Positions 1 through 64,000 of a stretch of DNA of 64,000 bases are shown here, in pieces (within the stretch, counting starts at the first letter, position 1; every line of letters begins with the position of its first letter). Source of the stretch: Zootoca vivipara. Taxonomy: Eukaryota. The DNA lies in NCBI RefSeq assembly GCF_963506605.1, contig NC_083281.1:14942001-15006000 (forward strand). The letters run 5' to 3'. The notes beneath the pieces were generated by a model. It was not told the DNA's origin. It saw nothing but the letters and a program-made list of their open reading frames with translations, and made no database searches. A program made the translations under genes and the position numbers.

Positions 1-202
1 CGAAGTCCTGCGCCTGCGCGGGAGGTTGGAGCCCGCCGGGAGCCTGGGCGACCGTTAAAGAAGCCGCTCCCGCCGCGGCCTGCGCCGAGCCGGGGTGCCC
101 ACCTACCGCCGCCGCGGCGCTGCCGGGGGGTGGCCCCACCTGCGCCTGCAGGAGCGTCAGCTGCGCCGGCTGCGGTTGAGGCGGCTGCTGAGGCGCCGCC
201 AT
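1..202 (-). CDS. MED29: Mediator subunit 29, first coding exon (runs off the window edge)
   Basis: Minus strand from ATG at 202-200 reads MAAPQQPPQPQPAQLTLLQ...QPPAQAQDF: a Q/P/A-rich N-terminus ending in QDF(D), as in MED29 (…QQQDFDPVQR). Head-to-head with PAF1, as in mammals. Not in the ORF track because it is truncated. Confidence 0.88.
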   Translation of the reverse strand, partial: MAAPQQPPQPQPAQLTLLQAQVGPPPGSAAAAVGGHPGSAQAAAGAASLTVAQAPGGLQPPAQAQDF

Positions 203-700
203 CTTGCCTCCCCCTCAGCGCGCTCGGTTCTGTAGTTCGTCTCAACTACCTCTCCCGGCATGCATCGCGGGAGCAGGAGGAGGCGCCGGCGCCGGCGGGG
301 AGGATCCCGGCATGTATTTCGCCTGAAAAATCTGATTGGCCGTTGCGGGCTCTTATGTACCCCACAGTGCATTGCGGCCAGGACTCCATTTCCCGACCTG
401 CCTTTCGTGACAGCTTTCTGTGTGGGGGAAGGGCGGCTCTCGGCGTGCTATATCGCACTATGGATTTCCCGCGCATATAAGCAGGCTGCGACGTTTTCCC
501 TTCTGGCCGGAAGTGGCTTGACGTAGCAGGCGAACTACATTTCCCAGCGGGCTCCGCGGCGGAAAGAGGTGTTATTAAGCCCCGCCCCCGTTGACTGGCG
601 TAGCCTGTTGCTCCTGAGGGGGGGCTTCGCGATGGCGCCCACTATCCAGACTCAGGCGCAGCGGGAAGAGCCCGGCCACAGGTACGGGTGACGTCACTCC
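203..700. promoter_or_regulatory. MED29/PAF1 bidirectional CpG-island promoter
   Basis: CpG-rich, 430 bp between divergent ATGs. ZNF143/THAP11-type motifs ACTACCTCTCCCGGCATGC (245-263), CCCACAGTGCATTGCG (~361-376) and ACTACATTTCCCAGC (~534-548); CCAAT box (ATTGG ~335); GABP/ETS CCGGAAGTG (507-515); GC box ~580-590; YY1 CAAGATGGCGGC over the MED29 ATG; full CRE TGACGTCA at 689-696. Confidence 0.85.
632..681 (+). CDS. PAF1: PAF1 exon 1
   Basis: MAPTIQTQAQREEPGH(R); donor gtacgg. Confidence 0.95.
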
Positions 701-1114
701 CCTCTCCCGGACGCCTGGGTCCCCTGTGGAAGAGGGGAGGGGGAATGGGGGAGGAAAGTGAGAGGGGTCTCCTGCTCCCCCCCGCCCCGCCAAGCAGTTC
801 TCCCCAAAGGTTTCGCAGAGGGGGAGGGGCTGAGCCCGGACTCCTGGGTCCCTCTGTCAGGCGTCTTGTTGCTCACAGTGGGAGGAAGGGCCAGGCTGGG
901 CAACTTGCTCGCCTGCACTTGTTCTTAAGTCGATTTGAGTCACTTCCGTTAAAAACTGAGAAATAAAGTGTGGAATAATGCAGTAAATAGAAAGTAAGAA
1001 TAGTATTTAGGTAGCTGCTGCATATTAAAAACTGCTTTTAATGCTGTGTTTTGATGCTGAAAACCGTCTTGGGACCTTGGGGTGAAAGACGGGTAATGAA
1101 TAATGCTACTCATA

Positions 1115-1345
1115 TTATGGACAAGCTTGGAATGTGTGCAGAGGAGGGCGCCCAAGACGATCAAGGGTCTGGAAACCAAGCCTTATGAGGAACGGTCGAA
1201 GGAGCTGGGTAGGTTTAGCTTAGAAAAGTGGAGACTGAGAGGCGATATTATGGCCATCTTCAAATATCTTATTGGCCGACACTTGGTAGGTGGTCCAAAC
1301 TTGTTTTCTCCTGCTCTGGGGGGTAGGGCATGAACCAATGAATTC
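1115..1345 (+). mobile_element. CR1 LINE 3' ORF2 fragment
   Basis: Translates [37 protein letters not shown] (CR1 ORF2 C-terminus); boundaries approximate. Confidence 0.85.
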
Positions 1346-1410
1346 CAAAGGAGATTGACTAAACCATTCCCCCAAGTATCATTTCTTTGGCGCCGGCATC
1401 TCTGTGCTAA

Positions 1411-1647
<237 letters not shown>

Positions 1648-2390
1648 TGAGCAGGGAGAGGTGTGTGGAGCTGCCATTTTCTGCATATTAGCATGTCCAC
1701 AGTGGATCCTCTGGTGCCTTAAACAGACCAGGCTGACTTTTCTACAGCGCATGGCGAGTTAATTCTGGAGTTATATCTGCAGGTTATCAGGCTGCAAAGC
1801 GTTGAATGGATATGATGTCTTAAGTTTGCATGTAAAAATAGATTATAGAAGCATAGAAGATGTGCAATACTTATGTGAAAAGTTACACAGAGGAAACAAA
1901 AGTGAATGGGCAGTCATTAGTTGCTAAAATAGTTTCATTTTTAAGTTGGCGCTGTTTTATGTGCTCACATTTTTATATTGCCATTTTTATTCTTCTTTCT
2001 GTTAGTTTACTGTTAGTTTACTGCTTTAGGCATCATTTATGGAAAGGCAAGATCCATTCCGCATTTTTGAAAGGTGTCTTCAGTAAATTGGGTTGCAGAT
2101 TTAAAGACTGATTATTTTTGTGAAAACCGCATATTGCTGGTTCATATTCTCTCCTGTGCCAGAGAGAAAGGAGAATGCCCCCACTAAGTTGGTGTTCAGA
2201 GGCACGTTTTCTGCAGATTAAAACTCATAATTAGAACTGCCCTTTAGCTGGAGAACAGTGCAAGAATTTTTCATGACATACCCATGCAAAATTGGAAAAT
2301 GCTTGTTCTTATATATTTTGAAATAATTATATTCCTTTGAAATTCTGCTTATGCATTTTCTGCTGCTTGACCTGCCTCTTGCTGCTGTAA

Positions 2391-2549
<159 letters not shown>

Positions 2550-2561
2550 TAATAACCATGC

Positions 2562-2935
2562 GGGACGCGGGTGGTGCTGTGGTCTAAAGCACTGAGCCTC
2601 TTGGGCTTGCCGATCGGAAGGTCGGCTGTTCGAATCCCCATGACGGGGTGAGCTCCTGTTGCTCGGTCCCAGCTCCTGCCAACCTAGCAGTTTGAAAGCA
2701 CACCAGTGCAAGTAGATAGATACTGCTGCGGTGGGAAGGTAAACAGTGTTCCGTGTGCTCTGGTTTCCATCACGGTGTTCCATTGTTCCAGAAGCAGGTT
2801 AGTAATGCTGGCTACATGACCCACCTGTGGACAAACGCTGGCTCCCTCGGCCTGAAAGTGAGATGAGTGCTGCAACCCCATAGTCGCCTTTAACTGGACG
2901 TAATTGTCCCGGGGTCCTTTACCTTTTTTACCTTT
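2562..2935 (+). mobile_element. Sauria SINE, near full length
   Basis: tRNA-like head GGGACGCGGGTGGTGCTGTGG..GTTCGAATCCC and (ACCTTT)n tail. Confidence 0.85.
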
Positions 2936-3150
2936 TTAATAACTGTGCACAGCAGTTGTGGGTTCTGATTGTGGAGATGTGCTTGATACATTTTGGATTC
3001 CCATTGCACAACCCACTTGATGTAACACACAAATATGTTGTGGATTAGGATGCCAGCTTTTAAACATGGTTGGCATCCGTCTGTTTTGGGAGGCAACAGA
3101 GGAGTGTGTCTTTGGGGGTGAAGTCAAAACCAATCGAGAGTTATCTACAG

Positions 3151-3288
3151 CAGTGTTTCTCAACCAGTGTGCCTCCAGATGTTTTGGGACTACAATTCCC
3201 ATCATTCCTGACCACTGGTCTTGCTAGCTAGGGATGATGGGACTTGTAGTCCCAAAACATCTGGAGGCACACTGGTTGAGAAACACTG
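3151..3288. mobile_element. hAT MITE (URR1-like palindromic core)
   Basis: TIR CAGTGTTTCTCAACC; 8-bp TSD ATCTACAG on both sides. Confidence 0.9.
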
Positions 3289-3709
3289 ATCTACAGCACC
3301 GACTTAGGCTGTAGAGACCTAAATGGGAGAGACATGTTTCGTTGCAGCTGGGGCTGATAAAGGCATCCAGTTGTGCTGCTGCAGATGCACCGTGGCGTTT
3401 CTTCTCTTCGCTTCTCCCAGCGGTCATTTCTCCTATGGTCATTACATGAGCTGACTGTCTCCAGTCACTGCAGTTGTCTGCAAGGAATTCCCAGAAGGCC
3501 TGGGTTGATGTTCATGGCAAAAAAAATCCCACTTTATTGCCTACGATTGGTACATCTTAATGTGACTGTGTATCAGGCTGTCATGGATGTTCTGAAGCCA
3601 ACAATCAGAACTCCAGGAAGTCTGGCCAGAGATGGTTGCCAGGGGTTTGGCTGAAATAGTTAGACGAGGCTAGGTGTTTATATAAGGGGTAACAGCCTGT
3701 GGCCTCTAA

Positions 3710-3805
<96 letters not shown>

Positions 3806-4696
3806 TAGTGCTTTTCACCTGGGCCGGGAAACTGTTTTCTGCCCTTTGTTGTCTCCCGAGACTCCAAATGTCCCTTGCCCTCTTGAATCTTCAGGCCATC
3901 ATCATCTCCCTTGGGTTACTGCTCTCCTCCTTCCTCCTTCTTTGCCTTTATTTCCCACCTTGTTCTCCAAGGAGCTCAAGGTGGCGTACGTGGGTCTCCC
4001 CCTCTTCACAACAACCCTGTGCGGTAGGTGAGGCCGAGAGGCAGCGACTAGCCCCCAAGGTCTCTTGGTGAGATTGACCAAGTGGCCATTTGAACCCAGG
4101 TCTCTCCCAGGTCTTGGGCCGATGCTCTTGCTACCTCACTGGCCAAGCTGTTCCTTCAGGAGCATCTCTCCCATGTAAGCTGCTTTCCTGGTTTGGAGCT
4201 ACCTTCCCGAAACTCCCTTCTCCCCAGCTTCCCTTTCACCCCCTGGGGGCTGCACAACTCTTCTGCCCTCCCCCATCTTGTGCTGTTCTGTTCATCAGTT
4301 ATGGGTCGGCCCCTCTCCCCAGTTCCAGAGTTTCTGCCCATGTAAATGCAGATCAGTGCAGTGGCCTCGTGTTCTGAAAAGCACATTGGCACGAAATACA
4401 TACGTTTTAATGCTTGTTTTAAAGCAGGAGTCAGCATTTTGAACTTATATGTTAAGTGGAAAAATACTCTTAGAATATGGAAGGGACCCCCCAGGGGTCA
4501 TCTGGCCCAACCCTGTGCAATGCAGGAATTCTGGCCACAGGGACCCCTGGGTGGGCTTGAACCACCAACCCTCTGGTTAACAGCCAGGTGCACAGCTCAG
4601 TGATTGAAATGAAGCAATGTAGTGGCAAAGGATAACCCAGCAATGTTTCCTTCCTAGGTCTTTCTCACAGGTGTTGCAGACCATCTTGAGGGCTAG

Positions 4697-4870
<174 letters not shown>

Positions 4871-5100
4871 TGAGTAGAAATTAAACATATTTTTAAAAGC
4901 TGCTGTTTCAGTGTAAAACAGCCAACAATACAGCGATGAACGTGATGAATCTTTGAGTTTCTGGACCAGGCCTTCAAAGCCTCCGGAGAGATCTGTTTCA
5001 GCCAGTTTCCCAAAGTTCCTCCCGAGGACTGCTATGGTCTTCCTTTATCTGGGTAAACGACTCCTTTCTGATACATATTTCTTTCCTGGTTCTCAATCAG

Positions 5101-5206
5101 GATTGGCGTGTCTGTCAAGCAACAGTTCACAGAGGAAGAGATCTACAAAGACAGAGATAGCCAGATTGCGGCCATCGAGAAGACCTTTGAGGATGCTCAG
5201 AAATCG
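5101..5206 (+). CDS. PAF1: PAF1 exon 7
   Basis: [35 protein letters not shown]; tcag/gtgagc. Confidence 0.96.
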
Positions 5207-5360
5207 GTGAGCTGCCTAGAGTGGAAAAATTAATTTTTGGAAAATGAAACCGGTGTCCTCTCACTGTTGCACTTTTGTAAAGGGGGGGATGATGATGATG
5301 ATGATGATGATTGATTGATTGATTACCTACCCTTCACCCTGAGGTTCCAGGGCAGGTTAA

Positions 5361-5804
<444 letters not shown>

Positions 5805-5924
5805 TAGAGAGGTGTTGGGCTCTTGGCAAAGGTGAATGAACCACTGAGCGAAACAAGCACTTGCTTAGGGCATCAAGGGAAGTGGGGAAGCCACAGAAAT
5901 TTCCCATGGCTGGATTTTTAACAT

Positions 5925-6072
5925 TAAAGGGTAAAGGACCCCTGACAGTTAAGTCCAGTCGCAAACGACTCTGGGGTTGCGGCGCTCATCTCACTTTACT
6001 GGCCGAGGTTGTACAGCTTCCGGGTCATGTGGCCAGCTCACCGAGCAACGGGAGCTCACCCCATCACGGGGA
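5925..6072 (-). mobile_element. Sauria SINE, deleted copy
   Basis: AAAGGGTAAAGGACCCCTGACAGTTAAGTCCAGTCG tail on the minus strand. Confidence 0.75.
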
Positions 6073-6293
6073 TTAAGTGCTCACAAATTACTCAGCTGGG
6101 CGTTCATTTTCTCAGCCGAAATATATTAAAAATCCCAACAGAACAACTATGCGACAAGGCAGGCGGGGATGCCTTATCTCCACTAAGTACAGAAGCAGCT
6201 GTGTTATGTAGAGTTGGTTTTGAGGATCTGATCAAAGACTTTGCAATTGGAAAAAGTAGGAGAAAACTTTCTGAATACAAAAAAGCGGAAGTA

Positions 6294-6502
6294 CAGTTGT
6301 ACCATAGTTCTCGAACAGAATGTGTTCCGGGAGTCCATTTGACTTCTGGAATTGTTCAAAAACTAAGGCGTGGCTTCTTGCATCACGCCAGATGTTCGGT
6401 TTCTGAAAATCTTTTGAAACCGGAACACTCACTTCCAGTTTTTGATAATTCGGGAGCCGAAATGTACGAATTCCAAGGCGTCTGGAAACCAAGGTACAAC
6501 TG
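6294..6502. mobile_element. Tc1/mariner-pogo MITE (related copies 42727-42935, 43075-43297)
   Basis: TIR CAGTTGTACC..GGTACAACTG with TA TSD. Confidence 0.75.
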
Positions 6503-6646
6503 TATACAAAGGCGAACATTATTTTCCATGTTACTGTAGGTTTCATCTCGTTTCAAAAAATAAAATGTTATTTTGTGGTTTATAATTGCATATACTGTAT
6601 TTGGGGTCAGATATAGGGGCACCAAAATCTTTTTAAGTGCTTAGAG

Positions 6647-6769
6647 CAGGCATCTCCAAACTGCGGCCCTCCTACAACTCCCATGATCCTTAGCTAACAG
6701 GACCAGTGGTCGGGGAAGATGGGAATTGTAGTCCAAAACATCTGGAGGGCCACAGCTTGGGGATGCCTG
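6647..6769. mobile_element. hAT MITE
   Basis: TIR CAGGCATC; TSD GCTTAGAG. Confidence 0.85.
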
Positions 6770-6991
6770 GCTTAGAGCCTCTAAAGGGCTTAATCTGGAC
6801 CTCTCTGCTCTAATCCCAAAGAGAGTAAGACTCAGGGGGTGGAGTAGTAGTCACAGAACCCCTTCTTGCCCTGGTCTTCTCGCACCCACTCCCCATTTTT
6901 GCACTGGAAGCCCCTCATCTCTCCTCCCTGGACTACGCAGCCAGGCCCGTTTGGGGCGAATCCTTGAGGGGTGGGGATGGGGCACTTCTAA

Positions 6992-7291
<300 letters not shown>

Positions 7292-7365
7292 TAACCTTCC
7301 TTCCTTCCTTTTCCTCTCTCTCTCTCTCTCTCTCCCTCTCGCCCCCCCCCCCAAACCAATTGCAG

Positions 7366-7482
7366 GGGCATGATGGACGAGGAAGGCAACCAGTTTGTGG
7401 CTTACTTCCTCCCTGTGGACGACACAATGCGGAAACGCAAACGGGACCAAGACGAAGAGATGGACTACGCTCCCGAGGATGT
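7366..7482 (+). CDS. PAF1: PAF1 exon 10
   Basis: [38 protein letters not shown](V); gcag/gtacgt. Confidence 0.94.
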
Positions 7483-7940
7483 GTACGTGTGCCAACTGGG
7501 AGGGCGCGCGGGTTGTCTGGTTAAGAAAGCAAAACTATACCGGGAGACCTTAAAAAAAAAAATCCCCGCACTTGGAAAACCAACATGTCAGGCATGCTTC
7601 CTGCCCAAGCCGTTTCCCTGAGACACTACCTTTTTTTGCATGCGGGGATTTGTTTTCTCCTGCTTTAAAGGGTAGGGCTCAAACCCAATCGCTTCAAGTT
7701 TACAAGAAAAGAAATCTCAAATAAACATTTGGGGAGGACTTTCAACAGAAGAACGGCCTCCGACTCTCCTTCCTTGGAGGTTTTTAAACAAGGTTGGATG
7801 GCCATTCTTCGGGGATTCAGCTGTGATTCCTGCATTGCAGGGGCTTGGACTATAGATGACAGTTCTGCGATTATATTTTGAGAGAGCCTGGCTCAGCTGA
7901 AGGGATTATTGGAGGGGAGCAGGAGAGCACCTCGAAATGA

Positions 7941-8123
<183 letters not shown>

Positions 8124-9011
8124 TGAGGCGGAGGGAGAAACTGAAGCTTTTTGGGAGGGTGGGGCAAGTGTGCTGGTGGCCAGGGGGGTTAAACTATGGA
8201 ACTCCCTGCCACAGGAGGCAGGGATGGCCACCAACGTAGGCGGCTGTAAAAGAGGATTAGGCACTTTATGTATTTCTTTCCTTGTTTCTTGTTTGGTTCC
8301 TTTGTATACTGCCTTTCATCTGAAGATCTCTGGGCAGTTTGCGGCGTAAAAAATGCAAAACAGAAGCACAAAATAGATAACGAAAACAAGGACAAAAACA
8401 AAACAAAAACAAATTATGAAGGAAGAGAAAGATATCGGTGGCTGCTTGCCATGATAGCTGTCTCCTCTGCCTCCCTGGTCAGAGGCAGTAAACGCTTCTG
8501 AATACCAGTTTCTGGAAACGGCAGGAGGGGAGAGTTGCTCCTGCACTCGAATCCTGCTTGCGGGCTTCCCATAATGGGCATGTTACGATCTCATGGAACT
8601 TCCAAGTCCAGAGGCAGTCTACCTAGACTCCTGGGTAATTTGGGGTATTTGGCCACTGTGAGACTAGCTGGGCTTGATCCAGCAGCCTCTTCTTATGTCC
8701 CCCAACCTTCCCTACCTGAGTCCTTTCCCCCTGGCACATGTTGCATCCGAGCTGCAAGTCCTGCATGGCAGGGGGTGGGCTGGATGACCCTTGGGGGTCC
8801 CTTCCAATACTTTGAATTTATTAAATAAGGGCCTTCCCAGAGACATCCCATTGTGTTCCCTCTGCTAAGCGGCGCAGGCGGTTCCGGCATGCAACCAGCC
8901 CCTTGCTACCGCCAGTTTTGTGCAACATGCCACCAGCACTCGAGGGCTGTATCCTGCTGCCAGGGCATGTCTGTATGCGCAGAGGGAGTCGGGTCCCTGC
9001 TCCCTCCTTAA

Positions 9012-9149
<138 letters not shown>

Positions 9150-10088
9150 TAGAGATACCTCCCTGATGGCGGGAGGATGGGGACCTATGAATCCTGGCTC
9201 TGAGCTTCCACCCCATCTCACTGTCCTGCTCTGGCCATTGGAGCCGGCCGGGTGCTGACTGGAAATGAGGATCATTGACAGAATTAGAACCAATTCCTAG
9301 TGAGGAGAGGCGAACCACTGGCTATTGGCCACCACCACTAGGGATACGGAAATCCTGTTTGGTCCTCGGCATCTGGGGCCTGGTACACCTTAATCTCTGA
9401 AGGCCAGGCCTTCTTTTCTGGTCAAAATTCTCTGGAAACGAGGACTTGGGATGGGAGACAGATGACAAAAGTCCACCCCCTGGGAAGGAAGGTCCCTCTG
9501 CTCACTGGTACCTTTGGGGTTCCTAAGTTCCAATAACAATTTTGGCCATGGCAGTTCTGTGGAGCCTCCATGTTCCGAAGCAGTCTATACCCGGGGTGGG
9601 GGGTGGGGGGTGGAGTCAGGAGAGAACAAGGCTTTTTCCACCTTGCTTTGCTAGATAGGTTCTCAGGGGCATCCCATCAGCCGCTGTTGCGGGAGCAGAG
9701 TGCTGGACCCTCTGGCTGGTCTTGGCCGGGTTAGGCTAGGTGAACCCAGAACCTGGGGAAGTGACATAATAATAATATAACAATAAATTATTTTATACCC
9801 CACTCATCTGGCTGGGTTTCCCCAGCCACTCTGGGTGGCTCCCAACAGAATATTAAAAATAGAATCAAACGTTAAAAACTTAAACAGAGCTGCCTTCAGA
9901 TGTCTTCTAAAAGTCAGATACAGTAGTTGTTTATTTCCTTGACATCTGGGCGTTCCACAGGGCGGGCGCCACCACCGAGAAGGTCCTCTGCCTGGTTCCC
10001 TGCAACCTCACTTCTCGTAGGGAAGGAACCGCCAGAAGGCCCTCAGAGCTGGACCTCAGTGTCTGGGCTGGACGATGGGGGTGGAGAC

Positions 10089-10629
10089 GGACTGGATGAT
10101 AAGGAGTGGTGGGAGGCACCAGCCGGGGAAACCCAAGGGATATCCCAGAGGAGGAAGGCTCGGAACCCGGGGATTGATGGAGCGGTCAGAGGGAGATTGG
10201 AAGGAGATGCTGGATACGGACAGGACAACAGGGTTTAGTGAGCAGGAGGAACCTGTGACAGGGAGCAGTTCAGACTCTGAGGCTGAAACAGAGGAAGGGG
10301 GTCAAGAAGCTGCTGAATTATCCAGGATATCTCCCTCTCCTGTTGCAACAAACTCCCCTCTCCCCTGATCTCCAAGAACATGCAAGATAATGAGGAGGGC
10401 AGAACAGAGGCCAGAGGTGTGCAGATGCATCTTGAGACGGTTTGGGGAACATCCGGGAGAGGAGGAGACTTAGGAGGGGTGGAAGGCAGGGACCTTTAGT
10501 CCTGGCAGCTGCTCAGAAGGGGCAACTCAGGGTTGCTCGAGTTGCATGCTGTGTCCTTGAATAAAGAGTTAACTTCCCTGGCAGCCTAGCCCTTTGTTCT
10601 GACCTGCCTCTGACTCCAGCCCTGGCGCA
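10089..10629 (+). mobile_element. probable Gypsy-type solo LTR (5' end lost to an L2 insertion)
   Basis: Decayed acidic ORF-like text (DKEWWEAP..SSSDSEAETEEG..SPLP*SPRT), AATAAA at ~10560, ends in CA; inference only. Confidence 0.45.
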
Positions 10630-10715
10630 GGAAGGCCAATGGTGTTGCTGGAAGTCAGCTGGGGGGATTTCTCCTTCCCCAAATGCCCCCTAACTCGCAG
10701 CTCTGTCCCCTGCAG

Positions 10716-10803
10716 GAAGCCCGCAAAGCCCAGCTGGAGAACCACGAGCCGGAAGAGGAGGAGGAGGAGGAGATGGACCTGGGCAAAGAGGCCCAAGGCT
10801 CAG
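10716..10803 (+). CDS. PAF1: PAF1 exon 13
   Basis: EARKAQLENHEPEEEEEEEMDLGKEAQGS; gcag/gtaggt. Confidence 0.95.
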
Positions 10804-11059
10804 GTAGGTGCTGGGTTGGCAAAATCTCTCCCTGGTGCCCTCCCTGCTCGCTGCTGAAGGTGCCTGTGTGGCCAGGCGGCCACATTGCGAAATTTGCATC
10901 CTCTGCTTTAAAGAACACCCCCTGCCTTTTGGCACCTGGTGGAACACTCCAAGGCGGCTCCATCGCTGTTGCCTCATTGGCTGGCTCAGCGGCATCACTT
11001 TTTCTTAAAGGGGGAGGTCCTGCCTTCCATCGCTGCCCTTTTCGTTTAAAGGGATGGGA

Positions 11060-11638
11060 AGCGTATATGTTGTGTTTACAGAAGTATTGTAAAGAAGTGG
11101 ACTCACCAGCAGGGTTTGAGTAAACACTTACAATTAAGAAATCAAGCATGAAAGTTAAGATGCAATAATGGGGGAATAATAAAGGGCAAGATGTAATATG
11201 GATAAGTATGGTACAAAAGTGATAAGATTGTAATAATACAGTCATACCTCGGGTTACGTATGCTTCGGGTTGTGTACTCTGTAAACCTGGAAGTATTTTT
11301 TACCCTGTGCGCGGTCTGCACATGCGCAGAAGTGTGATGTCGCACTTTTGTGCGTGCGCAAAATGGACACTCAGGTTGCGTAGTTTTCGGGGTGCGAACG
11401 GCACCCCGGAACGAGGTACCACTGTATCAATTAAAAGATTATAAAATTAAGGTAGAATAAAACAGGCAGGAGAAGTAAATATCTAAAGAACCAGAAGAGG
11501 AAGTTGAGGGAAGTCATGGGTGGGATGGGGTGGGGGTGGGGATAGGGGTTTATATATACTTTTGTGATAAAAATGATTGTGTTGAATATAAAATTATAAA
11601 ACTTAATAAAAAACTATTTAAAAAAAGAAAGAAAAAGG
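11060..11638 (+). mobile_element. L1 3' end interrupted by a Tc1/mariner(Tigger)-type MITE at 11239-11424
   Basis: G-rich 3'UTR, AATAAA and A-rich tail; nested element CAGTCATACCTCG...CGAGGTACCACTG flanked by TA. Confidence 0.65.
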
Positions 11639-11940
11639 AATGGCCCTGGCCCGTCCTCTCGCTTTAGCTAGAGCGTTGGGCGAGGAGAGAGCAGGGTTCA
11701 AATCCCCCCAGTTGGCCATGAAGCTTACCTTGTGACTCCTCGGGGGGGGGGGGTAGCCATCGCCTCTCTCAGCCCAAAGGGTTGTTGTGTGGGATTAAAT
11801 GAGGGGGGGAGTCAAGTACTGCCACCTTGAGTTCCTTTGAAAGAAACTCAATCGGTCCCCCTGAAAAGCCAAGTTTCCCCGTTTTTTCCCTCCCCTGCCC
11901 CCGTGTGCTCACCTCTCTCTCTCTTTCCCACTCGCCCTAG

Positions 11941-12389
11941 ACGAGGAGCCAGAGAAAGGCAGCGAGAGCGAGAAGGAGGCCAGCGAGGCAGAGGAGGGCG
12001 AGGACGAGGAGGAAGGGCGCTCAGCCAGCGAGAGCGAGCGGGAGGCCAGCGAAGGCGAGGGGGCTCCGGCCGAGGAGAGCGAGGAAGACGAGCGGGCGGC
12101 CCGAGACAAGGAGGAGATCTTTGGCAGCGACGACGACGAGGAAGAGGACTCGGAGCAGGAGGGGGGCCAGCGCGACGAAGGGGAGAGCGGCAGCGAGGAG
12201 GAGGAGGACGAAGAGGAGGACGAGGAAGGGGGCGGGCGGCGCCAGCAGCGTCGCGGCAGCAGCCAGAGCCCTCTCCACAGCGGCAGCGAGGACCACTCCA
12301 ACCACGAGGAGGAGGAGGAAGAGGAAGGGGAGGCCAGCGCCAGCGAGGCCCCGTCCGAGTCCAGCGAGGAGGGCAGCGACAGCGACTGA
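11941..12389 (+). CDS. PAF1: PAF1 exon 14 (acidic tail, stop codon)
   Basis: (D)EEPEKGSESEKEAS...RAARDKEEIFGSDD...DSD*; acceptor ctag; TGA at 12387-12389. Confidence 0.94.
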
Positions 12390-12768
12390 GGAGGGCCTGC
12401 AGGGCCATTCGGAAGTCAGCTTCACCCCTCTCCTGCAGGGAGGACACCTGGGAAGGGACGGTACTTACCTTGGCTGGCTGGCTGGCTACTTTGTCCCAGT
12501 TAAGCCCAGAGGATTCTGGGAATGTTCCTCCTGGCGAAAGAGGCGGATTGGAGGGCTGCCTGCCCACCACCCATTTCTGCCGATCTTCCGCCTCTGCCAG
12601 TGAACTCTTTGCTGCGAACCTTCTGCAGAAACGTCTGGCGTTTGGGGTGGGGTGGGACACAGACTCACACATGTTTGGTTCTTCCGCTCCTCTTCTTGTG
12701 TTGTTCTTTTCCCCGCTGTACATAATGTGCCACACAGCAGATCTCTCACACACTCACACCCACCCTAA

Positions 12769-12774
12769 AATAAA
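12769..12774 (+). terminator. PAF1 polyadenylation signal
   Basis: AATAAA ~380 nt after the stop, followed by T/GT-rich sequence. Confidence 0.75.
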
Positions 12775-13472
12775 GTTTTTTGTTTCTTGAATCTCCTCTC
12801 TATTGTTAACCAGGGCCACTTGCAACATCATTGGGGCCAGTGTATTTCGGAAAATATTTGCCTACCGCTCTTTTGTAAAAATTCATTAAATCGGGATACA
12901 GGAATCAAACCATCCTCTAAAGTCATAAAAAGTTAAATGCAGACAATCAGCAAACCATTGTGGAAGGATGTTGTCCTGAATTGCCTGCATAGGCCTGGCA
13001 GAATGGAAAGGAATTCAGCAGGTGTTTGAACAGAGGGCACAGAAGGCACCCGCTGAATCTGCGGTGGCAGAGAGTTCCATAGGACTGGGCCAACAGCACC
13101 AAAGGGTTCTTCTTGTTGTCAAGTGACTCTCGCAAACTTAGGGAATGCCCAACAACACTCCTGTGGATGATCTCGGTGATTGAGATGGGATCTACAGTAT
13201 AAGGGTTCGGGCGATCCCTGAGGCACCCTGGACCCTTCAGGGCTTTGTAATCTTTGGTGGAGGGGTGCTGGTCAAGCTTGCCCGATGGCACCGATTGGAG
13301 AGGGAGAGCTGGTAAGACTTGGGACAGCATTTGAGATGTTTCGGGCAGAATTTGAGAACCCAGATCAAAACTCAGTGTCTTCAGCAGAAATCTCTCTGAA
13401 GTTCTGCATTTGGGCTGGAAGAGTCAGGCTAGCAAGTGCCTTGGTAGCAGCACTTGAGGAAATGATCTAGGG

Positions 13473-13765
13473 CAGGGGTTCTCAAAGGGTGGGGCAGGAG
13501 AGGATGGCAATGGGGCAGGAAGATTCAAGGATAATCAAGGGAACATTTAAACATTTCCATGTTATATAGTATAAAAATATTTCTCCCCCTTTGGATAATA
13601 TGGATAGGTACATTTTCAAAACGAAAGCAAGAGCAGGAAGTGATACGGAGGACAATCCTATATGAGTTTTCCAATGTATTTCTTTTCCATTAAAAAAAAC
13701 TGGTGCAGCGCAAACAAATTTTTATTTAAGTTTGGCTCAGAGGGGGGTAAGTTTGAGGACCACTG
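13473..13765. mobile_element. hAT non-autonomous element
   Basis: TIR CAGGGGTTCTCAAA/TTTGAGGACCACTG; TSD ATCTAGGG. Confidence 0.85.
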
Positions 13766-23314: not shown

Positions 23315-26300
23315 TTCTAGAGGGTGCACAACCCAGCAGGAAGACCTCCCAATTTACAGGGGGTTGGAGGTCCCATCCAATCCTACGATTCCCATGAGGT
23401 CCATTGACTATGAACAAATAGGAGTTGTGTGGATCAGGGCCGCAAGCCTTCAAGAGAGTTGCCTCTGGCTGTAAGTTCTCCCAAAGGTTCTCCCGAGGGG
23501 TCTTTAATGAGGAAGGGGTGTTTGCCTGCGTAGACCAGCACCTCCCGTCTCTTCCATGGGTGTAAAATGGTGCTTGGGTCCCCCCCCCCACTCTGACATG
23601 AACTCAACTCTAAGGGTTTTAACCCTTCACACACACCCCGGTCGGTGAAAAAGGCTTTGATAGTCCTGCTACCCATAAGAAGACATTCAGGAGCCCACCC
23701 CTCCCTCCCCATGTCGACCTGTCAACCCTCCACCCTCCCCACAAAAAACCCCGAACCCAAGCCAAAATAAAAATAAAAAACCCAAACGTTTTAAAAGAAA
23801 TTAATACAAAATAAGCACAGCTTTATCATAGAGGTTAATAAAAAAGGGCTAATACTTAAATTCTGTATGCCTTTTACAAAGCAAAAAACTGGAAGAAGGG
23901 AAAAAAGCGGTAAAGGAGTCCAACAAAGCAATCTAAAGTCAGAATTTGGATTTTTTTTTTTGTAAAACATTTTGTGGTTTTTTTTTTTAAATAACGTATT
24001 CATGGTTACCAGCCATAGTCATAACAAAAGTTATTCATAATAAAATGTATCTAAAATAACATTTCTATCTGAAACAGGAACCTTGTCTCTCTAATTTTTT
24101 TTTGTTTTTTTTTAAAGAAATAATTCTCTCAGGTCTGCTCTTCTGGGTTTTTCTGTATGCTACTGTTCGGTATACTTTTTTTGGGGGGGGAGGGAAAGGC
24201 CTTTTTTCAATATTTAAAACAGTTCTTGGAGGGCGAGAGAGGGGAGAGGAAGAGGAGAACGATGAAAGGTCCTCTGTACCTAAGAACCTGCCAAGGTCAG
24301 CTTTTGGGGAACGGGGAAAGGGTTGTTGGGTTTGGTTTTTTGCCCATCATGCGAAAAATAGTGGCTGGGGAAGAAAGGCACACTCACACACCCAACTCGC
24401 ATGCACACGCACAAACAAAGTCGGGGCGCAAGGGAAACTAGCAAGGCGACCCTCCTGCAACCCCCCCCCCAAACCTGGCAAGCTGCCTTAGGCACCCTGC
24501 ACCTTGGAAGAACCCCCCCTCCCTCTCAGCGCCAAGAGTGGATGGAGGATCTTGAAAACGCTTAGGACGTCCGTTTCACCCTCCACCTGCACAGAAAGGT
24601 CTCGCCCGGGCCTCCCATTAGTCGTTTTCTTATTTTTAAAAAAGAACAGCCAGTGTCTCAGCGCCTCTGAGGGCGGCAGAGACGCGGCGAAAATCACGCC
24701 CACCCCCACCCCCGTTCCGCAGCCGTTCCGATGCAGAACGCTGACCCAAAGGGCTGGTGGCAGGAGGTTTGGAAGTCCAGAGGGTCCCGACACAGCCGTT
24801 TGCCCGCCTGTAGTGTTTGTGTAAATGCCAGCACAGAGAAACCCTCCACCCGCCTGGAGTTAAAATGGAGAAGCCTTCTGGTCCCATTTGGATTCCTGCC
24901 CGGAAGGTCTTTCTGCTCCCCAACCCTGTCGGAGGGGGGTGGCGGGGATCTCTTGGATCCCTCAGCTGCTGCCGCCAATTGCCTCCCAGGTCGGGGGGAG
25001 GATGGAGGATCTCTGCTTGGCTCCTGCAAATTCATTAGCACCGTGAACCCAACTGCCTGCACCCAGGAGTGCCACCAGTCACTTGTAAGCACCAGAAAAC
25101 CGCCGCAGAACCTGGGGCGGTGGTCCCCCCATTGGTGTCAGGGACCCACCATGGCTTTTGCTGTGACCCACTCAATCTCCCCCCCCCACACATACACCCG
25201 ACTCAGGGAAGACAGACAGACAACTGTGCACCCCCAAACCATTGAAGAATGTTAGGAAAATTAACGGCCGAGCTTGCGAGACCCGCCAACAGAACTGCTC
25301 CTTCTCCACCTCCTCCTCCTCTTCCACCAGCCTTCTGACCTTCTCCCGCCTTGCAATTATCGGAGGGAGATGAGAAAATTCACCTTGCATCGGACACAAG
25401 GAACCCATAGCAGCTGAACCGAGAAAAGAACTTTGATCCTAAACCACGAAACTGCCGACTGATCCCCCAAACCCATTTGAACTGCTTCAACGCAACTAGG
25501 TCTGGCTCCCAGCTCCCCAACCAACCAACCAACGCTCTGCACACCCAAGAGAAGGCGGCCGAAGGAGTTCAAAACCCCAGTGCCCAAAGGGCCACAGCAC
25601 TCTCAATCTAGGGGTGGTGATGAGGCGGGTGGGTGGCCCAGACGTCTCTCCTCAACTGCCACCTGCTACTCCTGCCCAGTTCCCCAAAGACCGTCTTCCC
25701 CAACCAAGTGCGCCCCTCGACCCGTTTCGGATGACAACTCGCATCGGCCGGGGGGGGAAACGCGCCGAGAGAGGGCACTTGGGTCCGGGGAAGGCCGCCC
25801 TAAGAGGTAGCATACGGACATCGTTTCAATTATATATCTATATATATATTTATATGTATGTATGTATAAAAAGAACCAGGGACAGGCCTGCAAAGTTCAT
25901 GCTGAGCACTCAGGTGTGGGGCTGTGCCAACCCCCGCTGCATCCTGCCCTTCTCCACCTGCTCTCGGTAAAGTGGGGGGAGTATTAGAGGCACTTAAAAA
26001 AATTGTGTCAGTCACCTGCAGCACCAATGCCTTCCCTCCCTCTCCACCAAGACTCTTCCACCTCCTCCTCCTCCTCCTCCTCCAATGCCAGGTACGGAAA
26101 GCTGTCGGCTGGGTTAGCTCAGACGGAAACCAGCTCGCCCAGGTAACCCCACGATGCCCCTCCCGTGTCCTGGCTGCTGATGGGGCAGGCATCAAAAACA
26201 CCCCAAATCCAGATAGCGGGAGAGGACCAGTCTTTCCTGCTCATCATCACCTTGGCTGGTCTGTTTCAAGAAGAGGAGAGGAAGGAGGAGGAGGAGGAGG

Positions 26301-26776
26301 AAGAAGGAGGAGGAGAGGCGGTCGGAGGGGGGTGGGGGAGATGAGGGAAAAGAGAAAACGAGAAAAACCCCAAAGGGGAAGGGGGCGACATGACCCAAAT
26401 TCAGCCTCCTCCGCCTCCTGCCAGTTAAACTTCTAGGAGCCTCCTGCCCACCTGCTCCCTTGTGCACATTGACGTATTAAAAACCAATAGCTGAAGTTAT
26501 AATAATAATAAAAAGTAGGGGGAAAAAATATTAGAACACAATAAGACGGTGAGATTGTAGTGACAGCTTTTTCTCCCCCCCATCTCCCCTCCGGCGGCTG
26601 GGAACTGCTGGAGGTGGTTTCGTGGGGGAAGGGGTTCGCCCACCCCCACAGCAAACACACCCCTGGGAGATGAGGGGCTTATAACAAAAAACAAAAACAA
26701 CAAGGAGTGAGGAAGGGGAAAAAAAATAAACAGCCACCCTAAAGCTTCTCAGGAACATCAGCAGATGCAGCTTCTT

Positions 26777-26805
26777 TCAAATGGTGGAAGTCTTGTCGGT
26801 GCCAT
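26777..26805 (-). CDS. SAMD4B: SAMD4B last coding exon (followed by a ~3-kb 3'UTR toward ~23700)
   Basis: DGTDKTSTI*; TGA at 26779-26777. Confidence 0.93.
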
Positions 26806-27271
26806 CTGCAGAGAGAGCAAGAGAGAGCGCAGAATTATAGCAGGTGGAGGAATAGATGGGAAAGTATGTTGGTTCCCAGTTTCCGAGCACAATTCAAAGT
26901 GCTGGTGCTGACCTTTAAAGCCCTAAACGGCCTTAGCCCAGTAGACCCGAAGGAGCGTCTCCACCCCCATCGTCCAGCCTGGACACTGAGGTCCAGCTCC
27001 AAGGGCCTTCTGGTGGTTCCCTCGCTGCGAGAAGTGAGGTTGCAGGGAACCAGGGAGAGGGCCTTCTCAGTGGTGGCACCCACATTGTGGAACACCCTCC
27101 CTTCAGATGTCAAAGCAATAAGCAACTATTTTACTTTTAAAAGACATCTGAAGGCAGCCCTGTTTAGGGAAGTTTTTCATGTTTAATGCTGTATTGTGTT
27201 TTTAATATTCGGTTGGGAGCCGCCCAGAGTGGCTGGGGAAACCCAGCCAGACGGGCAGGGTATAAATAATA

Positions 27272-27314
<43 letters not shown>

Positions 27315-27611
27315 TTATTATTATTTATTATGATTCTGATGGTTCCCTCCCTGTGAGAAGTGAAGTTACAGGGAACCAGGCAGAGGGGCTTCTCGGTGGT
27401 GGCGCTCACCCTGTGGAACGCCCTCCCATCAGATGTCAAGGAAATAAACAACTATCTGACTTTTAGAAGACATCTGGAGGCAGCCCTGTTTAGGGAAGAT
27501 TTTTAATGTTTGAGGTTTTATTGTGCTTTTAATATTTCTAAAATATTTTAATATTAACCGTCTCAAACTATGTAAAAGGAAAGGCAAGAATCTGGATGTC
27601 ACAAAAGCAGG

Positions 27612-27830
27612 AGTCGGTGTGGTGCAGCAGTTAGAGTACTGGACTGGAGCCTGGGAGACCAGCATTTGAATCCCGCCCCCCTTGGCCATGAAGCCCCCCT
27701 GGGTGACCTTAGGGGTCAGTTTCTGCCTCTCAGCCTAGCCTGCCCCGCAGGGTTGCTGTGGGGATTCAATGAGGTGTAAGCCGCTTTGAGCTCCCTGGAG
27801 AAAAAGGTGGGCTAGAAATGCAGTGAATAA
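27612..27830 (+). mobile_element. MIR-like tRNA-derived SINE (copies ~11660-11840, 15300-15500, 3960-4140 -)
   Basis: A/B-box-like head with core GGGTGACCTT..CTCAGCCT..AGGGTTGTTGTGGGGATTAAATGAG. Confidence 0.6.
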
Positions 27831-27858
27831 ATGAATTGAAGTAAAATAAGCCGCTCAC

Positions 27859-27942
27859 CGCCCAGTGCGTGCTCAGTCATGCTGAGACACAGGGACTCCA
27901 GCGTAGGGTTGATCTCCAGGTCTGTTCCAGGGAGCTGGCAAT
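27859..27942 (-). CDS. SAMD4B: SAMD4B coding exon 11
   Basis: [28 protein letters not shown]. Confidence 0.95.
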
Positions 27943-28420
27943 CTGGAGGGGGGGGGAACGCAGTCGCAGGTGGTCACTACCCATTCTGACCCAGGTTCAC
28001 GGAATCAAAGAGTCGTAGAGTTGGAAGGGACCACGAGGGTCATCTAGCCCAAATCCCCTGCAGTGCAGGGATCTTTTGCACCCACAACCCTGTGACTAAG
28101 AGTCTTCACACTCGATCCCAACTGAGCTACCCAGTCTGGTTTGCTTGGTCAATGGAAAAGTCAGGGGACAGGGACAGTGCTCCCCTTCGTCTCCACAAAG
28201 GTTTAAGTCCTGCAGTGAGATCCCGCAGCAGCTGCTCTATGAGTTGCCAGTAGTTACACAGAAGCAAGGAAAAAGCAGTCTGCACGTGCCCAGTGGCACT
28301 CATTGGCTGCGTTCCAGCACTGTGCCTGTTTTGTTTGCGGCTAATTTTTTCTCAGAAGAAGCAATGGCTAAGCAAATGCCACCCTCCCCGCCACTGAAGC
28401 CAAGAAGCCGGCTGACTCAC

Positions 28421-28544
28421 CCTGTGGGAACATGAGGATGGCCTGGGGGGATGTGTGGACGGGGAGCGAATGGGTCCGCTGGACAGAACTGCGACTCTGG
28501 CCCGGCATGCTGTTGCTGCCCCCAGGGTTGGCAAACCACAGGTT
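28421..28544 (-). CDS. SAMD4B: SAMD4B coding exon 10
   Basis: [41 protein letters not shown]; AAG acceptor. Confidence 0.94.
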
Positions 28545-29359
28545 CTTGGAAGGGAAAAGAGAATTTGATTTAAACAGGGGGGCAAACCGGAGAAACAAAA
28601 CAAAACACACACACGCATACACACACCAAAAACTACCCCTCCCAGTAGGTGAGTTACTACTACACGGAGCCGAGGGACAGGGCTGAAGCCTGGCATGCCC
28701 CAAATAGTCTCACCTGCAGGTTTCTGTTTTGGGCGTCTGGCTGGTCACTGCGAGACCAGGGTGCTGACCCAGCTGGGCACTTCTGCTCTTATGTGAAGCC
28801 GCTGTCTGCATGGAATCTGCAGCGATGCTAATATGGGGGCTGCTCTATCTCCTTCGTCTCCTTCAGCAACCTGGTGCCCTCTAGGTATCTGGGGCTACAG
28901 CTGCCGCCCGCGGGGCCACAGACAGGAAGGAGGCGAGTTGTAGTCCAAAATACCTGGAGGGCACTTGGCTGGCTACCCCTGCGATAGGCTTTCAGCCAAG
29001 CCCCTGGGGTTGCACTGGAGTACAACACAGTTGAGACCTTCCTTCCACAAACATCTTTTTTGCAAAGTGCAGTCAGCAAAAGGCAACTCCACACATTTTG
29101 CTCACTCCTTATGTCCCTGTAAGATTATTTCCAAGACAGAGCATGTTGCATGTCCCTGGTAAGAAATCCCCCATTTTCAAAACGCACCAACACTTGGACC
29201 TGAGTTTAAGCAGCACAAGAAAGGCGGCTTAGAATGCCCCCTTCTGAAGGAGCCCTCTTGGGTCAACGGAGAGGTGGCCAGGCTGCCTTTCAGAGGCATC
29301 CTGTTACCTTAGCCCAGGGCTATAAAGGGAACACTGCCTCCATCCCATCCCTTTCTTAC

Positions 29360-29558
29360 CTGCCGTCCTTGGCTCCCAAGGTTTGGGCTGGTGAGAGCAT
29401 GCCGAGGGGAGACTCCGCCGATCCCTGCAGGGCTCAGGATCCCCAGGCGGCTGGGAGGAATGGCGCGGGGGGGCATCTGGAACTGCCGCTGTCCTCTGCG
29501 GGCCACCCCCACCCCCACAGATCCAGCTATGGGGAGAGAATTGGAACCAAAGGCCCAT
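29360..29558 (-). CDS. SAMD4B: SAMD4B coding exon 9
   Basis: [21 protein letters not shown]...[13 protein letters not shown]. Confidence 0.95.
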
Positions 29559-32435
29559 CTAGAAGAGTACCAAAGCGGGGGGTGGGGGAAAGAGAGAGAG
29601 AAGTCAGTCCCGTTGGTAAGTACCATCACTTGTGAGTATGGGTAGCATTTCACAATAAGGCTGCTGTGACCCAAACCCAGGCCACAGGCTGGCCACCCTT
29701 ACGGTACCTTAGCTCTAGTGGTCCCCAAACATTTTCTGGCCACTAGCCCCCTTGGTTCCAGAAAATCACCCCAAGCGTCCCCTACCCCACCCTAGAAAGA
29801 GCATCATTCACATGACCCACTGATAACAACACAATAAAATTCAAACTGCTAACCATTAATTGCACATTTATTCAATACCGGATTCAAACCATTTAGTTTA
29901 ATACAACAAAACTGATGAACCTGATCCAGTGATAAAAACTTCAAATCTGATAGTCATTTGCACCTCCAGTGCCTCCCTGCATTGCCAGCCTAAGATGGCA
30001 GGGCCCTGACTGACTCCAGCTGCAAAAGCTGGGGCTGCTGAACAGACTCTCTTGGGTTGGGGTTTTTGTTGGGGAGCCAGTTGCTGCTGTTTTTGATATT
30101 AATTTTTTGTATCTGTACTTCAAATCTTACTACGATTTATGTGGAAATTGCTTCATTTGGTTGTATACCTTTTGATGTTTTGTTTATTGTTTAGGAGCGC
30201 TTTTGTAAATCTTTTCATGCTGTAAGCTGCCTTGAGCGTGGTTTTGTCCAAGGAAGGGCGGCATACAAACAAAATTATGTATGGATGTACCACCCACTTT
30301 AGGAACCACTGCTGTAGTATAAAGCAGCCCAGGGCACCCTGGGGAAGGGACACAGCTCAGGGGTAGAGCATCTGCCTTGCATGCAGAAGGACCTGGATTC
30401 AATCCCTGGCAACCTCTTCTGGTAGGGATAATATATAATATAATATAATATAATATAATATAATATAATATAATAATATATTTATACCCTGCCCATCTGG
30501 CTGGGTTTCCCCAGCCACTCTGGGTGGCTGCCAACAGAATATTAAAAACAGAATAGAACTTCAAACATTAAAAGCTTCCCTAAACAGGGCTGCCTTCAGA
30601 TGTCTTCTAAAAGTCAGATGTTTATTTCTTTGACATCTGATGGGAGGACGTTCCACAGGGTGGGCGCCACTACTGAGAAGGCCCTCTGCCTGGTTCCCTG
30701 TAACCTTACTTCTCGCAGGGAGGGAACCATCAGAATCATAATAAATAATAATAAATCAGCAAGCCAGAGAAAGGTGTGCTTTGTCATAACAGCAGTTAGT
30801 ACCCAAGCTGCTCGCTAGGCACTAAAAGAAAGTGTTGCTCTTTTGAGCAGAAGTGTTTCCTTGAAGCACAAGCTGATGACTTTCCAGGTCAGTGGCATGT
30901 TTCATATGCATTGCAGGTTACCCCGTGTGTCCCTACCAACTCAGCAATTCTATGATTATATATTACATTCCTGTTCCACTTTGGCCCTTCCCAAAGGTGC
31001 CATGCAAGAAACAGTTAAAAAAAATTAAACTCCTGATGGGTTATATGAAGAGAACTTATACAGAGTCAACCTACCAGTTCAGCAAGGCTCATACTGTCAA
31101 CTCTGACTGGCAGCAGATCCCCAGGGCCCCTCAAGTGGAGGAAGTTCTTTCCAAGCACCTGGAGGTGCCAGGGGTTCAATCTGGAGCCTGCAACACACAC
31201 ACTACCCCCGAGGCAGACTCCGTCCCCTTCATGACAGCTGCTTCAATCAAGAAACCTGCTCTCTTAGTCATAGTCAGGCACCACCAAGTGCTTGCAGCCC
31301 CAGCTTTTTTTTTTTAAAAAAAGAATTATTTTAAAAGCTTCATTAGGCAATCAAAATGTTTTACATCGAGTCAAAACCAAAAACCAAGTGGTAACTAGAG
31401 ATTAATTGAGAATATAAGCAGCAACAGGGGTTCATAGTGGAAGTATAAGAAGAGTGGGAAGCCAGTTTTGCAAAAACTGTATTAAACTGAATTAATTTGG
31501 CAATGGTTTGTAATAATTTGGAATATGAATAAAAATAATTGGCAAATAAAACCTCAATAAGCAACCCAAACACCGGGCAACTTGCTGGAAAAAATCTGCA
31601 ATGCATGGCTTCATATTGTATTGGAACGCAGAGACAGCTAAGGAAGTCCGGAGACAGGTTCAATCCAAACATAATCAAGAAAATGAAAGCATTCCACGGT
31701 AACAAGGATGGCAAAGAAAAAGTGACTTGTCCATCTGCAGACAGTACCAGATAAAATCAAATTTGGTGGGAACCTGCCAGGCACCAGTACGTTTCTTGAT
31801 ATATGTCAAGACCATCCACCACGTAGTCAGAATTCAGCAGCCAGGCTGCTCACCGGAGCAAGGTGGTTTGAGCATGCAATATCAACCCTGGCTCCACTGC
31901 ACGGGCTGCCAATTAGTTTTTCTGGGCCCAATTCAAAGTGCTGGCTTTGACCAAAAGGCCTTAAATGGCTCAGGACCGCAATTACTCAAGGACTACCTCT
32001 TTTCATATGAACCTACCTGGACCCTGAGATCCTCATCTAAGGCCCTTCTTCATGTGCCTCCTATGTGCGAGGTCCAGCAGGTGGCAACATGAGAACGGGA
32101 CCTTTTCTGTAGTGGCTCCCTATTTGCCGGATGTTCTCCCCAGGGAGGCTTGCCAGGTGCCACTGTTATACGTACATGTTTAGGCACTGGGCAAAAACTT
32201 TCCTCTTTTCCTCTTGCGTTATTTTTTTATGTATTAATTTTAAGGTTTTTTAAAAATGTAACTATGTTTGCTTCTCTTTGCAACCAATAAATTTAGTACA
32301 TAGTAAGATAATAACAACAGTAAAACCTTAGTTTCCAGTCTTAGAACCCTCCATGGCAGGAGGATGCCCTGCCTAACCCAGAACCCTCCTGGCCTAATCT
32401 TGTCCCTTGAACTCCTTGCTCCTGCCAAGACTCAC

Positions 32436-32554
32436 CCTTTCTGTGGACGGTAGCCTTGCATGTCCAGCACAGCCTTCCTGGGAAACGTCCGGAGCAACTT
32501 TAGCACCTGCTGCTTCCAGGACAGGAGCCTTTTCTTCTGTGTCTCTGTGAATGC
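32436..32554 (-). CDS. SAMD4B: SAMD4B coding exon 8
   Basis: [27 protein letters not shown]...QK(G). Confidence 0.95.
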
Positions 32555-32648
32555 CTGGAGGGAGGGCACAGGAGGGCAGGCGTGAGTTGGGATGGGAAGA
32601 GCAGGCAGACATGGGGTGCTAACCCTCTCTGGGAAGCCTAATGCCTAC

Positions 32649-32734
32649 CTCGTGCATCAGGCATTTCTCTATCAGCTGAAGGTAGCTGGTGATGTTCTCC
32701 TCGTCCGGTCGGGAGACCAGCAACTGCGTACACA
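32649..32734 (-). CDS. SAMD4B: SAMD4B coding exon 7
   Basis: [29 protein letters not shown]. Confidence 0.95.
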
Positions 32735-32901
32735 CTGCAGGGGAAAGTGGAAGAAAGGAACTGAAAATAAAACTGAAGTTAACTCTTCTTGGATCTTATA
32801 AAGTACAGCTGTTAATAGTGCTTAATACTGTAATTTATACTGAGATGCTACCATACTGTGCTTGTTTATTAAAAACAAACCTAAGAAACAGGGCCCATTT
32901 A

Positions 32902-33317
32902 CCGTATTTCTCTGTGTATAACACGCCCCCGTTTATAAGACGCTCCCTATTTTTGGGGACTCAAATTTAAGAAAATGGGGGAAATTTCCCAGAGTTGTTG
33001 AGGTTTTTTTTTTTTTGAGGATTGCCCAGAGTTATTGAGCTTTTGGGGGGGGGGCAGGGATGGTTTGCAAAAAACAAACAAACTGCCAGACCGATGATGG
33101 CAATCACACACATCTTTGAATAGCCCGCTCACCACCACCAGACAATCAGCAGCAGCCCTAGCCGTACCCACAAATCAACTGCCCCGACAATTTCCTGCTC
33201 ATGGCAGCAACCAATCCCCCATCCCCCCCCTATGCATTACCCGTGTATAAGACAACCCCAAACTTTGGACATGATTTTCTCGGGTGGAAACCTCGTATTA
33301 TACACAGAAAAGTACGG
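32902..33317. mobile_element. pogo/Tigger-type MITE (related copies ~46637-46817, 61942-62274)
   Basis: TIR CCGTATTT..TATAA / TTATA..TACGG with TA TSD. Confidence 0.75.
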
Positions 33318-33706
33318 TATTTTACCCTCTTCTCATAGCTACCATAACCCTTCTATCTTTTACAGTGTCTTACATCCATCTTTGGATATATGCCTCTTCC
33401 TTTTCTCTCCATCATTCGCTGCTGTTAGCTTCCTGCATCCACATAAGTTTCAGATCACCCACCCATCACACAGGTGGTTGCCCCCTTGGTCTTTGGAAAC
33501 CGGAGGGGTCTGCATGTCCATTTTAACTTTGGGGGTCCTGGGGCAAGAGGCCCTGCAGGCTGATGGACTAAAGCAGTGTTAGCATGGACAATTTCAAAAG
33601 ACCAGCCTTAACCATAAACCTAAGAGGGACCATGAGGTGTTAAGAGGATTCACTGGGCGGCGCAAATCCTACTGCTTTAGACCTGATGGCAATCCGGAGC
33701 ACTCAC

Positions 33707-34016
33707 CTTTGCCCATCACCCGGGTGAACTGCCCTGCGATGTCCCCCTCGGCGATGGGCGCCGCCCCCGACTCCCCATCACAAGGGGAGCCTGTCGGGGG
33801 CAGGAAGGTGTCGGTGGCCGAGTCCTTGTCCTCGGAAGGGTTGCCACTCTTGTCCAGACACAGCTTGGTGGCTCCGCGCTGCTCTGACGGCAGCTGTTGC
33901 TGGCCCTCCTTGGACGCTGCCATGGCCTGCAGGGCGTGGAAGGCCTTGATGGGGGTGATGATGATCTGCTGCAGTTCCTGGAGGGCGTTCCACAAGTTCC
34001 CACCTTCCAAGATGTC
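33707..34016 (-). CDS. SAMD4B: SAMD4B coding exon 6
   Basis: DILEGGNLWNALQELQQIIITPIKA...GDIAGQFTRVMGK. Confidence 0.95.
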
Positions 34017-35003
34017 CTGCCCGGGGGAAGGGGGGCGAGAGGGGGAGGAGAAGGAGAGAAAATGGAGAACTTGAAGAGGGGAATGTTTTGGCAGCTCAAT
34101 ACTTGGCGGGGCTGGCGCGGCGCGGCTAGAAGCATTAAGGAAAATGAGCTTTTGTCTGAGTTAATTTGGATTTTTGTACTTGTGTATTGTTTAGGGACTT
34201 TCGTTGGGAAGCATATTGTTTATTAGTGTGTATACATTCATATTGTTAATTGTTATTATTATTTTTAATATGTTTTCCTTATTTTTATTATGTATTTTGT
34301 GCTTTGACTAATTTTTATTATGTATTTTATGCTTCATATATTATACCATTATGTTGTGAACCACCCTGAGACCTATATACAAATTTTTATTATTATTAGT
34401 GCTTTTTTTCCTTAAAAAATATTTAAGGGTGCTCTCATTTTCCTACTCATATTGAAATACTGCCCCCTCAATGAGGCCAAACTTAGGTTCACAAAATGTT
34501 GAGGGGTACGCGTATCCCCGCGTACCCCTGTAAAAAACACAGATGTTGATGATGATTTAGTTACACTGTTATTCTGAATCAGATTTTGGATGCACTCAGC
34601 TCCTATTTTAGACACCCTGTCTTTCCCACAGCTTCTGGATACTCAAATGACAATTCTGTTCCATTTAGTACAGGAAAATCGCATCGTATGAGGGGGTTAC
34701 ATTCTGGGGGTGGCACATACACACGGGACCACCCACTTGGAAGCGCCCCATAAGAGCATCTCTACCTTCTGGAGCTGGTGCACTGAATGGATCTTACCCC
34801 ACAAGCAAGACAGAGAGCTATTAAGGGAAAACCCTGTGCAAAAAGAGCTTTTGAGCTCTCCGCCTTCCATGCATTTAAATCTGCGTGATTTCAACCACAT
34901 CAAATTGAAATCACACAGGTTAAAATGTGCATCAGCTGTGAGTTACTGGTACCGGAAGCCCAGCCCTGCCTCTCAGCAGCAAAGCCTCCACCTTCTCTCT
35001 TAC

Positions 35004-35090
35004 CTTCTCCAGAGACTTCAGGACGCTCTGCCTTTCCCGCAGCTTCTGGATACTCAAGGCAATTTTGTGCCTCGCTCCTTTGGTGACGTT
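35004..35090 (-). CDS. SAMD4B: SAMD4B coding exon 5 (SAM domain)
   Basis: [29 protein letters not shown]. Confidence 0.96.
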
Positions 35091-35577
35091 CTGGTCAGGG
35101 AAAAGAGGGACAGCTGAGATACCCACCAGCAGAGGCAGCTGCTGCCCAGCCCTCGGAGGAAGAAACATGTTTGAAAATGCACAGCAACCCCCCAAGAATG
35201 GATGGTCTCAAGTAATATCCGCCTTTGCAAGCATGTGTGAGCATAACAATGTCATGCTGCATAAAAAACTCCTAAGCCTCTAAGCTTTCCTTTGGGGGTG
35301 GTAGTCCTCAAAGTTGTAAGGAAAGGCTTAAAGGAATGCGGATAGTGTGCGAACCACCATGAGACCTGCGGGTATAGGGAGTTATACAAATTTAATAAAT
35401 CATAGTAATAATAATAGCTTCTCAGAAACCAAAAAGGCCCCTGGTAAGAGGTCTTCCAACAGCCTGGAGGCACAGGATCAACTCTAGACATGCTTTCTTC
35501 CCCCAGCCCCCCCCCTGCTTCCAAAGCATCACCCCCAGCTGCCCCCAAGACTCTGGTTTAAGCACCTTGTGCAGTAC

Positions 35578-35687
35578 CTGCGACTCCAGGTGTTGCTCTG
35601 TGAGGGTCATCATCTCTTCATAGGTCATCTGGGAGAAGAGGGCTGCATATTTGTGGAGGCGAAGACTCTTCAGCCACGAGGGGACAT
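35578..35687 (-). CDS. SAMD4B: SAMD4B coding exon 4 (SAM domain)
   Basis: [37 protein letters not shown]. Confidence 0.96.
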
Positions 35688-36989
35688 CTGTGGAGAGTGG
35701 CCGAGAGGTAAGACACCTTTGGGGACAGCCTTGTGAGTGAACCAGTGTCACAGAGTGTGGAATCTAGGCCAACTGTATTTGGTTAGGCCCTTGCGGTGCA
35801 ACAGAAGTGAAGTTGCCTGAACCATGTGTATTAATAAAACCTATAAACCGTGCTGTTTTATGTTGATTGGAAACTGAAATGTTTTAAAAATATTTTAAGG
35901 TCTTTTGGCGGGTGTTTTCTTGTGCTGAAAGCCATCTTGGTCTCCCTTTTGAGAGGATGAGTAGAATAAACTCCCACCGGCCTCATCCTGCATGGCCAAT
36001 GGTCAGGGATGAGGAGACACCTGAAGGGCAACAAGTTGGGGAAGGCTGTCCAGCACAGCCGAAGAGTAGTCAAAAACTGAGTGCCAGGAAACTCCCCCAG
36101 TGATGAGACACCTCAGAATGGGGAGTGTTCTTACCGCCCTTGGTCAGGACCACTGCACTATGTCTATTGGCATAGCAGTGTCTTTTAAACACAAGGACGT
36201 TTTCCAGGTAACAGGGGCCAAGGCTAAGCATATGTTTGCGACTCCCATTGGGATCATCAAGTCTCTTTCTGCTGCAGACTCAGCTGCCTCAACCTGGGGC
36301 TGAACTGGCAAGAGGTGTGTCTGTATTTACCGGTAACTCATACACACACAAATGTACAGGCCAGGCAAGTGCATCCTCCTGAGCTTCCTGGGCATGAGAA
36401 CATGGCAAGCCTGAAGAGAATGGGCATGTGTGCCATTTTACAAAGTCTGAGGGGGGAAATGGACTGCTCAAAGATACATGCACGTCTGAGGACTCCTTTT
36501 GCAGAATCCTCAAATCCCATGATCAGGGCTGGTGCTCAGCAGCTCTTTCTGAAATTTTGAATTACTGTAACAGCATTGTTTTGATGATTTCGTAAGAATT
36601 GTAGAGCAGGAAGGGACCACAAGGACCATCCAGTCCAACCCCCTGCAATGCAGGAGTCCTTTGCCCAACGTGGGGCTTGAACACACGACCCCGAGAGTCT
36701 CAGGCTCTACCGGTTTGCTCTATTTATAGGTTTCTGTGTTTGATATGACAGCGGCTGCAATGTGTTTAATGCTACGGTGATTGTGTGAGCCGCTCTGAGC
36801 TCAACATTTGCTGTTGGAAAAGCGGAATACAAATATTAAATCAAATCAAGCCAATTTGGTAGAACTGGGTTTTCTGCGGTTTGGGGACCGGCATTCATCT
36901 TTGAGACCAGTCTCTGACCCAGGAGGAGAAAACCGCGGTCCACCAAAGTGGCTGTCGAGTCCAGCCGCACCCTCTCCCTCCCAAGGTAC

Positions 36990-37232
36990 CTTTCATGCCG
37001 CTGCCCTCCTCTTGAAAGGTGTTTCGACTGCCAGAATGCTCCTCCGTCTGCTCGCTGCCTGATGAGGCCACGCTGCTCTGGGGCGAGAGGGGAGCATGCT
37101 CCCCGCCGGGGATGAAGGCTGGCCGGGCGCCCATCTCGTCCACGTTCATCCACTCGCTGGGGACCTGCTGGCTGGTGGGGATGAGGGACATGGAGCGCTT
37201 CAGCGGGCTGGGGTGGATTTGGCAGGGGAGAG
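36990..37232 (-). CDS. SAMD4B: SAMD4B coding exon 3
   Basis: [20 protein letters not shown]...[12 protein letters not shown]. Confidence 0.95.
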
Positions 37233-37856
37233 CTGGAAGGAGGAAGAGACGGTTAGGACCTGCCGACAATGGCCCCACACTTGGGCTGTGAAATCACCAG
37301 GAAGGCTTAAGCAGCTCAGGAGAGATTTCAGGACGAAGGAAAGTGTTACAAATTCTGAACCTGTCAAGTGGCTGTACTACCCAGAGTGTAGGTTTATTCG
37401 GTGAACCTGACCGGAAGGAAGTTTGAGCAGGAATACACCAAGAACCACCCATTCGTCTTCTGAGGTTCGGAGGGTGGCAACAGCTTTTCAGTGGTGGCTC
37501 CCCATTTGTGGAATGCTCTCCCCAGGGAAGCTCACCTGGCACCATCAATGTATATCGAGAACAATTCAAAGTGTTGGTGCTGACCTTTAAAGCCCTAAAT
37601 GGCTTCGGCCCTGTATATCAGAAGGAGCATCTCTACCCCATCATCCAGCCTGGACACTGAGGTGAGGTTACGGGGAACCAGGCAGAGGGCCTTCTTGGTG
37701 GTGGTGCCGCCCTGTGGAATGCCCTCCTGTCAGATGTCAGAGATAAACAACTATACGTCTTTCAGAAGACACCTGAAGGCAGACCTGTATAGGGAAGCTT
37801 TTAATGTCTGTTTTATTGTGTTTTCAGATCTGTTGGAAGCCACCCAGATGGGTCTG

Positions 37857-37857
<1 letters not shown>

Positions 37858-37901
<44 letters not shown>
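37858..37901. repeat. (AAT)n microsatellite; others: (TTA)n ~27272-27330 and 49321-49362, (TAATA)n ~30428-30480, (GA)n ~47298-47326, (TTCAAC)n(AAC)n ~40148-40190
   Basis: Seen directly; most are LINE tails. Confidence 0.9.
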
Positions 37902-37903
<2 letters not shown>

Positions 37904-38036
37904 TATTCAGGCACCACGCAAATTCATTACTTTTTAACCAGGCCTTTTAACTGTCTATGGCCTTTTAGAGTAGGTGGAATGTTGTAATGTATTTTCTTTT
38001 CTGTTAAGTTGCTTTGAGTTGACATGGCAAAACAAC

Positions 38037-40122
38037 TTTGGGCTTCCGGGTTCAGCGCCAGCGTCGATCGGCGGGGTTTCGTCTCGTCTCCGAGACGGCC
38101 CGTCTCTGCTAGGAGTGGGGAGGGCAGCGAGAGCAACGCTGCGCCCCTTAGAACCTCGGGAAGGGCGTCCCGAGGGCAATTTGCTCGGCACAGACCCAAT
38201 CCGGACTCCCCAACTCTTCGGTTAGCTCTAATAAGAGCTCCGGAGCGAGGAGGGTAGAAGTCGCGGGGGCCATTTTGAGCGGCAACGTTATTCTAGCAGG
38301 GAGAAGCTTCAAGCCGAAGGCGGAGAGCGCTGGATTCTTCCGAAAATAAAACGATTGGAAAAGACTGTAAGTAACCTCACGATTTGGATTATAAAACAAT
38401 TTGGTCTGGGAGAGAGGGGAGAAAAGAGGAAGCCACCCCCCCCCCACGGCAACAAAGAGACAGTAAATAGAAACCCGAAGCCATAAACAGAAGATTTGTA
38501 ATTCAAAAGGATCCCTCAAAGGCATCAAAGAGAATATCCCCTTTGATGCAGGGTGAAAAGGGGAGAGAGACTGTGGTTTATGACTGCCCTGCAGCAATGA
38601 GGTAAAGCCTAAGAAAAACCTTTCTTTCCCTCGGGAGCCGGCAGCCCAGGCAATCCAGTGAGTTGATCAGGATTTATAAGTCAATTTTTACTTCACTTTG
38701 TATTTCTGGACTTTGTGGAATTTCTTTTTTGGCTTAAGTGCTTGTGAAATGTGAGTTCGAACTTTATTGTTAACAAGACTTGAAGAATGCAGCCAGCTTG
38801 TTAAAATGGAGTCGAGAAAATAAACTGTGATCATATTCCACCCCACGTGATAAGTTTTGACCTTGGCAGGACTGAAATATGTCAACAAAAAAGTGTTCCC
38901 CTGAGTTCCAGCGGTCTGTTTTGACCTTAATGTGGGAAACAAGAATAGAGTTATGTCAAGAGGAGACACGACGACAGGAGTTACAGCAGAAATTTCAGGA
39001 GGTGATGGCGGAATATGATTTTCTAGGAGATGAAGCTTTTGACACTGAAAAAGAGCAATGTGAGAATGACAATGATGGGGAAGGAAAAGATGAAGATGAG
39101 GACTGTGATGATTCAACACAAAATGAAACACACCATGAAAAAAATGATGACTCTACTCTACAAAAAGTTGGATGGAGTGCCCTGCCTTTGAGGGGGGCAC
39201 GATTGGTATTATTGGAACTCCAGAACGCCCACAGGGAAGAAGGAAAAAATATGCAGAGAAGAGAAGAAATTCAGGGGTCCTGTATGGTGACCTGGATGGC
39301 AAGAGACTGTAAACAGGGGGTGGGGTGAAGGGAAAGTGATGTTGTGATTATAAGGATGGATTAACAGGTTTATAACTGGTCTGCTGATTTTGGAATTTGC
39401 TGGATTGGGGGGGGTGGAGCCGGTAATCGGGGATGTAAGGTTAAATTGAGAATAGTTATAGTTTTAAAAGTGAATGGATTTTGGAAAATGTGAAAATATG
39501 GAGGCTTATAGAGGGAGAAAAAAAAATTAGGCACGGGAAGAGAAAATGGGAGTTTGAATTTTCAGTGATTTGAATATTAGATGAAAATGTTAACAATTGA
39601 TTTATAAGTTGTATAAGATACAAAGGTGTATTTTTATAAAGTAAGAAACTGTTGCAGATGATAAAAAAGGGATGAAAACCGGGGAAGGGGGGGGAGGGGA
39701 AGCCCATAAAATATGGTTTTTCAACTATGAATGCAAGAAAAAATTTTCTGTTTTGTATTGTTTTTTTCTTTTTCTTTTTTTTCTTCGCCCTTTCTTTTTC
39801 CCCTTTTTTTCCTATTTCTATTTTTCTCTTTTTTTGGTATAACAATAGATGGTTGGATGGATGTCCTCCTGCGTACTGCCCTGGTTTGCTGGAGCTCCCT
39901 GGTGGCAGGGGGGGGCTTTGGGGTCAGGGGAGGGGGAGGAGGACAGAAATCCAAGCATAAAATGGACCATTTCTGACTGTTCACAAACATGGGATACTTC
40001 TGTGGCAGGGGAGGACCCATGTGGGTGGGTAGGAAGGAGGTGGAAAAGGGGTTTAAGTATGTACCGTTTTTTTGTTTTTTTGTATTTTGTAAAATTAATA
40101 AAAAGTATGTTAAAAAAAAAAA
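38037..40122 (+). mobile_element. complete non-autonomous L1-mobilised retroelement (HAL1-like), antisense within a SAMD4B intron
   Basis: 16-bp TSD GACATGGCAAAACAAC at 38021-38036 and 40123-40138; CpG-rich 5' end GGGCTTCCGGG; YY1 motif at 38269-38277; ORF 38879-39328; G-rich 3'UTR; AATAAA at 40097-40102; poly(A) at 40112-40122; no RT/endonuclease ORF. Confidence 0.85.
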
Positions 40123-40790
40123 GACATGGCAAAACAACGACTAATACATTCAACTTCAACTTCAACTTCAACTTCAACAACAACAACAACATTCAGGCAA
40201 AGAACTGGAACAACCCAACTGGCTGACTAGGGCTCAAGGATCACCCGATCAAAGAAGTTTCACATAGTCCTTTGCAGTGTCTACAAATCTGAAATGTTTT
40301 CTTAGTTTCTGGCATGAGGATAGGAAAGCAAGACGCAGCCCGAGATATCAACAGACTGGTTCCCCCCCCCCCCCCAGAGATGAGAGCTCCCTCTGGCTCG
40401 AGATAGATAGCTCAGTTTATTTCCAAGCCATTTCACCAAAAATTGGGAAACGCTTTGGTTAATTTCCAAGCTAATCAGAACTGGTTAACTCCTTCCAGGG
40501 TCAACCTTTTAGAGCAGCAGAGATAATTATTTCAGAAAGGCTGCTCCTGAGGAAACTGATGCGGTGGGGCAAGAACCTACCTTAGTGAATTGGGAAGGTC
40601 TTCTATGTCCCAAGACATAGATTTTAGATTTTAATTTTTTTTGCAGAAGGACCTAGGGGAGCAAGCGAGAGGGTCAACCCATTTGAGGATCCCCTCCTCC
40701 CTGCAGGAAAACACCCCCACCTTCACCCTCCCAAGCAAGATGGCGCCTGTTTCACAGACCCTCCTCATCCCTCCGCCCTGCCTTCCACAC

Positions 40791-41273
40791 CTGTGTTTGC
40801 GTTGCTCCCGATACTGTTGATGGCCGACGGCACAGAGCCAGAGGAATGGAAGGACATGTGCCCATTTTCCCGTGGTGGCTTCTCCTGCCAGCCGTGCCCC
40901 AGGTCTCCGAGGCCCGTGTCTACGGGGCCCTGCCACTCGTCCGAGCCCTGGCGCGAGTGGTAGGCCGTGTCGGGCCGCCCCCTGCTCTGGCCGGAGTAGC
41001 CGCTGGAGAGGCGTTCCTCGAGGTGGTTGAGCCACAGGGCCAGGGAGTTGCGGTCGTCAAGCGTGGTGGCCGGGTGGATGAGGGCATAGGAGAGGAGCTG
41101 CCGGCTCTCCTCGATGAAGAGGTTGCTCTCGATGGAGTAGGCCAGCACCTTCTGCAAGAGCTTCATGTACTCGGACTTGGCATCTGTGTTGCCAGGCTGG
41201 AGGAGAGGCAGGTGGGAGAGGAGCAGGGAGACTACTTTATCCTTGGGCTCTTGGTGCCACTGACTGATGACAG
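40791..41273 (-). CDS. SAMD4B: SAMD4B coding exon 2
   Basis: [25 protein letters not shown]...[12 protein letters not shown]. Confidence 0.95.
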
Positions 41274-41429
41274 CTGTTGGGGTAAGAGAGAGAGGGGCAA
41301 GTCAAGAGAATATCTTCTGGTGCTGCTGGGGATGACTGATTGATTTCAGTTGATTTGATTGACATCCTATGCCCTCTTAAAATGTTTGGGGGAGGGGTTA
41401 TTGCTGTTTTTATTTTGATTATGTGCTTT

Positions 41430-42010
41430 CTTCCATTTTATTTATTAATACTTTTCAAGCTTATACATTTTGCTAGTTTTTTACATTTCACTAATTTTGA
41501 CATTTCAAAACTTGACTTCCATCCCCCTCTTTCTGCGGTTCCTTAAACTTGTTTTTAGTATCTTCTGCATATCCAAATTAACTTAATTTACTCATTTATT
41601 CATCTTCTTTAAATATATACTGTTATAAAATTGCAGGTTGTTACAATAATCCTTCAATGTTTTTATCTGTTTCTAATTTATCTGAAATATTCAATAAACC
41701 ATTTCCATTATTTTATTTAAAAAATGTTATCTTGATTTTCCGGTAACTTTCGCCATTTCTGCATATTCCATAAGTTTTTGCATCCATTCTTTCTTTACTG
41801 GGACTTCTGCTTCTTTCCATTTTTGGGCAAGTAACATTCTTGCCGCTTTAGTCACATACATGAATAAGTTTCTGCAAGTTTCTATGGTTTCTATACATTT
41901 TAGGTAGTTCTGTCCCTATAATTCTCAAAAGAAAAGCTTCTGGTTGTTTTTTTTACAAAGGTTATTTTAAACATCCTTTTCATTTCATTATATATCATTT
42001 CCTAGAAATG
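41430..42010 (-). mobile_element. L1 LINE 3' fragment
   Basis: Minus strand encodes a degenerate ..IYNEMKRMFKITF..PEAFLL..LFMY..AARMLLAQKWK..EWMQKLMEYAEMAK (lizard L1 ORF2 C-terminus) plus a 3'UTR. Confidence 0.75.
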
Positions 42011-43639
42011 AATTGATTATGTATTTTGTGGTTTTATATTCAGATTTTAGCCTGTGAACCGCCCTGAGACTTGCCGATATAGGGTGGTATATAATAAGGA
42101 ATAAGGAATAATTTATTGGCCAAGTACCAACATACTTGAAATTTTGCTTCGGCTACATTGCAATGTAAACGTACCTTATACAACACTGTTCCAATCACAA
42201 TACAATAGCACAGCAAAGGAACCCCACCCATAACTGGCCTCCCCTTCCGCTACACAACTACGAATTTAACAATTTGATGGCACAAGGGGAAAAACTGTTC
42301 CTGTGCCTAGCCGCTTTTGTGTATAGAGTCCTGTAGTGACGTCCGGATGGAAGTAAGTCAAACAGATGATGACTGGGATGCAAAGGATCTGTGACAATTC
42401 GCTCTGCTCTCTTCCCAGCTCAGTTAGCATAAAATTCAATAAACAACAATGAGCCACTTCCAGGCACTCCAGTGTAAGCCTGTGAACAAGCAAGATTCTC
42501 CACACCAAGAAAGCCTGATGGCTTAGCTCAGGGGGCATCAAGGGAGGGGTGTCTCCAGCCACGCCACCCCACCTCTTGCCCTTGGAAGGCTTGCAAGCAG
42601 CTGCTGAAGAAGGACACTGAGCAACATCAGTTGCTCTAGGACTAAGGAGAAACTGTGAAGCTCCCTTATTATTTTTTGCTATTGAATGCTGCACGTTGTT
42701 TAATCATTCTGGTTACATTTAAGGTACAGTGGTACCTCTGGTTGCAGACGGGGATCCGTTCCAGAGCTCCGGTGAGATCCCGTGGTTTCCGTAATCAGAG
42801 GGACAGCTTCTGCACATGCACGCAGTAGAACGCTTCTGCGCATGCGGCAAAACCCAGAAAAATACTTCCGGGTTAGCTGCATTTGCATCCTGAAGGATAC
42901 GCAACTGGAGGTGTGCATATCCAGAGGTATCACTGTACTGAAATGTGGGTTTTTTAAGTTATTATATTTTTGTTTTGCTGTGCTATTGTAAAATTTGTTA
43001 TTATTGTAATTTTGTGTTGTGAACTGCCCTGAGAAGGGTAGTATACAAATTTAATAAAGAAAACCATAATAATACAGGCACCCCCCTGTTCTTGCAGGGG
43101 TTATGTTCCGAGGCACCAAGCACGTCGGTAAAATTGTGTATAACTGAAACCCATTGAAAAAGCCTGCAACCCACCCTCCCTTTTAGTGACGTTTCAGTGA
43201 CGTCTTTATGACGTTTCCAGGTCACGTCTGGGTTCGGCACAATACACAAATACGCAATCACAATCATACTGAATGTGCGTAAACAAGTGGTTGCCTGTAA
43301 TAAGTTTTCATAGTGTTTGTTTGAATGCATTCCTGTTTCTTTGTTGTAAGCTGCTTTGAGCACGATTTTTTGGTGTGGAAAGGCAGAATACAAATAAAAC
43401 AAACAAATGAATCTATTTACATAGTATCACTGTGGTGTTTTTCAGAAGATGATGCTGGAAGCCACAGGTGAGGAAAGAGTGCTCAGGTCCTACCAGTGCG
43501 TTCCCCAATGGGGCATCTGGTTGGCCACTGTAAGAACAGGAGGCTGAACTAGTTAGGCCATTGGCCTGATCCTGCAGGCTCATCTTACATCCTTATATTT
43601 TAACAAAAGCACCTTCAATTGTTTCCGGAGAGTGTAGAC

Positions 43640-43770
43640 CAGGCATCCCTCAGCCCTCCAGATGTTTTAGGACTGCAGTTCCTATCATCGCTGACCACTG
43701 GTCCTGTTAGCTAGGGGTGACGGGAGTTGTAGTCCCAAAACATCTGGAGGGCCGAGTTTGGGGGTCCCTG
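43640..43770. mobile_element. hAT MITE
   Basis: Same core as the 3151 copy; TSD GTGTAGAC/GTGTGGAC. Confidence 0.8.
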
Positions 43771-45277
43771 GTGTGGACAGAGATGCCGTTCCACAGAACA
43801 GGAGCAGCTACAGTAAAAGCCCTGCTCTCAGTTACTTCAGAGCAGGCTTCCGAGATTTTCAGAACTTGCAGGTGAAAACTCTCCTGCAGACAAAAGCAGT
43901 CTCTTCTTAGGACCACCTTCCCCAAGGTGAAGCCCTACAAATGTTTCCGACTACAGCTCCCAGCAGCCACCTAGCTGGGGCCGCTGGGAGCTGTAGTCCA
44001 AAGCATCTGCAGGGCTTTATCTTGGGTACAGGGGGGGGGAAAGGTTGATTGAGGGTGCTCAAGGTTGACTGAGGGTACTCCGAATTGTCTCCTGGCTTTA
44101 TGTCAGCAGCCTCTGAAAGAGATTCAGTGAATTCAACCTCATTTCTCCCTTTTGCCTTAATCTTGGGCAACACTATTACTAGAGAGCTGTAGGAGTTGCA
44201 TTTCGCCTCACAGATAAAAGGGAGAGGCTTCTGTGTGTTAGTTGCAAGGGTGGGGGTGAAGGGGGTACACGTGCTTGGGGAATGGAGCTTAACTGAGTGG
44301 CATGGAGTTCTCACAGCTTAGCAAGATCCGGCTGAACTTGTGAGGACACTTGGTCCTTATCAAGCGTTCGGCAAGAGGAGGCAGATGCCACAGGCTGATC
44401 ACCCCCAAAGTGCTTGCATATACACTCCTAATCTGCAAATTAACCGAGATTAGTTATAGGAGGTCTACTTTTCCTCAGTATTCAGTCACGAGTAAACTGA
44501 GGGGGGGGGGCTCCTTGACCCATTTGCAATTTTAGTGTGAATCAGGAAGAACGTGCATTTGCAAACATGTGTACCAGGGAGGCCCACTCACAGAGCCAGA
44601 ATTAGCTGCAGCTAAACCATATGCTCTGGGCAAATGCAGGTCCTCTATCTATCACAGTGTGCGAAGTGGTGCGAGGGGATGAATCACAGAGTTTCATGAA
44701 TAAGGAATGGAAACATAATTTTATCTTCTTCTTTAATATCAGAATGCCGAGTCACCCAATAAAAAGTGACTGAGAAGTACTTTTAGCACACAATTAATCT
44801 ATGGAATTTGCTGCTTCAAAACAGCCATTAGCCATGGGGAATTTTCTGAAGAATTGGACCTCTTCTTTGTAAATCTGCTTAACAGCAGCTATGAGTCACA
44901 ACACAGCTAACTGGAGCCATGCTCACAGGAATACCAGGTGATCAGTGTTCGAAATTAGCCAGGCGCCAGGCGCGTTTTGTGACAGGTAACCAACCTTTCA
45001 CGAGGAAGTAGAGATGCCTGGACACCTGGTTTAGTGCGTAACATCACCATCTGGCTGGCAACACCTTTCTTCATCATTCTGCCCCTCAATCATTTTGGTT
45101 GCCCTTTTCTGTACCTTTTCCAACTCTACAAAACCCTTTTGGAGGTGAGCGACCAGAGCGTGCCTAACCCAATTAAGGACCCGTGGCAATATTGCCACGT
45201 AAGCAGGTGGTCTGAATCCATTCTGACTGTGAGGATGTTAGGTGTAAGCTCCAGAGGGGAAAAAAGAGCTGACTTAC

Positions 45278-45473
45278 CCGCACTGTTGGCCTCTGACTCC
45301 AGAACGTGGATCTCTGTGCAATCTGCCAACGAGTGCTCCAGGCACAGCTGCAGAAAGCGGGCTTGAGTGCGAGAGATACGCTTGAGGAGAGACAGCAGGG
45401 CCACCGTCTGCTCACATTCATTCCAACCTTTGAACCAGCCAGCAAGGATGCCCACCTGGTCCCGGAACATCAT
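45278..45473 (-). CDS. SAMD4B: SAMD4B coding exon 1 (exon extends as 5'UTR to 45734)
   Basis: GCCACC-ATG; [32 protein letters not shown]...LESEANSA; donor gtaagt. Confidence 0.96.
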
Positions 45474-47293
45474 GGTGGCTGGCACCTCAGGCTCGGCGGC
45501 AACTCACCCACAATGGGGTCAAGAAAGCACCAGGGTTTGGGGTGGGGTGGGGGAAGGACCCCTCACATGGTTTCAACCTCAAGTCTGGAGGCTCGGCAGA
45601 AGGCCACAAACCAGAACACCGACTTTCCCGTTAGCAGAGAAGCAGAATGGCATGGAAAGGGAGTCTTTGCTGTTCCGAAGATCTTTGGGTTCTTTGGGGA
45701 TTATTCCACTTCAGCAGGATGTCTCAGTACCCCCCTGTAAGAGAGAATGAGAGTCAAGGATGAGGATATTTGCATCCCTCCATATTTGTCTGCACCCTAC
45801 AAAATTATGCTGGGCAAACAGAACCCCATACAATCTGCTGCTTTCAAAAACTCCCGTCTATCAACACAGTGTGGTAACAATGGAACACCCAGGCCCATTT
45901 GCATTTGTTTTTAAAATGATACTTTTTAATTATTGTGAAAGGCTCCCTGAGAATATTTATATTGAAGGATGGCATAGTAGTTGGTTAAAAAATAATAATA
46001 CTGACTCAAGGAAATGTTAGACCTGCGTATGGTGGACCAGAGTTCAAATTCAGACGTGTCTCTGGGAGGCAGAGTCCAGGAGCAACTGATTTGGACAGGT
46101 CACACAAGGCTCAACATTTTGAACTTCAAAATGCAGTGTGATGACCACGGCAAACTCAAAAAGTGTGGAGCCCCTTTCACAGAAGTGCAGAGTTGGAAGG
46201 TACCCCAAGGGTCATCTAGCCCAACCCCCTGCAATGCAGGAATTACGGCTTTAGAATCGCTTCTTGCACCCTTCTAATCCAGGAATGCCAACCTAGGCCA
46301 CAATCACAAAGCATTTGCTTCGGTTTGACTGGGGCACTTTTCACCCCTGTACTGCTCTTGCCCAGAGAAGAGCTTTTGGAGACCTCTGAGCAGGGACTGG
46401 CACACCAGTTAAGTCAAGGTTGGCACTGGCCAAGGATACACAGCTGTCTTTGAAGGCAACAAAGGGAAAGCCAAACAATAGTAGCCCCTCACGCCCAACC
46501 ACTTGGGCACACTAACCCTATAGTAATGATGCCTCTCCCATTTCATTCCCTTGGTACCATGGAAGTTTAAACTCGAAGATCTTCAGAGCAGAGACCCCCT
46601 CCCCCATCATTCTTGCTCACGTGAAGTACTATATACTGTATATTCCTGCGTATAAGACTACTTTTTAACCCAGGGAAATCTTCTCAAAAGTTGGGGGTCG
46701 TCTTATACGCTGGGTCGTATTTCTTACACGGCGAGTATATCCCAAACTCTATATTTTAACTGGAAAAGTTGGGGGTCGTCTTATACGCCCAGTCGTCTTA
46801 TATGCCGGAATATACGTATACTTTGATGATACTGCAGGAGCCATACAACTTGAACAGCACCTGAAAGTGACTTGGCCCAAAGGCCTTGAAAGGAGTCAGA
46901 AGCAAGATGAAAAACATGGGTTACCTCAAAGACACATGTAACTCCCACCCCCCACCAAAACCCCTCACCTATTACATAACTGAATGCCTGGGAATACAAA
47001 AGAATGCCAGTGTTGCTGGATAAAAGCTCCGTTAGTAGACTCCTCCTGCTTATCAGTGCAGAGGAAAGAACCAATTACAGATTATCTGCCTTTTGAATGA
47101 TAAAAAGGACAAGCACAAAAATCCAAGGAATTTCCTAAAAACTAACTGGCATGAACACAAAATACTGTATCCACGCGCACAGCACAGCTTTCCCCACTGT
47201 CTGGGCTCTGCCTCGGGTTTAAACAGCTGTGAACTCTTTGACAGAGAAGCCTGTTTCTATTAAAGCCCTTATATAAAGAGAGAGCATCTGTCT

Positions 47294-47325
<32 letters not shown>

Positions 47326-48289
47326 CTGAGGAAATGGCTGTCTGGATCCCTCTATCCTCTGGACACTATAATTAGAGCCAACCAAAGCAAAGGCCGTCCC
47401 CAAGAAAAGCCACCAGGAGAAGTCTGGAGAAGCAGCAAGGCAGCTGGCCCTAATTATACCTTCAGAGGAGGAAGGAGGCACATCAAATGCCACCCAAAGC
47501 TACGTAATGTGGAGGAGGGAGTCGCTTGGGTCTACAGATAGAGATCCAAAGCTGGGCAAGGGGCTGTGCCAACAGCTGGCAGAGCCATCCGGACGCTGGT
47601 CAGGGAGCAAGACAGGTTGAACTCTTCTCTGTGCTGTGACACCTTGGAGCTGCCATATCCTGATGCCATCAAGTGAAGGTGGTGGGGTTAGAACGAGCAG
47701 CCTACGTGAGGGCTTTCTGCTGATGGCAGTGGAGGAGGCTACCACCAGTGGGGATTCTGCCGGCATCACTTTCATCCAGCCACACTTCTGAACAAGGAGC
47801 TCTGTATTGGGGGAGTGGTGCTGCCCTCATCTCCTGGTGCCATTAGCCATGACTAGGCAGTTGCCTCTGGTGGCAGGCTGGGGACAAATCAGAGGAGCGC
47901 ATTGCTCGCCGCCTCCTGTGCTTGTTGCTTTGGATGCTGCTGGCTCAGGGAAATGCTGGCAAGCGGTGGTGGGCGTCATTTTCTGTTTTGCCTCTTGTGG
48001 AGATATGTCCAGCCCTGGCTGGTGGAGCTTCTATTGGCCCAGGCAAATAGAGATCTCTGCCTCGTCCAAACCCGGTGCAGTGGGTTGTGGGGTTGGAACA
48101 CAGCCCAAGAGAAAGAAAGTGAAGCTGAACCCCAATACTACTTTCCAGCCCTCAACGGCCTTGGCCCAGTACACCTGAAGGAGCGTCTCCACCGTCATTG
48201 TTCAGCCCAGACACTGAGGTCCAGCTCCGAGGGCCTTCTGGCAGTTAAATGTCTAATGTTCTACATTTTTTAATGTGCTGTAAGTCTCC

Positions 48290-48613
48290 AGAGCCTAGGG
48301 CTTGCTGATCATAAGGTTGGCGGTTCAAATCCCTGCGATGGGGTGAGCTCCCGTTGCCCGGTCCCAGCTCCTGCCAACCTAGCAGTTCGAAAGCACGTCA
48401 AAGTGCAAGTAGATAAATAGGTACCGCTCCGGCGGAAAGGTAAACGGCGTTTCCGTGTGCTGCTCTGGTTTCACCAGAAGTGGCTTTGTCATGCTGTCCA
48501 CAACCTGGAATCTGTACACCGGCTCCCTCGGCCAATAAAGTGAGATGAGTGCCACAACCCCAGAGTCAGTCACGACTGGACCTAATGGTCAGGGGTCCCT
48601 TTACCTTTACCTT
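48290..48613 (+). mobile_element. Sauria SINE nested in an L2 fragment
   Basis: Same body as the 2562 copy, (ACCTTT)n tail, flanking TAAGTCTCC duplication. Confidence 0.8.
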
Positions 48614-49319
48614 TAAGTCTCCCAGAGTGGCTAGGGAAACCCAGCCAGATGGGCGGGGTATGAATAATAAAATTATCGTTGTTGTTGTTGCAGGCACCGT
48701 CCACCGAGAGCGAAAACATTATCAACACTCAACCAGGGCTCTGACCGGCTTTGCAAGTCAGACAGGGTTCAGAAACCCCCAAAGTTTCTGAACACATGAT
48801 GGCAACAGCCCCAAGCTTAATGAACATAAGAGGGGGTTTGGTGGATCAGATTGAAAGGTCTATCTAGTTCAACATCCTGTTCTGGCAGCCACCACCCAGG
48901 AACTCCAAAGGGAAGCCCACAAGGAGGACCTGGGTGCAGCAGCACTCTCATCTCAGACGGCCTCAGCCCAGTATACCTGAAGGAGCGTCTCCACTCCCAT
49001 ATTGTTCTGCCCGGACACTGAGGTCCAGTGCCGAGGGCCTTCTGGCGGTTCCCTCGCTGAGAGAAGCCAAGTTACAGGGAACCAAGCAGAGGGCCTTTTC
49101 GGTAGTGGTGCCCACCCTGTGGAACGCGCTCCCATCAGATGTCAAGGAAATAAACAACAACCTGACGTTTAGAAGACATTTGAAGGCAGCCCTGTTTAGG
49201 GAAGCTTTTAATATTTAATAGAATATTGTATTTTAATACTTCTGTTGGAAGCCGCCCAGAGTGGCAGGGGAAATCCAGCCAAATGGGCAGGGTTTAAATA
49301 ATAAATGGGCAGGGTGTAA

Positions 49320-49363
<44 letters not shown>

Positions 49364-52300
49364 GCAACTCCCAGCGAATGGCATTCAGAGGCAGGTTCTT
49401 TCCCTGGTCCTGAAGGTCATTTGCATTAGCCATCGTAACTAGTAGCCATGGGAATGGCTTTAGCATCCAATTTCCCCCTGAACCACAACCCTGTAGAGCA
49501 GTGGTTCCAGATTAGCTAGGCACTGTGGACCGCCTGTTGTTCAAAAGCCAAGCCATGGACCCCCTTACTTTTGGAAATGTTGGCATCTCTATGGTAGGTT
49601 TTGCTATGTGAATGGTGTCACAGATGCCCTGGCGTCTGCAGACCATCAACTGGGAGCCACTCCTGTAGAGCAAAACTTTTGATACTAGCTGCAGGTGGCG
49701 ACTATTTTAGGCACGTCCAATAGATGCACCATCGCCAAAGCATCCTTTTGGACCTGGAAGAGGGCAGAATGGGGGCCAGGGACAGACACCCCCACCCCAT
49801 GCGAAATGGTCACTGTCTGTACTAGGAGTTCTGTACTGTACATTATAGCCCCATCCTAGGACCCAGCTACTACGCAGCACAAATGTTCTTCACAAAAAAT
49901 CCAAGGGGGCACTGGTGGCAGCTCTTCTCTCTGAACCTCAAAGGGATAATGCTGAAACTGAAGTCTGCTTCCCCAACAAACTGGCAACCCATCAAACGCA
50001 GGCAGTAGGATGCAGCCTATGTGGCCTGTGGCTAACCTGCCCCTGTCCCTAAAACATCCAAGTATCTTAAAAGGCCAGCATATCCCTGGTTCTCACAGCT
50101 GAGAAATCAAAACGTGGGAAACAGGGCTGCCAAGAGCTACAAAAAGGACTTTTAAACCAGAATGCAAAAGGCCCAATTCAAAATGAGGTTTCAGGGCTCA
50201 GGAGGATGCTTGGCACTATTTCAAGCATGAGGAGGCCAGCAACACTACAGCTCTTGATCACAGCAACAGGTGGGACTTGAGAGGAAGAGTCAGGTCTGTA
50301 TCGGCACACTTCTAGCTGACCAAAATTGTGCTAAAGCAGTGAAGGTGAAAGGCTCATTAGGAAGAAAGAACACTGGCCTTGGAAGGGAGAATCTCCGAAG
50401 CCTTGATGACTCTCCCTGCTTTACTATCCGTAATTTGGCTAGCTTTAGTTTTCACATATTGCTCAGCCAGAAAGGAGCCCCCACAAAAACATAGTAATAA
50501 GGTTCACCCTGAATTAGGTCTTGTCCACACTCTTGTTTGACCTGAGTTTTGACTGTCGTGGATTGATTCATTTCCCTGGGTCTGAGAGTTTTTCTTGTTG
50601 TTCTGTAGCTGTGCCTTGCAAAAATCTGATCTGAACTGGATATTATCAGACCCATGGAAAATCCGGAAAAAGCGATTCTGCTTAGCCAAGCTTCAATTCA
50701 CCAGGTAAGACTGAACTTTCGCAAGGCACGACAAGAAAAGCTCTTGGACCCGGAGGAATTAATCAGTACACAATATGATCAAAATATGGTTCAAGCAAAA
50801 GTGTGGACAAGCCTTTATTTGTTCACATACCCTTTCCAGGTGATTTCCAGAGTGGCTGGGGCAATCCAATCAGGTGGGCAACATGCAAATAATAAAATTA
50901 TCACTATTAAATTATTACCTACCTACGTGTGCTTTAGGAATCAAAGTCTGTTTTTTAAATAAAGTATTTATATACCACTTTATCATGTAAAGAAAAATAT
51001 CAAAGCGGTTTACAGCAATAATACATAAAACATATAATAAATTTAAACAATTAGCCATTGTGCAAATTCATAAAGAACTCTGGGGTATCCTCCTCACAGT
51101 TACCAGTGCCCTGGTAAATGAAAAGCTTTGCCCGAGCCTAGTCCAATACTGATATACACACACAAGCCAATTACTCTCTATGGTAGCGCATGCAAGCAAA
51201 CGGCTTCACAGCTGAAGCGTGCAGAGGAAGTACAAGTGAATGGAAAGCCCAGAAGATAAACAAGCTTGCCAATCCCAGCCTGTCATGTAATGAAGCCTGC
51301 AAAGCAGCTCATGGAATGACAAACTGGATGATGACCCTCAGCACCCACGTTGTCTCATGCACTCAACCCAATTTCCAACCCCCTTGCAAAACTCCCAGAA
51401 GTTAAAAACCCAACTAATTGTGAAGTGCAAAGTTTGCACTAGTTGGGTCTTCTTGCAAGCCAGGTAAGAGACACACCCACCTTAAAACAGGGACCAGAAC
51501 AAGTTTCCAATAGACAGTTCAGAATAAGACTTATGGGTCATTTTATAATCTAAGGACACTCAACAGTGGCGCATCACAAAATGTATTTTGAGTCAGATAA
51601 GCTTTCCCCCAAATAAAGTCTTTTGACCAGGCCCTTACATATCCACAGCACACAATTTGGGACCACATTACTAGTGTTATAGAGCATTACAGTAACAGAT
51701 GACCTCTCCTTCCAAGATTCTTAATCTGCTTTTGCTCTCTGGTTGCAGTTTCTAGGCAGGCAGAAGAATGGCAGAATCTCAGCCTTCTTATCTCTTGTCC
51801 TGACAAATCTGGTTACAGAGTGTTAAATGCAAGACAGGAAGCCTGAGGGGAAAAAAGGATGGAACCACAAGCTTCAACCAACCAATAAGTCAAGAAACGT
51901 TCGACAATAGGGTTGCCAGTTTATATCATGCTTAGTGTTAATAGTTTGTACTGTCACCAGTGACTCCCACAATTGCAGACAAGGCTCCTCCAAAGGTTTA
52001 CTTGTGTGTGAAAGAAGCATGCCTACAATTTTCAATCAAGAAAAAAAAGTGCACCCATCACCAAAAGTTTGGGAAACACTGGCCTGGTCATACCAGTTAT
52101 TAAAGTTCCCTCTTTGCAACATTAACTTGAAGACCCAAAGATAAATGTTCAAAAAACCACAATTACAGTACAGTTAAAAGAGAAAGAGACTTTCTTCCAT
52201 ACACAAACCCTTTCCGCCAGTGATCCCAAGGTATACAAAGAGAACAGCAAGATGTTTTGGAGAGAAGTTAAATGATTATTTCAGGAGTCAGTATTTCACA

Positions 52301-54368
52301 CCTCAGGTATTGCCATCAGTTTATCTCCTTCAGGCAGGGCAAAACAGCTTTCCACTTCTATACAGAGAGACCAGTATTGTAGTTTATTGATTTAGCAACA
52401 CAAATAGAAAGCTCTCCTAGAAACCATTCAGAACAAATGGCTGAAAAGAAAGATGGGAGGAAGCCCCAGTACGCTGAGCCTTATAATTCAGAAAGTACAA
52501 GATTCAAACAGAAAGTGCACCAGAAAATTACACCACGCCCACCAGGGCCATGTGACCAGGCCTGCCAAATACCACCCCCAATGTGTTCAATTCTTGCAGA
52601 GAGATGCTCAAGTTCTGCACCAACAGCACACGCTGTCCCCTCTGAGGAGTTGAAGGGTCACCATCCAGCCTAAGTCAGAGCATCCATTTATCTAAATGCC
52701 CAGAGGAAAACCGGAATTACTATACTCCTCTTTCCAACCACCTTACAGGTGTCATAAAAGCAACCAATGAGTTTTCATCTATTGAAGGGGGGGGGGAGAA
52801 CACAAGCTTTTTGACTGGGATAATCAGGAAGCAGTCTGAACATACATTTTGCTTCAACTGTCTAAACCTGTGCAGAGGCATAAGAATATTCTGGCTCTCT
52901 TGGAAAAGCCTTCCAAAACTCTCAGGAAACAAACCTACCTGGGAAGAAATTTCCCAATAAGACCCTTAGGTGAACAATGGGCACAGCTGCTTCATTATGA
53001 TGTGCCCATTTGGTCTAAGGAGTGGCAAGGAGAGGAGAAAATGATAAAAGGCACTTTTAAGATCCTTCCAATTTGTGTTCCAGATAAGGGAAGACAAGGG
53101 AAGCTGCTTCTGGAGGTGGGGAGGAGGCTTGCTGAATGTGGAAAGTTTCTGGACCAGGAGAGAGGTAAAGCACTAGATAAGCGTATCATTGGCTGGATAA
53201 CTGGATTAATAGTTGATGCCCAAACCAAGCAAGGGAGCCTTAAATGTTACTTACTGTAGAAAGAAGTGCAAGGGGCTAATAATGATTATCAGCACAACTC
53301 CTGGGCTTTGGGGAGAAAAAAGTGTGTGAGGAAAAAGCCTATATTTAAAGAAGGGAATGTTGACTTCTGGTCAAAAGGTGTAACTGAAGATGGAATGGGG
53401 TGCGGGGGAAAGGATGGATGATCTAGATTAGGAAGGAAGGAGGGTATTCAGTCTCACCTAAAACAAAACACCCAGTATTGGGGCCGGGTCGGAGCTAAGA
53501 ATGGATACCACAAATTGAGATCAAGAGAGATGGAAACGACAGCCAGCCAGCCGTTGGGAGATGCTCTAGCACTAGATTTTAAGCACTGAGTGAGGAGCAG
53601 GGCTAGAACCCGTCAAGGTCCTCCCTCCAATTTCTATGACTCCAGAACTCATCTTAGGGATTGGAGGTGGAGGAGTCCTAAGAGATGGAATACAAACAAT
53701 GGAGGAGAAAGCACAAGAACACGGCTAGATCAGAGCAAAGACACACCTAGCCCAGCATCCCTCAGGAAGCAGGGCCTGAAAGCAACATCACCATCACCAG
53801 CCCAACACTGCCAATCTCCAGGATCTGGTCTGTTGAAATGCACTGAACCCTGAGCACAGGAGGTTCCCCTTACCCATCATGGGACTCTTAATTTTGAGGC
53901 CATGGGTTTGAGCCTCACATTGGGCAACAGATTCCTGCATTGTTGGGGTTGTACAAGATGACCCTCATGGTCCCTTTCCAACTCAACAATTCTATGATCC
54001 CCACCTCCACCCAGATATGATCAACCCTCCCTTAAAACCAGCTTTAAAATGGGGGCGGGTGAGAGAAGAGTATTAAATATATTAAATTTGGGAAGGGGTG
54101 AGCATGAATTTGATGAAAAGGAGCTGGAATGTGAGGAATGGGTGAGAGGCATGGAGGGAGAACAGAGGCTCAGGCCCCCCAAAGTGTGTATATATCATCA
54201 AATACATACATATCTCTATGCTGGGGGTGGCGAAGAGAAGAGGCTTCAACATCTTAATTTGGGAAAGGGGTGGGTGGGGTTGATGGGAGGGCAAGTGGGG
54301 AGGAGGGAAAACGGGCTCAGTACCCCCACCCCCGCCAAATTTTAACATGAATACCTCTATATGTGGGG

Positions 54369-54459
54369 CATAGCTGTCAAGTTCTCCCTTTTTTAAAAGG
54401 GAAATTCTCTTATGCTGAATAGGCTTCCTCGCAAGAAAAGGGAAAACTTGACAGCTATG
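54369..54459. mobile_element. 91-bp hAT-type MITE
   Basis: TIR CATAGCTGTCAAG; TSD ATGTGGGG. Confidence 0.85.
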
Positions 54460-54649
54460 ATGTGGGGGCAAAGGGGAAGAGGATTTATACCTTAAATTGG
54501 GAAAGGGGTGGGTGGGGGTGATGAGGAGCATGGGCTGGAGTGTGAGGAGGGGGAGGAAGGGAGGCCCCCCTAAAGTGTGTCTATTTCTATATCACCAACT
54601 ACATCCACATCTTTATACTGGTGGGGTGGGGGGGGAGGCTCAAAGGGGT

Positions 54650-55520
54650 GGTGGCGGCGGCTTGGGATGGGGCGTGTCCGCTGCCCAGCCCCTCCCACTA
54701 GGGGCGGGGCCTCCTTCGCCTACTGAGGACCACTGGGGAGGGGGAGGGGCCCGCAAGGCGGGGAGGGGGAGGGGGCGAGGGTGGGGGCAGTGGGGGGAGG
54801 GCAAGGGGCCCGCGACTCCCCCTCAGGGCCCGCTCTCCCTCCGTCGTCCTCCCCACCGCTCCCCTGCGCCTCACTCACCGTCGCTGCGGCCCACTGCGGC
54901 CCCTCCAGGGAAAGGCAGAGGGAGGCAGGCAGGCAGGGCCGGCGCAAACACACGCACACACGCACAGCGCCAGATACCACACACTCCAGAGGGCGGCGCG
55001 CGACGTCACAACGCACGGCGACGTCAGCACGCGCGCGCACGCCGGACCCGCCCTCCGTCCCCGTCCCTCTTCCCCGCTCCAGTCCGCGGCGCCGTCGCCC
55101 CGCTACGTCACCTCCTCCCCACCTCCCTCGCCTCTCCATTGGCTAGGACTGCCGCGCGTCAAGCGCCAACGGACAGCTGCCCGAGCCAGTGAGCGGCTTC
55201 CTCTGAGAGGGTCGGGTGGGGAGCATGAACTTCCACCTCCCCCAATAGGAGAGCGGAGCTTTCCAACCCTTTAATCCGAGGGAGAGAGAGATCAGCCCTA
55301 CCCCTCGCTTTTTCGCCGCCAGTGAGCGGCGGGGGAAGGCGGGCTTTGAGCTCCCGAGCCGCCAATGAGCTGGCGAGAGGCGGGAAGGGGTGGTGGGGTG
55401 GGGACGGAGGCGTGGCCTCCGAGGTAACGCTCCAGGTGCCCTCAGATCCAGGGCCCCGCCCCCTCCGCTTACTTTTCCCGCCCAAAGCGTCTCCTCACGC
55501 AACGACATTCCCTCGCTTTC
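54650..55520 (-). promoter_or_regulatory. SAMD4B CpG-island promoter and non-coding exon 1 (donor at 54879/54878)
   Basis: CpG island; minus-strand donor CG|GTGAGT; CRE-like ACGTCA motifs (~55001, ~55020, ~55105); CCAAT boxes (~55138, ~55242, ~55362); GC boxes. Confidence 0.75.
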
Positions 55521-55996
55521 AATTCTCCAAGGGATTTAAACCGCCCCTCACAATATGTATATACTCGGTCCGATAAAAACACACATTTTAGGCCCATGTT
55601 CCGATCAATAGTGTATCAAGCACTACGTGCCCGTGCGTGTGTTCAATTTATATATTGAAAAAATAAATAATAGTTGGGTTCTGAGAGACCCAAGTGTTAA
55701 CCTGACATAAATTTATTCTTTCTTTTTCTTCTCCTGAAAATAAAGAAGAAACTGGTCATTGCCCTTGAAGGAATTAAAACCTGTTCACACATCCAGTCAC
55801 AACCAGAAATGGGAAAACTTAAATTCTCTTCGAGGGCGCTGACAGCATAGTTTGTAAAGGAATACAAGTTTATATGTATTGCATAAAACAGGATAAAATG
55901 CATTTTGCCGTTAAAATAATGACTAAAAACGAGGCATTCTGACAGAAGAGTTCGCTCCCTTGAAGAATTGTACCTTCCCCTCACAAACTTCATCAT

Positions 55997-56126
55997 ATCT
56001 GATGAAGTGTGCATGCACACGAAAGCTCATACCAAAATAAAAACTTAGTTGGTCTTTAAGGTGCTACTGAAGGAATTTTTTTATTTTGTTTCGACTCAGA
56101 CCAACACGGCTACCTACCTGTAACTA
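55997..56126 (+). mobile_element. Penelope-like element pseudo-LTR fragment containing a minimal hammerhead ribozyme
   Basis: 12-bp TSD AAACTTCATCAT (55985-55996 / 56127-56138); CTGATGA-A-GTGTGCATGCACAC-GAAA-GC-TC core at 55999-56028. Confidence 0.75.
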
Positions 56127-56629
56127 AAACTTCATCATCGTTTGGCAAACGGCCTTAACTGGAAAAATCACCACTAAAAAAATGTCTCACAGGACAAAAA
56201 AAAAACCCCCAACAATAACGAAGGAAAACATAATTTCCATGAAATCGGGCATGGTTTTATTGTATATACAAAGGATGAAGCACATGGAAGTGAATTACGC
56301 CCCCCCCCCCCCAGTTTATGGCACAGTTTGGTGTGTATAGACCAGAAAGGTTTTTATTTCATTTTGATTCCCACAGTCCATTTCCTGTAACACAGAAAGT
56401 AAACAATACAATAAGGCAAAACACGTCAACGTTAATGGAAAAGTCTGTTACGGCTTGAAAATAGATTTTATTTACAGTATTTATTTTTTAGATGAGCTCT
56501 TAGATCCTAATAACTTTCATTTACTTCAGCTCCTGATACGCCTCTCCTTTTCCCTTTCCCGTGTTTGTTAATATTTTGAAATGCAATAAAAACACAATCT
56601 GAAATAAAATAAAAGGAAAGGGGGGGGAA

Positions 56630-57002
56630 ATAGGAGAGCAACAAAGATTATTAAGGGTCTGGAAAACAAGCCTTATGAGGAACGGTTGAAGGAGCTGGGT
56701 ATGTTTAGCCTGGGAAAGAGAAGACTCAGAGCAGATATTATAGCCATCTTCAAATATCTGTCAAAGAGCTGTCACATGGAAGAGGGAACAAGCTTGTTTT
56801 CTCCTGCTCTGGAGGGTAGGACTCGAACCAATGGCTTCAGATTGACAGTGGAATGGTCTCCAGCGGAAAGTTGTGGACTCTCCTTCCTTGGAGGTTTCTA
56901 AGCAGAGGTTGGATCTATCATGGATGCTTTAGCTGAGATGCCTGCATTGCAGGCTGTTAGACTAGATGACTCTTTGTGCACCTTCCAATTCTACGATTCT
57001 AT
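56630..57002 (+). mobile_element. CR1 LINE 3' fragment
   Basis: [24 protein letters not shown]... and a CR1 tail ending attctacgattct. Confidence 0.85.
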
Positions 57003-57164
57003 TTCAGGTGGCATGCACCGGTAGATTAATCAAGATTTGTGTGTCTCTCTTATTCAAGAAGTAGTCACTCCATCACAGTTTGAGAACTGTAGGTGAAGGT
57101 GAAATGTGTTGTTTGCAACCATCACTTTTCAGGAATCTCAGTGCCAGTTACTTGGAGAGAAGTC

Positions 57165-57685
57165 ATCATAGAATCATAGAGTTGGAAGAGACCACAAGGG
57201 CCATCCAGTCCCATCCCCTGACAAGCAGGAAACACCATCAAAGCATTCCTGACAGATGGCTGTCAAGCCTCCACTTAAAGCCCTCCAAAGAAGGAGACTC
57301 CACCACACTCCTTGGCAGCAAATTCCACTGCCGAACAGCTCCTACTGTCAGGGAGTTCTTCCTAATGTTTAGGTGGAATCTTCTTTCTTGCAGCTTGAAT
57401 CCATTGCTCCATGTCCGCTTCTCTGGAGCAGCAGAAAACAACCTTTCTCCCTCCTCCATATGGCATCCTCTAATATATTTGAACATGGCTATCATATCAC
57501 CCCATAACCTTCTCTTCTCCAGGCTAAACATACCCAGCTCCCTAAGCCGTTCCTCATAAGGCATTGTTTCCAGGCCTTTGACCATTTTGGTTGCCCTCCT
57601 CTGGACACGTTCCAGCTTGTCAGTATCCTTCTTGAACTGTCGTGCCCAGAACTGGACACAGTACTCCAGGTGAGGTCTGACCATA
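57165..57685 (-). mobile_element. CR1 LINE 3' fragment
   Basis: VRPHLEYCVQFW..QFKKDTDKLERVQRRATKMVKGLE..RFHLNIRKN; (attctatg)n tail. Confidence 0.92.
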
Positions 57686-57874
57686 CCTATGTACAATTGG
57701 GTGTTGGTACCAAAGCTAGATCACTCAGTCTCATTTGGATATTATTAGACTGGTAACTGAATCCCCCTGTTCACGCTTACTTTCTGCTTGTGTCTGTCCT
57801 TCTATTGAAAGGCTGAGCCTGCTTTGAGTCTGATCCTGAACCCTCTAGGATTGGTGCCATCTTTCTTGTACTCT

Positions 57875-58160
57875 GCCTGTGGCTTCCCCTTTTGTAACTG
57901 CGAATGGAAACCTTTTACTTCTCTCTGGACTCCTCCCTACCACCAGCAATGACTTCCGCCCCAGCAGAACTTCCCTTTGCAGCTGTCAAGAGTGTGTGCC
58001 CGGCGGTGTTTCGCAAGTGCTGATGTTGAGCAGAGTGTTTCCTAACTAAAGCAAGAGCACAGAGATCTGCACATCCTGTCAGAAGGGTGAGCGGCTGAAC
58101 CCGGAGCTGCAGCGTTTCAGCTGACACGGAGATAAGGCTGGAGAGACCTAAGACAGAATG
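57875..58160 (+). promoter_or_regulatory. GMFG: putative GMFG promoter and exon 1 ending in ATG (58158-58160)
   Basis: CpG-poor, with PU.1/ETS-like sites (gcttcccctttt 57882-57893, gacttccg 57951-57958, aacttccc ~57968), GATAAG at 58131 and agaATG|gttagc. GMF genes have an ATG-only first coding exon, and exon 2 begins in phase 0. Confidence 0.55.
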
Positions 58161-59609
58161 GTTAGCTGAATGGTCGGAAACAGTGGGTAGTGGGTGGTGT
58201 AGATTTTGTGGGTAGATTTTGCGCCATACTTGTGTTGAACTACTTTGAAAGTTTACTTGTAAAAAAATCTGACCTCTTTCCTTGCCACTCAGCCCTTCCT
58301 CCTTGTTATTATGCAAATAAGATGTCCAAAATCTAGTGTTTCTAGCCTTGTCTTGATCCAAAATGCTGCCTCTGTCCTTGAAGCTTTGGCAGAGGGAGTT
58401 GTTGTGGCTTGGCCCAAGTTGGAAGCCACATCTTGACAGTTGGCAGACATGAGCTTCCTGTGTGGTGTGTGCAAGCCTGAGTGGCAGATTAACCTTTCAA
58501 AATGAAGGGGCGTTTGATATAAGAATGAATGCACATAAAACAACAGCAAAAAATATAGATTGTGGATTATGAGAAAAGGTGTTGAGCCTTGTAAGACCCC
58601 TTTAGCAATGGGAAGAGCTGCCGAAGGGTGAGACCCTCTCTCAAAGTGCTTGTGAAGAGTTGGGACAAGTTTCTGTTTGGGATAGTTTTCTGTCATAAGA
58701 GACCCTGTTTGTGAAGAAGTGAGCTGAGATATGGGTGGACAGGTTGCAGGGCCTTGCAGAGAGCTTTGGCTTGGAGAGCATCCTGAAGCTCTTAATAGAG
58801 AGGCCCAGAGGTTTCTCCACTGTGGCACCAAACTGTGTTTTGCAAGTGCTGTTAAGCAAGTGTTTTTCAGGGGAAGCTGAGTAATCCAAACAAACCAACA
58901 CAGAATAAGTATGGGAAGAAAATATGAATCCCTATGACACAAATGTGGGGGGGTAAATAACAAAAGCATCAGCTGGGTGCCTCTCTCCAGCATACAGAGC
59001 CCTCAGTAGCAAAGCTTAAAATCACACAGTTAAGCAGCACTGTGAAGTGTTAAGACTGTAGGCTGTTAAACTTTCTGCATAAGTCATTTAATCCGTTTGC
59101 AAAGTGCTTCCCACTTTCTGCCTCTCTTGCAATGAACAGACCACACTGTTAAGTACAGTACTGTAAGTTTAAAATGCTTTACTAAAAAAACATTACAAAG
59201 ATCAGATTCATGCATTTATCTAAGCAGCAGCAGGAAAGACACAGGCAGAATACTCTTGGGTAGAAAATACAGAAAGATAGCTTCAGACACATGCTCTAAG
59301 CTTGGAGCTTGCTTATGTACGTCTTCCTTGCTCGTGCAGAGAGGGTGAGAAATGACCAGGAAGAGAAGGCTTCACTTCCTTTCTCATCAGAGAAGAGGGG
59401 GCATGACCTGAGTCTAGGAAATGCAGCTCTATTGCCTTAACCCCTTCATGCACTAACTAGCACTCATGCATAGTTAAGTTTGATTGCAATTTCCCACAAT
59501 TAGTTCTAGAGGAGATGAGACTATTCCATGGTCTTCAGGGCAATGAAATAACAAGGAGAATGGCCTGCTTGATTGGAGGAAAAAATCCACATTGCTTTTC
59601 CCATTGCAG

Positions 59610-59706
59610 TCAGATTCTCTGGTTGTGTGTGACGTGGACCCAGAGCTGAAGGAGAAACTGAAGAAGTTCCGGTTCCGGAAGGAGACTAACAATGCAGCCA
59701 TAATGA
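59610..59706 (+). CDS. GMFG: Glia maturation factor gamma, exon 2
   Basis: [32 protein letters not shown]; gcag/gtgagt; synteny with SAMD4B indicates gamma. Confidence 0.92.
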
Positions 59707-60950
59707 GTGAGTTTACTATCCTGTATGTCACCTCCCTATTTTTTCCTAAGATTGGGGGCTATGGTATTGTGGCACACCTGCCATAGGAACATATAGGAAG
59801 CTGGAATCAGACCACCTAGCATAGTCAACTAGTTGACAGCTGTCTAAACTGAGTGACAACGGCTCTTCTGGCTTTCTGGCAGTGTTTTCTTCCAGCACTA
59901 CTTGGAAATGCGATTGGCGGACTATAATTACTCCTAAGTAAATAAATGAATAAAAATTGGGATCTTCTGCATACACAGCAGAGGCTATACTACTGAGCTA
60001 CAGCTCTTCCCCATTCAGTTCAAAACAGATGGGTTGCCCAACATCTCACAAGTGATGACGGCAGTCTCCTAAGCAGGCATCATAAATAGCTTACTACAAG
60101 GTGTACCTAAATACTGATGCATTTCAAACCTTTGTGCTTCATCAGAGAATGCTTTAAAAAAAGAAAATAGAAATGAACGCAGTTCTCTGACAATGTGGTG
60201 TTTGTATTTTCTAACCTGAGAAGCCTGAGGCATACCAGCTTGAAATGTGTTGAGGATCGGGGCACCTTGTATTAAAGCAGCTTTGATGCTGATTTAACTT
60301 CTGTTGGAACCTGATCGGCAACTCTTAACTGCAGTTAATCCGGTGTCACTCTGATAAACGTGAATGGGGTGTGAATAGAGCTGTTGACTGTAGTCCTTCT
60401 GCACACCATTAGGCCACTGACTTAAGGGCCATTTCAGTCTCACCAGCAGTTATCTGGCTCACAACTCCCCCCCCCCCCCGCCCTGCAATGGGGAGCTGGG
60501 TAATTTGTGAAGGCGAGGGAGCTTGGGCTTGGCTTTGACGTATTTATTTATTTAGTGCTCTTGTATAATGCTTTAAATCACCAAGTGACCTCAAAGCAGT
60601 TTCCATACCAACAAATAAAACAAAATCATTAAAAATTAACGGGACACAATTAAAATATCAATAACGAAACCACAAAAGATCAGTGCTATAATGCATAACA
60701 GACTCAAGGCACAAAACAGTCTAACCTATGGCCTCTGGAAGCTGGAGAAAAACAAACAACTTTTCACTAAGCAGCAGCAAAAACCCATCAGTATCATGGG
60801 AACATAGGGATATAGGACACTGCCTTATACCGAGTCAGGCCATTGGACAGATTTCAGGACAGATGAGAGAAAGTCCTTCTTCCTTCATGCAGTATATAGT
60901 TAAACGGTGCAACTCCCTCCCACAGGAGGCGCTGATGGCCACCAATCTAA

Positions 60951-61333
60951 AAAGGTAAAGGTAAAGGACCCCTGACAGTTATGTCCAGTTGCAGACGACT
61001 CTAGGGTTGCAGCGCTCATCTCGCTTTACAGGCCGAGGGAGCCGGTGTTTGTCCGCAGTTTTTCTGGGTCATGTGGCCAGCATGACTAAGCCACTTCTGG
61101 TGCAACGGAACACCGAAACCAGAGCAGCGCACAGAAACGCCGTTTACCTTCCCACCGGAGCGGTACCTATTTATCTACTTGCACTTTGGGGCATGCTTTT
61201 GAACTGCTAGGTTGGCAGGAGCTGGGACCGAGCAACGGGAGCTCACCCCATCACAGGGATTCGAACCACTGACCTTCTGATCGGCAAGCCCAAGAGGCTC
61301 AGTGGTTTAGACCACAGGGCCACCCGCATCCCT
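60951..61333 (-). mobile_element. Sauria SINE
   Basis: Full reverse copy; flanking CCAATCTAA duplication. Confidence 0.85.
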
Positions 61334-61724
61334 GGCCTCCAATCTAATGACTCAAAAGAGGATTGGACAAATTTATGGAGGAGAATGCTGTATGTGGCTA
61401 TTATCCAAGATGGTTGTGCTCTGCCTCCAGCTGCAGGCAGCAATGCTCCTGAATCCCTCAATTCCTGGAAACCACAGGAGGGGAGGGGAGAGGGCTCTCA
61501 AATCCTGCTTGTGGGTTTTCCATAATGTGAATCTGGCTTGGCCAGTGTGACTAGATGGGTCCTTGGCCTGATCCAGCAGGCTTCTCTTATGTCCATCTAG
61601 CTCAGTATTTTCTACAGTGACTGGCAGTGGTTCTCCAGGGAACTTCTGCATGCAAAGCAGATCTTTCTACCGTAAGAATGGAGGTGAAATTCTGTTACTA
61701 GGTTTTTGTCTCCTCTCTCCTCAG

Positions 61725-61774
61725 TGAAGGTTGACAAAGAAAGGCAACTGGTGGTGCTGGAGGAAGAATTTCAG
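61725..61774 (+). CDS. GMFG: Glia maturation factor gamma, exon 3 (gene continues beyond the window)
   Basis: (M)KVDKERQLVVLEEEFQ; tcag/gtatgt. Confidence 0.92.
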
Positions 61775-64000
61775 GTATGTAAAACCTTTCCACTTCTTTT
61801 TTCTATTTAAAATTAGAATAATTCCTCCTGCTTTTTTTTTTAAACACCCTGATTCAGGTCAAGTTTTAAAAAGTACCCCTCATTCAAATTTAGAGGGTGC
61901 AAAAGAAGGCTGATAGGCTTCAGGTTGAAGGTGTTTTTATACCGTATTGGCCCGAATATAAGCCACATCTTTAAAATTGAAGGGGGAGGGAAGGGGAAAA
62001 CCCCCCAGATATAAGCTACCCCCTTCCTCACTGCTCCTGGCTACATACTGGGGGGTGGGGGGAGCCGTACTGTGTTGCCAGTGGCCTTTCCCCTTCCTCT
62101 CTCTCTTCCCGGCCTTGGGGGAGAGGATAGCACCGCTTCCCCACGCTCCTGGCTCTGTTTGCCCCACACTCCTGTCTGCATACTGTAAGGTCAAGAATAG
62201 AAGCTGCACTTTTACTTTTCATGGTCGGAATTTTTTTGGGGGGGGAAGTGTGGCTTATATTCAGGCCAATACGGTATACAGTATATGCGTGTGCACACAC
62301 ACACACAAATTGCAGCCTTCCCCAACCTGGTACCTTTCAGATTCCAAACATATTGGACTTATGGTCCAAAACATCTGGAAGGCACTGGGTTGAGGAAGGC
62401 TGGTATGCTACACCCCCACCCCCACAGTGCATGGTAGGTGTTCTGCCATGCAGACCAGAGCAAATGGCTCCAGGTGACTCATATATGTGATCCCCAACCA
62501 CACAGTGCAGGGAAAGGTAAGCAACCCTCTGAGGTCACACGTAGGCTTACATGAACTGAGGAAAGTTCTCCCTAGCTACCAAGTGTGGTGATCAGTTAGA
62601 TTCTGACTGTGGGGAGGAGGCTTCAGATTTCATTGCAACACTTATCTAATCGTTTACCTGCAGTGTTCGTGCGCTGTATACAAACAGTGGATCCCCCCCC
62701 CCCAACAAAGCCAGTACTGTAAGTGATTGAGCTGCAGACTTTGTTATGACTATAAAGTGAAGGCATTACAGAGTGGGTTTTTTTTTCTGGAGAAAAGCAT
62801 AATTGTCTCCACTACAGGCAAATGTTGAACAAGCTCCTCTGCCCAACCATAGTCTTGTTGTTGGGAGGAGGTGGAAAGCAGGGATGTTGAACGCTAAACA
62901 AAGACAGTGCAGAAGCAGAAGCCTGCTTTTTTATATTGCAGGGGAGTGGAACTGTAATCAACCGGTTCTCTCACACATACATGTGTGCACACACTTACTT
63001 TTCACTTCACTTCACTTCACTTCAGCCTGCAACAGCAACTGAATTCCCAACTCTTCCAGCAACTGCCTGGAATCTGACATAGAGCGACATCCCCTTTTCC
63101 CCAAAGAACTTCCATCAGCTCCTCCATTCCACCTTCCTGCATTCTTGACATAAATTTTGTCGGTACATTACAAATTACGAGTCTGGGTTAAAAGCAAATT
63201 GAATTTCAGATCAAGTTTAATATCTCAGGGGAGCGATGTGCTGATGGCGTCATTTGCTTTCATATTTAATTCAACACGTTATGCAAGAACCCTCACACGC
63301 GTTAGCGAAATGTTAATCAAATGGCAGCGCGGAATACCCACTCCGCTGTGTTTTAGGGAAGCAGAAAAACTAGCGGTGGGGGTTTCAAGGGAAGATCTCT
63401 TCCCATTTCTTAAAATACGAAACGACTGGCAAGTTTTGCTTGTCAAAATGGAATCCCAGCTGCACACGCTTTCCAGACAGGAACTGATCCATAATAACAT
63501 TCCTCTGAAATAATCCAGGATGGTCCTATCCTGGGAATGGAAGCTTCTAAACAGAGTCAGCTTGTTAAGTGATCCTAGAGCCACAGCTTGCTGAAAACAA
63601 TGGACTGGAGGGTGAGTTTGTCCAAATGTCAATTAGTGCTCCCTTCTCAGTTTACATCACGTAGTTCTTGTGGCTGATGGCGTCATCTGGCAGCGCTTCC
63701 AGATGGTTGCTGTTTTGGGGTAGGATCCAGTGACGTCATGACAAAACCAGGGTGCTCAATTACAGTTGACTTGGCACCTTTGCACAGCAAACGCCCTCCC
63801 TCCCCCTCGGCCCCCAGACCAGACCTTTTGTGATAAAGAAAGTTGAAGAGTATTGCGTGGGGTAACAGCTGCTTGGTGCAGCTATACTCGCCACACAAAC
63901 AAATCAGAACGAACACTCATAAATAGTCAACTTCACTTAACCTTCCTGCACCCTTTGTGTGAACAAATAAGGATGAATAAGGCTCAATCAACAGGCCACC

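What the first reader, a model, noticed from the sequence alone, without database searches (positions are those of the whole stretch)
38021..40138. Complete 2.1-kb non-autonomous L1-type retroelement with an orphan ORF and no reverse transcriptase
Seen: a perfect 16-bp TSD (GACATGGCAAAACAAC); a CpG-rich 5' end starting GGGCTTCCGGG with a YY1 site, suggesting an intact internal promoter and a young insertion; a G-rich 3'UTR, AATAAA and poly(A). The whole unit is only ~2085 bp and its longest sense ORF is 149 aa (38879-39328): a short helical/coiled-coil-like stretch (ETRIELCQEETRRQELQQKFQEVM) followed by an acidic tract. I see no endonuclease/RT motifs and no obvious ORF1 RRM. Established: HAL1 elements are ORF1-only L1 parasites, and lizard L1 3' ends occur elsewhere in this window. 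Inference: a possibly undescribed lizard family of L1-mobilised elements with a reduced or novel protein. It is antisense to SAMD4B and could drive antisense transcription.
Basis: partly seen in the sequence, partly recalled or inferred. Interest (0 to 1): 0.7.

Follow-up and report, generated by a model that had tools for sequence, protein, structure and literature searches.

The report
Lizard L1 parasite with its own gene
This is a recently inserted copy of a 2.1-kb jumping element, present in hundreds of copies in a lizard genome, that has no copying enzyme and likely borrows LINE-1's, yet keeps under selection a small gene with no detected relatives whose protein likely helps its own RNA hitch the ride.

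Summary
The insert is one copy of a young, active family: 395 exact 5' ends and 560 exact 3' ends genome-wide, individual 11-19-bp duplications in 29 of 30 closest copies, and an empty site in two other samples. No member carries reverse transcriptase, and none of 61 5' ends checked heads an autonomous element; its 5' region is distantly homologous to intact L1s of the same genome. The 149-aa ORF is selected: same start and stop down to about 44-50% identity, dN/dS about 0.5 (LRT 23-30), lineage-level indels all in frame. Two deeper sister lineages share the 5' UTR, an N-terminal FQ-x-x-[VL]L helix, an acidic middle and a [RK]-x-G-[VI]-G C-terminus. The protein matched no lizard ORF1p, Pfam family, protein database entry or PDB fold, so it works like HAL1 but fails HAL1's defining test. 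A splice donor at about +325 (82 of 82 copies) and GUGGCAG-loop hairpins complete the anatomy; splicing was not seen. Protein function is inferred only. The scan found this family before on other DNA of this genome. No paper found in 9 searches; Repbase/Dfam unchecked.

The parts
38021..38036 (+). 5' target-site duplication (16 bp)
   Evidence: empty site with a single copy in contigs of runs X7 and X8 (joint 38036 to 40161)
38037..38042 (+). extra 5' bases TTT-GGG; variable G-rich 5' additions occur on most copies (likely cap copying or untemplated addition)
   Evidence: interpretation from general L1 knowledge
38043..38440 (+). CpG-island 5' region, likely internal Pol II promoter, starting CTTCCGG like lizard clade-1 L1; homologous to the 5' UTR of intact L1 L104
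   Evidence: CpG o/e ~1; superfamily 5' profile vs L104 E 3.9e-8, reversed/complemented controls E>=0.96; PMC5381506 passages
38269..38276 (+). YY1-like motif GCCATTTT
   Evidence: also seen in sister lineage G; binding untested
38367..38869 (+). candidate 503-nt retained 5'-UTR intron: GTAAGT donor at 38367, CAG acceptor at 38867-38869; all six upstream ATGs lie inside it
   Evidence: donor in 82 of 82 copies examined; acceptor AG lost in subfamily F, in L230 and not evident in lineage G; no spliced read among 313+246 laid
38879..39328 (+). 149-aa orphan ORF: predicted helix 8-52, acidic disordered tract 53-103 (18 D/E of 51), weak helix 104-145, C-terminus KQGVG-stop
   Evidence: selection; no homologue
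39329..39835 (+). AT-rich 3' UTR ending in a G-rich motif and U-rich tract; homologous to the true 3' end of the older sister lineage H
   Evidence: H profile vs element 1280-1768, E 2.5e-9
39836..40046 (+). 3' module of two long predicted hairpins, each capped by GUGGCAG (39902-39908, 40002-40008); lineage G carries four, lineage H none
   Evidence: z -6.6, 0 of 200 shuffles; 97.7% of cells paired, covariation weak
40097..40122 (+). poly(A) signal AATAAA and A11 tail
40123..40138 (+). 3' target-site duplication

Best explanation
The insert is a young, polymorphic copy of a multi-copy non-autonomous retroelement family that has L1-like ends but no reverse transcriptase, is likely copied by the ORF2p of the host's intact L1s, and keeps a short orphan ORF under moderate purifying selection whose product likely acts in cis as a short-lived adaptor bringing its own RNA into the L1 particle. 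Inferred cycle: the L1-derived CpG promoter makes a capped, polyadenylated 2.1-kb RNA; removal of the 503-nt 5'-UTR intron (or leaky scanning) would clear six upstream ATGs and allow translation; the N-terminal helix and acidic tract would contact L1 proteins or a host factor, the GUGGCAG hairpins next to the poly(A) would give the RNA docking site, and the conserved terminal glycine motif would act as a C-degron so that unbound protein is destroyed and the benefit stays with the element. Shown: family, mobility marks, empty site, absence of RT/ORF1p similarity, selection on frame and codons. Inferred: which enzyme copies it, translation, splicing, partner, degron.
For: Top 40 of 1566 DNA candidates are all full length at 99-100%; 395 exact 5' ends and 560 exact 3' ends, 0 in reversed controls. 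Own 11-19-bp TSD in 29 of 30 and >=13 bp in 18 of 20, like the 12-19-bp TSDs of intact L1s here. Mean pairwise difference 0.24% among the 30 closest; empty site in two other samples of two studies. On contigs C1-C2, 60 of 61 5' ends have a 3' end downstream, 57 at 1.8-2.25 kb; the three longer ones hold inserts (an antisense RTE in the 5.3-kb case). About a dozen intact L1 lineages with ORF1+ORF2 exist to supply the enzyme. ORF intact in 27 of 30 copies picked by the 5' end only; same start and stop in subfamilies down to about 44-50% aa identity; omega 0.586 (77 unique CDS, LRT 23.0 against 1) with other frames at 0.84-1.98 and full of stops; omega 0.516 (27 representatives, LRT 29.8; 0.47-0.55 in each third); lineage-level indels in frame 5 of 5 in the ORF vs 20 of 126 in UTRs. 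The C-terminal G-[VI]-G-stop is kept across three deep lineages with different codons and stops. KLHDC-family ligases bind terminal Gly (PMC11568203 passages; RxxxG in the abstract start of PMC12922316). Precedent for coding non-autonomous LINEs thought to multimerise with their partner's proteins: PMC5786205 passage. Low-level reads cover the element, mostly first-mate-minus over the first 1.5 kb in X23.
Against: No evidence that the protein is made or binds anything. Omega about 0.5 is weak constraint, is flat along the protein, and internal vs terminal branches did not differ (N/S 124/89 vs 124/72, p=0.31); older subfamilies were partly gathered by protein similarity, and exchange between subfamilies violates the tree. 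The five in-frame indels all lie in the triplet-rich acidic tract, where slippage is in threes anyway. Lineage G also has many copies with frameshifted C-termini that lose GVG, and penultimate Val is not a listed KLHDC consensus. No spliced read or spliced copy seen, and the acceptor is not kept in all lineages. Hairpin covariation is weak (3 of 53 pairs; 51 of 500 shuffles as high), lineage H moved without hairpins, and no sampled L1 3' UTR has such hairpins. The partner L1 is not identified: only about 56 terminal nt at about 80% are shared. RNA depth is low, the reads come mostly from other subfamilies, and near the 3' end they are mostly of the opposite orientation.
Confidence: 0.55

Rival explanations
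1. It is a very old HAL1: the ORF is what remains of an L1 ORF1p (start of the coiled coil plus acidic tail, RRM and CTD lost), diverged beyond detection, and it works by co-assembling with ORF1p trimers.
For: 5' UTR is L1-derived and the ORF sits where ORF1 would, about 830 nt in. Lizard ORF1p also opens with a helix and ends acidic. By eye, lineage H 'LELILDVRDEL' resembles ORF1p 'LRELILSLKSDI'. Pfam ORF1 models also miss true lizard ORF1p, so the Pfam blank is uninformative. Human ORF1p fragments of N-terminus plus coiled coil act in trans (PMC5605252 abstract).
Against: Profiles of all three lineages vs 11-27 lizard ORF1p: HHalign E 0.11-0.33, and HMM scores within the range of reversed and heptad-shuffled controls. 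Only 39 L1 copies chosen by RT score were sampled, all of the long-5'-UTR type.
Confidence: 0.22
2. Translation, not the protein, is selected: an open frame keeps the RNA stable and on ribosomes, where it can catch nascent ORF2p, and the peptide is a disposable product sent for degradation by its C-terminal glycine.
For: Frame conservation is much stronger than codon conservation; omega is uniform at about 0.5; most of the chain is predicted disordered; lineages share little beyond the two ends (HHalign E about 0.002 for short N-terminal stretches).
Against: Omega is significantly below 1 in each third; the N-terminal FQ-x-x-[VL]L helix recurs in three lineages whose coding DNA no longer aligns.
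Confidence: 0.17
3. The protein acts in trans on the host or on L1, for example as an anti-silencing factor for the element's promoter or as a competitor that diverts L1 proteins from L1 RNA.
For: Helix plus acidic tract resembles small activators or nucleic-acid mimics (inference); truncated ORF1p suppresses L1 in trans (PMC5605252 abstract).
Against: A purely trans benefit would let ORF-less derivatives spread, yet master lineages keep the frame and no ORF-less subfamily appeared among copies picked by 5' end alone.
Confidence: 0.05
4. A one-off internally deleted L1 or a processed pseudogene of a host gene.
For: Poly(A), TSD and no RT are also marks of processed pseudogenes.
Against: Hundreds of copies in nested subfamilies with shared ends and private TSDs; no extended match to any of 39 L1 loci; no host protein match.
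Confidence: 0.01

Closest known systems
HAL1 (half-L1) of mammals (Smit 1999; Bao and Jurka 2010, not held; known from passages of PMC5753468 and PMC5786205)
   Same: Non-autonomous, L1-derived 5' end, one ORF, poly(A), L1-type TSDs, depends on L1 ORF2p (inferred here).
   Different: HAL1 encodes recognisable ORF1p; this ORF is under half that length, has no RRM/CTD and shows no measurable similarity to the ORF1p of co-resident L1s; it adds a hairpin module; host is a lizard.
HeT-A (Jockey clade) and Ag-Sponge (CR1 clade), ORF1-bearing non-autonomous LINEs (passage of PMC5786205)
   Same: Protein-coding passengers of an autonomous LINE whose protein is thought to help their own mobilisation.
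   Different: Other LINE clades; their proteins are the partner's ORF1p/Gag; here the protein is an orphan and insertion is dispersed.
Lizard clade-1 L1 (PMC5381506 passages; 39 loci here)
   Same: CTTCCGG start, long CpG-rich 5' UTR, U-rich 3' UTR with AATAAA and poly(A), 12-19-bp TSDs, donor-like GGTAAR at +261-276 in 7 of 9 families.
   Different: L1 is 6.3-7.0 kb with ORF1 (320-390 aa) and ORF2 (about 1250 aa); no extended DNA identity to this element.
SVA/LAVA and Alu (recalled)
   Same: L1-mobilised, Pol II (SVA) passengers with structured RNA thought to aid ORF2p capture.
   Different: They are non-coding; this element keeps a selected ORF.

Membership tests
HAL1 | Non-autonomous: no ORF2 (endonuclease/RT) | tested here: met
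   tblastn of 5 lizard ORF2p vs element: no hit at E<=1; no long version among 61 5' ends
HAL1 | Encodes an L1 ORF1p (coiled coil + RRM + CTD) | tested here: not met
   149 aa, no RRM/CTD; profile tests vs lizard ORF1p at control level; model shows one helix and disorder
HAL1 | 5' region derived from an L1 | tested here: met
   nhmmer E 3.9e-8 to L104 5' UTR over 1-395, controls E>=0.96; E about 1e-5 with the A-E profile alone
L1-mobilised element | Poly(A) tail, variable 10-20-bp TSDs, 5' truncation of some copies | tested here: met
   94 3' ends vs 61 5' ends on C1-C2
L1-mobilised element | Mobilised in trans by L1 ORF2p | not testable with these tools
   inferred from insertion marks and intact L1s in the genome
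Autonomous L1 | ORF1 and ORF2 | tested here: not met
Processed pseudogene | Copy of a spliced host mRNA with a single-copy parent gene | tested here: not met
   all 150 scored protein matches in each own-genome search are element copies; nested subfamilies; no database homologue
SINE (tRNA/7SL/5S head) | Small-RNA-derived Pol III head, non-coding | tested here: not met
   no Rfam match better than E 0.12; L1-like head; selected ORF
KLHDC C-degron substrate | Terminal Gly with consensus penultimate residue (G; R/K/Q; W/A/P) or upstream Arg | tested here: inconclusive
   terminal Gly and R/K at -5 in three lineages, but penultimate Val/Ile

The most novel reading that the evidence does not exclude
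A long-lived superfamily of vertebrate L1 parasites has replaced all L1 genes with a gene of its own: a spliced-to-translate, degron-limited adaptor peptide that, with GUGGCAG RNA hairpins, captures L1 machinery in cis. It would be a coding counterpart of Alu's hijack strategy, distinct from HAL1.
Probability: 0.3. Interest if true: 0.85.

Novelty: new variant of a known kind. Interest (0 to 1): 0.64.

Why it matters
Known protein-coding non-autonomous LINEs carry their partner's ORF1p. Here several lineages, some still inserting, carry a short protein that is under selection yet unrelated to anything detectable. That gives a compact, testable system for an open question: how passenger RNAs beat L1's cis preference. 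The family is also a large, recent and polymorphic source of structural variation (hundreds of full-length CpG-island promoters) in this lizard, and it would be missed or left unclassified by homology-based annotation.

Tried and rejected
Protein searches were blank: Pfam best E 0.098, 5.8-billion set near and longer lengths and with a 12-sequence alignment, 1.84-billion representatives 0 hits, Foldseek vs PDB 0 matches on a low-confidence model (pTM 0.27). The protein atlas gave no result. Complex prediction of the N-terminal 60 aa with two copies of L1 ORF1p 20-300 returned no verdict (score 0.01). Pfam Transposase_22 found nothing in the genome and misses real lizard ORF1p, so it was dropped. 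An apparent class of TSD-less copies was a scripting error, corrected. The idea that the element is an L1 5' UTR with an upstream ORF failed: no such ORF in 9 L1 5' UTRs. A 327-codon frame in lineage H and a 5.3-kb copy were nested insertions, not autonomous forms. GTGGCAG near L1 3' ends lies in ORF2 coding sequence, not in hairpins. The loops do not fit the Smaug CNGG element (recalled consensus), so the SAMD4 host is taken as coincidence. No RNA holder was listed by the index; run X2 could not be shown to be RNA. Summed contig depths were not used as copy numbers. Effect on the host gene could not be read (exon depth 0). Look-ups of earlier findings by sequence, relatives and words were empty. 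Nine paper searches listed no description of such a lizard family; only listings were seen for most, supplements were not opened, and Repbase/Dfam are not available, so a database entry may exist.

Full report
Observation. The 16-bp duplication, CpG-rich start, YY1-like motif, 149-aa frame, AATAAA and A11 tail are all present at the stated places. The insert lies antisense in an intron of a Vts1/SAMD4-type gene (the name SAMD4B is recalled). The genome is 1.44 Gb in 48 contigs; that it is a lizard is inferred from its repeats and its L1s.

It is a family, and it is moving now. The whole element as query gave 1566 candidates; the 40 scored are all full length at 99-100%. Exact patterns count 395 5' ends and 560 3' ends, with none for the reversed controls. 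Of the 30 closest copies 29 have their own 11-19-bp duplication and they differ by 0.24% on average (these were chosen for closeness); 18 of 20 further copies have duplications of 13 bp or more. Contigs of two other samples span the empty site with one copy of the target. Copies form a ladder of subfamilies: A/B at 93-100%, C at about 83% with a different first 360 nt (204 matches to its motif), D/E at 74-85%, F at about 44-50% protein identity. All are 2.0-2.1 kb with the same layout.

It is not a damaged autonomous element. Forty loci with long RT frames were fetched; 39 are L1s of about a dozen lineages, 6.3-7.0 kb when complete, with 12-19-bp duplications. None shares more than about 56 terminal nt and simple U-rich sequence with the element by BLAST. 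On contigs C1-C2, 60 of 61 5' ends have a 3' end downstream, 57 at 1.8-2.25 kb; the longer ones hold nested inserts. The 5' 400 nt are nonetheless L1-derived: a profile of 13 family 5' ends matches the 5' UTR of L104 at E 3.9e-8, L085 at 8e-5 and L091 at 2e-3 (3 of 9 L1s), with reversed and complemented controls at E>=0.96. The CTTCCGG start matches the lizard clade-1 consensus (PMC5381506, passages).

The ORF is selected. Among 30 copies picked only by their 5' end, 27 have it intact, two are broken and one is out of reach. In 49 full-length copies, indels shared by lineages are in frame 5 of 5 times in the ORF against 20 of 126 in the UTRs, and ORF length is a multiple of three in 46 of 49 against 18-22 of 49 for six UTR windows of equal length; all five lie in the acidic triplet-rich tract, which weakens the first count, but no shared indel lies elsewhere in the ORF. 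A codon model gives omega 0.586 for 77 unique intact CDS (15 broken copies left out; LRT 23.0 against 1), while other frames give 1.32, 0.84, 1.98, 0.89 and 1.04 with 161-1174 stops masked. With 27 representatives including F, omega is 0.516 (LRT 29.8) and 0.47-0.55 in each third. Against: internal and terminal branches did not differ (p=0.31), older sets were gathered by protein similarity, and subfamilies exchange segments. The constraint is real but moderate.

A superfamily. Two more lineages turned up in flanks. G has at least 150 scored copies; H is older (133 matches at E<=1). Their 5' UTRs match the A-E profile at E 5e-13 to 5e-38 (5 of 7 tested, no reversed control hit), and H's 3' end matches the element at 1280-1768, so the hairpin module is a later addition. 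Their proteins share only a short N-terminal helix motif (HHalign E about 0.002 for A-H and A-G, 0.025 for G-H), an acidic middle and a C-terminus KQGVG / KKGVG / RMGVG / RVGVG / RVGIG written with different codons and stops. Many G copies have a slipped C-terminus without it.

The protein is an orphan. No hit in Pfam, 5.8 billion proteins (three searches), 1.84 billion representatives or PDB folds. The model has one confident helix (8-52), a disordered acidic tract and a weak second helix. Against lizard ORF1p all three lineage profiles score at control level, and no L1 5' UTR holds such a frame. Descent from an ORF1p N-terminus cannot be excluded, since the position fits and a by-eye resemblance exists in H.

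RNA features. Leads came from earlier scan notes on other copies in this genome and were tested here. A GTRAGT donor lies at +300 to +329 in 82 of 82 copies of A-G; in the window all six upstream ATGs lie after it and a CAG acceptor sits 9 nt before the start, but that acceptor is lost in F and not evident in G. No splice joint appeared among 313 and 246 laid reads from about 6% of two RNA runs. The last 290 nt fold far better than shuffles (z -6.6) into two hairpins capped by GUGGCAG; G has four such hairpins with other stems; pairs are kept in 97.7% of cells in 21 sequences but true covariation is weak. Reads cover the element thinly, mostly first-mate-minus over the first 1.5 kb in X23 and the opposite near the 3' end, and come mainly from other subfamilies; host-gene exons had no depth, so an antisense effect could not be examined.

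Mechanism. Most likely (0.55): transcription from the L1-type promoter, copying by L1 ORF2p, and a short-lived cis-acting peptide that helps the RNA enter the L1 particle. Family status, L1-type insertion marks and selection are shown; enzyme source, translation, splicing, partner and degron are inferred. Rivals: an unrecognisable ORF1p remnant (0.22), selection on translation alone (0.17), a trans-acting factor (0.05), one-off deletion or pseudogene (0.01).

Comparison and novelty. HAL1 is defined as a non-autonomous L1 derivative encoding only ORF1p (PMC5753468, passages); HeT-A and Ag-Sponge are the analogues in other clades (PMC5786205, passages); Bao and Jurka 2010 was not held. This element works like them but does not meet the ORF1p criterion, so it is filed as a new variant, not as HAL1. 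Degron background: PMC11568203 (passages) and PMC12922316 (abstract start in a listing); trans effects of truncated ORF1p: PMC5605252 (abstract). Nine paper searches listed no description of this family; supplements were not opened and Repbase/Dfam could not be checked. The scan itself noted the same or sister families earlier on other DNA of this genome; those notes are not independent support. Interest 0.64.

Noticed in passing
L257:1380-3446 (-); also L203 and L266-L295: Sister lineage G: about 2.1 kb, own start CATTCCGG, donor at +325, 141-153-aa ORF starting MKTKLSRAFQETVL, four GUGGCAG hairpins; at least 150 scored copies of 1375 candidates. C-terminus varies by slippage in a G run.
   Followed up: partly
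L263:3214-7200; L296-L334: Older sister lineage H: about 2 kb, ORF with DFQK-x-LLE helix ending RVGVG, no hairpin module; 133 matches at E<=1, mostly decayed. A family-F copy is nested in the L263 copy.
   Followed up: partly
L151-L180: Subfamily C has swapped or rewritten its first ~360 nt (starts CTTCCGGTTGACC) while keeping donor position, ORF and 3' end.
   Followed up: partly
L091:1628-3246, L104:1223-3218: Two intact L1 lineages have 1.6-2.0-kb 5' UTRs ending in a long polypyrimidine tract and CAG just before the ORF1 start; 7 of 9 L1 families have GGTAAR at +261-276. Lizard L1 may splice its 5' UTR.
   Followed up: no
L081-L119: About a dozen distinct L1 lineages with intact ORF1 and ORF2 coexist in this genome; their ORF1p is not recognised by Pfam L1 models.
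   Followed up: partly
window 39743-39848: The U-rich tract is followed by TAG just before the hairpin module, a possible second splice acceptor; no joint seen in reads.
   Followed up: no
window 41730-42010 (-): Decayed L1 ORF2 C-terminal fragment in the same host gene.
   Followed up: partly
window 40139-40191: Right of the 3' TSD the assembly has a TTCAAC/CAA simple repeat; the empty alleles of runs X7 and X8 have 10 other letters in place of 40139-40160.
   Followed up: no
L335:852-4080; L120: Near-intact RTE (Bov-B-like, label recalled) element with a 1036-codon frame inserted antisense into a family copy; this RTE is also recently active (98.9% to L120).
   Followed up: partly
L334 / G000:C15:32.38-32.42 Mb: Several identical lineage-H matches at about 4.2-kb spacing, suggesting a tandem array that contains a copy.
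   Followed up: no
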